64,000 nucleotides of DNA, taken from a virus. Where the stretch lies: positions 61,115 to 125,114 of the IMG/VR virus record IMGVR_UViG_3300042691_032880. The stretch is one strand, 5' to 3'. Below are positions 1 to 64,000 of this stretch, piece by piece (positions within the stretch are counted from its first letter, which is position 1; each line of letters begins with the position of its first letter). The position numbers and the translations under genes were made by a program. Below the pieces are notes generated by a model. It made no database searches. It had not been told where the DNA came from and saw only the letters and a list, made by a program, of their open reading frames with translations.

Positions 1-783
1 TAGATTCTTCGACTGTTTTCCAGCAGATCCCAACATACCCAATGTGGTCTGGACACCTTTACCCAACAAGTGAGGATACATCAAAGGATCAGTAAGTAAA
101 TCAATAGTTAAATCAGTAGCAGTATTGTTGACGTTACCTAAACCTCTTGTAGGTGATACCTCACTTGGTCTAGCATACTCTCCTGTTAAACCGTATACTA
201 TTGATTTTTGAGGAATAGCTAAAGCTTCCAATCCACCTGAAAGCAATGAAGTAGTCATTGCCAACTGCGGAGACATTGGATTATAAAACATACTTGTTGT
301 TGGATTGAGTGCTTCACCCATTTCATTTCCAACAGATTCTACATATCCTGGTGCATCAGTTGAAATATTAATTACAGGAAGAGTTACACCTTCCTGTTTT
401 TCTAAATCAGTATATCCTTTTTGTTGTTTAAGCCAGTCTTGATAACTAAGTGCTTTAGCAAGATTTCTTGAACCTCCTGAGTAAGTACCTGTCCAATAGT
501 TTGCAGGTACTGAACCTTCTGACCAGTCTGTTCCTTCAACGTATGGAGTATTGCTTACATAATATCCTTTACCAGTCTGACTCTGCTCTGTTCCTTGGTA
601 TTGATCAAGAGGTCCGCCATCCTGTTTCCTACCACCAGCTATCCAACCAAAGTATCTCTTCTGCTTATCTGTAAGAGGATGACCATGGACTGAACCATCA
701 CGAAGCATCTCCTTCGCTTTAGCGGTAGTAGGACCACCTGCGACATATTTATCCAGAAATGCAGATAAACTATCCTTCTTCAT
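1..783 (-). CDS. Partial (runs off window start) putative internal virion cargo/ejection protein
   Basis: Not in ORF track. ATG at 783 overlaps the muzzle stop (ATGA) and is open to position 1: MKKDSLSAFLDKYVAGGPTTAKAKEMLRDG...RKQDGG. xGG motifs and position after the muzzle gene resemble crAss-like cargo proteins. Confidence 0.6.
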   Translation of the reverse strand, partial: MKKDSLSAFLDKYVAGGPTTAKAKEMLRDGSVHGHPLTDKQKRYFGWIAGGRKQDGGPLDQYQGTEQSQTGKGYYVSNTPYVEGTDWSEGSVPANYWTGTYSGGSRNLAKALSYQDWLKQQKGYTDLEKQEGVTLPVINISTDAPGYVESVGNEMGEALNPTTSMFYNPMSPQLAMTTSLLSGGLEALAIPQKSIVYGLTGEYARPSEVSPTRGLGNVNNTATDLTIDLLTDPLMYPHLLGKGVQTTLGMLGSAGKQSKNL

Positions 784-3700
784 CGTGGACTCAGTGTTTC
801 TTTTACCGCTGTAACTTTCAAGTTATACTTTAGATTATCAGAGACAGTTTTCCCTAAAATTAACCTATTTCCGTAATGCCTGAATTTTTTTCTTTCTAGC
901 GGCGATTTGTTATAATCTATGTATGTGGGATTCAATACTTTACGATATCCGTTCTGTTCGGTATTAAACATACGATATTGAATACCAGAGAACTCACCCC
1001 TGTCCTTGGTAGCATCCCAGAACTGGTTGAAGCGATACTTGTTCTCTTCTTTTGAAAACATGATCTCTATTCCATTTGGTGTAATCTTGGGATAGTTCAA
1101 CATCTCAGATGGACTATACGGCTTTAGATTCAGCTTCAGAAGACCTGAGTTTTGCTCCGTATTATAAACCATGGCATAGTCAAAGTTAGCGTCCAGCACA
1201 TGATATGGATCTATACAATCTTGGGAGTAGTTCAGTACCTCTAGATAATATTCCACACTCTTGATGGTATTTATATTCACTCCTGTATTGACAGGCATCT
1301 CCACTTCAAAAGCATAGTTTCTTCCATAGAAGTTGCAGAAACTGTTACATGTATCGTTATGCTTCCAGAAGGTATTTCCGTTTACGGTATAGAAATGGTC
1401 GTTAGTTCCCAATACATGGTTAGGATGCCAGTCGTGGAAACTGATCCACATCTTCGTTTTTGGATCGTAACTGATTGTCCAAGAGCAGTCTTCGAAGTAT
1501 TCTGGATCACCCAGTTCAATTCTTAGTAATCCCGACTGGCGATTCACATAAAAATAATCTTGCTGCTCATCATACTTTACTGCCGTAGACTTTGCCTTAA
1601 AATCCCTTTTACAGAAATACACAATCTCATATTGGGTATCATATACCGTCTGACATCCAATTCCCACAACGGTATTTTCAACGTGAGGGAAGTTCGGATA
1701 CTGAGTGGTCAATACGTTAGGAAGATGCTGAATAAACCAGTAACGCATACCGTTCATTGCAATATCGGAAATTGATCCGCCATAGTACCACAACACCTTT
1801 CCGCTATTTCGACTCATCCAGAATGTTCCATAAGGTGTGTTTACTACCGACTTGGTATCCTGGCAGGAAGCATATTCAAATTCATCATCAGCATTTACCA
1901 ATGACTGGAATGGTTGAGCAAACAGACCACCATCTCCAATGGTAATCTTGGTACCAGCTCCTGTTTGCAATTGATCAACTCCAGTAAAACTGGTTGGCTC
2001 AGCGTCTTCAAACAGAATCAATCCACCAGTTCGATTAATTGGTTTTATGGAAGATATGGTATTTTCAAAGTCCTTGTAGTTGTTGGGTAGGTATATCCTC
2101 CAGGAATCCCTAGCCTGTTCCGATATCTGAGGAAGACTATAATAAACCTTGCTCCTATTATAGGTAAAACAAGTCTCGGCAACATTGGGGTCATATGACC
2201 TAGGAAGGATTTTTCCAAATCCTACATAGTTGCTGAGAAGTTTGCTGACGGACAAGGAAAAGTCATACTTATAATAATTTCCTGTCTTTATAATATCGGT
2301 TCTGAAAAGACGCGATGTATCTGTAAAATCGGTGCGATCGTAGTGTCTTTGACTATCAAGTTCCCCGTAATCCCTGAATGCCAGATTGATTTCGGATTCA
2401 ACAAAGAAGTCACGAACACCATTGTAGAACAAATAAAACCATGCACTTGTGATCTGAAAACTGTTTGTTGCAGAAGTATTCCTATCCAAGTGATGGTATG
2501 CACTGGCTGCAGTAATAAATCCTAGAAGATTCCCAGAGGTAAGGGATGACCAACTTAACGGTGTCTGTATCGCAGAACCATCCATCTTATCGAAGTTCGC
2601 CCAGTATCTAGGATACAAAACGTTGGCATACTGCTTATAATCTATTTCGGTTCCATCAGGAACATCAAATAACCAAGTATTGAAAAACATGAACGGGTTT
2701 TTCTCAGTGTACCTGTTGATATAGATATCACCTCCGAACATTGTTCCTGAGTTATACAACTTGTTTTTTATTCTAGAACTGGTCAGGAAATAACATGTGT
2801 TCATGGGTATCTGGGTAATACTCTCCAACTGCCCATATTGATTTTGCAAATCAACTTTAAGACCTACGTAATAAGCTGAAGTCTTTGTTGTAATGCTTTT
2901 GTTTACAGGATCATTCAGTCCTATCGTAGTATCACTTACTCTTTTTCTAGATTGGTCTTCTATGCTGCTGTCATTAGCAGACACTGCAGGAAATGTTCCG
3001 AATATCTTGGTAGCAACATAATTATTCCTGTACAGGTTATTGATCACATAATCAACATCAAACGACTGTACTTGGTCGCGGATGTAAATACTGTTATCAT
3101 GTTTTCTTCTAGTTGATCCCAAATCGGTGTCAGGACATACCTTCTTGTACTTGGAATAGAACCCATGCGAATTATATTGAAGAGCATACTGTTTGTACGG
3201 AAGCAATGCATATATGATACGCAAGGCTTCTTCTGTACCTTTACCTGCAAAGTAATCAATGGTACTGATCAAAAGCAGATACATCGCAGCATCCGCTATG
3301 GCTTGACCAACCTTGGTCTGGTATCCTGGAACAAGGGTTCTAAAATCAAGACCTGACAGTTCACCGCCAGCATTCACAATAGTAGGGAAACTCATACCTG
3401 TCCATGCACCAGAGTGATATCCTGTTGATGTACCTCCAACAAAACCACCATATGCACCGTTTGAAAACGCAAGAGGCATATTACCGACACCTGCAAGAAG
3501 TGCAGCACTTGCATTTGCATTTACAGGTGGAAGACCCAATCCAAAGTTCGTAGCTATAGCTGTTGCAGCAACTGCTTGTGTAACATCATCCGCAGTTTTA
3601 GTAATAGATCCACGACCTCCAATACCGTTTTTGATTGCAAGACTCGTACCTACGGTCAAAGCAATCAGATAAGAAGCATTGGTAATAAGCTTGTGTTTGG

Positions 3701-5600
3701 GGTGACCGTACGGATATTCAAACTTTCCTGTGGCATCTCCGTATTCCCTGGTATAAATCTTTACTTCATCGTATCCCAGGAAAGGATTTGCAAAGTTGGT
3801 TTCTGGACTATGGAAACTGAAATAATCGTTTTTATATTCACTAAGTCCGCTTCCCTCATTATCAGGTGATTCACCCTGGTTCAATGCAAAAGAAGTCCTT
3901 AGGAACTTATCAATCCTCAAATCATTATAAGGATAATTCTGATACAATACCTTACGATTATCAGTATTGCTATACTGACGCATGTTATTCAACAGACCTT
4001 TTGCAATGACAGTTCTATTACCTTCGCGCGTACCCCTGAGGATTTCATATCCTATGATGTTCTCAATTGGATTACCATTATTATCAAGAGGGTGTTTTAT
4101 GTTGTCAAACCTTACACCTAACATATAAATCTTGTCTCCTCCTTGATTGTGGATGTGGGATGTACAACTATCTGGAAACTTGTGGTGACGTATAGGAATA
4201 CCGCACAGTTCACCCCATACTTCAGGTCTATTAATTGGATACTTTTCAGTTGACTCCCAATAACCCATTAAACCTTCCTTGGTTACAATACCACCATCTG
4301 GAAGAACTTGATTGAGATTGTTTGATGTTATTGTTGCCGTGTTGTAAACCTGCCAATAATAATCCTGATCAGGATACAATGTATCAGGATTACCAGGTAA
4401 TCTAAAAAGATCGGTAGGGAAAGAAGCCCTTCCTGGTATGTGGTAACTTGCGGACTTGTCACCGTCATTGTATAGCCACCTGATGAAGAAAGCATACTGC
4501 TCATCCCTCATATAGGATGTGTTGGTACCTCCTTTGTAGTAGTAATCCGAAGGATATTCGATCTCTTGCCAGTACGTTGTTATCTGATTGGCTAAAGGTT
4601 GATAGTTGAATTCAAACTTGCTGTATATCCCAGACCTCATCAAATATCCGTTCAGTGAAAACATCTTGTCACACTTTTCAAATATTGGATTGACCTGTGG
4701 TATTAGATTGAGAGGTATTACTGGTAATGCCTCCGAATAGTTATCAATGTATACAGTAGTTTGATTGGTACTGTAGTTTCCAATCTTTGTAGCGACCGTC
4801 TGTGCAGCAACCGTACTTATTATGACCAGTTCATATTCTTCAAAACGGGTATCTATCGATGATATGTCAACCTGAATTCCTCCAGCAATACCGATGTGTT
4901 CCCACATGCTCATGATATTGCTTGGAGTAAAATAGTTGGTAACCCTCTGACCGTTTATGGAATAAGCAATCGTTGCTTGGTATGAACCATTCAACAATGA
5001 ACCTGCTCCAGTAGATTTAGTCAATGTAAAACACGGTGGATCAACAAGATAACTCAACCTGGTTTGCTCACAGTCTAGACAATCACTGAATATTTGAGTG
5101 GGACAATCAGGGTTTGTTCTATCCCATGTATATTGGTAAGGGGGATTATCAAGGTTGATAGTCCTATCAGGATTCAATCCATCAGCAAAAAATACAGACC
5201 ATGTACAATCAAAATTGTATTGGGCGTATCCTGTTATCAAATGACTCCTGTCAAATCCAAGACAAGCGTCTTGTATGACTTTCTTATATCCGCAGGTCGA
5301 CTCGGTAAATATACCTATTTCAGAAAGAACGTCATTCGTAGAAAAAACAATCCAATTGTCCGAATCCCTACGAACAATTCCTATGACTGTATACGGAGCC
5401 TCGAAACAAAAGTAATTTGAAGGTTCGTTACCCACAGTTCCAGAATCCCCTTTATGAGAATTGGTAACAGCATTTATCGCATTTATCCATATACCATCGG
5501 GAATATAACTATCGTTATAGTCCTTTATCATACCCTTGGTATGAGTGATGCTCTTGGTAGAGTTAAGATCGACGCCGCTGGAAGTGGTGCTCTTTGCCAT
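780..5600 (-). CDS. Tail stabilisation/muzzle protein (P22 gp10-like, crAss-like)
   Basis: 1606 aa; N-terminal KGMIKD..NAINA, IRHHKFPD, C-terminal WTISYDPKTKMWISFHDWHP and KKFRHYGN; downstream of ring-protein genes. Confidence 0.75.
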   Translation of the reverse strand: MAKSTTSSGVDLNSTKSITHTKGMIKDYNDSYIPDGIWINAINAVTNSHKGDSGTVGNEPSNYFCFEAPYTVIGIVRRDSDNWIVFSTNDVLSEIGIFTESTCGYKKVIQDACLGFDRSHLITGYAQYNFDCTWSVFFADGLNPDRTINLDNPPYQYTWDRTNPDCPTQIFSDCLDCEQTRLSYLVDPPCFTLTKSTGAGSLLNGSYQATIAYSINGQRVTNYFTPSNIMSMWEHIGIAGGIQVDISSIDTRFEEYELVIISTVAAQTVATKIGNYSTNQTTVYIDNYSEALPVIPLNLIPQVNPIFEKCDKMFSLNGYLMRSGIYSKFEFNYQPLANQITTYWQEIEYPSDYYYKGGTNTSYMRDEQYAFFIRWLYNDGDKSASYHIPGRASFPTDLFRLPGNPDTLYPDQDYYWQVYNTATITSNNLNQVLPDGGIVTKEGLMGYWESTEKYPINRPEVWGELCGIPIRHHKFPDSCTSHIHNQGGDKIYMLGVRFDNIKHPLDNNGNPIENIIGYEILRGTREGNRTVIAKGLLNNMRQYSNTDNRKVLYQNYPYNDLRIDKFLRTSFALNQGESPDNEGSGLSEYKNDYFSFHSPETNFANPFLGYDEVKIYTREYGDATGKFEYPYGHPKHKLITNASYLIALTVGTSLAIKNGIGGRGSITKTADDVTQAVAATAIATNFGLGLPPVNANASAALLAGVGNMPLAFSNGAYGGFVGGTSTGYHSGAWTGMSFPTIVNAGGELSGLDFRTLVPGYQTKVGQAIADAAMYLLLISTIDYFAGKGTEEALRIIYALLPYKQYALQYNSHGFYSKYKKVCPDTDLGSTRRKHDNSIYIRDQVQSFDVDYVINNLYRNNYVATKIFGTFPAVSANDSSIEDQSRKRVSDTTIGLNDPVNKSITTKTSAYYVGLKVDLQNQYGQLESITQIPMNTCYFLTSSRIKNKLYNSGTMFGGDIYINRYTEKNPFMFFNTWLFDVPDGTEIDYKQYANVLYPRYWANFDKMDGSAIQTPLSWSSLTSGNLLGFITAASAYHHLDRNTSATNSFQITSAWFYLFYNGVRDFFVESEINLAFRDYGELDSQRHYDRTDFTDTSRLFRTDIIKTGNYYKYDFSLSVSKLLSNYVGFGKILPRSYDPNVAETCFTYNRSKVYYSLPQISEQARDSWRIYLPNNYKDFENTISSIKPINRTGGLILFEDAEPTSFTGVDQLQTGAGTKITIGDGGLFAQPFQSLVNADDEFEYASCQDTKSVVNTPYGTFWMSRNSGKVLWYYGGSISDIAMNGMRYWFIQHLPNVLTTQYPNFPHVENTVVGIGCQTVYDTQYEIVYFCKRDFKAKSTAVKYDEQQDYFYVNRQSGLLRIELGDPEYFEDCSWTISYDPKTKMWISFHDWHPNHVLGTNDHFYTVNGNTFWKHNDTCNSFCNFYGRNYAFEVEMPVNTGVNINTIKSVEYYLEVLNYSQDCIDPYHVLDANFDYAMVYNTEQNSGLLKLNLKPYSPSEMLNYPKITPNGIEIMFSKEENKYRFNQFWDATKDRGEFSGIQYRMFNTEQNGYRKVLNPTYIDYNKSPLERKKFRHYGNRLILGKTVSDNLKYNLKVTAVKETLSPR

Positions 5601-5606
5601 AATTCA

Positions 5607-6734
5607 TCAATAGTGGAATGGATGTGAAGGATACGGACCCCTCACATTTTTGAATCCTCCATACCAAGCATAGCTGTTAAACATGTTATAGTACTTTGCA
5701 TACATCGCCTTGCGGTTCTTCTCCCACATGCGTTTCATCTCTCCATAGTCTGGAGTATTGATGAAGCTGAGTGCATTGGTACGGGTAATCATCAATTTGG
5801 ATTGAACCAATTGAAGTTTTTGTGCAACCGTAGGTTCCCCGTTCATGAACAGGTTTTCCAGAATACGCTCTTTCAATGCATACTCATAATATTCATTTAC
5901 GGTAGGATGATCCAAGACAAGCAAGTTGCCTTCATCATCTTCCATCAAGGATTCATAGTTTATGTAAACCCGTCCTTCTTTGAAATTAATTGTATGAATA
6001 AATCCGTCCTTGATTTTCATTCGGTAGTTGTATCCACCTACGTTTGCAAGATTGCACTCGGGTTCTCCATAGTTGTATGGAATGATTTCAATAGGAACAG
6101 GTCTTGGAAACTCCCTTATGAGTCCGGGTCTATTTTCAACAATTTTGCAACCATCAGGACAATTATCAAGACTGATGCTGCAGTTACCAACAATATTTGC
6201 TGCGGCAATAATAGTAATGCGCGCAGCATTCCAGGTTTCAAAAACCTTGACTTTGATTTGGTTTTCGTTGAGGATGACGTATTCAAAGTTGACATAATCT
6301 TTTTCCGAGTTTTGAACCTTGATTACCAAATCTGTGGAACCAAGATTATGGGTTACGATATTCCATCCTTCACCCAAGTCTGCAACCTGGATCAAAGGAC
6401 GTGCGTTTACAATCTCAGCAAGTTTGACCATTTGATCATACATGGTCTCCATCTGCGATTGTGTACATGAAGTATACGTCTCGTTAGCAACTCCGCATAG
6501 CATTGCAAAGTTCATGACATAAAAATCAGCAGGCAGTTTTCCTTTTCCGTTGTGTACATCTATCAGTTTACCCCTGCTTGGATTTATCTTCAAACCGAGT
6601 TCATAATTGACTCTGATAGCAACTTTCAACAATTCCTGAGGATTCAGAAAGTTGTCTTGGTCAAATGTGTAAAGGTCGCTTCTGACCGAGTTCATCAGGT
6701 CATCGAAGGTCCTGTATTGGAGTTCGGTCTTCAT
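5607..6734 (-). CDS. Tail ring/tubular protein with an inserted THNLG domain
   Basis: 375 aa; MEDDEGNLLVLDHP..EYYEYALK motif of crAss-like ring proteins; gene order. Confidence 0.6.
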   Translation of the reverse strand: MKTELQYRTFDDLMNSVRSDLYTFDQDNFLNPQELLKVAIRVNYELGLKINPSRGKLIDVHNGKGKLPADFYVMNFAMLCGVANETYTSCTQSQMETMYDQMVKLAEIVNARPLIQVADLGEGWNIVTHNLGSTDLVIKVQNSEKDYVNFEYVILNENQIKVKVFETWNAARITIIAAANIVGNCSISLDNCPDGCKIVENRPGLIREFPRPVPIEIIPYNYGEPECNLANVGGYNYRMKIKDGFIHTINFKEGRVYINYESLMEDDEGNLLVLDHPTVNEYYEYALKERILENLFMNGEPTVAQKLQLVQSKLMITRTNALSFINTPDYGEMKRMWEKNRKAMYAKYYNMFNSYAWYGGFKNVRGPYPSHPFHY

Positions 6735-7405
6735 TTGGTATTGCTTACAAAGTCTTGTTTGACATCACCTGGTATGCTAATACTTGTAGCCAGGTCTTTC
6801 ATCACGTTCTGCTCCATCTCCCCATACAGGTACATTGGAACAGAGAATGGTTCATCCTGCATATAAATGCAGTCATGTTCAGTATCGCAATTGTAGTTTC
6901 CTATACCTGACCTGAATAGTCCTTCCACCCTGATGGCTGGCCAGTCAACACTGGGGACATAGATGTAGTCGTTGACTATGTAATAGTAAGGAGTCTTGTT
7001 GTATCTAAAGGTCTTCTGCCTCACCATCGCCTGATAGGTCGAGGGATAAGTCATGGTAAGAGGAGTGGTTCCATCAATGCTAGTTATGGACCTGATGATT
7101 GGACCATAGCTGCCATCGTATGTGGGTGGAATCTTATGCTGACTACGCTTGATTGTACAACCCGAAGTAATGCAGAAACATCCTACATCAGCCTTATCCA
7201 CGTCAATAAGAGGGAAGTAATCCAGCGTGTGAAATATGTTATTGTACTTACGAAGAATGCCTTTGTCATCCTCACGCTTGATTAGCCAGGATATATGTTT
7301 AAGAATCAAGGAGTAGATATACCTATCCGTTACAAATGCATCCACCGTAACGGATTTAATCTGGTTCCTGACCCTGCTTATTGCTTCTGATACTTTTGTT
7401 ACCAT
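6731..7405 (-). CDS. Tail ring/adaptor protein
   Basis: 224 aa; AISRVRNQIK..D..VTDRYIY and YYYIVNDYIY motifs; gene order. Confidence 0.55.
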   Translation of the reverse strand: MVTKVSEAISRVRNQIKSVTVDAFVTDRYIYSLILKHISWLIKREDDKGILRKYNNIFHTLDYFPLIDVDKADVGCFCITSGCTIKRSQHKIPPTYDGSYGPIIRSITSIDGTTPLTMTYPSTYQAMVRQKTFRYNKTPYYYIVNDYIYVPSVDWPAIRVEGLFRSGIGNYNCDTEHDCIYMQDEPFSVPMYLYGEMEQNVMKDLATSISIPGDVKQDFVSNTK

Positions 7406-7407
7406 GG

Positions 7408-7938
7408 TCAGCAGTTTTGTTTAAAGTAAAAGTTAGCCTCTTCCTTGCGTCTTTTTACAAGACCTGGAAATACTTTTCCACCCGCTTTTACCCACTTGGC
7501 AAACTCGTTTCGGATTTCAGGATTTTCAGGATCGGTATTGACTTTCCGAAGAAGAGTGCTCCTTCGGAAAGCACCAATACCTACGTTATATGTAAAGGAC
7601 ACAAGCGCACCAAACTGGCAATCAGTAAGTTGCACTCGTATCTCGTCTGTTACCTTCTTTGCAAAATCTTCTACTATCTTCCTTAAAAGCTTTTCAGCTT
7701 CTACAGCATCAATTTTATCACCTTCTTTGACCTTCGTACCATCTGGATAGAATGTATTTCCATACCCTATGGTCCATACGCCTACAACATCCTGATACGC
7801 TTTAGAACGAAAACCCTCATATTTTTTTATCATATCGAGGGTTTCCTGCGTAACAGTGTATCCTTTAGGAGCAGATTCAACAACCTTTACTGCGGCTGTC
7901 CTAAAGGATTTCAGAAATCGCATTAATGATTTAAACAT
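7408..7938 (-). CDS. Endolysin, GH24 (T4/P21-type) lysozyme
   Basis: YEGFRSKAYQDVVGVWTIGYG (E-D-T triad), ALVSFTYNVG, GLVKRRKEE. Confidence 0.95.
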   Translation of the reverse strand: MFKSLMRFLKSFRTAAVKVVESAPKGYTVTQETLDMIKKYEGFRSKAYQDVVGVWTIGYGNTFYPDGTKVKEGDKIDAVEAEKLLRKIVEDFAKKVTDEIRVQLTDCQFGALVSFTYNVGIGAFRRSTLLRKVNTDPENPEIRNEFAKWVKAGGKVFPGLVKRRKEEANFYFKQNC

Positions 7939-8519
7939 TAGTCAAGTTCTAAGGGATTGTAATCTATAAGTCTTTCTTTATTAACCTCATCCATGCGAAC
8001 ATCCCTCATGTATCTCCTGTATAGTTTAGAGACTTTAAGGGTATGATCCACTTGGATGTACTTTTTCCAGTTCTCAGGATATACCTCTCCAACCTTCTTT
8101 GTGAATCCTCTACATCCTTTGAACGCCCAAACATCATGGAACTTGAACTTGTATTTGGTTCCATAATTCGTGTAGAAGATCTTTGCTAGGTAATTGTCGC
8201 TTTCCCAGTTCCTATGCTGAATCACCTTCAAATATTCCATGCTGGTCTTGAAGTCTACGTTCTTACGAACCTTGGGTTGACAGGTCCCTAGGAACAGGTG
8301 TCCTAACTGATCAGGAAGTTCAATACCATCCCTAAAATCAAGAACGGTGTCCACAATTGCTTTGTTGGCAGCAATAATGATTTCCCTGATTTTCTTGGGG
8401 TCTTTTACCAAACACTCTTCCTTTTTGGAAAGTTGTTTGACCATGGTAGGAGACAACATGTTAAACCTCGGTGCTTTATACCGCGGACCCTTCTTGTTAA
8501 CCTTTATTGTATCCTTCAT
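7938..8519 (-). CDS. IHF/HU-like DNA-binding protein (crAss-like)
   Basis: 193 aa, basic; IVDTVLDFRDGIELPDQLGHLFLG resembles the HU/IHF core; typical position before ring genes. Confidence 0.5.
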   Translation of the reverse strand: MKDTIKVNKKGPRYKAPRFNMLSPTMVKQLSKKEECLVKDPKKIREIIIAANKAIVDTVLDFRDGIELPDQLGHLFLGTCQPKVRKNVDFKTSMEYLKVIQHRNWESDNYLAKIFYTNYGTKYKFKFHDVWAFKGCRGFTKKVGEVYPENWKKYIQVDHTLKVSKLYRRYMRDVRMDEVNKERLIDYNPLELD

Positions 8520-8531
8520 AACTCCCTCTAA

Positions 8532-8540
8532 TATAATATA
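8532..8540 (-). promoter_or_regulatory. Putative late promoter motif TATATTATA
   Basis: Same 9-mer precedes several minus-strand transcription units. Confidence 0.55.
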
Positions 8541-8558
8541 ATGATTTTTTATTTTATA

Positions 8559-8592
8559 GTGAAGTCCCCTGCCATCAACAGGGGAGCTTCAC
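8559..8592 (-). terminator. Intergenic hairpin, possible terminator or processing stem
   Basis: GTGAAGTCCCCTG...CAGGGGAGCTTCAC inverted repeat; no clear U-tract on the minus strand. Confidence 0.4.
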
Positions 8593-8624
8593 CTCAAATC
8601 AGGTGTACCAACCAACCTGATATT

Positions 8625-9692
8625 TTAACATTGAACCGATGTAAAACTTATACCTTGACCTCCTTGACTTGTAGGAACACTCAGATTTGCATAGGAATAC
8701 TGAAGACCATCGCACCCAGGTCCAGGAGGAAACTCGACAACAGCACCTTGTTTTATTGTAGTAACAGGAGTCCAACCTGAAGACACATATCCTCCAATAG
8801 GATGTATCACCGTACCGTTTATATACTTAGGTGGTTCTGCCTGGGTAACACCTGCAACACCTGTGGGAACGCAAGCATATCCTTTTGGAACTTGTCTAGC
8901 ACATATGTAAAAGACACGACCAGCAGGAGTCTTATTTCCTATTTTGTGTACAAATCCATTACAGTCTTCCCATTCAAGCGACCAGTTTTCTCCAGTATAG
9001 ATTGCATAAGTATCGCACTCGCCTACAATAATATCAGATACGGGTGGACAACTGAATGTTTCGGTTCCTGTAGATGTTGCAATCTCTAATGACATTACAA
9101 TCTGATATTCCACTGGAACTTGTCCTGGATTCTGATAGTCTACAAGATCTGCAGACGTTATTGGAAATGTGTAATTTGTAAGAGGAAGTGCGGCTTGTAT
9201 ATCCGTATATGGTACCACATACGTTCCCAAATATGTAGGACCGCCTGTAATCTGATAAACTGCAAAAGAGTAGTTTATAATACTGTATTCACCTGGATCC
9301 AGAAATGAAGTTCCACTAAAGTCATACAGACTTACAATAAAATCATATGAGCTAGTGTCAGGATTCCATTGCACTGATACTGTATAATACGGACATTGTT
9401 CAACCCATATGTCTCCGCTGATAGGTGAGTCCACCGTTACCTCATCACTGCAAGTCTGTCTTATGAAAAACTGGTAAGTAGTTGCAGGAAAAAACTCAGG
9501 AGGATTTCCATATACGTCATTGATCAACTGATTCGTTACTGTACCACCTGCCGTATTGATTGAGAAAGTACCCACTGTAGTATTAAATACCCAAGGTGAA
9601 TACGTTCCATCAGGCAGTACATGGCGATAGTAAAGTTCTCCCAGTACGGCTAACGGACTGCATATATAATTGATATCAAATTTTATAGCCAT
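8625..9692 (-). CDS. Putative virion fibre/decoration protein
   Basis: 355 aa, beta-rich, Cys/Pro/Thr-rich, inside the structural module. Confidence 0.5.
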   Translation of the reverse strand: MAIKFDINYICSPLAVLGELYYRHVLPDGTYSPWVFNTTVGTFSINTAGGTVTNQLINDVYGNPPEFFPATTYQFFIRQTCSDEVTVDSPISGDIWVEQCPYYTVSVQWNPDTSSYDFIVSLYDFSGTSFLDPGEYSIINYSFAVYQITGGPTYLGTYVVPYTDIQAALPLTNYTFPITSADLVDYQNPGQVPVEYQIVMSLEIATSTGTETFSCPPVSDIIVGECDTYAIYTGENWSLEWEDCNGFVHKIGNKTPAGRVFYICARQVPKGYACVPTGVAGVTQAEPPKYINGTVIHPIGGYVSSGWTPVTTIKQGAVVEFPPGPGCDGLQYSYANLSVPTSQGGQGISFTSVQC

Positions 9693-11473
9693 TAGAAGTT
9701 TATTGTTACAGTATTTACAAATGGAAGTGCTGTGGCAAACGGATTAGTGAACCTGAACTCAAGCACATCTCCGTTGGTAAGATTCACACTATCACACTTT
9801 ATTGAAAAAACAGTTACACTATTGATATCAGTAAAGGTAGGTAATGTGTTCAGATTGAGATTGTTAGTAAGATCATAGACCGTTGAAGTTGTGACATTCT
9901 CAACCTCATAAAGTTCAACGTCAGTATCAAACATGACAAACTCAAGAGTATCGTTGGCATTGACAGTTATATTCAAACCGCCAGGTATTGACTGCCATGT
10001 GTCATCGGTAAGAACCTTGTACTGACCAATCGTATATCCATTAACAGTACTTGCAGTGACATCATCGTTTGTAATCCATGGAGCTGAATTCAAAGAAGTG
10101 TTAAGAAGACCGTAAACATTATTGTTGTAAGATGCAAATACGGGAGCAGGACCTGTGACTTCAATTTGTGCACCTGTGAATATCGGATCAGGAAGACCGA
10201 ATCTTATGTAATTCTGTCCGCCATATACTACATGATCTGACGGATACCCTGCAGCTGTAAGCTGGTTTGCAATGCTTATGCAGAAGTTTGCAACAGAGAC
10301 CCCTGCATAATTTGCACCTGTAACATTTAATACAATCGAAGGAGCTGGATTCAAGGTCCTACAGATTATGTCCATACCTGCAGTAAGTTGAGCAGGTAAT
10401 ATGCTGACCAAGATTGGAGCATGTCTAGTATAGCTGATTGAAGGTGTTGTTACAGCAGTACCATTGGAATTCAAAAGAGGAAAAGTATTTGAGAATGCAT
10501 CCTCTACTGTATATGAAAACTGGTAATGATTGATTGAACCATTGATGGCTGTTTGATTAGTTCCATCAATGATGACCTGCCTTACTAGACCAGTAACGGT
10601 ATTGTAATCTTGCACTCCACTGAGTCGGCTTGAATCAAAAACAAAAGGTGCAATTGTAATGGAAGGTTTACCTATTGTGTTTGAGTAACATTCAGCTGTA
10701 TCAAATAAAACATTTGATCCACTCCCTGGAAAAGTATATGGAGGACTTGGAATAATTCCAACATTAGGTTGGAACAACCCAAAGCGATATTCATTTCCAT
10801 AACCTAATAGTATGGGTTGTCCAGATACTCCAGAACCAGCAGGACAATATTGGGAAAGGTTATTGTTGTTTGGACTTGGTGCTAGTCCAAGATACCCTAC
10901 AGCTGAAACAAGATTGCTTGGATAATTGAATTTTAACCAGTCTAATCCACATATAAAAGAAGTTGATTCGCCTGGAGGATTGCAGTTTGGACAAAACCTG
11001 TCAACACGCACACCTCTACCTATTGGAAAGGATATGTTTGCACAGGGATTGACAACCTGATTACAACCAGGTATAAAGTTATAATCTACGTTAGAGATAT
11101 CATATAACAACGACCCTATACTCTGAACATTATTGGAGTCTGGGTAGGATACGCTATAAAACAAGGTAGGGTAGCCATTAATGAATGGACCCTGGTAGTA
11201 AGAATAAATTGGACATCCTGCGTGCGTGACACTGTATTCCTGTACAAACACTGATGGTGAACCCACGCAAGTCTTTTCTACTGCAACCCTGTATACAGTA
11301 TTAGGAGTTAATCCTGTAATTGTGTATGAGGTAGCAGTACTTGGAAGCGGTGTAAGATTTGCTAAAATCCAAGTATTTAGATTCAATGGATCAGCTTCCT
11401 TGTAATAAACATTAAAAGTATCGGTTGGAAGCAGAGATGCTATATCAGGTGCCCAAGTTACTAATAGATTCAT
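9692..11473 (-). CDS. Fibronectin type III domain virion protein
   Basis: N-terminal LLVTW...FNVYYK...TSYTITGLTPNTVYRVAV FN3 signature; ATG at 11473. Confidence 0.65.
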   Translation of the reverse strand: MNLLVTWAPDIASLLPTDTFNVYYKEADPLNLNTWILANLTPLPSTATSYTITGLTPNTVYRVAVEKTCVGSPSVFVQEYSVTHAGCPIYSYYQGPFINGYPTLFYSVSYPDSNNVQSIGSLLYDISNVDYNFIPGCNQVVNPCANISFPIGRGVRVDRFCPNCNPPGESTSFICGLDWLKFNYPSNLVSAVGYLGLAPSPNNNNLSQYCPAGSGVSGQPILLGYGNEYRFGLFQPNVGIIPSPPYTFPGSGSNVLFDTAECYSNTIGKPSITIAPFVFDSSRLSGVQDYNTVTGLVRQVIIDGTNQTAINGSINHYQFSYTVEDAFSNTFPLLNSNGTAVTTPSISYTRHAPILVSILPAQLTAGMDIICRTLNPAPSIVLNVTGANYAGVSVANFCISIANQLTAAGYPSDHVVYGGQNYIRFGLPDPIFTGAQIEVTGPAPVFASYNNNVYGLLNTSLNSAPWITNDDVTASTVNGYTIGQYKVLTDDTWQSIPGGLNITVNANDTLEFVMFDTDVELYEVENVTTSTVYDLTNNLNLNTLPTFTDINSVTVFSIKCDSVNLTNGDVLEFRFTNPFATALPFVNTVTINF

Positions 11474-11553
11474 TGTCAATTAGATATATAGTATTGCGGA
11501 CAGCTACACTGAAGTAACTGCCCGCAATTATTGATTTTCAACAAAATAAACTA

Positions 11554-11576
11554 TCCCTTGCCGATTTACCAAGGGA
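11554..11576 (-). terminator. Probable intrinsic terminator after the membrane/lipoprotein cassette
   Basis: TCCCTTG/CAAGGGA stem followed by a U-rich tract on the minus strand. Confidence 0.5.
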
Positions 11577-11582
11577 AAGTTA

Positions 11583-11972
11583 TTATTTATCAGCGTTATA
11601 TACTTCCTCAGAAGGCTGATTTGTAAAGTAAGTACGAAGAACTAGGTTAATGGTAATCATGAACATTCCAATCATGTTGGCATTTACTCCACATGCCTGG
11701 AATACTTGGTTCTCCAGGAAGTAATCAGTGATCATCAAACCTGCAGCCACCACGTTTGTCCAGAACATAGTCTTGTCTTGGGACATGCGGGTAACAGTAA
11801 TAGGTTGTGATGACGCAAACTTCTGGAGGATTGCTGTCAACGCAAAGCTGATGAACATGGCAATCTGAGGATTCATGAATCCAAACTGACCATACTGAGC
11901 GACAAGAATTGACAATGCTGCCAAGATCTGTACCCATACGATCTTTGATTTGAGAAATGGTACTGCGTTCAT
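11583..11972 (-). CDS. Four-TM membrane protein (holin-like)
   Basis: 129 aa; two internal repeats (KSKIVW../DKTMFW..) each with two hydrophobic helices. Confidence 0.55.
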   Translation of the reverse strand: MNAVPFLKSKIVWVQILAALSILVAQYGQFGFMNPQIAMFISFALTAILQKFASSQPITVTRMSQDKTMFWTNVVAAGLMITDYFLENQVFQACGVNANMIGMFMITINLVLRTYFTNQPSEEVYNADK

Positions 11973-11988
11973 TTTTAAGTCTTTATGA

Positions 11989-12597
11989 TTAATTACAATT
12001 GTTGAGCCACGGCGCTCTCTTTCCTGCCGTGAATTCTACTGTCTTGGATGATCTTACAAAGGTGGTCTGCAACTCATTGTTCCTTTCATAGTAGGTAATC
12101 CCCATGATGTACTTGAATCCTGGCCAGATGGAGCATCCAGCACCAAGGGTATAGTAATATGAGTTTGTACCACTTATGGAACCGCCGCCAGTACAACCAT
12201 TGGTGTGACCTACAGGAGCAAATCCTATGTAGTAGTACCTGGCTATTGTAAAGCAGGTGTCAGTCACAGGATTGAATCCAGGCTGCGCATCCCATTTGAA
12301 GATCACCATACCGCAGATTGTAGTATCAACCTTGATATTCCAATCAGTGGGTTCTTCCGTTACAATAGGATATACAGGATAATTGGCACAAGGATCAGTA
12401 ATTTGGTTATTGTTACCTTGACCATTGCCATTTCCATTCCCTCCTCTTCTTTCTCCACTAGGCTGATCTTCAGCTGTTTCCTGTGACAAATCTGTTTTTA
12501 CATCATTTGCTTTTGAAGATGTCTCTTTGACATCCTCCTTCTCACAGCCCATGATGAACAAGGCTGCGAGAAGAATAAGAAGTCTAGTGGCTTTCAT
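11989..12597 (-). CDS. Lipoprotein
   Basis: MKATRLLILLAALFIMG-C lipobox followed by EKED, like the Bacteroidetes lipoprotein export signal. Confidence 0.75.
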   Translation of the reverse strand: MKATRLLILLAALFIMGCEKEDVKETSSKANDVKTDLSQETAEDQPSGERRGGNGNGNGQGNNNQITDPCANYPVYPIVTEEPTDWNIKVDTTICGMVIFKWDAQPGFNPVTDTCFTIARYYYIGFAPVGHTNGCTGGGSISGTNSYYYTLGAGCSIWPGFKYIMGITYYERNNELQTTFVRSSKTVEFTAGKRAPWLNNCN

Positions 12598-12607
12598 GAC
12601 CTATGGT

Positions 12608-13468
12608 TTAGGGAAGCGTTGGATAATTCACTGTAGAAGGTACTGAAGTACTGATGGTAAATGGTAAACTCATAAATCCACCACTTGCACTTGTACCACC
12701 AATACGGAAAGTTCGAGGTGGAGTGCTAGGAGATGCGAAGTACAAACTCCATCCATAAGCTACAGTAAAGGGAAGGGTTGGATCAGGAGTCTGACGAATC
12801 TGCTGATACCAACCATCAGAGAACCAAACTGCAAAGTTGCTAGAACAAGAACAGGTAGGACACTTTACATACATTACAAGGTTTGTATAAGGACCAGTTT
12901 CACCAGAGATACTATCCAAATCAAAACTCATCTCATAAGTACCATGGATAACATCAGCATTAATAACAGTGCGTCCAGTATCAATAACTGCAGGAGCTAC
13001 ATATGGGAATTCGCCTGTACCAGCATCACAAGTAAGATTGATGGTACGACCATTCATCTCTTGCCATACTCCACAAGAGTCTTTGTAGTAGCAGCTCAGA
13101 TAACCACCACGAGTTTTGTAGCTTACAGCAATAGTAGTCTGAGTAGTATAAAGATAACCGCCTGAGCTTGAACTTACTGTGGTAATACCATCAGTAGCAG
13201 TAGTCATGGAAGGAAGAGTCCAGCGATATTCAGTAGGTACAAAACCAGCAGAAACGTTCTGACCAACTTGTCCGCGACACCAGGTCCATTGCATCGGAAG
13301 CGCAGGATTGCGATTGGCAATTGTGTAAGTAACGTTCTTTTGATTTCTACATGGTGTAAAGTCCCCATAGATAATGGGTTTCTCAACAGCAGTAGGACAA
13401 GTTTGCGCTGATACTGAAAGAGTTACGATGGTCATCAGCACTACCATCAATCCAATGAATTTTTTCAT
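12608..13468 (-). CDS. Secreted protein with a Sec signal peptide
   Basis: MKKFIGLMVVLMTIVTLSVSA-Q signal (Q at +1 is typical of Bacteroidetes); Cys-containing beta-rich body. Confidence 0.7.
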   Translation of the reverse strand: MKKFIGLMVVLMTIVTLSVSAQTCPTAVEKPIIYGDFTPCRNQKNVTYTIANRNPALPMQWTWCRGQVGQNVSAGFVPTEYRWTLPSMTTATDGITTVSSSSGGYLYTTQTTIAVSYKTRGGYLSCYYKDSCGVWQEMNGRTINLTCDAGTGEFPYVAPAVIDTGRTVINADVIHGTYEMSFDLDSISGETGPYTNLVMYVKCPTCSCSSNFAVWFSDGWYQQIRQTPDPTLPFTVAYGWSLYFASPSTPPRTFRIGGTSASGGFMSLPFTISTSVPSTVNYPTLP

Positions 13469-13493
13469 TTTTATATATGTTTTAGGTTACACA

Positions 13494-13502
13494 TATAATA
13501 TA
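13494..13502 (-). promoter_or_regulatory. Putative late promoter motif TATATTATA
   Basis: Exact 9-mer about 25 nt upstream of the 13468 start. Confidence 0.55.
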
Positions 13503-13519
13503 CGAAAAATTCAGGACTT

Positions 13520-14233
13520 TTAGATCCCAAATATCCCCATCATACCAAAAGGATCTACTGGAGTAAAAGCAGATGTTTCATAGAATGTTATTCTACGCCA
13601 GCAGGTTGCATCATTTCCCAAAGTCAACTGTGTCTGTGACACGTTGTTTGTAGGAGCGGCAACTGCCTGTATCTGATAAGCATAGGTTGATGACATATCG
13701 TTACCAGCGGTATTACGATACTGAGCTGAAAGTCCAGTCTTTACCCAGTTAGTCCCTGTAAGAGTACCCCATGTGTTGTCATCAGCTGTCATCCAAGATG
13801 CCACTGTTACATTTGGTGCGTTTGCTGGTGTAACCCCTGTTACTGTAATTGTGGCTGCCGCCGCAGCATTGATTACGGTATCACTTTCTTTCTGCCACAC
13901 ATTTGCTGAACTATCAGGTCTGAACACAATCATTACGGCATTGGTGTTTGTACCTGCTGAAAAATCAAACCTTGGGTTTGCAGCCCATGTTCCATTATAA
14001 GTAGCCCAATATACAGTATTGGCTACGTTGGCTGTACCTACGTTTCTTCCAATATCTGTCCAGGTCTGACCACCAGTTACACCAACACTGAAAGTAGCAG
14101 TACCCCTTTGATACAAGTAAACAACCACAAGATCACCAACCACCATTGATGCTGGTGGAGTCAATGTTATCTGTGTAGCAGTCTGTGAACCGTTATCTAC
14201 AGGAGATGATGTTACACCAAAGAAGCTAGGCAT
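13520..14233 (-). CDS. Putative fibre-associated beta-sandwich protein
   Basis: 237 aa Thr/Ala-rich; TLTPPASMVVGDLVVV type domain seen in phage fibre proteins. Confidence 0.5.
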   Translation of the reverse strand: MPSFFGVTSSPVDNGSQTATQITLTPPASMVVGDLVVVYLYQRGTATFSVGVTGGQTWTDIGRNVGTANVANTVYWATYNGTWAANPRFDFSAGTNTNAVMIVFRPDSSANVWQKESDTVINAAAAATITVTGVTPANAPNVTVASWMTADDNTWGTLTGTNWVKTGLSAQYRNTAGNDMSSTYAYQIQAVAAPTNNVSQTQLTLGNDATCWRRITFYETSAFTPVDPFGMMGIFGI

Positions 14234-14420
14234 AGATACTGTATTCGTTTTCCCAAAGGGAATCTATGATTTCCTGATCCGTCAATTCATTTGAAAAGAC
14301 AAAAGGACTCCTTGAAAACTGTATGACTCTCACGCCATTTTCATAGCCGTTGCACTCAGCTATAAAAGACCATGTGGTTCCAGTGTCAACCTTGTCTATA
14401 AGTTCAATTAGCTTATCCAT
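14226..14420 (-). CDS. Small hypothetical protein (possible fibre chaperone)
   Basis: 64 aa, translationally coupled to both neighbours. Confidence 0.55.
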   Translation of the reverse strand: MDKLIELIDKVDTGTTWSFIAECNGYENGVRVIQFSRSPFVFSNELTDQEIIDSLWENEYSIYA

Positions 14421-17400
14421 TAGAATTCATATCCGTAAACTGAAACATCAAGTGATATCCCCGCATCCGTTGTTACACGCAGAACATAGTCCGCGTTTGC
14501 AGAGAATATTGGGGTATTGAAAGTAAGTATCGCACCAGGTTTGCTGTTTGCTGTTGGAGCAAACGATCCTGCCCAAACAAGCTGGTCAGTACCTGCAGTA
14601 TAAGTAGTATCAGCAGCCGCACCAAACCAAACGATGACACGTCCTGCCGTGGTAGCATATGAACTGACTGCAAGATATGTGACTGCAACAGTCTTGCCTG
14701 CTGTAGGAGTCCACAATGCAACACCTGTCTGCGTGGTTGTATAGTTACCTGATTTCCAGGTTTGCATACCTGGAGATATATGCGTAACAAGCTGCCTTCC
14801 AAACTGATCAGCCGTTCCATTGACTCTGTCTCCATTGGTGACAGCTGTAGGTAATGCTGTTTCAGCTTGGTATCCAATCTTCACAGGATTACCAGAATCA
14901 GGAGAGTCATGAGCCACATCACCTGCGGCAACCACGTTCCAAGTACCTGACTGTGTAGCCGCCACTGTTCCATCTACTGTAATGCTATTACCTCCATCTT
15001 GGATATTGACCGCGGATGCTCCACCAGCATTGTTCACTGTAACATCCCCTATGTCTACCCCGCTATTGGCACCAAGCACCCATGTACCAGATTGCGTTGC
15101 TGCCACTGTACCTGATACAGTAACAGTACCTGATACTCCTACTGTTCCATCTACTGTAATTGAGTTACCCCCATCATTGATTGCTACAGCTCCATTAGCA
15201 TTGACAGCAATCGGGGAGTAATCCCCATTGGCAGATGTCATTGAACTATTGGAGTCATTTCTTACTCCTAATATGAAACTTCCAGTGTCACCTGATGTAT
15301 GTGCATTATCTTCTTGCTTGTTCTCCGCCCCGTATAGTTTACCATACTCATCCACTGACACGGATGCATAGGTATTGTTAGACGTAGCTGCTTGTAAAAG
15401 TGCATTGTCATTACGAATAGCAAGTACAAATGTTCCTATGTCAGATGCTGTATGAAGCGTATTGTGGACACGCTCTGATACACTGAACTGCTTACCAAAC
15501 TGATCTGTGGCAATTGGGGTATAGTCTCCATTGGATCCTGAGAGAATGTTGCCAGCATTGTCATTCCTGACACCCAGGGTCATTACTCCCACATCACCTG
15601 ATGTATGAACTGAGTCCTCTGCTTTTCCAAGGTTTGTAGCTCCAGTTCCTGGGATAACACTGGTGACATCCACATCTCCAATATCCACCCCAGAGTTCGC
15701 ACCTAATACCCAAGTTCCTGATTGTGTGGCAGCTACAGTACCTGTTACAGTAGCAGCTACAGTTCCTGAAACAGTGACTGTTCCAGATACACCAACAGTA
15801 CCATCCACAGTGATTGAGTTACCTCCGTCTTGGATAGCAATAGCTCCTTTGTCATTGACTGATATCTGGGAGTAGTCACCATCAGTTGAAGTAACAACCG
15901 CATTTGCATCGTTCCTTACCGCAAGTACGAAGTTTCCATAGTCGCCTGTTGTATGAGGATCATCTTCCTTACGATGCGTTTCAATCAGCTTTTCTGCTCC
16001 AATAAGATCTCCGTTCTTGTCAGCAAGACCTACCGCAAGAGCATTGCCATTTGCAAGAACATATATGCTATCAACCTCTGCATTACCTGTATTGCCATCA
16101 ACTCCACCTATGGTTGAAACGCCACGTAAATAAGGAGTGCCTGTTTCTTGTGAAGCATAGTCAAATATCCTTCCAGCTCTATCTGTAGCAATTGGAGAAT
16201 AATCTCCATTAGTACTTGTAAAACCTGTAGCTGCACCATCATTTCTTACACCTAGTATGAATGCACCATTGTCTCCTGAGGTATGAGCTTGATCTTCTTT
16301 ATATGAAAAATCTACATTTGCTGTAACTGTTCCTGATACTGATGCAGTCACAGTTCCAGAAATGGGAACAGCTGATTGATCAGATGCAATAGCCACAGAT
16401 ATACTGTTAGCCATTGTCTGCTGTCCCTCATTAGGAAGAGAATTTACATTGACATTCAGTGCATTACCTGATGCTGTATTTACAAATACCTGACCCCTGG
16501 AATCAACAGCAATACCTGAATAGTCTCCATTGGTACCAGTTAATGCAGTACCTGCATCATCATTCCTGATAGCAAGTGAAAGAGTTCCTGTGTCACCTGT
16601 GGTATGAGGAGTGTCTTCTTGATACTGAACTCCGCCGCCAAAGGATGTAATCTGCGTACCTGTACCATCCACAATAGCAACAGCAAGTGCATCACTTCCC
16701 ACTAAAGGAAGCACATCCGCAGTATCTGTACCATCACCTATTTGGACATTGACAGGAGTACCTACAGGAGCATCTACTGTAACACTGTTGCCACCATCAT
16801 TTATGGCTACCGCACCATTTGCATTAACAGCTATGGGACTGTAATCACCATTAGTGGATGTCATTGCTGTATTAGCATCATTCCTGACTGCCATCACAAA
16901 CGCTCCTGTGTCCCCGCTCGCGTGCGCGGAATCCTCAGGAAATGCAAAGTCAGCTGTAGTAACAAGCGATCCTGAAGGATTCACCTTCACATTGTAATAG
17001 GTACCACCACCAGTGCTTGAACGTCCAGTGATTACAGACCTTGTCATGTTTGCCAAGGTATTGTCATTGATAGTGCTTGATATCTTGGTATAAGGAGAGG
17101 TGGTACCTGCAGCCCAACAAGCGGTGTTCATGGTTAGAACAGTAGCACCAGCCGCAGTTTTCTGGATATCCAGAGTCATTGGAAGATCTGGATTGTTGAT
17201 GGTTGTACCACCTGTGGTATTGGGATGTCTGTATATGTCAAACAATACCCACTCTCCATCAGGACTAAGAACCTCCCAATAGATTGGAGCAGCTCCCAAC
17301 CATCCATATCTTACCCTGAAGAGGTTGTCCTTTGTAAAGTCAATCGCCTCAGGTACTCCATTGCGTGTATACTTGGAACCAACAGCTCCAGTAAGAGTAT

Positions 17401-17953
17401 CCACATTCCATGATGCTTGTGCAGTAAACGTATCAACTGTAGCCTTACGCAAGGTTATACCAAACGCAGTACCCTCATAACCTATGAAGAATCCATTGTT
17501 TGCATCATAGACACCTATGCGTTGATATGAATTGGCAAGACCTCCTGAGGGCCATATCGCTGTGAAAGCCGCATATGTTTCAGAGTTTGGTCTATACGTA
17601 GTACTGAGGTTTGTAACAGCTTTTACCCCACCATTGGTGTTGGCGTTGGATGTGAATACAGCCTGACCGTTCAGATTGGATGCATCACCCCCACTTGTCT
17701 TGGTAACCGTGATATCAGATATGGAATCAGGATCTGTTGAATCATAGTTGATCTCAAACTGGTTGTACCTATTTGCAATAACAAGCTGTCCAAAGACATC
17801 CTGCTGCAGATCCACTGACGCTGTTACAGAACCCGCTACTATGTTGACTGGTTGGGTGACAGCTGAGCCATCTACCTTGAGTGCATTAGCTGCGGTTACA
17901 TCAGCTTCTGTACCTCCAGTATCCCTGATTATGACTGATTCGATGTATGCCAT
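14420..17953 (-). CDS. Long repeat-rich tail/head fibre protein
   Basis: 1177 aa; seven EDxxHxxGDxG..VRND..NGDYxxI repeats plus DGGNSITVDG and VAATQSGTW repeats; lectin-like N-terminal region. Confidence 0.7.
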   Translation of the reverse strand: MAYIESVIIRDTGGTEADVTAANALKVDGSAVTQPVNIVAGSVTASVDLQQDVFGQLVIANRYNQFEINYDSTDPDSISDITVTKTSGGDASNLNGQAVFTSNANTNGGVKAVTNLSTTYRPNSETYAAFTAIWPSGGLANSYQRIGVYDANNGFFIGYEGTAFGITLRKATVDTFTAQASWNVDTLTGAVGSKYTRNGVPEAIDFTKDNLFRVRYGWLGAAPIYWEVLSPDGEWVLFDIYRHPNTTGGTTINNPDLPMTLDIQKTAAGATVLTMNTACWAAGTTSPYTKISSTINDNTLANMTRSVITGRSSTGGGTYYNVKVNPSGSLVTTADFAFPEDSAHASGDTGAFVMAVRNDANTAMTSTNGDYSPIAVNANGAVAINDGGNSVTVDAPVGTPVNVQIGDGTDTADVLPLVGSDALAVAIVDGTGTQITSFGGGVQYQEDTPHTTGDTGTLSLAIRNDDAGTALTGTNGDYSGIAVDSRGQVFVNTASGNALNVNVNSLPNEGQQTMANSISVAIASDQSAVPISGTVTASVSGTVTANVDFSYKEDQAHTSGDNGAFILGVRNDGAATGFTSTNGDYSPIATDRAGRIFDYASQETGTPYLRGVSTIGGVDGNTGNAEVDSIYVLANGNALAVGLADKNGDLIGAEKLIETHRKEDDPHTTGDYGNFVLAVRNDANAVVTSTDGDYSQISVNDKGAIAIQDGGNSITVDGTVGVSGTVTVSGTVAATVTGTVAATQSGTWVLGANSGVDIGDVDVTSVIPGTGATNLGKAEDSVHTSGDVGVMTLGVRNDNAGNILSGSNGDYTPIATDQFGKQFSVSERVHNTLHTASDIGTFVLAIRNDNALLQAATSNNTYASVSVDEYGKLYGAENKQEDNAHTSGDTGSFILGVRNDSNSSMTSANGDYSPIAVNANGAVAINDGGNSITVDGTVGVSGTVTVSGTVAATQSGTWVLGANSGVDIGDVTVNNAGGASAVNIQDGGNSITVDGTVAATQSGTWNVVAAGDVAHDSPDSGNPVKIGYQAETALPTAVTNGDRVNGTADQFGRQLVTHISPGMQTWKSGNYTTTQTGVALWTPTAGKTVAVTYLAVSSYATTAGRVIVWFGAAADTTYTAGTDQLVWAGSFAPTANSKPGAILTFNTPIFSANADYVLRVTTDAGISLDVSVYGYEF

Positions 17954-18759
17954 TACATGATGTATAAGTTAGCATTGTCGCTGTATACGTCAACGCTGGT
18001 GTTTTGGAATCTGATTGTCTGTGTTGCCAGTCCATCTATGGTCTCTGCACCATTGGGGGTAAGGATCACAGTATTGGCTGAAGCATCCACTTTCTTTACT
18101 GTATATACCGCATTGTTACCAACAGCAGTAGGAAAGTTGATTGTGATGTTCCCTGCTGTCGCATCCACAAGATACATATACCATCCTGTAATTGGAACTA
18201 CTGCATAAGGAGTTGTATTGACTGCGACTGGGGTATAAGAGAATCCTCCGCCTCCACCAGCTGCAGCAATTGTTACATCTGTCCTATCGTTGATAGTATC
18301 ATTTGATGTTGTAATAGTAATATTAGCACCTTCTATCAGGTTGACTACTCCCATAGGATCTAGAGGAATACCACCATTTTTTGATATGGCTACTCCTGTA
18401 TATGCTAGATATCCGTTTATTACATTGAATAACTCCTCTAATGAAGTGCACGCAGGGATTTGTACATTTCGATAATCGAAAATAAACTCATCCCCTGTTC
18501 CATTCGGGGGTACAAGTGCAACTGTAGTATACTGTGAAGGATCTATATTCTGAACCCCGTTTACTTGGAAATCATAAGGCTGCAAAGCTTGCTTTAAAAC
18601 AAACTTTGTATTCTTTTTCTCTAAAAGATAATCTCCTAAAGGACCTGCAGAATCATAAATAACAATTCGAATATGGGTCCTAGAATGGTTATAAATTTCA
18701 ATTAACCCATTTAATATCCTAGGAGTCGATATGAAATTTAAAGATACTTCCGAAGACAT
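17953..18759 (-). CDS. Fibre-related structural protein
   Basis: 268 aa; C-terminal LVDATAGNITINFP..KKVDASANTVIL..ETIDG domain common in phage fibres. Confidence 0.55.
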   Translation of the reverse strand: MSSEVSLNFISTPRILNGLIEIYNHSRTHIRIVIYDSAGPLGDYLLEKKNTKFVLKQALQPYDFQVNGVQNIDPSQYTTVALVPPNGTGDEFIFDYRNVQIPACTSLEELFNVINGYLAYTGVAISKNGGIPLDPMGVVNLIEGANITITTSNDTINDRTDVTIAAAGGGGGFSYTPVAVNTTPYAVVPITGWYMYLVDATAGNITINFPTAVGNNAVYTVKKVDASANTVILTPNGAETIDGLATQTIRFQNTSVDVYSDNANLYIM

Positions 18760-18768
18760 GATCTAAGT

Positions 18769-20946
18769 TTAGATAACTACCCCTTTAAGTGTACAAGTCG
18801 AAGTTGTAAAACTTACTCTTACATTGAATGGCACGCCAGGATCATTATAATTCCGTCCTAAATTCCATTGTCCAGGAACGTCATACAAATCTCCAGATTG
18901 GTCTTCATATAGCGCCCATGTCGTACCACCATCTGTAGATATTTCAAGAGCTGCTTTTAGTACTGCGGGTGCAGGAACAGCTGCAGGAAAAGTAGCTGTA
19001 ACCGTAAATGCACCTGCAACTGGACCAACCAGTATAGTATTGCACAATGAATTCCAGGTCAATGCCGATGCATCCCAGAAATAAGGACCATCTGCTCCAA
19101 CATATAATTCAACAATACCTTCATCACAAGGTTCTGCAAAGTCCACATCAAGACCTACCCAAAGTACATTATCACCAGGACAAGATGCAAAACTGTGGTA
19201 TACCACCTGATTGGTGTCAGGATCGACCACTGGTCTACAAGGATTGAGTGAGGTAAGTGTTACATTGGCAAACTCAGTGGTTCCATCTGTAGGGGCAAAT
19301 GCACGAACTACATTGTCAACGGTATACATCAACTTGTTGAACATAGGGATGTATATGATGTTGACAGGAGCACCTACCCAAGGATATGTTGTAAATACCG
19401 AATCAGTATATGGACCAGAAGTAAGATACTCTAAAAGATAGAAATTAGTATTGCCTACATCTTGATATGTGGCAAACATCCTATCTGATCCTGGTGTACC
19501 ATCTCCTGGATAATAAGCAATTGAAAACTGACTACCATTGGCACTACCTACCTTAGGAATATATCCAAAGCTGTTGGCAATCGTAGCTACCAAAAGATGC
19601 GTGGTTCCATTGTATACCCGAATATCATCAGGTGCTTGATTGATAACCCACATTTCATCATTGGCTGTATTAAAGGCGGCAGACGAAAACGAGTATCCTA
19701 GGAGACCTACCTGCGTATCAGTATTCAAGTCCACTATGTAGGAATCCCCTAGGTTATTGGGTATATACGCAATATTGGTAACAGGATGTATGAATATGTC
19801 CCTGACAAATGTGGTAAACGCACCAATAGGTCCTAAGTCCCCGCATATGTTATAGGTGATGGTATAAGTCAATGGATCCAACCTATGCACCCTTCTCCAT
19901 GTGGATACTCCTGGATTACTGAGATTACTTGTAAAATATATGTAACCATCTACTGGAGAATACGCTATTCCTGTAGGTTCTATGGTTATGTTTAATGCAG
20001 GATTTGCATTATAAGGAAGGGTGATTGTTGTTAAAACAGCGTATGTGGTATTGTCAAATACGGTGATTGTAGAAGCAAGTCCTGGAGGATTATCGTAAAC
20101 AAATGTTTTTGCAGAAGCTACAATCATACCCCTGTCTATGATTGATCCTCCTGGAACACTTGATGGGGAACATGCCGCGGCTTCCTGTTCAAATATGCTT
20201 CCAATCACACCGCCAGTGATCCTTACCAATAGATTGCTTGTGTCATCCACATACCATCCATCTGCTCCAGGATTGCTTACAAAGTCAACTACGTCAACCA
20301 AATCACAGGTTTCGCAAAGAACTCCTTCTAACAGTGTAGAACAAGGACTACTGGAATTTATGGTTACTTGTACGGGTGTAGGTGTACCCGATGGTCCATA
20401 AAAATTATACTCAATGACTGTATAGTGGTTAATTTCATATGTGATTCCAGGCAGTATTGCAGGCGATACTATACTATGAGTATACATTGGATACGTACCA
20501 GGATTTGCTCCCCAATATGTTGTAATAGTAGCAATAGGTATTGTTATAGAGGAATAAGGACTTGTTGATCCCTGCTCCCTATACTCAATCCTATATTCCT
20601 TTACAGAATCACCACTTGTCTGCGGAACATAACACTCCCATTCAACATCTATATTACTTCCATCAAATGCAGCAGTAAAAGGACTACATACGAAGTTGCA
20701 CAAATACCTGATACCTCCAAATTCAAATGTAGCGTCTTCACATACTGTTTCCAGTATGACAGTGTACATCCGATGTGTCTCCAGAGGTGGCATAGTGTAA
20801 GTATGCGTCACCCCTGGAGCAAGATTCGGAAGTGTTGCCAGCACTGTATAAGTGGTTGCATTGTTGGCTTTGTATTTTATCCGTATGGTTTCCGATGAGA
20901 TTCCACCGATTACAAAGCTTATGGTATATGTTGTTGTTGCTGACAT
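18769..20946 (-). CDS. FN3-like plus beta-propeller virion protein
   Basis: 725 aa; FN3-like N-terminus and YVTN-like blades (PTGIAYSPVDGYIYF). Confidence 0.55.
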   Translation of the reverse strand: MSATTTYTISFVIGGISSETIRIKYKANNATTYTVLATLPNLAPGVTHTYTMPPLETHRMYTVILETVCEDATFEFGGIRYLCNFVCSPFTAAFDGSNIDVEWECYVPQTSGDSVKEYRIEYREQGSTSPYSSITIPIATITTYWGANPGTYPMYTHSIVSPAILPGITYEINHYTVIEYNFYGPSGTPTPVQVTINSSSPCSTLLEGVLCETCDLVDVVDFVSNPGADGWYVDDTSNLLVRITGGVIGSIFEQEAAACSPSSVPGGSIIDRGMIVASAKTFVYDNPPGLASTITVFDNTTYAVLTTITLPYNANPALNITIEPTGIAYSPVDGYIYFTSNLSNPGVSTWRRVHRLDPLTYTITYNICGDLGPIGAFTTFVRDIFIHPVTNIAYIPNNLGDSYIVDLNTDTQVGLLGYSFSSAAFNTANDEMWVINQAPDDIRVYNGTTHLLVATIANSFGYIPKVGSANGSQFSIAYYPGDGTPGSDRMFATYQDVGNTNFYLLEYLTSGPYTDSVFTTYPWVGAPVNIIYIPMFNKLMYTVDNVVRAFAPTDGTTEFANVTLTSLNPCRPVVDPDTNQVVYHSFASCPGDNVLWVGLDVDFAEPCDEGIVELYVGADGPYFWDASALTWNSLCNTILVGPVAGAFTVTATFPAAVPAPAVLKAALEISTDGGTTWALYEDQSGDLYDVPGQWNLGRNYNDPGVPFNVRVSFTTSTCTLKGVVI

Positions 20947-20952
20947 CGTATG

Positions 20953-22062
20953 TTATGCTACTGATACACCTGTAATTGTTGGAGGATCGCAAACTACTAC
21001 ACCTGTAATTTCAAAGGTTTCAGAAATTTCCACACCAATACATGGAGGCAATTGAGTACATACAGGCTCTACATATACTGTATAAGTGTCATTTACTACT
21101 CCACCTGTACATCCATAGCTAAATGGGGTGGCATTTCCAGGCGTAGCGATTGGTATGAATGTAGGACCATAGATTGTCAATGGAGATGTTGTTCCTTGTG
21201 TAATTGTCACATTGTAACCTTGTGGTGCAGGTTGTCCAGGAGCAATTGTGTATACAATATCAAAATCAATACAATCATTTACACCAGGTTCAAAAACAAG
21301 ATTGATCAAAACTTCATCACAATCACAAGAAGGAGATGTGTTTGTACGGAAAAACCATGATCCGTTTGGACATGATTCGCCTTCATCGGTATAAGCATTG
21401 ATGAACAGTTGATACCTTGAGTCAGAAATCAAAGGACCAAACCCTGGTAAGGTATTGGTATTGATTGTAACATTTTGGTTACCAACAGGAGCTACGTACC
21501 CAGTATATGTAGTAGTCGTTGGAGGCAAAACACTTGTATTTACAAACGTGAAATCATATGTAACACCCGCTTCAGCATAAAATGTAAAAGATACATTAGT
21601 CAAGCCTATCGGATTAAATACTACCTGATCCACTGTAAGATTAGGATCACATGGTACATCGCAAACGCAACTGCATACGAGATTACAGAAAATCTGACTT
21701 ACAGGATGATTTGGATTTGCCTGGATTACCTGCAACATTCCTGCGATAAAATCTGGATTGAATGCGCAATTCTGCGGACTCATCATATTTGTAAGAATCG
21801 TATGCAGCGACTGTCCTTGTGTTATGGTAAGTCCAAGAGGCACTGCTGGATTCTGCGGAACAGGTTGACCGTTGTCTAAAACAAGTGAGCCATCAACACC
21901 ATACTCGTAGAACTGAGAAGTACACTCTTCATTCAGTAGATTATTAGTGACACATTCCGTAGGAACCAACTCCTCGCAAGCTGGTACAGGACATGTAGGT
22001 GGCGGAGCGACAGGAGTAGTCGCCGTTATGTTGCAAGGTTCGCAATTGGTGTTGTTTGCCAT
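20953..22062 (-). CDS. Cys-rich structural protein
   Basis: 369 aa; CPVPACEELVPTECV and FCNLVCSCVC motifs. Confidence 0.55.
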   Translation of the reverse strand: MANNTNCEPCNITATTPVAPPPTCPVPACEELVPTECVTNNLLNEECTSQFYEYGVDGSLVLDNGQPVPQNPAVPLGLTITQGQSLHTILTNMMSPQNCAFNPDFIAGMLQVIQANPNHPVSQIFCNLVCSCVCDVPCDPNLTVDQVVFNPIGLTNVSFTFYAEAGVTYDFTFVNTSVLPPTTTTYTGYVAPVGNQNVTINTNTLPGFGPLISDSRYQLFINAYTDEGESCPNGSWFFRTNTSPSCDCDEVLINLVFEPGVNDCIDFDIVYTIAPGQPAPQGYNVTITQGTTSPLTIYGPTFIPIATPGNATPFSYGCTGGVVNDTYTVYVEPVCTQLPPCIGVEISETFEITGVVVCDPPTITGVSVA

Positions 22063-22087
22063 GGTAGTTATTATTCGTAAATATTAA

Positions 22088-25000
22088 TTAGAAATCTATG
22101 ATAATTGTTGAGTTTGGAATTGTACATACATAGTCTTCGGTAACCAATGCATTTTTACCTATGTACTTTGTATTTGTAGCAAGCCATGGTGCAGTTAAAA
22201 AGTTTGTACCTGAACTACCCACACTTGTTATATTGGTTATGGTATTGGGTACGTTACAGGAATAAGTTGAAGCCAATGCTGGAGTATAACCTAGTATTTG
22301 ACCAGCAGCTCTTGCATTTATTGCTCCACCTGCAACTTTTTTAATTGTCAAATACTGGAATACAGCTGCACCATAATCAGCATCACATGTAGTACCAGGA
22401 TTGACAATGTAATCAGCACTTGTAGCACCTACTATAAGAGCAGCAGCTGGCAATATAAAAGTGTAACTCATAATGTAGGTACCTCCAACATTCAAATATT
22501 GATTTGCTGAATTATCCCATGGTTTTACAGCACAATGCCATGTAAATTCATAATCTGAAGTATTTATATTTCCAGACGTACTGTTGTTAATACGAATTTT
22601 AAGGTCTCCCAAAGTCATTTGATGAAACTTCGGACTTAAGTCGACTTTGTAATTGTTAGGATTATACCTGATTATGAAAGGATATGTACTGTATGGATAT
22701 GTTGTTCCGATAGGAGTTATTCCAGGATTTGGATTTGTAGTCTGGGTATTAAATGGACTACCCACAGGAACATTTGTACTGAAAGTCAAACTTGGATCAA
22801 CCAATGTATCCGTAAAGTATGGATTTCCAAGAGAATCCAATATAGGACTAACTGCTTGAGTAGAAGGATTCTTGTAAAGATATTCCACACTATATCCCCT
22901 ATACTCACCTAATGTGTATTCTCTTCCTGTAAGACTTTGACCACCAACAGGGTAACTTCCATATGGATCAATTGCTATACCGCAATAACAGAACTTCTTA
23001 GGTACTACTGGAGAACTCTGGGTATTTGCCCATACCGCTTGGACAGGAGCAAATTCAAACTGAGTAAGATTTGCACCTACTGGAAGATCCACTGCAAAGG
23101 TGGCAGGACCTCCAGGACCAGTTGTAGTTGATGGTCTATTCGGTGCGAGAGCATTTGATATTATATTGTAAACTGAAATAGACCATGTAGCTGCAAATAC
23201 CGCAGAAGCTGGACTAGTTGTAGTTCCTTGTTGTAAACTTACAGTTACAAGAATTGGAGAATCGTAATTCAAAATAGTGTAATCGGATTGACCGCAAGGA
23301 TAATTAGCATATAGCACCACCGCATATTCCTTATTATTTTCCAAATAGAACTCAGGAACCTGATAACCCTGGTTTATAATGTCAGTTATGCTGACATTTA
23401 AGTTCTGGGTAGCTACCGTCCAAGTATTAGGATCGTTTGGGTTGAACGTAGAATTCACCTCCACTACTTTTGCAGTAAAGTTTTGCAAAGCATCAACGCA
23501 AGCATTACCAGTACTACCGCCTGTTGTTAAAGGTGTTATATCCACATATTGATTCTCAATGACATAAGAAACAACTGCAGGAAGAGGTGCAGGAACGGTA
23601 CTCCATGCTGCATTTACCGTAACCACGTCATTTGGACCAACTGCTACTATATTGGTTATGTACCTACATTGAGTCTGACCACCTCCAGAAACGGTAATAA
23701 TATAATCCTGTAATGCTGGCCAACCACCTACACTTGTAAATGGATTACCTGCCATTGTAAGCGTACTTGCACCTACTGCCGTAGTATTTCCTGTTGAAAT
23801 AACACCTACGGGTACACTTGCTGGAAAAGATACACCTGTAATTACAGCATCAAGTCCTGTACCGCTATCACCAGTTGTTGTCACAATTGCATCACAACTA
23901 TATGGAGTTGGTGCACAACATTCGTAAACAAAACCATCTGTTTGGTTGAATTCACAATCGGTGTATGCAAGATTATAGAATACCCTATACGTAAATAAGA
24001 TATTTATTGTCTGGTTAGGAGAAGTCTTATCATAACCTGCAAATATCGGATTGGTAAAATCTATTCGATATCCATTGCTTGTTGCATTTGATATAAGTGC
24101 CCAGTAATTGATAGGTTGACCCGTATCAATGGTTACAGTAACCGTTCCGTCATTCAATACCAATAATACATTGCTTTGGTTTAAAGCTCCTCCTGGAAAT
24201 ACAGTAGTAACCCAAGCTGGAAATACACCTCCTGGAATTGATACAAATGGCGATGTAGGATCAGGTGGTACATTCGGATCAGAATAAACAACTGGACTTG
24301 ATGGATTATTAAAAGTCAAATCGACATAATCACCAAGAGGATCCCAAACCAGATCATAACCTACTTTCATATAGTTACATAAGGAGAAACAACATCCATT
24401 AAGAATGTCGGAAACAGCTTCCCTCATATCACATATAGTCAACCATGCATTATTAAGACTATCTGCAAGAGTAATCGGACTACCTATCCATCCAGATATG
24501 CCAGACATAACTCCACCTGATGAAAGACGTTCTTGATTGTCAAGATCAGGACACTGTTTTGCAACAGCGTTTTCTATATCATCAGGAGTCCCTATTGCAT
24601 TCTTGAGCTTACAATAGTCTTTTTCCAACCAACTATACGCCAACTGGACACTAACAGGCTCACCTTCATTCAGAGTATAATCATAAGTACAGGTAGGCAA
24701 TACCAGCGAATTACAATTATTGGCACAGTTATCCAATGCAAACCACAGATCTTCAATTTGTTGATTTATATTGGCAACTGAACTTTGTAAAGTCGTTATG
24801 TCAATAAGCATCGAACATACTATTGTAGCCACAAACTCTGCAAATGGAACAACAGGAATCGTATTGGTTGCAGAGTCCCATTCAGGAAGAAGAGTGACAT
24901 CATAGGTTGGATTTATAGTTCCTCTAAGACAACTTGATTCGGGAACTGTAACTGTCAGAATAGGACACTCCTCACCTTCCAATTCAACCACACGGTCATT

Positions 25001-25306
25001 CAATGCACATACTTTTGAGATTATCGCTGAAAAGACCTCCTGCAATGTAGGACTTGTTCCCAAACCGACATTAGGACCTCCTGGTACCTGGTTTATACAG
25101 GTGTTGATTCCTTCTAGACCCAATTCATCAATGATCTGACAAAGCTTAGTAGCAATCGCATATAGCGTTACTTCAATGCTCTGACCTTTACAAAGGACTG
25201 TTCCATCAAGACATGTGAGTTCTGGACCATCCCAGGTCACACACTTTGTGGTAACAGGATTCAGACATTTGTTATTGGGTTTTATGTTTGAGCTTACTGG
25301 TTTCAT
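22088..25306 (-). CDS. Cys-rich tail-associated protein (paralogue of 25308-27110)
   Basis: 1072 aa; CVTWDGP..C..C.G N-terminus and NNAWLTICDMR segment shared with the neighbouring gene. Confidence 0.6.
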   Translation of the reverse strand: MKPVSSNIKPNNKCLNPVTTKCVTWDGPELTCLDGTVLCKGQSIEVTLYAIATKLCQIIDELGLEGINTCINQVPGGPNVGLGTSPTLQEVFSAIISKVCALNDRVVELEGEECPILTVTVPESSCLRGTINPTYDVTLLPEWDSATNTIPVVPFAEFVATIVCSMLIDITTLQSSVANINQQIEDLWFALDNCANNCNSLVLPTCTYDYTLNEGEPVSVQLAYSWLEKDYCKLKNAIGTPDDIENAVAKQCPDLDNQERLSSGGVMSGISGWIGSPITLADSLNNAWLTICDMREAVSDILNGCCFSLCNYMKVGYDLVWDPLGDYVDLTFNNPSSPVVYSDPNVPPDPTSPFVSIPGGVFPAWVTTVFPGGALNQSNVLLVLNDGTVTVTIDTGQPINYWALISNATSNGYRIDFTNPIFAGYDKTSPNQTINILFTYRVFYNLAYTDCEFNQTDGFVYECCAPTPYSCDAIVTTTGDSGTGLDAVITGVSFPASVPVGVISTGNTTAVGASTLTMAGNPFTSVGGWPALQDYIITVSGGGQTQCRYITNIVAVGPNDVVTVNAAWSTVPAPLPAVVSYVIENQYVDITPLTTGGSTGNACVDALQNFTAKVVEVNSTFNPNDPNTWTVATQNLNVSITDIINQGYQVPEFYLENNKEYAVVLYANYPCGQSDYTILNYDSPILVTVSLQQGTTTSPASAVFAATWSISVYNIISNALAPNRPSTTTGPGGPATFAVDLPVGANLTQFEFAPVQAVWANTQSSPVVPKKFCYCGIAIDPYGSYPVGGQSLTGREYTLGEYRGYSVEYLYKNPSTQAVSPILDSLGNPYFTDTLVDPSLTFSTNVPVGSPFNTQTTNPNPGITPIGTTYPYSTYPFIIRYNPNNYKVDLSPKFHQMTLGDLKIRINNSTSGNINTSDYEFTWHCAVKPWDNSANQYLNVGGTYIMSYTFILPAAALIVGATSADYIVNPGTTCDADYGAAVFQYLTIKKVAGGAINARAAGQILGYTPALASTYSCNVPNTITNITSVGSSGTNFLTAPWLATNTKYIGKNALVTEDYVCTIPNSTIIIDF

Positions 25307-25307
25307 A

Positions 25308-27110
25308 TTAATATATTCCGTTTGTCAATGAGAATGTACAACAGCATTTGCCACGTTCGCAATCCCTTTCACTGGTTCCTGGTTTGTAAGACAATATCAC
25401 TCCTCCATCTGATACATAAGCTACTCCAAAAAACGGACTAACAATTGTTACCTGATTGCTGGCTGGAATACCTACAACCAATGCATTTGTAAGATTGTAT
25501 CCTGCAGGTATTACTCCATAGATATCAACTCTATCATTTACTTGGAAAAAGTGATCTTTTGCAAGAGTGTAAGTTACCTGATTACCTACCGATGTAACAT
25601 TGGTAACCAAATTTGTATAACTGTAGTCAAAAGAAGCAGTTACTGATTTGATTGGAGCAGTAGTGTCAAAACCAGCAGGATAGTTTAAAACATATCCTGT
25701 TCCCAAAGGAAGAGACATCAACTGCATCGGGGTAAGATTGGTATCCTCAATGAAAGTATTTGTTCCGTCACTTAAAGTAAGAGTTACAGTAGTGATATCT
25801 GGATAATTGTAGGAAAACCAAGACGGCAATGCACCACTTGCATACAATGGTTGCAATCTTGACAAATCAAATATGTTTGAAAGATTGTAAGGCAGATATG
25901 GAAACGGAGGTGTGTATGCCTGTTGAAATACCAACTCTACAGAAGTAGATGAAGGATTTACATAAAAACCTACATCGAATGAAAAACATGGTGAGTTAAA
26001 ACAACAATTGCGAAGTATGTTCCTTATTGCAGAACGCATATCACATAATACCAACCAGAGATTGTTCAGACTCTGTCCTACATTTATAGGGTTTTCAATC
26101 CAACCGTATATATCTTTCATCAATCCAGTATTGGAAAGAGAAGGAAGATTGCTGAGATTGGGACAATCTCTTGCTATCGCATTCTGTAACTCCTGAGGAG
26201 TGCCTGTAAAGTTTTTGAATGAACAGAATGCTTTTTCTAGTTTTTCATAAGCTTCTTCAATCGGTATGGAGTTTGCTTCTACAGCAAACGCTCCAAATGG
26301 TCCAGGATTACCAACTGGACCTGGAAATATCGCACTAAGATTGGAAATGACAAAACTGTTTGCACTGATTGAAATGATTTCCTGAAGTGTTACATTGTAC
26401 AAATCAGGAGTCATCCCTGTTACATTAACCAAGTCACCTATTGCAAAATCGTGCGGGATACTTGTAAAATACTGAACAACTCCGTTAACTGGAATAATAC
26501 CAGCGGTAACTTGAAACTGGGTATTTGGAGAAAGACAAAACTGTGTAACAGGTGCAACAACTTGAGCACACTGGTTATTTATAGCTACAGTTAAATCTTC
26601 AATATTCGTCAGCAAGGGACTACCTGCTACAAATTCATCTTTTAAAGGTTCGATCTGCTGTATCTCTTCACATAGCTTCAAAGAAAGCACCTCCATATAC
26701 TCATCCAATGGAAGCTTTGTAACAGTAATGGTATCTGAAGCAATCTGTAAACAGTAAGGTAGATTGGCGGAATACGCTAATTCAGCCTTGTTTTCAAGAG
26801 TATTGATCCTGATGTTCTGATCACAGACCTTGGAAATGATAAGGTTTATCAGTTCAGGTATGGTATCGGGTGGACTTGCAAGCTCAAAAATACAGGAGGA
26901 GTCTATCCCCTTTATATTGGAAGCTTCTAGAAAGTTACAGAAGTTCTTAAAAGTATTGTAGATAATAGGGGTTATACTATCCCCTTGGCAAATCTGTATA
27001 CCAAGACACTCCGCTGAAATATTAGGACCATCCCATATTACACAGGATGAGTTTATTTCAGCATCACATTCTTTATGCTGGTTATTTACAGGTTTACCTA
27101 ACGGTTTCAT
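25308..27110 (-). CDS. Cys-rich tail-associated protein
   Basis: Likely start MKPLGK at 27110 (ATGA overlap); CVIWDGP, NNLWLVLCDMR; two H.F..(G/N)D.V...G..P..YN domains. Confidence 0.6.
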   Translation of the reverse strand: MKPLGKPVNNQHKECDAEINSSCVIWDGPNISAECLGIQICQGDSITPIIYNTFKNFCNFLEASNIKGIDSSCIFELASPPDTIPELINLIISKVCDQNIRINTLENKAELAYSANLPYCLQIASDTITVTKLPLDEYMEVLSLKLCEEIQQIEPLKDEFVAGSPLLTNIEDLTVAINNQCAQVVAPVTQFCLSPNTQFQVTAGIIPVNGVVQYFTSIPHDFAIGDLVNVTGMTPDLYNVTLQEIISISANSFVISNLSAIFPGPVGNPGPFGAFAVEANSIPIEEAYEKLEKAFCSFKNFTGTPQELQNAIARDCPNLSNLPSLSNTGLMKDIYGWIENPINVGQSLNNLWLVLCDMRSAIRNILRNCCFNSPCFSFDVGFYVNPSSTSVELVFQQAYTPPFPYLPYNLSNIFDLSRLQPLYASGALPSWFSYNYPDITTVTLTLSDGTNTFIEDTNLTPMQLMSLPLGTGYVLNYPAGFDTTAPIKSVTASFDYSYTNLVTNVTSVGNQVTYTLAKDHFFQVNDRVDIYGVIPAGYNLTNALVVGIPASNQVTIVSPFFGVAYVSDGGVILSYKPGTSERDCERGKCCCTFSLTNGIY

Positions 27111-27352
27111 AGTGTGTTTATCCGCTCCTTGACCTTGGTATAAGAACAATTACAATAGCACTGACAAGCATCCTCAGAACATGAAGTCATTTGCAGAAGG
27201 AACTTAAGATCAGCTAGATACATATAATCGTATCCTATACGGCATGTATTCATTCCGTAATGGTCATTTCGGTATCTATTGAGTGCTTCGTTACCCATCA
27301 GAATCATAATCTTATCTTCTGTGGATGTTGCCTGTGTTATTGTACAACTCAT
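27107..27352 (-). CDS. Small Cys-rich protein
   Basis: 81 aa, coupled by ATGA overlaps at both ends. Confidence 0.6.
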   Translation of the reverse strand: MSCTITQATSTEDKIMILMGNEALNRYRNDHYGMNTCRIGYDYMYLADLKFLLQMTSCSEDACQCYCNCSYTKVKERINTL

Positions 27353-27504
27353 TGCTTAGGTCTTAATGCTTTTGCTTTTATTTCCGCTTCCACCCTAGGA
27401 AGACATTTGGTACAACATTTTCTTCCATCAGAAGCTGTTGTAATTCTGGCACCCGCACATCCAGTACAAGGGATACCACAGTTGGGACATGATACTTTAG
27501 CCAT
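27349..27504 (-). CDS. Small Cys-rich protein (51 aa, not in ORF track)
   Basis: MAKVSCPNCGIPCTGCAGARITTASDGRKCCTKCLPRVEAEIKAKALRPKQ; stop overlaps the next ATG. Confidence 0.65.
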   Translation of the reverse strand: MAKVSCPNCGIPCTGCAGARITTASDGRKCCTKCLPRVEAEIKAKALRPKQ

Positions 27505-27529
27505 ATTGTTGTTGGTTTTACGTTGATTA

Positions 27530-28162
27530 TCAGCAGGTTGAGCAACAGGTTCTTTCCCAATTTGCCATTAATTTCAGCGCGTATTCATATAGTTTAATAC
27601 CTTCATTAGGAGCATGACATACTTCTACACGCGCTTTTGCAGAATCCAAATACATCTTGATGACATGTAATTGGTCAATCATCTCCTGGGTTTCTTTAGT
27701 AGGTAAACAGTCTGTTAAACGCAATTTGCATAGAAGGGATGCATATTGGTTCATCGCAACCGTGGTCCTAAGATAGTAGTATTCTACCTTAAGTTTATCA
27801 CAAGGTGCTACACAATAAGTAATTGTGTACAATCCATCAGATAACGAGTTCAAAGTTTCCCCTGAATTTTGTACATGGAGAAATACATTATCAATTGTTA
27901 AATTGAACTTAGGAGTTCCACTATAAGGGGTAGGTGGGTAATTGTAGGTCGGAAGGATGTAATATTCATCATTCGGATCCAAGTTCGGATTAGGATTTGT
28001 TCCTTGACTAAAATAAACAGGTCCTGCGGTTCCAGGAACAGTTATAGCAAGCGTCGGACATGTGATAGGCATGTTCGCGTACAAACTTGTGTCAATAATG
28101 CTAAAGTTAGTAGGATTACACCCATCTACTATGTTCAGGGAAAGTTGATGCTTGATTGCCAT
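27530..28162 (-). CDS. Conserved crAss-like structural protein
   Basis: 210 aa; DTSLY..CPTLAITVPG, LSDGLYTITYCVAP; follows the auxiliary capsid gene. Confidence 0.55.
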   Translation of the reverse strand: MAIKHQLSLNIVDGCNPTNFSIIDTSLYANMPITCPTLAITVPGTAGPVYFSQGTNPNPNLDPNDEYYILPTYNYPPTPYSGTPKFNLTIDNVFLHVQNSGETLNSLSDGLYTITYCVAPCDKLKVEYYYLRTTVAMNQYASLLCKLRLTDCLPTKETQEMIDQLHVIKMYLDSAKARVEVCHAPNEGIKLYEYALKLMANWERTCCSTC

Positions 28163-28206
28163 AACTGACTGGTATTAATATAATTTAATCAATTTTTCAA
28201 AAATAT

Positions 28207-28245
28207 GAAAGGGGAAGGAGAGTATAAACTCTCACTCCCCCTTTC
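28207..28245 (-). terminator. Intrinsic terminator
   Basis: GAAAGGGG..GAGAGT/ACTCTC..CCCCTTTC stem downstream of the 445-aa gene. Confidence 0.6.
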
Positions 28246-28268
28246 GATACTAGGTTTAACTCTTATCC

Positions 28269-29606
28269 TTACAGGATTGGCGGAGTAGGACAAGCGCAGC
28301 TCAAGCCATTGATTGACTCCAAGGTCACACCGTTTCCACCAAGATCAATATACTCTTGCATGAACTCTTCGAACGCAGTGTTTTCACATGGGAACACAAT
28401 GGTAATCAGATACTGGTCATTGTCAAACACGCCTGTTGGGTTGTTGAAGCGAGGAACACTGTGGAGGATGTTGTACTCAGTGTATTGGTTGGTAGGCACC
28501 AATCCAGAGTTGGTAATAACATCCTGGTCCATAACTTCACGCAGACGTGGATCGTATACGTAGTTTTCTTGCATATAGCGACGGAATAGGATCAGGTCGC
28601 GGATGTAGCGATGTCCATATCCAGAACCCTGTTGAGCAAGATCAGTCTTCTCAATGCAGAAGATTTGGTCTACACAAGGATCGCCAAGTTGGTCAGTGAT
28701 AGAAGCATAGATCTTCACAGGCTCCAACTCATAGTGATCTTGTGGGTGGAAGGAACAGGTTCCAAACTGAGTATCTACATATGCACCATAAAGAGTGATA
28801 CAAGCACCAGTAAGGGTTGCAGGACTACCTCCTACTACACTAATATATTCAGCATACAAATCAGCTTTAGAAGGCTTGTCAGCAAGATTCACACTGTTTC
28901 CACCATTATCTGCCCACCATGTTTGGATATTGGTGTATGACCAAAGACCAGCATCACTGTTCAACTCAGGAGCAATGAACTGACTCATCCATGGATCAAA
29001 CAGGATCTGCCATGTCCAATCTACAAGAATACCAAATGAATCTGCAACACTCAGTGCTGTAGGAGCCAAAGGATCAGCAGGACAGCAATAGTTCTCAGAT
29101 GCAAATGTCTTGTAAGCATTGTGACTCAAGAAACGAAGAAGAGGAGAACCTTTGAGGTCAATACGCAAGTAGTAAGAAGTACCGCACTGAGGCTCAGCAC
29201 CTTCGCAGATACATACGTCTACTACTTCATTTTGAGGCTCGAAAGGACACTGCTTCCAGAACTTGGTCACATAGCGTGGGTTGATACCTTTGGTCTTTAC
29301 AGACTCTTGGTAACCACCAGCGAAAGGACCCAGCCTGTCTTTAGTATTGATTGAACCTTGTGCAAGATAGATCTGAGGAGCAGCAGCAATTGTAGGAGCT
29401 GCAGCATCTCCTTTAAGAACCACGTTTGCACCAATTGTACCATCACCAGGAGTAGCAGTGACAGCAGCAAGAGTACCAGGAGCAATTGCACCTGTACCAA
29501 TTGCACCTTGAAGACCAGTATACCAACCATTGGTGTAGTTGAGTGATACGGCTGTAGGATTCGTTCCTAGAAGAAGCTTCTGGAACGCATGATTAAAATA
29601 AGCCAT
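28269..29606 (-). CDS. Abundant structural protein (auxiliary capsid, crAss gene-73-like)
   Basis: 445 aa; MAYFNHAF N-terminus, YYLRIDLKGSP and ILHSVPRFNNPTGVFDNDQY; own promoter motif and terminator. Confidence 0.65.
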   Translation of the reverse strand: MAYFNHAFQKLLLGTNPTAVSLNYTNGWYTGLQGAIGTGAIAPGTLAAVTATPGDGTIGANVVLKGDAAAPTIAAAPQIYLAQGSINTKDRLGPFAGGYQESVKTKGINPRYVTKFWKQCPFEPQNEVVDVCICEGAEPQCGTSYYLRIDLKGSPLLRFLSHNAYKTFASENYCCPADPLAPTALSVADSFGILVDWTWQILFDPWMSQFIAPELNSDAGLWSYTNIQTWWADNGGNSVNLADKPSKADLYAEYISVVGGSPATLTGACITLYGAYVDTQFGTCSFHPQDHYELEPVKIYASITDQLGDPCVDQIFCIEKTDLAQQGSGYGHRYIRDLILFRRYMQENYVYDPRLREVMDQDVITNSGLVPTNQYTEYNILHSVPRFNNPTGVFDNDQYLITIVFPCENTAFEEFMQEYIDLGGNGVTLESINGLSCACPTPPIL

Positions 29607-29643
29607 TGTTTTGTTAGATTAAGTTATACATATAATTTACACT

Positions 29644-29652
29644 TATAATATA
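29644..29652 (-). promoter_or_regulatory. Putative late promoter motif TATATTATA (variant copy at 29631-29639)
   Basis: Upstream of the 29606 start. Confidence 0.55.
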
Positions 29653-29680
29653 AGGCATTTCTGCCTGATATCCAAATTTT

Positions 29681-30265
29681 TTAGAGGTAATCTTTCATTT
29701 CGTGGTCCAAAAGACGCATCGCAATCTTGTCCTCACCAAATGATTCCAACTGGTCTAACCAGTTCTGAAGCTTGCTGAGTTCTTCCACTTGTTCCTTAAC
29801 ATACTGTAAACCAAGCTGATAAAGCATGTGGTCAGACATCTCCAAAGCATGGGAAGATAAGTCCTTGGTCTGGTTGGTAATATCCACTTCATGAGCATGT
29901 GAATCCTTGATAATCTGGGGAAGTCCGCTGAAATCCTGTGGAGGTTCTTTCAATGCGGGTGTTTTTGGTTGAATACCAAGACTAAGAAGGTACTCGCGCG
30001 CCCAGTCCGCGTGCGCGTGTTCCTCCGTAGAATACTTCTTCCAGAGTTTGGCAGCATTCACATATCCCTTATCCTCCAACCACATGGACATGGCAAGGTA
30101 GATACGAGAACTGTATTCCTCCTGCTCAATCCTGTAGTTCAAATACTCAACGCACTTATCTGTGATAAGAGGATTCTTCTTAGACGCAGGTTTCGATTCC
30201 GCCTTTTCAGAAGATTCAGATTCCCCTCTTTTCAGGGTTCTTTTCAAGTTTACTTCTTCAGCCAT
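29681..30265 (-). CDS. ftnA: Non-haem ferritin (FtnA-like)
   Basis: LNYRIEQEEYSSRIYLAMS, EEHAHA, HEVDIT, EQVEE: ferroxidase-centre pattern; about 30-aa charged N-terminal extension. Confidence 0.85.
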   Translation of the reverse strand: MAEEVNLKRTLKRGESESSEKAESKPASKKNPLITDKCVEYLNYRIEQEEYSSRIYLAMSMWLEDKGYVNAAKLWKKYSTEEHAHADWAREYLLSLGIQPKTPALKEPPQDFSGLPQIIKDSHAHEVDITNQTKDLSSHALEMSDHMLYQLGLQYVKEQVEELSKLQNWLDQLESFGEDKIAMRLLDHEMKDYL

Positions 30266-30975
30266 TATGTATTGGTTTGTACTGAGCTAGTCGCTCTAGT
30301 GTATTGATTTGATGATTCAATGTCCGCTGCCAATATCATTACAGCATTGTCAACCAGTATTTCGGCTACGTCATCTTTGAACTCACAAGGAACATCTGGA
30401 GTGGCAGCACCCGTAGTAATATCCACGCATCCTGCAAATGACACAGGAACAGGTTTCCTATAATAAGTCAGGTTTATTGATGTGATATCAAATTCACCTC
30501 CTGTATAAATAGTAAACTTGTTATCTGCAACAACCGCTACAGTTTCTCCCCAGTCAAAACTTGGCTTTTTGTTATCATCCCTAAGGATTACATATAAGTC
30601 AGCCTTGTCGACAATATATATATTTATATTCCTTTCAGGACAACAATCACTTTTTGCCATAACGTACATCGAGCTATAGTATAAGTAATCCGATGGAATG
30701 ACGTCTGTTTCAAATGATTGTGGAAAACTGGTTGGATAATTAGTTCCTGAAATGGGAACCGTCTTAATTAGTTTCTGGGTGTCATCGTAATTGACTTTGG
30801 TTGAACCATCACCCGACTGAAGCTGATTAATGCCATTAATTTGACGGCGGAACCATTCGAGTTGCGCCTTATTAAATGCTTCAGCAATCTGCCAGCACTC
30901 AAAGTTATCATAGTCAAGAGAGGCTAGTTTATTCAGCCTCTCTTTGACTTTTATTTGCAACTCGGCGTTTGTCAT
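30265..30975 (-). CDS. Head-tail adaptor/ring protein (crAss gene-74-like)
   Basis: 236 aa; RLNKLASLDYD..AFNKAQ, KPSFDWGET, LTYYRKP. Confidence 0.65.
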   Translation of the reverse strand: MTNAELQIKVKERLNKLASLDYDNFECWQIAEAFNKAQLEWFRRQINGINQLQSGDGSTKVNYDDTQKLIKTVPISGTNYPTSFPQSFETDVIPSDYLYYSSMYVMAKSDCCPERNINIYIVDKADLYVILRDDNKKPSFDWGETVAVVADNKFTIYTGGEFDITSINLTYYRKPVPVSFAGCVDITTGAATPDVPCEFKDDVAEILVDNAVMILAADIESSNQYTRATSSVQTNT

Positions 30976-31991
30976 CAGTTATTCCAGTATTTCTCCACAC
31001 CCTTTGTAAGACTTGTAAGGATATCTTCATGGAGAGGGTTCTTAAGATATTCTGTGATTTCAGAAGGATTCTTACCAACCATTGTGTTAGACTCACCATG
31101 GTAGATGAATCCATCCCCGCGCAGGATAAGAAGTTTGTAATAGGTGGCATCCTTGATAATGGAACGAATCTTCAATGTCTCCATATCCAGATTTGCAATG
31201 TCAAGGAATCGCTGGGCAGTCTTACGCTTGTCCGTATCCACAGTCTCTCCATTGATGTACTTGTCCATGTTATCATACATGACATCTGTAGGAGTAGTCT
31301 TCTTGTACTGAGGAGAGTTGGGATCAACCACCTTGCATACGTACATTAGCTTATTGACGTTCTTGTTAGCCAACTTCTCAAGTTCAGCTAAAGCCTTGTT
31401 ACGCAGCTTTTTAACCTCAGTCTTGATGGAAGCAGTCTCCTCAAACTTATCCAGATAGAACTTGTAAGAAGGGTTGCTCTTACGAGCTACATCCAAGGTC
31501 TTGGCAATAAGACTGAATCCACCCGCCTCAATGGCTTTAAGTTTGATCAAGTCATGAGGATCCGTAGGATTCAACCATACAGGTTCATTACCCATCCTGA
31601 TTGTAATACGGCTCCAGAACTCATCATTGTCAGGACGCAGAAGCTTGATCTTGTTCCAGAAATCCTTGTCATCAGGATCTACGAAGTTGGCTGCAAGTTC
31701 AGCTTCAAGCTGTGCAACCAGTCTGCGTATCTCCTTGATGGCGGCTTCCCGCTCTTCAGTGGGTAGACGCTTGATCTCAGGAGCAAATTCATTCAGTCCT
31801 GTCAAGTAACGCTTGATGCCATTTACTTCAAGACATGCCAGTTGCTCTTCATGGAAGATTCCATCGAACAAAGCTTGGTCATACTTCTCCAAACCCATGT
31901 TGTTCTTAGTGGTATCAACATAGGGTCTGATGGCAATGGTACTGTTGTACCTCTTGCTTACGGGGTTGGTTTCAACGATTGTTACGCTCAT
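30975..31991 (-). CDS. Conserved crAss gene-75-like protein
   Basis: Likely start MSVTIVE at 31991; YLTGLNEFAP, DFWNK, LNPTDPHDLI; conserved position after the capsid gene. Confidence 0.6.
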   Translation of the reverse strand: MSVTIVETNPVSKRYNSTIAIRPYVDTTKNNMGLEKYDQALFDGIFHEEQLACLEVNGIKRYLTGLNEFAPEIKRLPTEEREAAIKEIRRLVAQLEAELAANFVDPDDKDFWNKIKLLRPDNDEFWSRITIRMGNEPVWLNPTDPHDLIKLKAIEAGGFSLIAKTLDVARKSNPSYKFYLDKFEETASIKTEVKKLRNKALAELEKLANKNVNKLMYVCKVVDPNSPQYKKTTPTDVMYDNMDKYINGETVDTDKRKTAQRFLDIANLDMETLKIRSIIKDATYYKLLILRGDGFIYHGESNTMVGKNPSEITEYLKNPLHEDILTSLTKGVEKYWNN

Positions 31992-32052
31992 ATTGCTGAT
32001 TTTGTTGGTTTTACGTCGCAATATTAATAATAAATATAATCAAAACCCACTA

Positions 32053-32544
32053 TTAAAGGGTTTTGATCTCATAGTAGATGTAGAATGCACCTGTCCATTG
32101 ACCAGCTCCTGCAGGTGTTGAAGATGCATTGTACACTGCAAGATTCAATCCAGTAGGACCACCACCGATTGGCATTACATATGGAATAGCCCAATCGTCG
32201 ACTGCAGGACTGTAATAAGGGGTGATCTGTACATAGGTATTGTCAACGCCTGCAGCAACAATAGCTGGATTTACCAAGGTCAACAATACATAGTTTCCAA
32301 ATGTAACGTCTGGATCAGGTAGAAAGTTGTCAGCATTTGTAATGTCAATGATGCCTTTCCAACTGGTAATTTCTACAGATGTGGATAGAGCCATATCAAG
32401 CTCATAATGCTTGATGTCATTCATCTCAGCAACAAGTCTGTTGACATGTGCTATCCTTGCTGGAGTTGCTTCTGATTCTCTTCCAGTTGCGATTATTGGA
32501 TCAGGAGATGCTGGATAAATCTTCGGAGTCAGTTTGAGTCCCAT
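32053..32544 (-). CDS. Putative head decoration protein
   Basis: About 163 aa; KIYPASPDP..ARIAHVN N-terminus, beta-rich. Confidence 0.5.
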   Translation of the reverse strand: MGLKLTPKIYPASPDPIIATGRESEATPARIAHVNRLVAEMNDIKHYELDMALSTSVEITSWKGIIDITNADNFLPDPDVTFGNYVLLTLVNPAIVAAGVDNTYVQITPYYSPAVDDWAIPYVMPIGGGPTGLNLAVYNASSTPAGAGQWTGAFYIYYEIKTL

Positions 32545-32692
32545 TTTCAACGTAAGGTTTAGGTTGTAATTGTTCAGTTGCTTCGTCTTGGATCCTTTGG
32601 ATAAGGTTCATAGACAGTTTTGCTGGGATCTCTCCCAGGCCTTGGATGATCAGATTGACCTCCTCCACACTAAATTCAAGTTTTATTTTCAT
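32501..32692 (-). CDS. Small fibre-associated protein
   Basis: 63 aa; LEFSVEEVNLIIQGLGEIP type often found after fibre genes. Confidence 0.5.
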   Translation of the reverse strand: MKIKLEFSVEEVNLIIQGLGEIPAKLSMNLIQRIQDEATEQLQPKPYVENGTQTDSEDLSSIS

Positions 32693-32704
32693 ATAGTTTT
32701 ATTG

Positions 32705-34786
32705 TTATACCATCTTCAATACATTTCCTGCAGATGTGTCCACCCAGATATCACCTGCGGTAAGACCTACTGGAGCAGAACCAGCACCTTGTGGAAGGTT
32801 TTTGAACTTGATTGTTCCATCCACATACATTGCACGCGTGTCATTCCATGCAGGATAAGCTGAACCTGTTATTGTTAATGGAGTACCTACACTTGCAAAA
32901 GTCTGTGGGGTCGCCACACCATTCACCAACAAGTCGTATTCACCTACAACATCAGTTATACAAGGATTTCCAGGAGCAGGAGTCACACCAGGATCCCATG
33001 GAGTTACTATGTTACTGATTGTTGTTCCTTCAAGAATACCACCAGAAGGATTGGTAAATGTCCTACCTGACAGACTATGTCCTACTTGCAACCAACCTGC
33101 TGGAAGAGTGCCAGTAGCAGTACAGCCAGTAACATAGAGCTTTGTACCTACGATATAACCTGTAACATTGTAGGAAACAGTTCCATTCAAAGGCTGATAT
33201 ACACAAAGTGAATATCCTGCCCTTGCTCCTCCGTTTACAGTTCCAGAATAGTCTGCTCCGCCAAATGCAGAAGGAAGCGGTCCAAATATATCTGAGGAAG
33301 ATGATACTGCAGTAGGTCCAGTAAACCTATGACGCGATGCATGGTAATTTAAATCATAGCTTGGAGTTGTACCACCTACGGCAACTATGCTGGTTATCTG
33401 ACTAAATCCACTTCTATTAAATTGGATCAGACCTCCATTGTATATCCCAGTAAAATTGCCTCCACCTAAGTGAACGTCTGTCAGAATAGTAGCTCTTTCA
33501 GCACATACTGCATTACTGGTGAGGTTAGCATATTCACTAAGGGGATCTGATGTATTTGCCGTACGAGATACTGCAAGCGTATTGGTGTTTGCCCTGTAGA
33601 TAATTGCTTTTTCAGGTGAAAAATTCAGAGTAAAAGTTCCAGCTGCAGAAAGCACCCTGCTAGGACTACCTGTAATTCTTAAACTTCCATCGTACCAACT
33701 TTCAAGTACGTTTCCTGCGCCAGTTGCTTTTTCAACCTTTAATCCTAACGGTACTGTATTAAGGACTATTTGATTTGGAGTAAACAATCCAGCATTTGAT
33801 GTTACTTGACCAGTGGCTGTAATAGTACCTGTAACAGCTTGATTAAGACTGTACACACCAGGGGAAGGATTTCCTGTTATATAAGTACCCCAAGGAATAC
33901 CAGATGCTCCATAAGCAAATAAGTAGTCACCTATGTTGATGGTACCAATGTAGTTTGATCCATATGTCAATGGGTTAGTCACAGTAAGGGTTGTTCCTGT
34001 GACAGTACCTGTGATTCCAAATGCACCTGCGTTTGTACGCACTTGGCTTTTTGCAGTACCAGCAGCAGCAGTCATATCAAGACCAACACCAAACTTACCT
34101 GTACCACTTACTGAAAGACTGTATCCAGCAGCATTGGTGGGTATCTCAGTATTGGCAAGAAGTGGATTCTGACCAAGTCGCAATATTGGATTGGCAAGGT
34201 CACCTATGTTTCTCAAACCACTCTCTACAGTAAGACTGCTTACAGCGCCTGCAGGACCTGCGGGACCTTGGATACCTTGCAGACCTTGAGGACCTTGTAA
34301 TCCTTGAGGACCTTGAAGACCTGTTGCTCCTGTCGCACCTGTGGCTCCTGTAGCACCAGTAGGTCCTTGTGGACCAGTAGCACCTTGAGCAGCCAAAAGC
34401 GCCCAGTTGGCAGTATCCACATCAGGAGGAATCGCAGATGGTCCTACATTATTGATTGCAAAATAAGATGCACCATTGTAAGCAACCGCATCATCTGGAA
34501 CATATGTACCAGAAGCAGACCATGTTCCTTGCCAGTTCAAACCAGCAGGACCTACTGGACCTGCAGCTCCTTGGATACCTTGAGGACCAGGTGCACCAGT
34601 AGCACCTGTTGTACCAGCAACTCCTTGGAAACCTTGTATACCTTGAGCTCCTTGCACACCTTGAGGTCCAGGAGGTCCAGGAGGACCTGGAACACTAGAA
34701 CCACCTGTTGCACATGAATCACCTTCAAGCGGAGCGTTCCAACACTGCCATCCACGAGTCTTTTTTGGTTTTGAATATATTCCCAT
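32705..34786 (-). CDS. Collagen-like head/tail fibre protein
   Basis: 693 aa; two Gly-X-Y runs flanking a [17 protein letters not shown] carbohydrate-binding-like module. Confidence 0.8.
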
Positions 34787-34789
34787 AAC

Positions 34790-35044
34790 TTATTGTGCAA
34801 TATTAGTTAATATATAGTCTTTTACACCCTGCTCATCAAGATCAGCAGGTACATCAATCTTTTTTGAAAGAGTGGTTATTTGTCCATTTTCTTCTACATC
34901 ATACCATACACGAATGGGTTGTCCAGACTTTCTTGATAGATTGTAATAGATTGGTTTTTTACTCATGTTATCAGCATCAAACAAAGTCCTTGCATTGACA
35001 CTTACTCCTGAGAATTCCAATGATGTTTCTATAATTGTCTTCAT
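34790..35044 (-). CDS. Small hypothetical protein (possible fibre chaperone)
   Basis: 84 aa between two fibre genes. Confidence 0.55.
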   Translation of the reverse strand: MKTIIETSLEFSGVSVNARTLFDADNMSKKPIYYNLSRKSGQPIRVWYDVEENGQITTLSKKIDVPADLDEQGVKDYILTNIAQ

Positions 35045-35056
35045 GATCTTATTATG

Positions 35057-37570
35057 TTAGAATGGAGATGTTGTATAATTCAGAGATGTGCCGTCAAATT
35101 CTTCTATATAAATAGTAGCATCTGATCCCATAATCATTCTTTTTGATGATGAATTACCTAGTAAAGTAGACGCAGTTACATCACCTCCTAACGAAGTACC
35201 ATTATGCAGTTGAAAATCAATGTTAAACATAATCGAAGCTTTTAGATTACCAAAGTATGCTGTACCCCTACAGTTAGCAAGACCAACACAATCCGTATCG
35301 TATGAAGTCATTAACAACATGTTTTCCGCCATTGCAAATGAATTTCTATAAAAATACGATCCAAAGATGTCATTGTTTCCTATACCGTTAAATGTTGAAC
35401 TAGACATGTAATCAATATTAAAATGATTATTAAAACCATAACTTCGTACTACAATATTTTCAACTGTACCATTCCAAAACCAATATCCAGTAGTTCCACC
35501 TCTACCCACAAAAACAGTACCGTGTATATCTTTTGGTAGAGGATTAAAGTCTTGATAATTGCCTGTGGTTCCATTATCATTTGTAACTATATAGTCATTA
35601 CTGCCAGTATCACTTTGCCATCTCCTATGTACGATATTCCTCCAATCCAAAGGCATATCAACCTTATTTGAAACATCAATCCTGCGAGTCATATACCCAT
35701 AAGCAGGAGCCATTGAAAATACGGCATCCACATAAAGACTATCAGGAATATAATTCAAAACCATTTGCTCAGTAACTCCTACCAGGATAACTTTCATACC
35801 ATCGGCGCTTACATCAATGTAAGCATTAGGATAACCTTGATCTTCTGAGTTTATATTATTCAATCCTGGAAGAACAGGATCAGTGAAGAATTCCCAATCA
35901 TTAGAACCTGCTATTGCAAAATCTACGTAGAACAAGTGTCCAAAGTTCACAGGATTGTTTGCAGGCATCATGAAATATGCATTGGTACCATCCCATTGAA
36001 CATCAAATCCACTGACTACTGTTGAGTCAGGGAGAGTTACCCCATTGTTAATTCCATTTGGATATGGAAGTCCATAAGTATTGCAATAAGGTAAGAACTC
36101 CACAATGTCACCATAGGTCTCTGAATAACCTTCTATCTCAAATCTGTTTTCACTCAATGCGGTCATTATAATGACCTCCTCCTTTGGAGAAGTATATATC
36201 TCCAAAGGATTGTAGTTTAGTGTAGGAGTATTAGCACTTGCCAATGCTGTTATGTAGTTTGTAGTAGCAATATCGTAACTAGTAAAACTTCCACCTGTTA
36301 CAATAATTGTACTAGCAGGATCATAAAAAAGCTCTACTACATCAAGATTAAATCCTGGAGCAATGAATAAATCAGGAACCCCATTAGCAGTTAATCTTAC
36401 AATACTCTCAGAAGGATTTCCATTCACAGTGGTGAAATTTCCACCAACCATAATCTTACCATCATTTTGAACAGTAATAGCGTTTAGAAGACCATTAAAA
36501 ACAGCACCTCCTACCCATCCTGAAGCAATGGTTCCATCAGCATTAATTCTGATAATCTTTGGATTAGCTACTCCGTTATAAGTAGTAAAATTACCAGTTA
36601 TAACATATGAGTTTGTAGGAGCGTGATATCTAATTTTTACAACATTAGCATCAAATCCTGTTCCAGCATTTGTATTAAATGCCGTATTCAATGTGCCATC
36701 TGGATTAAGCTTTACGATTCTTCCAACAGCAGTACCATTAAAAGAACTGAAGTTTCCTACTATGATCATGCTGTCATCAGGTAGAATCATTATATCAACA
36801 ACATCCCCAGCACATCCTGTTCCAATGTTAGTCAAAAAGACAGTATCCTCAGATCCATTAGGAAACAATCTAACAAGTGCATTTCTCGGTTGTCCATTTT
36901 TAACAGCAAAAGCGCCTCCAACCAGTAGTTTTCCATCACTCTGCAATGCTAATGCTTGCACAGCTTTATTATAAGTGGAGGTGGTAAAAGAAGTATCCAA
37001 AGCACCTGTAGGTAGAATTTTTCTTACATTAATAATACCAGGTAAATCACCACCTACAAAGATGGTTCCATCTGCATTTTCGACAATATCATAAGCTAGT
37101 CCAGATGGCAAATAGCTATTGTTAAAGGTAAGATCTTTTGTTCCATCTGCATTTACTCTTGTGAATCCCCAATTAGTATATCCATTATAACTTGAAAAAT
37201 TTCCACCGATGTAGTATTTACCAGTAGAACTTTTCTTAATCACATAGGGAGGACCATCAAATCCACCAGACAAATTGGAATTATACTGAAAAGGATTGAT
37301 CACTGAAGCAGTAGGAGTAATGATAGATCCCGTAGTGCTTGGATAAGAACCATCCGCACCACTAAATCCATTTAACCAGTTTACAGACTTATAGTCTGTG
37401 ATCCTGTATTTGGCTCCAGGAGTCAACTGACTGTTGACTGTAAGATCATAAAGTTCTGAAGATGTGACATTTATAGGAGTGTTTCCACCGCTACCAATGT
37501 TTAACTGATCAACTTTTGCATTCCAGTATTGCCAACCGAAAGTGCGAGTAGGAGGAGGATAGATTGCCAT
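35057..37570 (-). CDS. Delta-60-repeat beta-propeller virion protein
   Basis: 837 aa; repeated QSDGKLLVGGAF...RL..DG..D..F units. Confidence 0.75.
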   Translation of the reverse strand: MAIYPPPTRTFGWQYWNAKVDQLNIGSGGNTPINVTSSELYDLTVNSQLTPGAKYRITDYKSVNWLNGFSGADGSYPSTTGSIITPTASVINPFQYNSNLSGGFDGPPYVIKKSSTGKYYIGGNFSSYNGYTNWGFTRVNADGTKDLTFNNSYLPSGLAYDIVENADGTIFVGGDLPGIINVRKILPTGALDTSFTTSTYNKAVQALALQSDGKLLVGGAFAVKNGQPRNALVRLFPNGSEDTVFLTNIGTGCAGDVVDIMILPDDSMIIVGNFSSFNGTAVGRIVKLNPDGTLNTAFNTNAGTGFDANVVKIRYHAPTNSYVITGNFTTYNGVANPKIIRINADGTIASGWVGGAVFNGLLNAITVQNDGKIMVGGNFTTVNGNPSESIVRLTANGVPDLFIAPGFNLDVVELFYDPASTIIVTGGSFTSYDIATTNYITALASANTPTLNYNPLEIYTSPKEEVIIMTALSENRFEIEGYSETYGDIVEFLPYCNTYGLPYPNGINNGVTLPDSTVVSGFDVQWDGTNAYFMMPANNPVNFGHLFYVDFAIAGSNDWEFFTDPVLPGLNNINSEDQGYPNAYIDVSADGMKVILVGVTEQMVLNYIPDSLYVDAVFSMAPAYGYMTRRIDVSNKVDMPLDWRNIVHRRWQSDTGSNDYIVTNDNGTTGNYQDFNPLPKDIHGTVFVGRGGTTGYWFWNGTVENIVVRSYGFNNHFNIDYMSSSTFNGIGNNDIFGSYFYRNSFAMAENMLLMTSYDTDCVGLANCRGTAYFGNLKASIMFNIDFQLHNGTSLGGDVTASTLLGNSSSKRMIMGSDATIYIEEFDGTSLNYTTSPF

Positions 37571-37588
37571 GAGTATAAGTGCTTATAC

Positions 37589-37597
37589 TATAATATA
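37589..37597 (-). promoter_or_regulatory. Putative late promoter motif TATATTATA
   Basis: Between the capsid terminator and the 37570 start. Confidence 0.55.
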
Positions 37598-37600
37598 CTA

Positions 37601-37638
37601 AAAAAAGGGGAGAGTTTTGACGCTCTCCCCTGTTTTTT
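37601..37638 (-). terminator. Intrinsic terminator after the major capsid gene (bidirectional shape)
   Basis: GGGGAGAG/CTCTCCCC stem flanked by A6 and T6. Confidence 0.8.
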
Positions 37639-37649
37639 CATTTCCTCGA

Positions 37650-39278
37650 TTAGAAGGATCCGCCAGTGATGGGGTTCCTCTGAACAATCTTGAGGACTTT
37701 GGTTGGGTCTTTTACCCAGATCGCAGGCATGGTCTGAGTCATGTAGACGCGATATCCATTGAACTGTCCATTTGACTGGAAGCCTTGGGTACGTCCCATG
37801 TAGTCCATAGTACCATTCTGGTAGAACCACTTCAATTGATTGTCCCAAGACAACTTCAACAAGAAGATGTTGTCATTGGTGTTGTCAGTGATGTCGAAGA
37901 TGATGAAGTTGTACGAAGACAATGGGTAACCATCGATCATTGGGTTTTCAATGTCATTGGTGTGTACGTTGTCAAACGCAGGATTCAACACAAACTTCAC
38001 GTTAGCAAGGAATGGGATGGTGTAGCTGGTGAAAGCGAATCCGAAGTTCAGATCCATGCCTTGTCCAGTGATTGCACCAATACCATTACCAGAAGGACCA
38101 GCGTTGATCACAAGACCAGCGGCGATTGCTTCCTTCTTAATTGCTTCGTTTACAAGCTTCATACCACCCATACCAGTCTGAACGATCAGCTGACGCTTAG
38201 GATCTGGACCTTTGAACTCAACCTTACCATTGTAGAAGTTGAAGATCTCAGCGCGGAACAGCTCAAGAGAGAACTGGCCTTTGTTGTAGATACGCTTGTA
38301 AGAGTTGTCAAGCTGCTTCCAAAGACCCACTGAGAGGCGGATATCATCTGGACCATCTTGCTTAATGCGACCACCTTGTCCCCACATCAAGTAAGTCTCG
38401 ATGTCAGTAGCGATCTTGGTGAGGTGTGCAGCTTCCAGAGCGGTTACAAATGAACGAGTCAATGTACCGTTGTCATAAGCACGCTTCACATATTCCTTAC
38501 CCATTTTGGACACCATGGTCTCAAGGGAAGTGATCGAAGGATCAGCTTGCTTGTCGAACATGCGCCAGATTTCAGTAACAGGAAGTGTACCATCAGCGTT
38601 CAAACCACCTTTCATCATCAACTCAGCGCGAGAAGAGATGCTGTAGTGTACGTGAGCTTCAGCGCCACCTACGAAGTTGTAGTACTCGCGGAAACCTGTT
38701 TGAACCATGATGTCAGAGAAACGCTCACCATATTCTCCACGAGCAGAACCTTTACGGAAGTATTTGGTTCCAGGAGCCATATAGTCCTGCTTGAAGATAG
38801 CGGTGTTGTCATTGTTCACCATCTGCACAGTGTAGACGAAACCATCGCCAGCAGGGATGATGTCATCAGCAGTGATGTACAATTCAGCGCCGTTGTATTT
38901 GTCGTAGGTGATGATGTCACCATGACCGAAGATGCGCTTGTTCAACTTGATGCGGAAGGTTGTTCCATCAGCACCTGTAGTTGTGTTGCCATCTTCCAAG
39001 TTCTCTACGATGTAGGGAAGGTCTTGTACGACAGGAGTTTGCCACTTGTATTCACCACGAGGGTTGTCTACAAGGATAGTGTTCTTACCACCAAATGAAG
39101 CCATCTGGTACAAAGGCATTTCTACCTTTTGCGCCATCGCCCAAAGGTCTACAGGACCCATATCCATAGGTTCAGTTCCTCTAAGCATGTTCACTAAGTG
39201 GTATGAGTCTACGTGGGACGAAGCTTTGTACTGCGTGTCACGTAGAAATAGACCATTGTTTAAAACTGGTGTTGCCAT
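37650..39278 (-). CDS. Major capsid protein (crAss-like)
   Basis: 542 aa; strong codon bias, portal-scaffold-MCP order, strong terminator; YLMWGQGG, GLWKQLD, IWVKDPTK motifs. Confidence 0.85.
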   Translation of the reverse strand: MATPVLNNGLFLRDTQYKASSHVDSYHLVNMLRGTEPMDMGPVDLWAMAQKVEMPLYQMASFGGKNTILVDNPRGEYKWQTPVVQDLPYIVENLEDGNTTTGADGTTFRIKLNKRIFGHGDIITYDKYNGAELYITADDIIPAGDGFVYTVQMVNNDNTAIFKQDYMAPGTKYFRKGSARGEYGERFSDIMVQTGFREYYNFVGGAEAHVHYSISSRAELMMKGGLNADGTLPVTEIWRMFDKQADPSITSLETMVSKMGKEYVKRAYDNGTLTRSFVTALEAAHLTKIATDIETYLMWGQGGRIKQDGPDDIRLSVGLWKQLDNSYKRIYNKGQFSLELFRAEIFNFYNGKVEFKGPDPKRQLIVQTGMGGMKLVNEAIKKEAIAAGLVINAGPSGNGIGAITGQGMDLNFGFAFTSYTIPFLANVKFVLNPAFDNVHTNDIENPMIDGYPLSSYNFIIFDITDNTNDNIFLLKLSWDNQLKWFYQNGTMDYMGRTQGFQSNGQFNGYRVYMTQTMPAIWVKDPTKVLKIVQRNPITGGSF

Positions 39279-39308
39279 TTCTTTTTTAATAAATTAGTTA
39301 GTAATAGG

Positions 39309-40538
39309 TTAACGTTTAAATATGTTTTGTTGTCTTGGAAGTTTCCTTTTTGCTGGTTGTTGCTCCTCAGGTTCATCCTGCACAGACGTTGAAATCTTAC
39401 GGGACTCCTCGGTCTTTAGTTTGCGGACAGTTTCCTGTGTAGCTTCATTTTTTCCCATTGATTTGATACGTTGTTTGTATCCGTCAGGATCCGCAAGCAA
39501 CCACATGGCTTCAGCCACTAGATCGTAACGCGGTTCTACGAACTGATAATGTTCGAGAAGATATCCCAACAGATTTGTCTTTGCACCATTGGAATGACTT
39601 ACATACTTTGGATTTGTTAGTTCTTCGTAGAGGAACTGCTGAATCCTAGGTTCAAGCTTTATGCCGTTCAAGTCACCTTTATTTATGGTGTTGTATACAT
39701 TACCCATGTATTGAATCTCCATTTGCTCGCGCTGCTTTACAAACTCTTCTTGCTTTTTGAGCTGGTATTCAACTACTTGTTGTTGCATTTCATCAAGACG
39801 TGGTTTGAACTGGTTCGCTTTTTTCTGAAGCGACCCTACATCTTTCCACTCTTCAATCTGTGCGGATATCTCATCCTCAGTACCAAATTTGGTAGCACGT
39901 AAGTATTGTCTTGCGATAACCTCCTGATCCCTGTCAGAAGAAGGATTGAGTTCCCTCACCTCTTCCACATGAGATAGAGCTTTAAACAGTCCTTTTAAGT
40001 CCTGTCCTCCGTCCGCAATATACTTATATGCGTACTTCAACTCATCAGGCAAGGATTCAAAGAACGATTGTGGTACCTCTTGCCTTACTTTATTCTCCCT
40101 GTCCTCGAAGTTGGCTTGTAACAACTCCTTCCAATCCTTCATGGAATACTGATCCATGGGTTTGTCATCATCGAAGGGGACAAGTAATCCTTCGTCAATA
40201 AGTTTAGAGAAGGTGTCGACAAGACCTGATTTGTCAACTTTAGGTCTACCTGGTCCTTTGACTGGCTCCTCTTCTATGTTGGTGATCTCATCAACAAGAC
40301 TTTTAGCAGCTTCAAAGTCAACCTCATTCTCGACCTTCTCACCCTCTTCTGTATTTTCCTCTTCCTTTACCTTAGTTTCTTGTTTATCAAGAAAATCGGT
40401 ACTGAAAGCCGATGGTTTGGAAAATACCGAATTAGGTTTTTCGGAATCTTCTGGACCAGTCAGAATATCTGCTGCTCCTGGCATTGGTAAGAACTCATCC
40501 AGATTAATGTCTGGGGCATTGTTTTCATTGGAAGTCAT
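39309..40538 (-). CDS. Scaffold-like protein (crAss gene-77-like)
   Basis: 409 aa, acidic and helical, between portal and MCP. Confidence 0.6.
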   Translation of the reverse strand: MTSNENNAPDINLDEFLPMPGAADILTGPEDSEKPNSVFSKPSAFSTDFLDKQETKVKEEENTEEGEKVENEVDFEAAKSLVDEITNIEEEPVKGPGRPKVDKSGLVDTFSKLIDEGLLVPFDDDKPMDQYSMKDWKELLQANFEDRENKVRQEVPQSFFESLPDELKYAYKYIADGGQDLKGLFKALSHVEEVRELNPSSDRDQEVIARQYLRATKFGTEDEISAQIEEWKDVGSLQKKANQFKPRLDEMQQQVVEYQLKKQEEFVKQREQMEIQYMGNVYNTINKGDLNGIKLEPRIQQFLYEELTNPKYVSHSNGAKTNLLGYLLEHYQFVEPRYDLVAEAMWLLADPDGYKQRIKSMGKNEATQETVRKLKTEESRKISTSVQDEPEEQQPAKRKLPRQQNIFKR

Positions 40539-40566
40539 ATATGGTTGGTTTTGATTGTCTTCCTAC

Positions 40567-40575
40567 TATAATATA
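40567..40575 (-). promoter_or_regulatory. Putative late promoter motif TATATTATA
   Basis: Upstream of the scaffold-MCP unit. Confidence 0.55.
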
Positions 40576-40642
40576 TGCAATTTTAAACTTTTGAAAGTTA
40601 TTTTTTGGGAGTACTTTCAAAAATAAATGCATTATATCACTA

Positions 40643-43369
40643 TTATTTTTTTCCCTTCTTATCGTACTTGTTCTTATTCTCTTTAGCAACCGCTAATTGC
40701 TTGTCAGCTATCTCTTTTCGAGTATTTAATTCCTCTCTTTTTAAGTTCAAAGCTTGAGATTCACGGTTGTTTTTATTGATCTCTTGCTCCCGTTTCAAGC
40801 TGATATTCTCATCAGCCTGACGCTTCTTTTCAAGATATTGTAGAGAATCCAAGTAATCACTTTGTTGATTGGCGTTGAGATCTTGAACCTGATAACCAGC
40901 ACCTTTGATCTCCGCAACTTGAATCTGTGTCTCTCTATCCAATTGCTTTTGTTCAGCCTCAAAACGTTGTTGAGCCTCTTGCATTTGTTGCGCAGACTCA
41001 AGCTGTTGCTGTTGCATCTGCTGTTGCTGCTGCATATCTTCTTGACGCTGTTGCTGAGTCTTCTGTTCAATCTTCTTAAGGACGTGGGTCACCTCACTCA
41101 TAGAGTCAGCCTTCACAATTTCAGCTAAGTCATAGATGCTGGCACCTGCTGTATTGTTCTGAATAGCAAGCTGTTTGATCTGCTCCATTATCTGTTTATG
41201 GTTGACCTTGGTGGTCACAAAAACATTTAACTCACGAGATAACAAGTCGGTACCATTCATTTCAAAGTTTACCTTCTCATCCTGCGATGTCATATATGAA
41301 AGACGCAAACTTGGACGACGAGAATGATAATATTGAGCTAGGTCTGTACGCATCTGATGCACTCTAGGCATCAGATACTCAGAGTGTTGTACAAAGTACA
41401 TCTCAGTCTGTGAGAAGGATGCATTGATGGACTGCTCAATACCTGTGGCTGTCTCCTGACCTGTCTGTTGTCCAAGACGTTGAGGTGTAATACCAATCAC
41501 CTCAAATGCCTGTTGCTTGAAGTAATTAGCTAGCTGAATCCTGGTCATCAGACGCTGGGTCTGCTCCAAGTTCAACATCTGGTAGTGATTGAATCCTACC
41601 GCATTACCTGTGTTTGCAATGCTTGTATCCAAAGGAAGGATCTGGAAGTTCTTCATTGCAACATATGCCTTGGCATAGTTGTTCTCACCCCAGTCCTCAC
41701 CTGCGGAATGTTTTGGAAGAGCATTGTGATCCAACAAAATCACAGTACCCAACTCATCTATAAGAATGTCCGATATCTGGTTATTCACCAAATTGTAACC
41801 CACCTGGAAAGGCTTCATCTTGTCCACAAGCGATACGCTTCTGGAGTTGCGATCTGAGAATACCGCTCCCTCTACAGGAAGCTTGCATCCATATATAGTA
41901 AAGTCACCTTTAAACTGGAACTTTACTGGTTTGATATTCAGATAAATAGGTTGGATACCCATGTAATCCGCATTACCATAGAAGCTAGGTCTGTTAGGAC
42001 CAATCTTCAATCCACCCCAAACCTGGTTGATCCATATCCACTTAATATGCTCTCCTTGGGTCAAAGTGTTCTCATCTTTGTTCTTATTAATAGTGGTGTC
42101 GTATACAGGAGGTACCGTAACCTTATAGTCTTCGGTAACAACCTCTTGATATTTCATACCGTTTTCAGGATCAATCTTGGTAAGATAGCCTACCATTCTT
42201 TGGGACTTCCAATAGCATGTGGTGACCCTGAGCAATTGGTAGGTTCCGAAGTCTTGGAGGTCTTCCGATTCATTGAGGATGCGAGTGATGATGTCATCCC
42301 CCGCAGCCAAGAAGTAATCGTTAACAGAGGTAAACTGACGGAAGCCCAAAGAAGGAGAGCTAACATTCCACTGATGACTGCGAGTACCGTCGTAGTAAGT
42401 TCCATCGTTCTGATAACCTTGGATAGGATAACCAGCAGCTTTTTTAGGATATATGTTTTCAAGGGACCTGAGTTGTTCATCGTTCATCAAATATCCATAC
42501 TTGTCGATGATATCCGACACAGTATGCAGTTCAATCTTACCTACGAAGTTTCCTTGTGATATGTACCTAATGTCAGGGGATTTGTGATAAAAAGTAAGGA
42601 CTGGGTTCCATAACTCCACCTCATAATCATCCTCATCCATCCTAAAATGCCAGAACTCACGGTCGGTTGTAAGCATGTCGCGAAACGCACGATTTTCAAG
42701 TTCCTTCATACGGAACTTTTCAGTGTCAGCTTCATGTTGATGATTTGCCCACTGTTCAACTAATGACCGATAATCCTTTTTAAAGAACTGTTCTATTTCG
42801 GGAAGTGTCTTAATGTTCTCTGGAGCAAGCGCCTGTTTGAATTCTTCAGACTCAGGATCAGCACCCATTTCAATCATCTTCATTGCAATCTGAGTCTCCG
42901 CCTTTTTTACAAGGTATTGCTCAATCATGGAACGCTTATATTCCATGGCTTCATTGAAACTGGTAGGATCAGTGGTGATATATTGTACTTTATCCGTACG
43001 CTTAGCAAATTCCCCACACATGACGTTGATCACATTGGGGATAATAGGATAGAACTTCAACTCGAGCGCAGATGCGTCCTCGCGCGTGAGCGTGTCTATC
43101 AAATCAGCATACTCGTTGTCCTCCTCGACTATGTAGTCGGTCCTGTCAATGATACCATTGGCAAGTTTATAATTCTTAAGCAACTTACGAGCATTGCGAC
43201 GAATCTGTCTAAGACCTTCCATCTCAAACCAGTCCATATTCCAAGCACCCCATTCACCATCCTTCTGTGTCTTTGGAAGGAACTGAATAGGTTGGGTCAA
43301 TGTACCCATACGGGTATGGTCAGTCTTGACCCCCGCTTTCGCTTGCATTGCGTTAATAACTAATGCCAT
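40643..43369 (-). CDS. Portal protein
   Basis: 908 aa; YPIIPNVINVMCGEF, SLVDKMKPFQ, GITPQRLGQ, Gln-rich coiled-coil C-terminus; follows terminase. Confidence 0.85.
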   Translation of the reverse strand: MALVINAMQAKAGVKTDHTRMGTLTQPIQFLPKTQKDGEWGAWNMDWFEMEGLRQIRRNARKLLKNYKLANGIIDRTDYIVEEDNEYADLIDTLTREDASALELKFYPIIPNVINVMCGEFAKRTDKVQYITTDPTSFNEAMEYKRSMIEQYLVKKAETQIAMKMIEMGADPESEEFKQALAPENIKTLPEIEQFFKKDYRSLVEQWANHQHEADTEKFRMKELENRAFRDMLTTDREFWHFRMDEDDYEVELWNPVLTFYHKSPDIRYISQGNFVGKIELHTVSDIIDKYGYLMNDEQLRSLENIYPKKAAGYPIQGYQNDGTYYDGTRSHQWNVSSPSLGFRQFTSVNDYFLAAGDDIITRILNESEDLQDFGTYQLLRVTTCYWKSQRMVGYLTKIDPENGMKYQEVVTEDYKVTVPPVYDTTINKNKDENTLTQGEHIKWIWINQVWGGLKIGPNRPSFYGNADYMGIQPIYLNIKPVKFQFKGDFTIYGCKLPVEGAVFSDRNSRSVSLVDKMKPFQVGYNLVNNQISDILIDELGTVILLDHNALPKHSAGEDWGENNYAKAYVAMKNFQILPLDTSIANTGNAVGFNHYQMLNLEQTQRLMTRIQLANYFKQQAFEVIGITPQRLGQQTGQETATGIEQSINASFSQTEMYFVQHSEYLMPRVHQMRTDLAQYYHSRRPSLRLSYMTSQDEKVNFEMNGTDLLSRELNVFVTTKVNHKQIMEQIKQLAIQNNTAGASIYDLAEIVKADSMSEVTHVLKKIEQKTQQQRQEDMQQQQQMQQQQLESAQQMQEAQQRFEAEQKQLDRETQIQVAEIKGAGYQVQDLNANQQSDYLDSLQYLEKKRQADENISLKREQEINKNNRESQALNLKREELNTRKEIADKQLAVAKENKNKYDKKGKK

Positions 43370-43376
43370 AGCTATA

Positions 43377-45590
43377 TCATTTTATGTTTCGGAACGCCTG
43401 TCGTTTGAAGCCATTACCTGATTTAGGTACAGGTTTCCCCAAATTACGAAAGGGGTTCATATTTAATTTAGTCAAATTTGATGACTTTTGCTCATGTCTG
43501 CGTGGATTTGTTTCAGTTTCAATCTTATGAGGATATCCCCTGTTGGACTGTTGAACCTTGGCAAAAGCAACCAACGCACAGAAAGCAACCAGTCTATCCA
43601 CGTTCAATCCTTCTCTGTACTGTTGCATTTCCTTTAAAAGAACTGGGTCTTTCACCCGTTCTATACCATAGGTGGTCTTGACAATGGTTCCATCATCCAT
43701 GGTTTCCACGTCAACCTCTTCGGTAAGAAAGTTAACTCCATAGGATATAAGATGTGACTTAAACAGGGTACCTGTGTTCTTCCAACCATACTCCTGGAAC
43801 ACGTTATTGTTTGATCCCAAGTCCTTGAGAAACAGGATCTGAGACTTGGGAACCAGGTACTTCTGCTTCTTTTTGAATATCATATGCTGGATAAACAAAG
43901 AGATGTTGTTCTCCACAATGGTCCAGGCACCATAATATTCTATAAGCATCTCCAAACGCTCATGCGTTTTGGTTATGTCATCAAACCTACCGCACCAGGA
44001 CGCTACAATCTGGTCCTTTTCTATATAGTTCTCTACGCTACCATCATACTTTTTACGAGTAACCTGGAGCGGACTCTTATATACGAATATGCTACACAAG
44101 GAGTCAGAGGTTGTTGTCTTACCCTCACCGACAGGGTCAATGGATGCATAGTATGTCATAAAGGGAGCGTCCTTAACAGGATGTTCCCATATCAATACCG
44201 CACCCTCTTTGTCTTGTGTCTTGGGTGACAATGGAAACTCCATGATCGGTAGCTTCTTTGTAGTCTTGTAATCAATACCACCTTTGTCATCTCGGAACAA
44301 TTCCACCGCTTCACAGTAGTATTCCTTATCCTCGATCTTTCGAAGCTGACTTGTTATAAGATGCAACGGCCACACGGATGACTTCCGATACGCAAACGCC
44401 TCTTCTATATTGATAGGTTTCTGGGATATCCTTAGCTGGTAATCGTTTGCTTTCAGGTCCTTCTTCCAACGCTTGCGTTCCTCCTGAATCATGTCCACGG
44501 CATTCTCAACAAGCGAGTTTCCCCACTCATCTATACATGGAATCATACTCCACTGCTCAGGAATAAACAGTCCACAGTCTCCATAATCACCGTTTTCATT
44601 CATCAGGTTTGTACCTACAGCCAAAACATCCTTGGAATCTGGATTGAATATCAAGTCACGCAAGGGTTCACACTGGTCCAAGTCACCGACTGAACCTGCT
44701 GCCACAAACATTCCTGTATAAATCATACCTGATTTGAGTGCAGGAAGCAGATACTCCAAGGTCTCATTCATCCTAGGTGCAATACCAGCCTCCTCATGGA
44801 AAAAGAAATTACATGGACCACCTACGCCTGCTGTTGGATCCTTTTCCAAGGTAATCCCAATCATCACAGACTTCAGACCTACGTCACGCTTACGACCTCC
44901 TTGTACAGTCTCGATCTTCTGTTCCCAGTTAAAAGTCTTATCTGGCTGACATGGACGGTACCATGCAGTATGGGTATTGAGGAAGTTCCTATACTCATCC
45001 AAAAAACGCCAGGTTCCTTTCTCGTTAATATAGTCTTTCAATGACGCAGCTATCTTATTTACCCATCCTTCTTCGAACCAAAATCCATTAATCATCTTGG
45101 CAGCATGGAAGTAAGAGGATGCAATCTGACGTTTCTTCAGAATAGCTACATGCTTGTAACTGAGCTTTGCAATCTCCTCATACAGAGCCATGTGATACTG
45201 AGCATCACGAACATCGGCAAACGTAAACTTACCTACCTCTTTATTATATATAGGTAGGAAGTTCAACCACATATAGTAGTCCCTGGTAATGTACCAGGTC
45301 TTGCCTTTTGATTTATAAATAACACCATTACGACACTTCTCCTTCTCCGTATCCCAGTATAAAACGTAGTCTTTGGACCTAGGAGGTGCCGCACAATAAA
45401 ACTTATTTCTGTTGAAGGATCTGGCCTGTTCGTTAAACAAAAGTGATGTCTCATCAAACCCGTATTGACCAGGTTCTTTGAATATACCTTTTACAAAAGC
45501 AAGCAAATCCTCCCTAGTTGTGAACTCCATGTGGCTCCACAATCCGCTATCAGCGTCGTAGGTAGGTATGCGGATGAAGTATTCTATCAT
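43377..45590 (-). CDS. terL: Terminase large subunit
   Basis: 737 aa; ILKKRQIASS Walker A, FFHEEAG Walker B, YASIDPV RNase H-like nuclease, NVDRLVA. Confidence 0.9.
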   Translation of the reverse strand: MIEYFIRIPTYDADSGLWSHMEFTTREDLLAFVKGIFKEPGQYGFDETSLLFNEQARSFNRNKFYCAAPPRSKDYVLYWDTEKEKCRNGVIYKSKGKTWYITRDYYMWLNFLPIYNKEVGKFTFADVRDAQYHMALYEEIAKLSYKHVAILKKRQIASSYFHAAKMINGFWFEEGWVNKIAASLKDYINEKGTWRFLDEYRNFLNTHTAWYRPCQPDKTFNWEQKIETVQGGRKRDVGLKSVMIGITLEKDPTAGVGGPCNFFFHEEAGIAPRMNETLEYLLPALKSGMIYTGMFVAAGSVGDLDQCEPLRDLIFNPDSKDVLAVGTNLMNENGDYGDCGLFIPEQWSMIPCIDEWGNSLVENAVDMIQEERKRWKKDLKANDYQLRISQKPINIEEAFAYRKSSVWPLHLITSQLRKIEDKEYYCEAVELFRDDKGGIDYKTTKKLPIMEFPLSPKTQDKEGAVLIWEHPVKDAPFMTYYASIDPVGEGKTTTSDSLCSIFVYKSPLQVTRKKYDGSVENYIEKDQIVASWCGRFDDITKTHERLEMLIEYYGAWTIVENNISLFIQHMIFKKKQKYLVPKSQILFLKDLGSNNNVFQEYGWKNTGTLFKSHLISYGVNFLTEEVDVETMDDGTIVKTTYGIERVKDPVLLKEMQQYREGLNVDRLVAFCALVAFAKVQQSNRGYPHKIETETNPRRHEQKSSNLTKLNMNPFRNLGKPVPKSGNGFKRQAFRNIK

Positions 45591-45805
45591 AGTTCACCGA
45601 TACGCTCTGGATCCCCACCTATCTTGCGTATGATTTCAGACAGGGTTTTGACATCCTTGGAGCGTATGACAATCATCTTGGGATCATTAGGATCGTTAAA
45701 GTAATCCAAGTATTTCTCCCTAGGGAATGCATTCCATAGATTGGTCCATGGATTGTAGTGGAATATCCAGTTGAATAAGGACTGGTCGATTTTCTTATTG
45801 GTCAT
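45587..45805 (-). CDS. Hypothetical protein
   Basis: 72 aa; WIFHYNPWT..WNAF; overlaps both neighbours. Confidence 0.6.
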   Translation of the reverse strand: MTNKKIDQSLFNWIFHYNPWTNLWNAFPREKYLDYFNDPNDPKMIVIRSKDVKTLSEIIRKIGGDPERIGEL

Positions 45806-46307
45806 ATGCTAGTTGTTGACCTCCGCGCACCTGTGACTGCTGCTCCTCCATCAAGTCCTTGTACGCACCCTTGAAACTCTGACGGATGTTCTCAAACTTG
45901 GCAGCTGTGTTCACCAGTGCCATGATGTTACCATCCCTTCCTGCTTCAATAGGTGCAGTTTCCATGTACCTTGCGAGTTTGTCCAGCATCTTCTTGATAC
46001 CCATGTATGACCTGAGGGTCGGAGTCTCATAAAGCTGCTGGCATAACTTGACAGCGTTGATCACAACTGGATCCTCCACGGAGAACGAAGAATTCAGCTG
46101 GCGTAATATAAGAGTTTCTTTGTCAGTTTCCACCACATCAAAGAAAGGATTCAGGTCTGGATTGGGACAGGTCATGTAAAACACATAGGCAAACACATCA
46201 ATATGGTGTTCTGGATATGCATCGAATACCGCCTTCAGATCCTTCAGCGTATAACAATGTTCGCTGGGAATCACTGCTCCGTTTGATATGTCAAACAGCC
46301 TTACCAT
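45795..46307 (-). CDS. Conserved protein upstream of terminase (possible small terminase)
   Basis: 170 aa helical, C-terminal VRGGQ; position only. Confidence 0.45.
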   Translation of the reverse strand: MVRLFDISNGAVIPSEHCYTLKDLKAVFDAYPEHHIDVFAYVFYMTCPNPDLNPFFDVVETDKETLILRQLNSSFSVEDPVVINAVKLCQQLYETPTLRSYMGIKKMLDKLARYMETAPIEAGRDGNIMALVNTAAKFENIRQSFKGAYKDLMEEQQSQVRGGQQLAYDQ

Positions 46308-46576
46308 ACGATTGCAATGTCAAAATCTGACACCATCAACTTGATTTCACCTTTTACATCCACAATATCCGAACGTTCAATTCCATTCTTGGGGATGTAG
46401 ACCACATCACCTTTAGCAATACCTTCAACGGCATCACCTACGGCAAACACTTCCAAGTGTGTCCACTTCTTCATGTTCTCGCGATCAATGGACTCCTGCA
46501 CCTCAGGGGTCATTTCAATCGGTGACTTCTCAATAACTGGTCTGTTCAACAAGACTCTTTTTCCTTTTAGTTTCAT
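46301..46576 (-). CDS. groES: GroES-like co-chaperonin
   Basis: MKLKGKRVLL...EVFAVGDAVEGIAKGDVVY...LMVSDFDIAIVW matches the GroES pattern. Confidence 0.7.
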   Translation of the reverse strand: MKLKGKRVLLNRPVIEKSPIEMTPEVQESIDRENMKKWTHLEVFAVGDAVEGIAKGDVVYIPKNGIERSDIVDVKGEIKLMVSDFDIAIVW

Positions 46577-46577
46577 C

Positions 46578-47390
46578 TTACTTGTTTTCTTTAAAATGTT
46601 CAATTAATGCATGTACCTCGTCCTTCAAATAAGGGACTTTATATGGGATAACTTCTTTTATCTTGAAATTTCCGTCATCATCCTTCAGATATATCGGATA
46701 TCCGTACGGATCACGGTCATAATCTTCTTCAAAAATGATGTGATGCAATGTCAATTCGCCTGGATGATACATTGGATTGTGGCGAAGTATGATATACATG
46801 TATATGCTAAGCTGAACAGTATAGTGATTCAGATTGCAATCATCCAGATGATTCAATGGATAAAGCATCTTTTGACTGATGCCTTCGTAGTTCTTGTAAG
46901 ACTGCGTCTTGATTTCCTTATTGGTCTTGTAGTCCAGGATATCCACCCGTCCGTTGGCTACGGTGACACGGTCACTCTGTCCTGCAATCTTCGCAGACGG
47001 GAGATAAAGGAAAAACTCTGGATACACACCCTCGGATATGCGCTGGTCGGTGGCAACTTTCATACCATCCTCATCATACAAACACTTATGTACGGTAAGG
47101 GTGTTCTCCATGTAACTTATGGTCTTGCATTCCAACAGGTCTCTCTCCCGCTGGTCATGGTACCAGTTACCTAGACGAATGCTACGTTGACTCTCACCGT
47201 TCCATACATCCACAATATCCTGCGGCTGCATTCCGTACCACTTGCTTTTCTTGTTACGGGATGCCTTTAATGCTGCAGATGGAGCGTCAAATGGCTGCTT
47301 GTACCTGGACAACAGCTTTGTGACACTCACATACTCTTCATTCTGGTTTGTCTTGTATGTGTGAGTCTGTGGTTCGAATATCAGTTTCAT
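46578..47390 (-). CDS. PD-(D/E)XK nuclease
   Basis: HTY..SVTKLL, GNWYH, E..AGQSD..ILDYKTN, YTVQLSIY. Confidence 0.8.
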   Translation of the reverse strand: MKLIFEPQTHTYKTNQNEEYVSVTKLLSRYKQPFDAPSAALKASRNKKSKWYGMQPQDIVDVWNGESQRSIRLGNWYHDQRERDLLECKTISYMENTLTVHKCLYDEDGMKVATDQRISEGVYPEFFLYLPSAKIAGQSDRVTVANGRVDILDYKTNKEIKTQSYKNYEGISQKMLYPLNHLDDCNLNHYTVQLSIYMYIILRHNPMYHPGELTLHHIIFEEDYDRDPYGYPIYLKDDDGNFKIKEVIPYKVPYLKDEVHALIEHFKENK

Positions 47391-47718
47391 TGGAAGATTG
47401 GTTCATATCCTTGTTAGCCAGATACTGATCCAATGCAGCTTCCTCCTGTTCGGTCAAAACCGCCAACCAACGACCATTGTCACACGCGGATGACAAGGAT
47501 CTGGTCTTAAAAGCAAGTGAACACCCACATACACCGCAACAAGGCGAGGTACCTGGGACCATACACTTACTTCCTTCACGGTCAATTTGAGGACAAGTTT
47601 CGCATATACCCATGCGTTCTGCTGCAATGTGTTCAACATCAGCTTTCTTGAAGATATTGTTATAGATACCTTCGAAGATCTTATCCCTCTCCTTCCAGAT
47701 TTTGATTACGTCTATCAT
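47338..47718 (-). CDS. Cys-rich (Zn-binding) protein
   Basis: ERMGICETCP..CCGVCGCSLAFKTRS..CDNGRW; likely start 47718. Confidence 0.6.
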   Translation of the reverse strand: MIDVIKIWKERDKIFEGIYNNIFKKADVEHIAAERMGICETCPQIDREGSKCMVPGTSPCCGVCGCSLAFKTRSLSSACDNGRWLAVLTEQEEAALDQYLANKDMNQSSNETDIRTTDSHIQDKPE

Positions 47719-48067
47719 GTTTCTTTTTTTCCTTTTTAACGTTGCTGTCAGACTCCCTGCGTTTGGCAGCTTCAAGCTTCATATTGTCCTTGAACAACTG
47801 ATTCATGATGGTCAAACCACCCGTTGTCGGGTTCTGAGAGTATTTATCTATGACTATGTTGTTTATTTTCAGCTTCTTGTCAATCGACCAAGGCTTGACA
47901 TAGAACGTACCTAGTCCTTTCATGAATATCCTGTTGTGTTCCATCGAACTGAGTGTCTTACGAACGGTGTCCCAATAAACATCCAGTACGCTTTGAACCT
48001 CCTTTTCAGATAGTCCCAACTCCTTGGCTAACTTCGGCAACAGGTCTTTTATCCGTTTGGGTCTCAA
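47681..48067 (-). CDS. HU/IHF-like DNA-binding protein
   Basis: LAKELGLSEKEVQSVLDVYWDTVRKTL..RIFMKGLGTFYV. Confidence 0.7.
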   Translation of the reverse strand: MRPKRIKDLLPKLAKELGLSEKEVQSVLDVYWDTVRKTLSSMEHNRIFMKGLGTFYVKPWSIDKKLKINNIVIDKYSQNPTTGGLTIMNQLFKDNMKLEAAKRRESDSNVKKEKKKHDRRNQNLEGEG

Positions 48068-48455
48068 TGTATAGAAAGTTATATTCCAACAACACGCTTC
48101 CTTTTGTAACCATGGGAATGGAAGGGGATATGCGAATCACCTTCTTACCCTTTCCTTCCTTGATCACCAATCCTTTTTTCTCCAATGCACCCAGACGGTT
48201 ACGGACAGTCTGTACACGTACAGGATGGCGATCAACATCCGTGGCAATGTCCTCACCAAAGATGTTAATCACCACCTTGCTGCAGAAATCCTTTAATGGA
48301 ATAGGACCCCACTGAGCAAGATACGCCAAGTAGGTTACGTCATTATCCAATAAAGGCATCTTGCGAAGGAAAACCAGTTCGGTTATCAGTTGGTACTTGA
48401 TAGCCGTGTGCATGGAATCCAAACGGATTTTCCTCGTCTGTCTTTTAACATCCAT
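48006..48455 (-). CDS. Winged-helix DNA-binding protein
   Basis: VQTVRNRLGALEKKGLVIK wHTH signature. Confidence 0.55.
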   Translation of the reverse strand: MDVKRQTRKIRLDSMHTAIKYQLITELVFLRKMPLLDNDVTYLAYLAQWGPIPLKDFCSKVVINIFGEDIATDVDRHPVRVQTVRNRLGALEKKGLVIKEGKGKKVIRISPSIPMVTKGSVLLEYNFLYIETQTDKRPVAEVSQGVGTI

Positions 48456-48696
48456 CGTCAGGAACTTCTTTTTTTAACGTACGTTTCTTAGGAGCTTCGT
48501 CTTCAGGTTGCTCATCCCCAGGTAGTTGCGTCATCTGAGCAATCATTCCAATAGCCTGGATGCGTTCGGCTTCATAAACCGTAGCATCACGCTGGAGTTT
48601 AGCCAACTCACTACGTAAAGACGCAAGTTCAATTTCGTCCTTGTACCACTTTACCATCTGCTCACGCGATGGCTTTTCTTTTTGTTCTTCGCTCAT
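48445..48696 (-). CDS. Small coiled-coil protein
   Basis: 83 aa; first gene of the minus-strand arm. Confidence 0.6.
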   Translation of the reverse strand: MSEEQKEKPSREQMVKWYKDEIELASLRSELAKLQRDATVYEAERIQAIGMIAQMTQLPGDEQPEDEAPKKRTLKKEVPDDGC

Positions 48697-48715
48697 AGGT
48701 TGTTTGATTTTACAG

Positions 48716-48723
48716 CAAATATA
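48716..48723 (-). promoter_or_regulatory. Possible Bacteroidetes sigma-type -7 element (TAnnTTTG)
   Basis: TATATTTG on the minus strand about 20 nt upstream of the 48696 start in the divergent intergenic region. Confidence 0.4.
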
Positions 48724-48817
48724 ATCACAAATTTAAATTTTCATAATTTATTGAAATGAAGTTTTTTCTGCAATGGGTTGATAATTACCAAGGGAATACC
48801 TATATTTAATTATACAG

Positions 48818-49126
48818 ATGGCTCAGACACCACTTATAAATAAGGACCAATTTGTAAGAAAACTCTACAAATTGTTCAGGGAGAAACCCCGTATATTCCA
48901 TGTCAAAAAACTTAAATCCGCTAGAGGTTATTGCCACACGGATATAGAGCGTATTGAACTGGACTACAGGGATGAAATCATAAGCACCCTGCTTCATGAG
49001 GCGTTGCATTTTCTCCATCCTGAAATGTCTGAGGATCAAGTATTATGGCATGAAACCTATCTTATAAACAAGTTAAGTCCACGCCAAGTAAAAAACATCA
49101 TCAAGCGCTTCAGCGCAATCCTCTAA
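48818..49126 (+). CDS. Small HEXXH zinc metallopeptidase-like protein
   Basis: ARGYC...STLLHEALH. Confidence 0.65.
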   Translation: MAQTPLINKDQFVRKLYKLFREKPRIFHVKKLKSARGYCHTDIERIELDYRDEIISTLLHEALHFLHPEMSEDQVLWHETYLINKLSPRQVKNIIKRFSAIL

Positions 49127-49129
49127 ACC

Positions 49130-50245
49130 ATGGTAAGAAAACAAAAAAGAATCAAGGACTTAATCCACGAATTCATACAGAAAAACGACGCTGAAGGCGT
49201 GACAACCAACATGGTAGCCTTCAAGGCGGCACAGCTTTTCCAGAAGGTGCATCCCCATATAGAACACAGCATATACACCATAGAGAAATACGTGGTCCAC
49301 TCGCGCGCAGGAAAGATCGAAGACTGGGTGGACGAAGACCTGGACCAGATCGCACACCAGATATCCAAGAACGTAGATACAGCAAGGGAAGCCTTCGTAT
49401 CCCCCAAGGTGTACCAGCTTGAACCTGACCTTACTGAAGGACCTGACTTCGAAGATCCTCTAAGTGACAACCTCATAGACTTCCCCCAGTCATGGTCGGA
49501 AATAAACGAACCCTATGTAATACAAGGAGTTACCAACCTAGGAGTATGCAACGATATCCACCTTCCCTACCATGATAAGTTCGCGGTTCAAGCATGTTTC
49601 GCAGAATTCAAACGGCGGAACGTCGACGGGATATACCTCAATGGAGACGTCATGGACATGGAAAACGTCTCACGCTTCGAACACGCGCCCAACGGAAGAT
49701 ACCTCAAAGATGAAATCGACGTTGGGCGTTCCTTTTTAAAGTCCCTGCGTAAGATGTTCCCCAACATTCCAATCTACTGGAAGGACGGTAACCACGAAAA
49801 ACGCCTGGAGTCCTATATAATAAGTAGGTGCGAAGAACTCGCTAACCTCTACGGAATGGACATACCAAGTCTTATGCAACTAAAAGACCTGGACATAATC
49901 CACGTACCTGAACAGAAAGTGGCAAAATTTGGACACCTATGGATAGCACATGGTCATGAACTCGGTCTAAGATCAGGGACGGTAAACATCGCAAGACAGG
50001 TAAGGATGAGGGTAGGAGTAAACATCATGTTCGGTCACTGGCATAAAAATCAAACAGACTCCAGTAGAAACCTCGCTGACGAAGTACATACCGCATGGGC
50101 GGTCGGTAGCCTCTGCTACCTAAAACCAAGATACACAGGTGTACTGAACCAATGGACCCAAGGTGGTGCAACAGTACAACTCCACGATGACAAGAAATCA
50201 TTCACCGTCCACCCCTTCCAAATACAAGACGGAGTCGTCATCTAA
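49130..50245 (+). CDS. Calcineurin-like metallophosphoesterase
   Basis: DIHLPYH, NGDVMD, GNHE, HGH, GHWH motifs. Confidence 0.85.
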   Translation: MVRKQKRIKDLIHEFIQKNDAEGVTTNMVAFKAAQLFQKVHPHIEHSIYTIEKYVVHSRAGKIEDWVDEDLDQIAHQISKNVDTAREAFVSPKVYQLEPDLTEGPDFEDPLSDNLIDFPQSWSEINEPYVIQGVTNLGVCNDIHLPYHDKFAVQACFAEFKRRNVDGIYLNGDVMDMENVSRFEHAPNGRYLKDEIDVGRSFLKSLRKMFPNIPIYWKDGNHEKRLESYIISRCEELANLYGMDIPSLMQLKDLDIIHVPEQKVAKFGHLWIAHGHELGLRSGTVNIARQVRMRVGVNIMFGHWHKNQTDSSRNLADEVHTAWAVGSLCYLKPRYTGVLNQWTQGGATVQLHDDKKSFTVHPFQIQDGVVI

Positions 50246-50280
50246 TTCCCATATACAGAATCCATTGTATTAGAAGATGT

Positions 50281-50336
50281 GTGGGGGTCCCTGCAGTTGG
50301 TCCCCCCGCCAGCGGTAATCAGAGGGGTACCCCCCA
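50281..50336. other. G/C-rich inverted repeats including the perfect palindrome GGGGTACCCC
   Basis: GTGGGGG...CCCCCGC stem and GGGGTACCCC at 50324-50333 in non-coding DNA. Confidence 0.5.
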
Positions 50337-50454
50337 CCTTTCCTAGGAGTCGACTGAAAACCAGCTGACGAAAGAAAAAAAACTCCAGCGAGGAGAAGAC
50401 TCAGTACGCTCGCTGCGCTCGCTACTCTTCCTTCTTCACATCATATCATTTACT

Positions 50455-50586
50455 ATGAGCTACTCTCAGTACTCTTCAGTCCTGCTAGCGTGTGGTCAAG
50501 TCTTCATTGGACTTGGTCATACCCTATATGCAGCAGAACAAGACGCATACGCAATGTATCGCGCTTGGTTAGCGGAACTCCGCTGA
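50455..50586 (+). CDS. Small hypothetical protein (43 aa)
   Basis: MSYSQYSSVLLACGQVFIGLGHTLYAAEQDAYAMYRAWLAELR; same leader as the 50694 gene. Confidence 0.5.
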   Translation: MSYSQYSSVLLACGQVFIGLGHTLYAAEQDAYAMYRAWLAELR

Positions 50587-50693
50587 TATGCCGCATCGGA
50601 CGCCTCACTCCGTCGAAGTATAGTACGCGGAGTCAGGACTGTACACGCTCGCTGCGCTCGCTGCAGTTCTTTCTTCACATCACATCGTATACT

Positions 50694-51146
50694 ATGGACA
50701 CAATGTTCTCCCTTGAGACGCACCCACGCAAAGCCGTGGCTGTGTACTCCGTGTCGCTGAACGAAATCAGCAAGAACGAAGAACTGTACGATGTCTTCGT
50801 TGAGTGCGTGGAAAACGACGCTGCGAAAAAAGCCGATTGGTTGGCTAAAAATCCCGGTCGCAATCCTCTCAAACCAAACTATTGGATTGACGAGGATACG
50901 CAAAAGGCGTTCATTCGCGTAGACATCATCCCTTCGGACGGTGTTTGGGCGAAAGAAACAATCGGTGAGGTGGAAACCTCCTCTGCAGGTAATCTGTACA
51001 TCCGATTGGAACCTCTCTACACTCCCCAAGAACTTGCTTCTGTTTCAGCAGTTCGTAGGGAACAACGAGACGCCAAACGCGCACTTGCATCACGACCTGC
51101 ATCACCTGCAAAAGCAGTCGTGAATCCCGAAGACGCAAAGTTCTAA
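50694..51146 (+). CDS. Hypothetical early protein (150 aa), C-terminal ..EDAKF
   Basis: Start reassigned to ATG 50694 using the conserved leader. Confidence 0.7.
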   Translation: MDTMFSLETHPRKAVAVYSVSLNEISKNEELYDVFVECVENDAAKKADWLAKNPGRNPLKPNYWIDEDTQKAFIRVDIIPSDGVWAKETIGEVETSSAGNLYIRLEPLYTPQELASVSAVRREQRDAKRALASRPASPAKAVVNPEDAKF

Positions 51147-51521
51147 TCGGGAACGCATACTCTGCAACTCTCTGCATATCAGGAGAGTTGCGGAGTCATC
51201 GCGTCACCTACCTCGAGGAGACTCGAGGTGAGGTGCAAAGGACGCTCACTGCGTTCGCTGCATTTCCTACTCCACAACGACGTGGACACCAGGTGATTGT
51301 CCCCACCTTTGTCCAAGGTAATTGTCCTCGGGATAGACGGTCAAAAATATATTTCCACCATGGAAAAGGAAAAGGAAAGGACCACATTACGCTCGCTGCG
51401 CTCGCTGCATTTCCTGCTCCGCATCTTACCATTCGCACCTGCACCAAAGGAAAGGTGTAAGTTATCACGGAAGTAATTCACAATCAATTTAATATTAACA
51501 ATTTAAAAAAACCAAAACAAC

Positions 51522-51905
51522 ATGAAAGCAGTATTGATCAATCAGTACACAACAGTATCAAAGACCACAGGTAATCGCGTGGAAATGAGTGTTTACGAAA
51601 TCGTTGAAGGAACTCAACAAGAGTTGGAAGACTATTGCGATTTCGAAACAGCAAGGGGTTATTACAAAGAAACCGATGAAGGTAATCCCATATTCCAAAC
51701 CATCGGTGACCTGGGTAACACCATTGAAGTACGACTTGGTAAAAAGAAAGATGCCAATGGTAACCTGGTAGAGGCTTATCGCGGTATTGCAAGCGAAGAC
51801 TGGCGTTTGAAGAAGTCTATCGTCCGCGAACAGATCTCCGCTCCTGCTCCTAGGGTGATTGCATCACGTCCTGTACCAAAAACAGCAGGTGAACCAAAGT
51901 TTTAA
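51522..51905 (+). CDS. Hypothetical early protein, C-terminal ..GEPKF
   Basis: 127 aa; A-rich Bacteroidetes-type leader; followed by a terminator. Confidence 0.75.
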   Translation: MKAVLINQYTTVSKTTGNRVEMSVYEIVEGTQQELEDYCDFETARGYYKETDEGNPIFQTIGDLGNTIEVRLGKKKDANGNLVEAYRGIASEDWRLKKSIVREQISAPAPRVIASRPVPKTAGEPKF

Positions 51906-51924
51906 TTGAATTATGTAAGTGATT

Positions 51925-51959
51925 GAGTGTGAGGAGCTAAACAACCTCACACTCTTTTT
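51925..51959 (+). terminator. Intrinsic terminator
   Basis: GAGTGTGAGG/CCTCACACTC 10-bp stem plus T-tract. Confidence 0.8.
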
Positions 51960-52026
51960 CTACATTTATTGTTCTCTTACTTTGGAACAAAAAAGCGTGC
52001 CACTAGATAACCATTCTTGGTTGTCA

Positions 52027-52085
52027 GGACTATGATGTCTAATGGTTAGACGTATAGAGTACGGGTTCGATTCCCGTCATAGTCC
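52027..52085 (+). ncRNA. tRNA-like RNA lacking an anticodon arm
   Basis: GGACTATG/CATAGTCC acceptor, GTCT-AATGGTT-AGAC D arm, ACGGG-TTCGATT-CCCGT T arm, only 9 nt between D and T arms. Confidence 0.7.
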
Positions 52086-52325
52086 CTTATTAATTGTTCA
52101 TAGTAGTCACCCGAAATCCATGGGGACAGTTTACAGCCGACCTTGAGTAAGTCGGTCACGTTTACATAAACTACCAACTCATATACTATTTGCTGGGATC
52201 CAGTCCCTGCAAACACAAGGGTCGCAACCTTGGGGGTAAAGCGAGGAGCCGTTTGGATGACAACATTGTTTAGCAATGATAACTCCATATGGATAAAACT
52301 CCTCGCTCAACCTTTGATGATGACT

Positions 52326-52574
52326 ATGAATAACTCTGAATACCTAGAGTTTGTATTGGAGTCTAACTCCAATAAGAAACTCGACGCTCTTTGTGATGCG
52401 ATTATCCGCTGCATTAAAAGTACTGGTGGCGTTAAAAGTGGTCCCATTCCTTTTAAGAACAAGAGGATAATCTATTGCTATGGACCTACTGCTCGTACCA
52501 TTGACTCCATTATGGCTCTTCGTCAACCCGCCAAAGTCAAGGTAGAAGTTAATATCCTGGAGCGTAAATCCTAA
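52326..52574 (+). CDS. rpsJ: Ribosomal protein uS10/NusE homologue lacking the ribosome-binding loop
   Basis: 82 aa (alternative ATGs 52317/52320); LD..CDAIIRCIKSTGGVKSGPIPF-KNKRII..YGPTARTIDSIMAL..PAKVKVEV aligns to the S10 core. Confidence 0.75.
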   Translation: MNNSEYLEFVLESNSNKKLDALCDAIIRCIKSTGGVKSGPIPFKNKRIIYCYGPTARTIDSIMALRQPAKVKVEVNILERKS

Positions 52575-52834
52575 TGAAAAGGTCAGTCGGTGCTGAAATG
52601 ACTGTGAAGCATCACTTTAACTTTACAACCCAACAAACAAGAAGAATAGAGTAACTCTGAAGCTGTCCAATTAGTAAGAGGTATGGTAAGTCTTCTATCA
52701 AAGGAAATATTGCATTAAAGCCTTTGGTATAATTATCAATTCAGTAGTTGATGCGACAACTAGATTGGATATAGTTCAGGAGATAGAAAAAAGCCTGAAT
52801 TTTCATTTGACTAACCCCTTAAACCCCTTATAAG

Positions 52835-53278
52835 ATGAAGGTACTACTTAACACCTGTTACGGTGGGTTTGGATTCTCTGAAGAATTCTTAACCCACCTC
52901 GAATCTGTCCATCCTGACATGTTCACCAGTCATGGATTGGATAGTAGTTATTGGAATGAACGTGACGACGAACGCATTGTGAATGAAGCAATTGCGTTTG
53001 GTTGTGATCCTGAGGACGCTGGTCGATTGTTAGCCAGTGGTCCACATGCTCGACTGAGTGTAGTCGAAGTACCAGATGGATGTGAGTATTACATCCGCGA
53101 GTATGATGGTACCGAGTATATCAGTCACACCACCTTCACTATCTGTGAGGATATGTTGAAAGCAGGTCTTACTGATGAGCAAATTCAAACTGCTCGTAAA
53201 GTTGACTATCTCAAAGTCGTCTCTTGGAGTGACTATTGGGATGGTGATGCTTCCGCTCAGTTTGCACTTGCTGACTAA
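52835..53278 (+). CDS. Conserved phage hypothetical protein
   Basis: 147 aa; KVLLNTCYGGFGFS and IREYDGTEY motifs. Confidence 0.75.
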   Translation: MKVLLNTCYGGFGFSEEFLTHLESVHPDMFTSHGLDSSYWNERDDERIVNEAIAFGCDPEDAGRLLASGPHARLSVVEVPDGCEYYIREYDGTEYISHTTFTICEDMLKAGLTDEQIQTARKVDYLKVVSWSDYWDGDASAQFALAD

Positions 53279-53285
53279 TCCCTAA

Positions 53286-53444
53286 TGCACTTGGTTGTAA
53301 TCACACAGAGCGTCTCCTCACTACCCATAGGTTATGGGTGCTGCATAAAAAGCAGGTAGTAAAGTGGGTAATGCCACAGGATGTCCTGATAGGTAAGATG
53401 TGATGAATATTGATCTTGAGTACAATCAATAACAACTAAGCGCA
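53286..53444 (+). ncRNA. Putative structured RNA 1 (TGCACT..GTTGTAAT terminal stem)
   Basis: 53286-53301 pairs with 53429-53444 (14/16); several internal hairpins; no ORF. Confidence 0.5.
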
Positions 53445-53452
53445 TTTCATTT

Positions 53453-53564
53453 GACCAAGGTGGTACTTCTCTAACGACAGGTACCAGTATGGATAACCAG
53501 GATAGCACGTCTGCCACTGTATAGCTATTCCTAATAAGAGGTTCGAGTCCTCCCTTGGTCACCA
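53453..53564 (+). ncRNA. 112-nt tRNA-like RNA with an expanded D/anticodon region and encoded CCA
   Basis: GACCAAG/CTTGGTC 7-bp acceptor, discriminator A, CCA; GAGG-TTCGAGT-CCTC T arm. Confidence 0.65.
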
Positions 53565-53571
53565 ATCCCAA

Positions 53572-53764
53572 TGCACTAACTCACCTCGCAAGGGTGAGCA
53601 GTTGTAATAACTAGAAAACTTTATAGAGTATAAGCGGGTAGACAAATCTATGCTACGCAATTAGCTACCACCTAAACTGCAGTATATTGCAAGATGCAGG
53701 TAATGGACACTGAGGTTGCTCTCGGGGATTTTGTCCTATAAAGATGTTATTACAACTGAGTGCA
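53572..53764 (+). ncRNA. Putative structured RNA 2 (same terminal stem)
   Basis: TGCACT[hairpin]CAGTTGTAATAAC pairs with GTTATTACAACTGAGTGCA; inner CTTTATAG/CTATAAAG closes a multibranch domain. Confidence 0.6.
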
Positions 53765-54057
53765 AAGGGTAATGAAACGTTCTAGGATTGTAACCTGGAT
53801 AGTCCGCCACCAGATGATAAGAAGCGAGGTCACTCTCGTAGGGGTATTTTGCCATTAGATTAAATGAGCCAGGATTGATGTTCCTGCACATCAGTGATCA
53901 GAGGCCTTTCGAGGCATAGTATCCAGTATGAACACATCGCGCTGATACACAAGGTCGTAGTTGAGATAAGGACAGGATGGTAATATCGTATGATGCTCCT
54001 GTTACTACGACCGAGTGTATTGGTATTGCATTGACCACAACTTAAAACCCTTTATAA

Positions 54058-54255
54058 ATGAACAATTTAAACAAATCAGTGCTCATTGTAATAAACCTGA
54101 TAGGAGCTATTGCTATGATTATCAGTCTTGTAGTACCGTTCATTGTTCCAGTAGCCAACACAGCAGCGTTGGTATTGGCAATATGGATGATGATCACAGG
54201 ATTCGTCCTGTGGTATATTAGTATCAAGTTCCTTGAAGAAAAGTCTAACCTTTAA
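54058..54255 (+). CDS. Small two-TM membrane protein
   Basis: 65 aa, hydrophobic. Confidence 0.6.
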   Translation: MNNLNKSVLIVINLIGAIAMIISLVVPFIVPVANTAALVLAIWMMITGFVLWYISIKFLEEKSNL

Positions 54256-54267
54256 AAACCCAAGAAA

Positions 54268-54576
54268 ATGGCAAAATTTAGGTATTACATCATCTTTCAT
54301 TCCGCAGGTACCCTTGATGGAACCTGGACTGGAACTATTGAGGAATTCTCCTCTTTGTTTATTACTGCCAATATCAATGAGATCTATTCCTATCAGATAT
54401 GGGAAGATGACTCCAAACCTGATCAGGATCCTGATCCCGATGATTTGTTCTATCAAAAACGGGATATGGACATGTTTGATCAGATGATTGAACAGCACGA
54501 ACAAGAGGAGTTGGAGAATGAAGTCGCCGAACAATGGGCGAAAGAACAATACTTGCGAGATCACTACCGCGAGTAA
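54268..54576 (+). CDS. Acidic small protein
   Basis: 102 aa; about 25 D/E versus 8 K/R. Confidence 0.65.
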   Translation: MAKFRYYIIFHSAGTLDGTWTGTIEEFSSLFITANINEIYSYQIWEDDSKPDQDPDPDDLFYQKRDMDMFDQMIEQHEQEELENEVAEQWAKEQYLRDHYRE

Positions 54577-54596
54577 CAGATTGAGGGTTCATAGTA

Positions 54597-54629
54597 AAGG
54601 GGAGGTCTGATAGCCTCCCCTTCTTTTTT
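54597..54629 (+). terminator. Intrinsic terminator
   Basis: AAGGGGAGGT/GCCTCCCCTT stem plus T-tract. Confidence 0.8.
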
Positions 54630-54781
54630 GCCCTATCTGTATCAGTAAAAAGAAAGTGGGATAAAGAAAAAGAATTATCCCTGAATTCATGTAACTGATG
54701 TATACAGAAGTTACACATTTACTTTGACATTATCAAGTGCCATCATCATAAGTATTTATAAACCAATAAATAAAAATTATC

Positions 54782-54955
54782 GTGGACAAAAACGAACAAA
54801 ATCAATTGTTAGCAGATACCATCAATATGGTAATGCTCTGTCTTGAAAAGTATCAGGATGACGCCGTCAAAAACGCCTGTCGTAATTTCCTCAATGAATT
54901 TGCTTACTCAGAAGATGAGGATGAGGAGATTACAAATGATGATTTACCTTTTTAA
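54782..54955 (+). CDS. 57-aa protein ending in an SSB-type acidic tail DDLPF (not in ORF track)
   Basis: GTG start after an A-rich leader: MDKNEQNQLLADTINMVMLCLEKYQDDAVKNACRNFLNEFAYSEDEDEEITNDDLPF. Confidence 0.65.
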   Translation: MDKNEQNQLLADTINMVMLCLEKYQDDAVKNACRNFLNEFAYSEDEDEEITNDDLPF

Positions 54956-54985
54956 TATTTATGTCTAACTATTTAAACTTCTAAA

Positions 54986-55246
54986 ATGAAGAAACATTCC
55001 ACACTCACAACAGTATTGGGTATATTGATGATTCTATTGGTAACCCTTACGGTAATAGTTTGTATTGCCGTACTTGGCGAAAATCCTAGCCAGGTAGAAC
55101 AGGAGTCCAAGGATTCCAGTAAGGTTGTATTTGTCTATGACGGACCGTACGATCTCCCTGACAGTATCAATCTGATGATTGACACTACTCGTCCTCAAGG
55201 TGACACCGTTTATTTAATCCCTAATCATGAGGCAGCTGGTTATTAA
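54986..55246 (+). CDS. Membrane-anchored small protein
   Basis: 86 aa, N-terminal TM helix. Confidence 0.6.
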   Translation: MKKHSTLTTVLGILMILLVTLTVIVCIAVLGENPSQVEQESKDSSKVVFVYDGPYDLPDSINLMIDTTRPQGDTVYLIPNHEAAGY

Positions 55247-55595
55247 TACCTTAGGGTTAATCGTATTGCCGTTGTTATTGTCTTCGTGTGAGAAGGAGCA
55301 GGATATCGCTCCTTCCACACCTTCACAGCATCCAAAGTTGACCGTAGACCTACCCACTTGTAATTGGACTAGCGGTTTAATGGTTGCTGTTGAATCCTAC
55401 GAAATTGAAGGAGGTATGCGTTACAGATACGCAATCGACAACTTCAGTGCAGTGATCGATGTGAGTAATCGTCAAATAAACCAGTTCACAGGTAGTATCA
55501 GCTTTTATACTTACTATGTGGATTTGGGAACTTCCACAATGCATCTGTGCAACAGTGGAGGTACTTATCCAGTGACTTATAAACTTAATTATTAA
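55227..55595 (+). CDS. Lipoprotein
   Basis: LLLSS-C lipobox followed by EKEQD. Confidence 0.65.
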   Translation: MRQLVINTLGLIVLPLLLSSCEKEQDIAPSTPSQHPKLTVDLPTCNWTSGLMVAVESYEIEGGMRYRYAIDNFSAVIDVSNRQINQFTGSISFYTYYVDLGTSTMHLCNSGGTYPVTYKLNY

Positions 55596-55617
55596 CTATT
55601 TAACCCATATTACAAGT

Positions 55618-55956
55618 ATGAACTCATTAACGTTAAGTTTTACAAAAAAAGAGTTGATTGAAATTATCGGTATTACAAAATGCAGGGAGTTGTTCCCTGA
55701 ACAGTTCAAAGCGGAGAAGATGCATGATATCGTACCGTTTACCGTGGAAACTGACGATGAATCGGCACTGATATCCATTGCTGATAACACTGCTTTCAAT
55801 GAAAAGCATTGTTCGAAGGTTTTCCTGTTGAATGATGAGTACGTCTGGCGCGTTGTAAAGCGTTATGATACCAATGGTGAATACAGGACATATTTGGTAC
55901 CTGTTCTCCGTTCAGAGTACAAGCAACGTAGACGCCGTAAGACAACAAAGGAATAG
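55618..55956 (+). CDS. Hypothetical protein with an Arg-rich C-terminus
   Basis: 112 aa, ends KQRRRRKTTKE. Confidence 0.6.
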   Translation: MNSLTLSFTKKELIEIIGITKCRELFPEQFKAEKMHDIVPFTVETDDESALISIADNTAFNEKHCSKVFLLNDEYVWRVVKRYDTNGEYRTYLVPVLRSEYKQRRRRKTTKE

Positions 55957-55978
55957 TGTGGTTTGTGTACGTAAAACA

Positions 55979-56009
55979 GGGATCGTATCTTCGGATGCGG
56001 TCCCTTTTT
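55979..56009 (+). terminator. Intrinsic terminator with a cUUCGg loop
   Basis: GGGATCGTATC-TTCG-GATGCGGTCCC-TTTTT. Confidence 0.85.
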
Positions 56010-56044
56010 ACAATAAGTGTCATTTAACTTAAAATCAAAAAACC

Positions 56045-56257
56045 GTGAAAGCATTCACAGCTATTGCCTGTTCGATAATAGGCACATTTACAATATTGAT
56101 TTTGTTTGGATTCGGACTATCCTTACTTTTGGGTATTCCGTTTACATCCACCACTCAAAACGCACCCTTTCTTGTGGTAGCATTTATAGCATCATGTTGT
56201 CTTTTACCAATGATTGGTCAAGAGATTTACGAAAAACTCGATAACACAAATGCATAA
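56045..56257 (+). CDS. Small two-TM membrane protein
   Basis: 70 aa, hydrophobic. Confidence 0.55.
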   Translation: MKAFTAIACSIIGTFTILILFGFGLSLLLGIPFTSTTQNAPFLVVAFIASCCLLPMIGQEIYEKLDNTNA

Positions 56258-56618
56258 ACAGAAAATCATGGAGGTATTGTTATCGGCGAATAACAACCTC
56301 ACCAAGGAAGACATTGCGTGGGCTGCACAGAATCTTAATTCTACAAATGAGAATCAGGAGGTACTAGGTTTTGATCACGATAAGAATAGTGTGTTCGAAG
56401 CCTGTGGTCTTGATGAGTCAATGGAGACAGAGGTTATGCGGGAGTACGCCAGACTTAAAAAATCGGATATTGATAAGAAAAGTCAGCTTATCGAAAAGGT
56501 TGTAAACGAAGGTTCCCCCAAATTGATCCGTAGTTTCCTCATTAGAGGTATTATGGAATATGAGGCTGGAAAAGAAAAAATATTTGATGACCTTAAAAAA
56601 TTCCTCGATAAACTATGA
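56250..56618 (+). CDS. Hypothetical protein
   Basis: Likely start MHKQKIME; coupled to neighbours. Confidence 0.6.
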   Translation: MHKQKIMEVLLSANNNLTKEDIAWAAQNLNSTNENQEVLGFDHDKNSVFEACGLDESMETEVMREYARLKKSDIDKKSQLIEKVVNEGSPKLIRSFLIRGIMEYEAGKEKIFDDLKKFLDKL

Positions 56619-56992
56619 TCAAAAAACTCTTATTAACCGCCACTGTATCCCTGTTATGTATGTCATCATATGGACAGGACACTTTAACCTATAACCGTCA
56701 GAATCTGGCACCGATGGGTAAAGTCGCATTAACTAAAATCTACATTCAGCAGATGGATCACCTGTTTGCTACTGTAGTGAGCCTCCCTTTGTCAAATGCG
56801 AAGGGAAACGTACCTGATAATAGGTATGTACAAGGTTTGTGGAAGAACATCAACAAGTCTACTTACGTGAGTTCCAAGGGATTACGTGAGAATGCTGGTG
56901 ATTTGCTACCATACGCCGACAAGGACCGCCTCATTGATTCAATCCTGTTTATGCAGGACATGCTGAACTCAATGGACAAGATGAGAAAGTAA
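56615..56992 (+). CDS. Secreted protein
   Basis: MIKKLLLTATVSLLCMSSYG-Q signal peptide. Confidence 0.6.
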   Translation: MIKKLLLTATVSLLCMSSYGQDTLTYNRQNLAPMGKVALTKIYIQQMDHLFATVVSLPLSNAKGNVPDNRYVQGLWKNINKSTYVSSKGLRENAGDLLPYADKDRLIDSILFMQDMLNSMDKMRK

Positions 56993-57001
56993 ATCGGAAA
57001 T

Positions 57002-57029
57002 AAGGGGAATACAAAATATTCCCCTTTTT
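57002..57029 (+). terminator. Intrinsic terminator
   Basis: AAGGGGAATA/TATTCCCCTT stem plus T-tract. Confidence 0.75.
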
Positions 57030-57045
57030 CCTAACTTTCCGAACC

Positions 57046-57381
57046 ATGAAAGAACAGTTCAACACATATCTGAAAATGATGCTTGCTGTAAGTGCTTCGT
57101 TCCCTGAAATGAAGGATACCTTGCGACAGACATGGTCTAGGATAACCGCTCCCGAAATGCTACCTACGGTGGAGTATTACCACAGGATAGTGGATGGAAA
57201 CACAAGACAGTCTGTCGAGGTAAAGTATCAAAGTATGAAGGAAATCGTCGAGAACGTATACTACAATATTGTTCCCAACGATAATATCGAACACTATCTG
57301 GTCAAAAAGTCCGACACGGTGGTAAATGTAATCCGCCTCAAATGCAGAGGCATAATTGTAACCTACAATGGGGAGAATTAA
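57046..57381 (+). CDS. Hypothetical protein
   Basis: 111 aa in a tightly packed plus-strand operon. Confidence 0.6.
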   Translation: MKEQFNTYLKMMLAVSASFPEMKDTLRQTWSRITAPEMLPTVEYYHRIVDGNTRQSVEVKYQSMKEIVENVYYNIVPNDNIEHYLVKKSDTVVNVIRLKCRGIIVTYNGEN

Positions 57382-57646
57382 GGAATATTATCACGATCAA
57401 ATCAACGAAGGTTCACAATACATACCTGAACCTTACATCTTCAAGTATTTCGTCCATTTCAATTACATGGGCGAGACATTCAACATTTTTGCAGATACAC
57501 ATCAAAGAATCCTGGAACTTGCCAAGCAAGCAATACCTGAGATAAACGGTGTAAGAATGAGCGAAAAGCCGTACGATTTCGCTTTTACAATTCCCCATAT
57601 GGACATCCCTTTTCAGATGTTCGAATGCGGGAACGCGATTTACTAA
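57368..57646 (+). CDS. Hypothetical protein
   Basis: 92 aa, MGRIKEYY start. Confidence 0.6.
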   Translation: MGRIKEYYHDQINEGSQYIPEPYIFKYFVHFNYMGETFNIFADTHQRILELAKQAIPEINGVRMSEKPYDFAFTIPHMDIPFQMFECGNAIY

Positions 57647-57834
57647 TGCTTATTACATATGTGGTGTTAAGTTACCTAGTGATGGGTGGCTTTGCATTTC
57701 TTGCACATAGCATTGAACCTGAAAAGGTTACGTATAAGGATTGGTTGATATGGATTACGGCTCCAGTCACTGTTCCACTATTTATAATACACGTTATTTC
57801 ATCAAAAATCAATCAAAAAACCAAAAATCATTGA
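57646..57834 (+). CDS. Small membrane protein
   Basis: Two hydrophobic segments; TAATG coupling. Confidence 0.55.
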   Translation: MLITYVVLSYLVMGGFAFLAHSIEPEKVTYKDWLIWITAPVTVPLFIIHVISSKINQKTKNH

Positions 57835-57835
57835 T

Positions 57836-58327
57836 ATGAAAACAATCACTGCCACACCAAAAGGAATTGCAATTAATTACGAACGCACCGAGAAATCAAG
57901 TTTCATCCCTTATGAGACTATGGAGCGTTCCACACAAAACAGGGTAAACCGTTTTGGACATTATCAAATGAACACGATCCAGTATGGACTGTACCAGCAA
58001 CTGATGCACGGCATGAAGGCCTATGATCAGGATCAGATCAACACGATGTCTGAATCAGCCAAGTTTACCATTCGCAACAAACACATGCGTGCAACCGAAG
58101 TCATTAACAAGATGAAATATGAGAAGACTTACGGTTACATCAACAAGCTGTTTGACGTGATCTTTCCCCAGATAAAACTGGATTATTACAAGGATGGACG
58201 GTTTGCTGACCTTCCAACCCTGCGTGAACTCAAAATCAGCACGGTAGATATCATTGATGCATGGATAAGCGAGAAATTGCTACCTTTAGACTTCTACAGT
58301 CTAAATGAGCAATCGCTGAAACTATGA
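57836..58327 (+). CDS. Hypothetical protein
   Basis: 163 aa; LRELKIS..IIDAWISEKLLP.DFYSL. Confidence 0.65.
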   Translation: MKTITATPKGIAINYERTEKSSFIPYETMERSTQNRVNRFGHYQMNTIQYGLYQQLMHGMKAYDQDQINTMSESAKFTIRNKHMRATEVINKMKYEKTYGYINKLFDVIFPQIKLDYYKDGRFADLPTLRELKISTVDIIDAWISEKLLPLDFYSLNEQSLKL

Positions 58328-58623
58328 TAATCAAGAATCTCGATAATAATGAAATATCCTGTGTATACTACAGGTTTGAAAGTTACCTGAAGGATCTCGA
58401 TAAGAGGTTGGATTCAGGATACCGTACCGAAAGTATAGACCTTGGTGACAACGACATGCGTGTACAAGGAATATCCATAGTTTATATGTCCGAGGAGGAA
58501 GTGGCTGAAGTCAAAAAAAGCCACTTCTACCTCACGGTACGTTCCATAGTGGAGAAACTCCGCCCCGTTGTGGAACTGATTGAAGAAGCGGAACCTGATA
58601 TTAAAATCAAATTGGATGAGTGA
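58324..58623 (+). CDS. Hypothetical protein
   Basis: 99 aa, ATGA-coupled. Confidence 0.6.
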   Translation: MIIKNLDNNEISCVYYRFESYLKDLDKRLDSGYRTESIDLGDNDMRVQGISIVYMSEEEVAEVKKSHFYLTVRSIVEKLRPVVELIEEAEPDIKIKLDE

Positions 58624-59014
58624 ATACAAATCCCTATTAAAAGAAGCTTTCGATTCGTTCGACAGCATTATCGAAAAGTCTGGAGAAGACAATTACAAAA
58701 TGTTGGTTGTAGGTGTTGAATTTGACAAAGATGGTATGCCTACATCTAGAGGTATGCGTTGCAACGGTAGTCCTGCAGTTGTATTGGCAGGAGTCACTCT
58801 TCTTATAGAAATGCTTGATGAACTTGAAGGTGAAACATTACAAAAGATCAAAAATCTTGGTGAAATGTCCGATAAGTTGTCAAGCTTGCTTTCCAAACTG
58901 GGTATAACCGATCCTTCAGATTCTGAAAAGTTGGATAGTTTACTTGATTCGCTTCCAGATGATGATAAAATCAAACGGTTGTTAAAAGAGTTTAAACGCA
59001 AATTCGGTAAGTAA
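58616..59014 (+). CDS. Hypothetical protein
   Basis: Likely start MSEYKS. Confidence 0.6.
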   Translation: MSEYKSLLKEAFDSFDSIIEKSGEDNYKMLVVGVEFDKDGMPTSRGMRCNGSPAVVLAGVTLLIEMLDELEGETLQKIKNLGEMSDKLSSLLSKLGITDPSDSEKLDSLLDSLPDDDKIKRLLKEFKRKFGK

Positions 59015-59625
59015 TGGGAATGGATTTAAGCGGTCTCAACCCTGTACGCAGAGGTGAAGAGCCAACTATTGACTGGGATAACTCCACCAAGGAGGAACAA
59101 GACAAATACTGGGAGTTGACACAGGAATATCGTAACAACAACCCAGGAGTATACTTCAGAGCCAATCTATGGTCCTGGAGACCTATTGCAGAGTTGATTA
59201 CTACAGTGAATGAAACCTATGGACTTGGATATGATGATAAGTTCATACGCAGCCTTCACTACAATGATGGTACTGGTCTGAAGACACAGGAAGACTGCAA
59301 TAGACTTGCAGATTTCCTGGAATCCTATGTGCAGAACAACTTTGAGGGATGGGATAGCATCGGTGTATTCTACAACCATCTTACCTACAGTACCGTAAAT
59401 GACGAAGGTCATTTGGTTGAGAAGTGGTTGGATGAGAAGGATGCCATATCATTGATCATGGATACTCAGAACGCTGAAGCATTGATTTCCACTGTGTTGT
59501 ATGTAAAGAATGGTGAGATTGACCATGATGGTGTGAGTTACCATACTACGCATAGTACAAGTATTAGTCATTTGCAGGAGTTTATCTCTTTCCTGCGTGA
59601 ATGTGGTGGATTTGCAATCTGGTGA
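59014..59625 (+). CDS. Conserved phage hypothetical protein
   Basis: 203 aa; MGMD..G, YFRANLWSWRP, FLRECGGFAIW. Confidence 0.7.
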   Translation: MGMDLSGLNPVRRGEEPTIDWDNSTKEEQDKYWELTQEYRNNNPGVYFRANLWSWRPIAELITTVNETYGLGYDDKFIRSLHYNDGTGLKTQEDCNRLADFLESYVQNNFEGWDSIGVFYNHLTYSTVNDEGHLVEKWLDEKDAISLIMDTQNAEALISTVLYVKNGEIDHDGVSYHTTHSTSISHLQEFISFLRECGGFAIW

Positions 59626-59626
59626 T

Positions 59627-59911
59627 ATGAGAATACGAGAACTTGACTTGATTACACTTGGGTTCGAAAAGGTCGTGGTTACCCCTGAGGAATCAGGGGA
59701 ACCCCACGGCTGGTATTACTATGAACTCGAGTTAAGTAGTGTAAATGAAAACTTCTCACTGATATCCCAAGAGTCAGACCGCGTGAAGGACGATATATGG
59801 AGGGTCAAGCTGTTTGAGGTGGCAGACTATGAGTTTGAAGACAGGGTTGAACTGCAAGAATTTATATCGTGTTTGTTGAAATTCAAAAAAGATGTAGATT
59901 TACAGCCATGA
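59627..59911 (+). CDS. Hypothetical protein
   Basis: Likely start MRIREL; LITLGFEK, WYYYEL. Confidence 0.6.
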   Translation: MRIRELDLITLGFEKVVVTPEESGEPHGWYYYELELSSVNENFSLISQESDRVKDDIWRVKLFEVADYEFEDRVELQEFISCLLKFKKDVDLQP

Positions 59912-60039
59912 TCGAGTTACTGCTTATAGGAATACCACTCATCGCATTGATATGTGTATTATGGGTGCGTGGAATTGACAGAATGAACAAAAAATACCCT
60001 AAATATAGGGGTGAGGATTATTTAGACGAGGATTTTTAA
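59908..60039 (+). CDS. Small membrane protein (43 aa, not in ORF track)
   Basis: MIELLLIGIPLIALICVLWVRGIDRMNKKYPKYRGEDYLDEDF; fills the gap exactly. Confidence 0.55.
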   Translation: MIELLLIGIPLIALICVLWVRGIDRMNKKYPKYRGEDYLDEDF

Positions 60040-60040
60040 T

Positions 60041-60304
60041 ATGGAAAAGACAGCTATGACCGTATTCATCGACTTTCTGGAGAAGTCGAAAGACACTGGT
60101 AAGGACTTTAATTATGATTTGCTGATAGCGTTCGCCACAGAGTTGCGCGATACCGTCGAGAAACATGATCTATTGCGTGCATATATGCGCAATTATGACA
60201 TCAAGATGTCCGACGATGATTTCAGGAAATTGTTCGTAGATGCGAAAGAGTACTACCGTGAGAAATACGGTGATAATGTCGACCATGAAAAGAAACCCAA
60301 ATGA
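60041..60304 (+). CDS. Hypothetical protein
   Basis: 87 aa; KTAM..EK..AY..AKEYYREKYG pattern common in Bacteroidetes phages. Confidence 0.6.
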   Translation: MEKTAMTVFIDFLEKSKDTGKDFNYDLLIAFATELRDTVEKHDLLRAYMRNYDIKMSDDDFRKLFVDAKEYYREKYGDNVDHEKKPK

Positions 60305-60588
60305 AAGTATTGAACATTATCAAAATTAAAGATGGAAAGCCTCAGATACTTGAGGCTTTTGTCTTTTACAAGGATATGAGTGATTCTGTTTCCCAGGAGA
60401 TAATCGAACGTGCGGAATACAGATATTGCAAATTGTTAGTAGGACTAGGATATGAAATCCAGTCCATGGATAAAAAGGTGTATCAACTTGCGGTCATGGA
60501 AGGTTACAATAATGGTGTAATCATGGCCAGTACTGCCAATGAACCCGAATATTCATTACACCTTGTATGGTCTAATATAGAAGACTAA
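60301..60588 (+). CDS. Hypothetical protein
   Basis: 95 aa, coupled. Confidence 0.55.
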   Translation: MKVLNIIKIKDGKPQILEAFVFYKDMSDSVSQEIIERAEYRYCKLLVGLGYEIQSMDKKVYQLAVMEGYNNGVIMASTANEPEYSLHLVWSNIED

Positions 60589-60761
60589 TGGAAGAACAAG
60601 AGTTCATCGACGCCAATGAGATAAAAAGTCTCAAAGTGGCATATCAGAAAGCAGTGGAGGAGAATCGTGAAGAGTTCACATACAAAGGGCATACTCTGTT
60701 GACAGGATATGCGAAGTATCTAATTGAATATCTTGAGTTGAACAATAAAAAACAAGACTGA
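60588..60761 (+). CDS. Small hypothetical protein (57 aa, not in ORF track)
   Basis: MEEQEFIDANEIKSLKVAYQKAVEENREEFTYKGHTLLTGYAKYLIEYLELNNKKQD. Confidence 0.6.
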   Translation: MEEQEFIDANEIKSLKVAYQKAVEENREEFTYKGHTLLTGYAKYLIEYLELNNKKQD

Positions 60762-60762
60762 T

Positions 60763-62028
60763 ATGTACTTGATCAAAACCGCCTTGGAAGGCACCCAGTT
60801 TACTGTAAAATTCGTTGCTAATCAAAAGAACCAGATGCCTGTAAGCATCAGTGAAAGTACCAGAATCCTAGGTGATGCCAAAATATTGACCAAGTTCCCC
60901 ATAGGTACGCACTTCATTGTGTCTGATATCTCATGGGGTGAGATTGATTCCAAAATCGTAGGTACTGTACGTCCTATGTTCTACGATGATATGATATATG
61001 CGGGTAGTCTTGCCAGTGACAATACCCCTACCAATGCGGATGTGGAGTATCTGATGGACTGGATGATTTCCAATTCTGATTATCGCTGCGAGGGTGCACG
61101 CAAGTATGCTGCTAAGTTCGTTGAACTGGGATACAGCGTGGATGTGGAAGGTAAATGCAAGGATTATGTGGAGGATTCCACAGGTTCTTTGCGTGAGCAG
61201 ATCATCCGTAAGTTCCCTTGTCCAAAGGAGTCTGAGATAGGATTCCACGTGGATGAGGATGTATGGTATCTGCTTATCCGCAATATCATGCGTGGTGAGA
61301 ACACGATGCTGATAGGTCCCACAGGTTCAGGTAAGACAGAATTGGTTACGCATATCACCAAAGCGATGGACAAACATCTGTCTATCCAGGATATGGGTAC
61401 CGTTCAGGATGCCCAGTCAGCACTCTTAGGTGTACACCGTTTGAACAAAGAGGGTCATTCTGAGTTCGATTATGCTCCATTCGTAGGTCACGTACAACGT
61501 GAAGGTATCGTTCTTCTTGACGAGTTGAATCGTGCGCCATTGTCTGCTGCGAATATCCTGTTCCCTTGTCTTGACAGACGTAGGTATCTACCTATCGACA
61601 TCGCTGTCGGTGAGGGTGTGAGGACTGTACCTGTACATGACAAGTGTGTATTCTTTGCCACTGCTAACTTAGGTGCAGAGTATACAGGTACTACGCAGAT
61701 CGACCGTGCGTTGTTGGATCGTTTCATGCCTGTGGAGTTGACATATCCTACAGACACTGCTGAGACCAAGATCCTGATGATCCGCACAGGTATCGATGAG
61801 AAGACTGCCAAAGCGATTGTCAAGGTATCCAAGACCATCCGCGAGCAGTTCAAGGAGCAGGAGTTGTCCAATGTGGTGTCAGTACGACATACCTTGTTGG
61901 CTGCCAGTCTTATCAAGGACGGCTTTGACACTGTAGGTGCATTGATGAAGGTGATTATGCCTTTGTTCGATGACTCTATGGGTGTATCTGAGCGTACCAA
62001 AGTGAAATCCATTATCGCTGCGAACTGA
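60763..62028 (+). CDS. MoxR/CobS-like AAA+ ATPase
   Basis: GPTGSGKT Walker A, VLLDELNRA Walker B, ATAN, DRALLDRF. Confidence 0.9.
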   Translation: MYLIKTALEGTQFTVKFVANQKNQMPVSISESTRILGDAKILTKFPIGTHFIVSDISWGEIDSKIVGTVRPMFYDDMIYAGSLASDNTPTNADVEYLMDWMISNSDYRCEGARKYAAKFVELGYSVDVEGKCKDYVEDSTGSLREQIIRKFPCPKESEIGFHVDEDVWYLLIRNIMRGENTMLIGPTGSGKTELVTHITKAMDKHLSIQDMGTVQDAQSALLGVHRLNKEGHSEFDYAPFVGHVQREGIVLLDELNRAPLSAANILFPCLDRRRYLPIDIAVGEGVRTVPVHDKCVFFATANLGAEYTGTTQIDRALLDRFMPVELTYPTDTAETKILMIRTGIDEKTAKAIVKVSKTIREQFKEQELSNVVSVRHTLLAASLIKDGFDTVGALMKVIMPLFDDSMGVSERTKVKSIIAAN

Positions 62029-62204
62029 TGAAAGAGGAATTTGATGACAGCGAGTATGGTGTAATCACCGTAGGTACTTACTTTCATATCAACGACCATG
62101 GCCTCAAGGTATACGACCTTGAGGAAATGGTCTGCGAGTTTGAACAAAGATTACGGGAGTTAGACCCTTCTGTAAGATTGATAATAACATTTGATACCAA
62201 ATAA
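62028..62204 (+). CDS. Small hypothetical protein (58 aa, not in ORF track)
   Basis: MKEEFDDSEYGVITVGTYFHINDHGLKVYDLEEMVCEFEQRLRELDPSVRLIITFDTK between the AAA and vWA genes. Confidence 0.55.
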   Translation: MKEEFDDSEYGVITVGTYFHINDHGLKVYDLEEMVCEFEQRLRELDPSVRLIITFDTK

Positions 62205-62205
62205 A

Positions 62206-64000
62206 ATGGGTAAAGCAGGATTCAAGTTCTATGACTGGTTCAGCAGGGATGCTGATGAAGGTTACACATATTATGATCCTACAAAACGTTCTATCAGCTG
62301 GGATAAAGGTCTGAAGAATTACAGTGATTTCTTCTTTGGTAATGGTTATTCAACCAAATCCAGTACAAGAGTGACTGAAGCCGCAGGTCTGTTGTCCACC
62401 ATGGCTCGCGTAATGGGAGTAGGTATTGATGAGTTTTCAGGTAAACGCAAGTATACAGGTAAAGCCCATCTTCCAACTGACCTGTTGAAAGACTATGATC
62501 TTCCCATGGATGTGTTCCTGGGTGCTGCACTTCAGAATATGGCTCGTTATGTACATCAAACTGCAGAGGAGATTTCGTATGACCATCGTCTGGATAGCAG
62601 CGTATCCCTTGAGAAGTTTGTACAAAAGGTTCTAAACGAGGAGCGTGTTAGCAAACTGATGGCTGAAGACACTCCAGGTTATCTGCGATTTGTAAAGAAA
62701 TACAAGGAGCATAAGTACAAGGAGCGTCCTGAGCATGAGGGAGACAAGTCCAAGCATCTATTGGATCTGTTTGACCGCATCATTCGCTATCCTGAGGATA
62801 TCACACAGGAGGAGATTGATGAGTTTGCCAAGCCAATTGATGCGATCAAGGATTTGATTCGCAAAAGCGATGGTATTCCTGATGAAGCGACCAAATGTCG
62901 CAAGCTTGCCAAGAAGATTGCTGGTGTGTTGAAGGAGTATATTGAGATTCCTCCTGAGCCAGTCTGCAAGAAAACTCCTGAAGGAGAAGGTGGTGATGAT
63001 GGTTCTTCTGAAGAAAGTGATCCTAAGAAATCAAAGGCAAGTATCCCTGCTGAGCTTGTGGACCACATGAAGAAAATCATGAAATCCATGGCTGAAGAGG
63101 ATAATGAAGATCCTGAGTCTTTGAAGGAGATGGTCAATGAGATGAAGAACATGCGTGAGACCAGTAGTGCAAGTGAAATCAATGGCAAGGTTGACTATAT
63201 CACACCTGAAACTGATTCATATGTCACTAAGAAATACAAACAGATACTCTCTCGCATAGATCTCACCAAGGCATCTGTCATTGGCACATTGCTCAAACGT
63301 AAGAACCGTGATTATCAGTTCTCTCTCAAGTCCATGCGTAGTGGTAGGTTGGATACAGGTAAGCTTGCGGAAGCAAAGCAGCATGTACCCACGATCTATG
63401 AGCGTATGGGTGAGGTGAAGACCAACAAGCTTTGCGTAGGTGTACTTATCGATGAGTCAGGTAGCATGGGTGGTAGCAAAGAAGAAGTCGCTAGACAAGC
63501 TGCGATCATGCTCAATGAATGCCTCAAGGGTGTACCTGATGTCGAACTGTTCATCTATGGTCATACTGCTGACTGGTATGCTAGTGGTTGCAGTGGTAGT
63601 GGTTCTACCCAGTTGTTCATATATCGTGAACCTGGAACCAACAACGAAGCAGCCATGGGTAGCATATCCGCAAAGTATGAGAACCGCGATGGTGTTGCAA
63701 TGATTGCAGCTGCAAAGCGTATGCGTCAACGTACACAGAACCAAGGTGTATTCGTCATACTCAGTGATGGTTCTCCACATGCCAGTTCTTACCATGGACA
63801 AGGTGCCAAAGACCATGTACGCAGGACTGCAACCAAGATTGAACAGATGGGATTCCAAGTCATCCAGGTAACCATTGGAGGATACAGGAGTACTGACATG
63901 TTCAAGAATGTGGTCAATATCGACAACATCGAGGAGTTTCCTATGAAGTTTGTAGGATTCCTCAAGAGTAAGATCAACGATCTGATAAAACAGAAAGTGA
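62206..64000 (+). CDS. CobT-like von Willebrand factor A domain protein (partial, runs off window end)
   Basis: Open from ATG 62206 to the end; RSGRLD, LIDESGSM (MIDAS), ENRDG, ILSDGSP; adjacent to the AAA ATPase. Confidence 0.85.
   Translation, partial: MGKAGFKFYDWFSRDADEGYTYYDPTKRSISWDKGLKNYSDFFFGNGYSTKSSTRVTEAAGLLSTMARVMGVGIDEFSGKRKYTGKAHLPTDLLKDYDLPMDVFLGAALQNMARYVHQTAEEISYDHRLDSSVSLEKFVQKVLNEERVSKLMAEDTPGYLRFVKKYKEHKYKERPEHEGDKSKHLLDLFDRIIRYPEDITQEEIDEFAKPIDAIKDLIRKSDGIPDEATKCRKLAKKIAGVLKEYIEIPPEPVCKKTPEGEGGDDGSSEESDPKKSKASIPAELVDHMKKIMKSMAEEDNEDPESLKEMVNEMKNMRETSSASEINGKVDYITPETDSYVTKKYKQILSRIDLTKASVIGTLLKRKNRDYQFSLKSMRSGRLDTGKLAEAKQHVPTIYERMGEVKTNKLCVGVLIDESGSMGGSKEEVARQAAIMLNECLKGVPDVELFIYGHTADWYASGCSGSGSTQLFIYREPGTNNEAAMGSISAKYENRDGVAMIAAAKRMRQRTQNQGVFVILSDGSPHASSYHGQGAKDHVRRTATKIEQMGFQVIQVTIGGYRSTDMFKNVVNIDNIEEFPMKFVGFLKSKINDLIKQKV

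Follow-up and report, generated by a model that had tools for sequence, protein, structure and literature searches.

Bacterial and phage tRNA genes are usually assumed to encode cloverleaf decoders, and the gene finders rest on that assumption. However, a tRNA shape within a longer transcript that does not decode is known from mascRNA (MALAT1), the miRNA-linked tRNA-like RNAs of murine gammaherpesvirus 68 and mitochondrial punctuation, where excision by RNase P and RNase Z sets the ends of the neighboring RNAs, CCA is added afterwards, and an anticodon-like stem is retained. For RNase P, RNase Z and the CCA-adding enzyme, the acceptor/T minihelix and the elbow suffice, and the same parts are also read by some synthetases. 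The tRNA-like domain of tmRNA and the module of YrlA (a bacterial Y RNA) mimic the acceptor and T arm, include an analog of the D loop and have no anticodon arm at the usual place; tmRNA is further characterized by a G3:U70 pair, and by a tag reading frame and pseudoknots between its two halves, and YrlA ends in a Ro-binding helix, not in an acceptor stem. In tRNA-Sec (RF01852) and in the 8/4 and 9/3 allo-tRNAs, the acceptor and T stems form an extended helix, of 13 bp in tRNA-Sec. According to a review, encoded G-1 and C73 are the identity elements of tRNA-His (PMC9976931). Within the portion of the literature covered by our search, there is no paper on a phage tRNA-like RNA devoid of the anticodon arm.

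The window analyzed here, 64,000 nt in length, is half of the complete 125-kb genome of a freshwater phage and contains, upstream of a gene for an S10-like protein, a 59-nt element shaped like the upper half and elbow of a tRNA. The features of the region, all on the plus strand, are as follows (X9 and X18 are metagenome runs; L065 is the closest related phage found).

51925–51959, plus strand: terminator-like hairpin GAGTGTGAGG..CCTCACACTC followed by a T run, closing the upstream gene (51522–51905)
51987–52011, plus strand: block acaaaaaagcgtgccactagataac, common to L065 (compared by eye)
52009–52020, plus strand: strain-variable joint; these 12 nt are swapped for 125 other letters in X9, and both ends of the joint coincide with contig breaks in X18
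52027–52085, plus strand: tRNA-like element, an acceptor/T minihelix and a D arm without an anticodon arm (sequence, fold z, RF00005, sub-threshold tRNA-Sec match, runs X9 and X18)
52027–52034, plus strand: acceptor 5' strand GGACTATG (G-1 and positions 1–7), forming eight Watson-Crick pairs, without a mismatch, with 52078–52085
52037–52051, plus strand: D arm GTCT/AATGGTT/AGAC, a 4-bp stem with GG in a 7-nt loop
52052–52060, plus strand: 9-nt linker GTATAGAGT, standing where a tRNA has position 26, the anticodon arm and the variable loop
52061–52077, plus strand: T arm ACGGG/TTCGATT/CCCGT with a 5-bp stem
52078–52085, plus strand: acceptor 3' strand CATAGTCC (positions 66–72 and C73), followed by CTT
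52086–52189, plus strand: spacer, hypervariable at 52086–52120 in X18
52190–52307, plus strand: leader of the S10-like gene, conserved and structured (of 19 pairs predicted for 4 sequences, 9 show compensatory changes)
52308–52574, plus strand: S10-like gene, 88 aa (Pfam PF00338, E 2.3e-6, covering only profile positions 2–44 of 98)

The first-pass annotation had described the element as a tRNA with an 8-bp acceptor stem, a D arm with the GG dinucleotide, a TTCGATT T arm, a 9-nt linker, and neither an anticodon arm nor an encoded CCA, and had placed an S10 gene downstream; each of these details is borne out by the sequence and by folding, and the S10-like gene is where it was expected. All 17 pairs are Watson-Crick, and CCA is not encoded because CTT comes directly after the acceptor stem. 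The predicted minimum free energy is -22.6 kcal/mol, compared with -12.78 +/- 2.42 kcal/mol in 200 shuffles (z = -4.06), none of which is as stable, and the element folds as a separate domain also inside a 306-nt context. In the minimum free energy structure, an alternative to the open D loop appears: the D hairpin grows to 8 bp and is capped by a UGG triloop. The helix can equally be split 9/4, as GGACTATGA/TCATAGTCC and CGGG/CCCG, which is the arrangement used in the Rfam tRNA-Sec alignment. The AT at 52035–52036, between the acceptor and the D arm, makes position 8 an A and position 9 a U.

When compared with decoding tRNAs, the element has the acceptor, the D arm with G18G19 and the T-Psi-C type T loop, but no anticodon arm (a 5-bp stem with a 7-nt loop carrying U33 and a purine at 37), since GTATAGAGT alone stands between the D and T arms, and thus it is unable to decode. 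The tertiary core (8–14, 26–44) is not canonical either: A8 stands where U8 is near-universal, and position 26 has no anticodon-stem neighbor. The alternative reading, in which the hairpin would be the anticodon arm of a D-armless tRNA, is rejected: in the loop, AAUGGUU, U33 is replaced by A and the purine at 37 by U. Relative to elongator tRNAs (RF00005) and bacterial tRNA-His in particular, the element shares the acceptor, the D-arm GG, the TTCGATT T arm and the G-1:C73 pair that extends the acceptor to 8 bp, but has 9 nt where about 23 are expected, A8 for U8, and no GUG anticodon. The first-pass annotation allowed for reading the extra pair as the tRNA-His identity element; the pair is present, but it is the only basis for a His identity, and the D loop and T arm are Leu-like (see below), so that this identity is speculative.

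The resemblance to the other known systems is likewise partial. With tRNA-Sec, the element shares the 13-bp acceptor/T helix (8/5 or 9/4), but its D arm consists of a 4-bp stem and 7-nt loop compared with 6 bp and 4 nt in tRNA-Sec, there is neither a long variable arm nor an anticodon arm with UCA, and in the alignment to the model the D stem, anticodon arm and variable arm are deleted or mispaired; at 27.4 bits (E 0.003), this top sub-threshold Rfam match is well below the cut-off of 47. Pair 3:70 is C:G, no tmRNA is called by ARAGORN in the window, and the permuted-tmRNA model matches the T arm alone (12.8 bits). The eukaryotic and organellar RNAs excised from longer transcripts keep an anticodon-like stem, whereas the element belongs to a bacteriophage and has no such stem.

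Default ARAGORN reports no tRNA in the window or in the whole genome, and Rfam cmscan of the window at gathering thresholds returns no match. In relaxed ARAGORN runs, the element is among 74 calls, mostly spurious. By contrast, a whole-genome Infernal search assigns it 39.2 bits with RF00005, above the cut-off of 29, in disagreement with the cmscan of the window. A scan of the fetched loci (described below) and the whole phage genome for the shape itself (T loop, 5-bp T stem, 7-bp acceptor and D arm with GG) gave 79 matches, 58 of these with a D arm; in shuffled copies, the corresponding counts were 1 and 0. No match is shorter than the element, whose sequence occurs once in the window.

The phage, which has no canonical tRNA, encodes two other tRNA-like RNAs. 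A 90-nt tRNA-framed RNA (G000:3783-3872; RF00005, 47 bits) starts 8 nt past a stop codon and ends about 16 nt ahead of the next ATG, a punctuation-like position, and a 112-nt tRNA-like RNA lies at 53453–53564, with an 84.6% identical copy in L065 that shows two compensatory acceptor changes. No CCA-adding enzyme, HisRS or Thg1 is encoded by the phage. A changed genetic code was considered and rejected, given that reading TAG, TGA or TAA through yields no telling extension of the largest frames; TAG terminates 14 of the 131 long frames.

Upstream of the element, the hairpin at 51925–51959 was missed by the terminator scan because its loop is 10 nt long; a block homologous to this region stands before an 89-aa ORF in L065. 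The block at 51987–52011 might be a promoter or the start of a leader; it has no second occurrence in the genome that would make it a repeated promoter motif. Downstream, the terminator scan is negative for the interval that separates the element from the S10-like gene, and the spacer contains a second CATAGTAGTCACC at 52099–52111 together with what looks, by eye, like a degenerate copy of the stem of the "handle" RNA. The "handle" RNA itself is present in more than 120 viral contigs. Among 5.8 billion proteins, the S10-like protein has only two clusters, P0001 (100% identity) and P0002 (89%), the latter on an 804-bp contig. In the main text of PMC6375957, S10 appears only inside a DOI.

Four metagenome runs cover the region, and two of them span the entire element (X11 does not reach it, and X2 covers it from 52055 onward only). 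None of the listed runs that contain the region is recorded as an RNA run. The X9 contig is identical over 52021–52127. The X18 contig (52021–52650) has a single difference within the 59 nt, 52075 C>T, which changes G63:C75 to G.U and so preserves the stem on the plus strand only, whereas the flanks in this run show five substitutions and three deletions in the 35 nt 3' of the element and seven listed substitutions at 51959–51978. With two contigs, one substitution and a divergence of only ~1% outside the two spacers, this conservation is weak evidence. Taken together with the recurrence of the architecture in related phages, it gives modest support to the proposal of the first-pass annotation that the perfect stems reflect selection rather than decay.

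Searches for relatives of the element itself were largely negative. In L065, the whole module is missing, and in three related phages the S10-like gene is preceded by the same leader but not by such an element, which indicates that it is young or dispensable and not obligatory to the S10 unit. No full-length parent tRNA was found, nor was a relative with a complete tRNA at this locus, the situation that would have marked the element as a recent deletion product; with the module missing from L065, this comparison is incomplete. Exact and IUPAC scans with the T arm plus the acceptor 3' strand gave no match in viral or genome contigs, and a pattern with loops and linker fixed and stems free gave none in viral contigs; the D-arm 17-mer matches viral contigs once, in an unrelated protein-coding stretch of L128 where there is no tRNA. 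Blastn of 51500–52600 against the GenBank phage collection returned no match. A covariance model built from the element as the single sequence (R1) was run over the full records of 50 of 121 loci, with a filter that is possibly insensitive, and hit one record, an ordinary tRNA-Lys(UUU) in G033; with filters off, the best E-value in L065, L016, L008, L023, L064, L002 and L046 was 0.17, with no tRNA shape except a lone T arm. Since these searches found no diverged homolog, there is no covariation for the element itself. Over L124–L127, the sole match of R1 is a 75-nt stretch around the framed RNA of L125, a member of the family considered next.

Phages related to this one carry dozens of tRNA-framed RNAs with D and T arms of the tRNA-Leu type and short or hypervariable middles. 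The Leu-type frame consists of an AGTCAGG acceptor, the D arm GGCGGAAT(T)GGTAGACGC and the T arm ACAGGTTCGAATCCTGT around a variable middle. In 120 loci collected on the basis of an unrelated motif, 19 frames with variable middles are present, spread over 14 of the loci. ARAGORN calls three of these frames, the tally listing 17 as uncalled, which is one too many; the mean pairwise identity is 0.94 in the 3' frame vs. 0.49 in the middles. A scan for short middles produced 28 rows, 21 with a paired 7-bp acceptor and a total length of 69–79 nt; four rows are not called by ARAGORN and three are called "tRNA-???". In the acceptor stems of the family, 7 of 7 pairs are changed on both sides among 18 sequences, which were picked for a paired acceptor so that the 100% pairing holds by construction; left out were the 7 of the 28 rows without a 7-bp acceptor, in one case because the locus is cut. 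In L043 and L088, the framed RNA starts 8–10 nt past the 3' end of another conserved RNA. In the part of the literature reached by our search, there is no description of this family. Of six genome-bin contigs with related frames, three are labeled Flavobacterium or Chitinophagaceae, a weak indication that the host is a member of freshwater Bacteroidota.

The architecture of these RNAs (acceptor, D arm, non-anticodon middle, T arm) is that of the element, which is the shortest example. The short-middle forms of 69–76 nt have an unstructured linker between the D and T arms, as in the element; the D arm AATGGTTAGACG matches AATGG(T)TAGACG of the Leu-type frames, and the motifs AATGGT(T)AGACG and TAC(G/A)GGTTCGATTCC(C/T)GTC are common to both. 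The T arms agree at 15 of 17 positions by our own count, with one compensated T-stem pair (ACGGG/CCCGT in the element, ACAGG/CCTGT in the frames), and the 73-nt elements of L125 and L137 contain TTAAGAGAT, to which the linker GTATAGAGT is similar. All belong to the same freshwater phage group, and one copy is present in the element's own genome. The differences are that the element has an acceptor of 8 pairs with another sequence and C73 (7 pairs and A73 in the frames), a 4-bp D stem in a shifted register (a 3-bp type-II GCG/CGC stem in the frames) and a linker of 9 nt, compared with 20 nt or more. In architecture, and probably in descent as well, the element ranks as the smallest of these phage-specific tRNA-framed RNAs.

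Considering its sequence and position, we tentatively propose that the element is a maintained, non-decoding tRNA mimic that heads the S10-like transcript and is excised by the RNase P and RNase Z of the host. It has retained the acceptor/T-arm minihelix and its D-arm elbow, and only the part needed on the ribosome would have been lost. Under this scenario, transcription would begin past the terminator of the upstream gene, such that the long 5' region of the S10-like transcript has the element as its first domain; host RNase P would cleave at the 5' end of the element, RNase Z or another nuclease would cleave past C73, and the host would then add CCA, setting free a stable RNA of ~60 nt. The enzymes involved must be those of the host because the phage lacks a CCA-adding enzyme. 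Cleavage would also fix the 5' end of the downstream RNA, i.e., act as punctuation. Among the roles suggested by the first-pass annotation, a processing signal for the S10 transcript appears to fit the context best, albeit not as an obligatory one, given the leaders of the three related phages; that default ARAGORN and cmscan at gathering thresholds do not recognize the element speaks against the proposal, as does its non-canonical tertiary core. The conservation of the Leu-type frame across distant phages exceeds the requirements of generic RNase P processing, which points to an additional reader.

It is somewhat unlikely that the element is instead a young pseudogene, that is, a functionless remnant, not yet decayed, of a phage tRNA or tRNA-framed RNA whose middle was removed by a single deletion. 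The restriction of the element, in our searches, to one phage species and its strains is compatible with such an origin, as are the apparent single gap of ~17 nt when it is aligned to the 73-nt RNAs of L125 and L137, the insertion/deletion hot spot around it, and the ordinary tRNAs in equivalent RNA-rich regions of related phages. Nevertheless, all 17 pairs are intact, the deletion would have required a clean 26-to-44 junction, and the acceptor is unlike that of the Leu-type frame at most positions and yet fully paired, so that several compensated changes would have had to follow any split. Furthermore, the element is a conserved island between two hypervariable spacers where the sole change preserves pairing, and the phage keeps two further non-canonical tRNA-like RNAs and no ordinary tRNA.

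We also consider it unlikely that the released RNA is a trans-acting decoy or sponge that would be charged or bound by HisRS via G-1:C73, or would absorb a host or defense factor reading the acceptor or the elbow. The related framed RNAs are Leu-type frames with A73, LeuRS is not known to read the anticodon, and the far stronger conservation of frames than of middles is expected with a sequence-specific reader. The G-1:C73 pair closes a perfect 8-bp acceptor that makes a 13-bp minihelix with the T stem, and HisRS efficiently aminoacylates 13-bp minihelices and 8-bp microhelices with this pair, although bacterial HisRS uses the anticodon as well in vivo, as stated in the review (PMC9976931). 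However, an extra flanking pair that is exactly G:C is expected by chance in about 1 of 16 cases, the D and T arms are of the Leu rather than the His type, and the two tRNA-His genes in the fetched loci show no particular similarity to the element. No partner protein was found, the phage encodes none of the three enzymes mentioned above, and an RNA without an anticodon loop could not bait anticodon nucleases.

In a broader version, which we regard as quite improbable, this phage group would encode a class of non-decoding, chargeable tRNA mimics whose frames belong to synthetases with little or no need for the anticodon, mostly Leu-type with A73 and here His-type with G-1:C73, with the anticodon arm deleted or replaced by freely evolving inserts. 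The 59-nt RNA would then be the minimal form, aminoacylated and active outside the ribosome, where it would sequester a synthetase or EF-Tu, donate its amino acid or serve as bait for a host defense that senses tRNA ends, in addition to punctuating the transcript.

Finally, a conserved DNA feature (a junction for recombination or module exchange) is very unlikely, as is a palindrome-rich stretch that arose by chance or a segment of a minus-strand gene: the variable segment in X9 and X18 does stop exactly 6 nt before the element starts, swapped middles lie between the Leu-type frames in a cassette-like manner, and a minus-strand ORF of 80 aa (52046–52288) overlaps the element, but the TTCGATT T loop, D-loop GG and nested stems are specific tRNA features with 0 chance matches in the shuffled control, the single variant is G.U-compatible on the plus strand only, the minus-strand ORF has five insertions or deletions in X18 (52088, 52096, 52117, 52252 and 52287), and the acceptor stems of the family, in the rows picked for pairing, covary.

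If processed as proposed in our preferred reading, the element would be a natural counterpart in bacterial viruses of the tRNA-guided RNA processing seen in organelles, herpesvirus miRNA units and synthetic tRNA-spacer arrays, and a minimal natural substrate that defines what the host tRNA enzymes need. If charged, it would represent phage use of aminoacyl-RNA chemistry outside translation. Gene finders overlook the element, and many of the related framed RNAs are either overlooked or wrongly assigned. Together with these RNAs, the "handle" RNA and the structured leader of the S10-like gene, it is part of a larger RNA-rich region, apparently not described before, that is carried by freshwater phages of a widespread group, and it is within this region that the 59-nt element is best understood.

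The virus record to which the window belongs is complete (125,114 bp, with direct terminal repeats; the window represents bases 61115-125114) and carries a tRNA-like element with acceptor, D and T arms, which reads, segment by segment:

52027-52085, plus strand: the 59-nt element, GGACTATG, AT, GTCT AATGGTT AGAC, GTATAGAGT, ACGGG TTCGATT CCCGT, CATAGTCC

The acceptor stem is perfect over 8 bp, the D arm consists of 4 bp and a 7-nt loop containing GG, and a 9-nt linker leads to a T arm of 5 bp with a textbook T loop; the 17-nt anticodon arm is wholly missing from its expected place and, given that CTT directly follows the element, CCA is not encoded. These structural details, all described in the first-pass annotation, proved correct on re-reading of the sequence; the acceptor and T helices can equally be read as 9/4. 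The fold (-22.6 kcal/mol, z = -4.06) is equaled by none of 200 shuffles and remains an independent domain when folded with 306 nt of context. Gene finders disagree on the element: with default settings, ARAGORN leaves the whole phage genome without a tRNA call and cmscan at gathering thresholds makes no call in the window (the best sub-threshold match of the element is tRNA-Sec, 27.4 bits, cut-off 47), whereas in a whole-genome Infernal search the Rfam tRNA model scores 39.2 bits at the element, above the 29-bit cut-off. A functional tRNA, tRNA-Sec or tmRNA was rejected by membership tests. A scan for shape (T loop, 5-bp T stem, 7-bp acceptor, D arm with GG) across the collected loci and the whole phage genome yielded 58 D-arm matches vs 0 in shuffled copies, the element being the shortest match. 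The acceptor 3' strand recurs in imperfect form (CATAGTAGTCACC) at 52099-52111, 14 nt past the element. This second copy is unchanged in a contig from the public metagenome run X18 though the sequence on either side varies, and could be the scar of a duplication or offer an alternative partner for pairing.

The element lies between a terminator-like hairpin and a gene for an S10-like protein:

51522-51905: upstream gene, 127 aa
51925-51959: terminator-like hairpin and T run after the 127-aa gene, read from the sequence
52190-52307: conserved, structured S10 leader (~120 nt), also in the viral contigs L002:3880-4005, L125:700-815 and L127:4615-4738
52308-52574, plus strand: S10-like gene, 88 aa, Pfam PF00338 (Ribosomal_S10), E 2.3e-6

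The element starts ~65 nt past the hairpin. The block aaaaaagcgtgccactagataac, which makes up part of the stretch between the two and does not recur elsewhere in the phage genome, is also present in L065, the closest relative found, after a similar hairpin and ahead of an 89-aa ORF; because block and hairpin are shared, this interval may hold a promoter or leader start. Downstream of the element, a terminator scan detected no terminator-like site, and ~220 nt of structured RNA extend to the S10-like gene. The S10 leader has 19 predicted pairs, 9 with compensatory changes among the four sequences, and contains, besides the hairpin CARGGGYCRYRACCYTGGGG, a long stem that shows compensatory changes; past the stop codon of the gene comes another conserved motif, AAAAGGTCAGT.GGTGCTGAAATRACTGTGAAGCA. 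The encoded protein, which matches PF00338 only over the N-terminal 44 of 98 profile positions and falls into just 2 clusters among 5.8 billion proteins, may be a loop-less uS10/NusE-like factor; S10 is not named among virus-encoded ribosomal proteins in the main text of PMC6375957. The element is not a fixed component of the S10 unit because it is absent upstream of the leader in all three other phages (0/3).

An IMG/VR scan for the handle, a motif of a neighbouring RNA (see below), provided 120 loci, among the matches listed, in which we identified RNAs with tRNA-Leu-type frames around variable middles, along with two undersized tRNA-like RNAs:

5' frame: AGTCAGG-TG-GCGGAAT(T)GGTAGACGC
3' frame: ACAGGTTCGAATCCTGT-CCTGACT-A
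Viral contig loci with framed RNAs, all searches combined: L005, L025, L029, L031, L043, L052, L054, L060, L067, L074, L084, L086, L088, L089, L102, L113, L125, L127, L129-L161; in the window's own genome, G000:C1:3783-3872
L046:1693-1739, minus strand: 47 nt, acceptor AGCGGAA/TTCCGCT, small D-like hairpin, 4-bp T arm
L011:682-749, plus strand: 68 nt, labelled tRNA-??? by ARAGORN

The framed RNAs (69-161 nt in total, up to 5 copies per locus, in L089) combine conserved acceptor, D and T arms with hypervariable middles. In the long-middle set (19 RNAs spread over 14 of the 120 loci, among the matches listed; 81-161 nt in total), the middles share no sequence relationship; 3 of the 19 are called by ARAGORN, and in an Rfam alignment several framed RNAs appear as tRNAs whose anticodon loops are swollen (9-32 nt) and which carry long inserts. 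The scan for short middles returned 28 rows, 21 of which have a paired 7-bp acceptor and a total of 69-79 nt, the paired acceptor being absent in 7; the forms in L139, L144, L157 and L136, whose 20-21-nt middles offer no plausible anticodon arm, are uncalled by ARAGORN, and other short forms are assigned doubtful anticodons. Both-sided changes affect all 7 acceptor pairs in 18 short forms, with every cell paired, but these were selected for a paired acceptor, so that only the acceptor variety on constant D/T arms is informative. Genuine phage tRNA-Leu(UAA) genes, such as that in L158, have the same frames. Because only 6 contigs, all metagenome bins, contain the 5'-frame 25-mer in a set of ~185,000 prokaryote species genomes, the frames are a phage property and were not copied from a common host tRNA.

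The element and the framed RNAs share a common architecture. They also have in common AATGGT(T)AGACG and TAC(G/A)GGTTCGATTCC(C/T)GTC, and the linker of the element is similar to that of 73-nt elements in L125 and L137. Common descent is likely, and only likely because the D/T-arm sequences match but the acceptor, discriminator and D-stem register differ.

Two further kinds of RNA are found nearby:

53285-53440 and 53590-53770: handle RNA, also at L002:3380-3540 and 3770-3880 and in at least 120 IMG/VR contigs (L003-L122)
53453-53564, plus strand: 112-nt tRNA-like RNA ending in ACCA; counterpart at L065:8594-8693, minus strand

The handle consists of a small hairpin (..CAAGG.. loop), CAGTTGTAAT, a variable insert and ATTACAACTGAGTGCAGAGGG, its stem halves lying ~48-470 nt apart; for most of the 127 matches listed, the 5' partner is found upstream. 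It has no Rfam match and often adjoins tRNAs or tRNA-framed RNAs; we take its terminal GUUGUAAU...AUUACAAC pairing to be reminiscent of CRISPR repeat hairpins. The 112-nt RNA is 84.6% identical to its L065 counterpart; two acceptor changes are compensatory (GACCAAG/CTTGGTC vs GACTGAG/CTCAGTC), and the first hairpin, which covaries, has a conserved loop, CUCUAACGAC, containing U-CUA-A, and is followed 3' by a D-loop-like AGTATGGATAA. This RNA may be an amber-reading tRNA; the phage genome does not appear TAG-recoded. Among the collected phage contigs, ARAGORN reports suppressor-type tRNAs at L018:1745-1822 (minus strand, anticodon UUA, reading UAA) and L036:11829-11903 (plus strand, anticodon CUA, reading UAG), and a tmRNA (L005:5468-5866, minus strand; RF00023, 63.1 bits, cut-off 47) has a tRNA-Leu(UAA) on one side and a tRNA-framed RNA on the other.

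We tentatively propose, at slightly less than an even chance, that the element is a punctuation or processing module cut by host RNase P and RNase Z. The parts it keeps, namely the acceptor/T minihelix together with the D/T elbow, are those read by end-processing enzymes, and the part it lost is needed by the ribosome only. In the tRNA L-shape, positions 26 and 44 are adjacent, which makes it sterically natural for 26 to be joined to the variable loop. Given that no gene for a CCA-adding enzyme, HisRS or Thg1 is present in the phage genome, any processing would be performed by the host, whose RNase P and RNase Z would excise the tRNA shape, setting the ends of neighbouring RNAs and leaving a stable small RNA. 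Three observations suggest this role. The framed RNA of the window's own genome (3783-3872, 90 nt, RF00005 47 bits) is tightly fitted between two ORFs, starting 8 nt past a stop codon and leaving ~16 nt to the next start codon; framed RNAs are located directly 3' of handles in L043 and L088; and in L076, ~20 nt past the handle motif at 2710, a hammerhead-like CTGATGAG / CTGATGAGTCC is discernible by eye, CTGATGAGTCC being what we take to be the conserved hammerhead ribozyme core. An Rfam gathering search of L076 returned no hammerhead.

The element is narrowly distributed. Pattern scans identified no diverged homologue: the T arm plus acceptor gave 0 matches in IMG/VR and in one genome per prokaryote species, the loops plus linker 0 in IMG/VR, and the D arm a single IMG/VR match, by chance. 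L065, a contig of 124 kb with a neighbouring phosphoesterase that is 84% identical at the protein level, is alignable on both sides of the region but has unrelated DNA from the phosphoesterase gene to the 147-aa gene, with neither the 59-nt element nor the S10-like gene. A full tRNA here in close relatives, which by the first-pass annotation would refute its reading, is thus not seen in L065. Public data from 18 studies include 20 runs, most of them labelled as freshwater, lake or estuary metagenomes, that contain at least part of the region, and contigs from 4 of the 20 were compared. The whole element is covered in X9, with 0 differences, and in X18, with one, 52075 C>T, which converts the T-stem pair G63:C75 to G.U and keeps the stem on the plus strand only. 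In X18, the 35 nt directly 3' of the element have 5 substitutions and 3 deletions and the 20 nt at 51959-51978 have 7 listed substitutions, compared with 4 substitutions and 2 indels in the remaining 530 nt of leader and gene. In X9, 52009-52020 (12 nt) is swapped for 125 other letters and the X18 contigs break at the same two places; therefore, a variable segment ends 6 nt upstream of the element. The element is a constant island flanked by two hypervariable spacers, a pattern that, on the basis of two contigs and one substitution, is consistent with constraint. The main sceptical rival, under which the element is a young, functionless deletion product, fits the narrow distribution and accords less well with 17 pairs that are all perfect, with an acceptor that is diverged yet paired throughout, and with the strain comparison; we regard it as unlikely.

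The processing role leaves the strong sequence conservation of the Leu-type frames across distant phages unexplained. Because this conservation suggests a sequence-specific reader, action of the element RNA in trans remains a candidate, albeit quite an unlikely one. Bacterial tRNA-His is identified chiefly by an 8-bp acceptor with G-1:C73, such as the element has. An account of HisRS charging 13-bp minihelices that carry G-1:C73 appears in PMC9976931. Against a His-type reading, a single extra G:C pair could arise by chance and the arms of the element look Leu-type. That the element acts at the level of DNA, or is a chance match, is very improbable.

As a processing module, the element could be likened to the tRNA-shaped processing modules of eukaryotic nuclei, a herpesvirus and mitochondria, and also to the minihelix substrates of enzymology. 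No description of a phage RNA of this design, or of the framed family, was found in the literature searched (open-access papers and bioRxiv). The main interest of the element lies in the wider RNA family around it.
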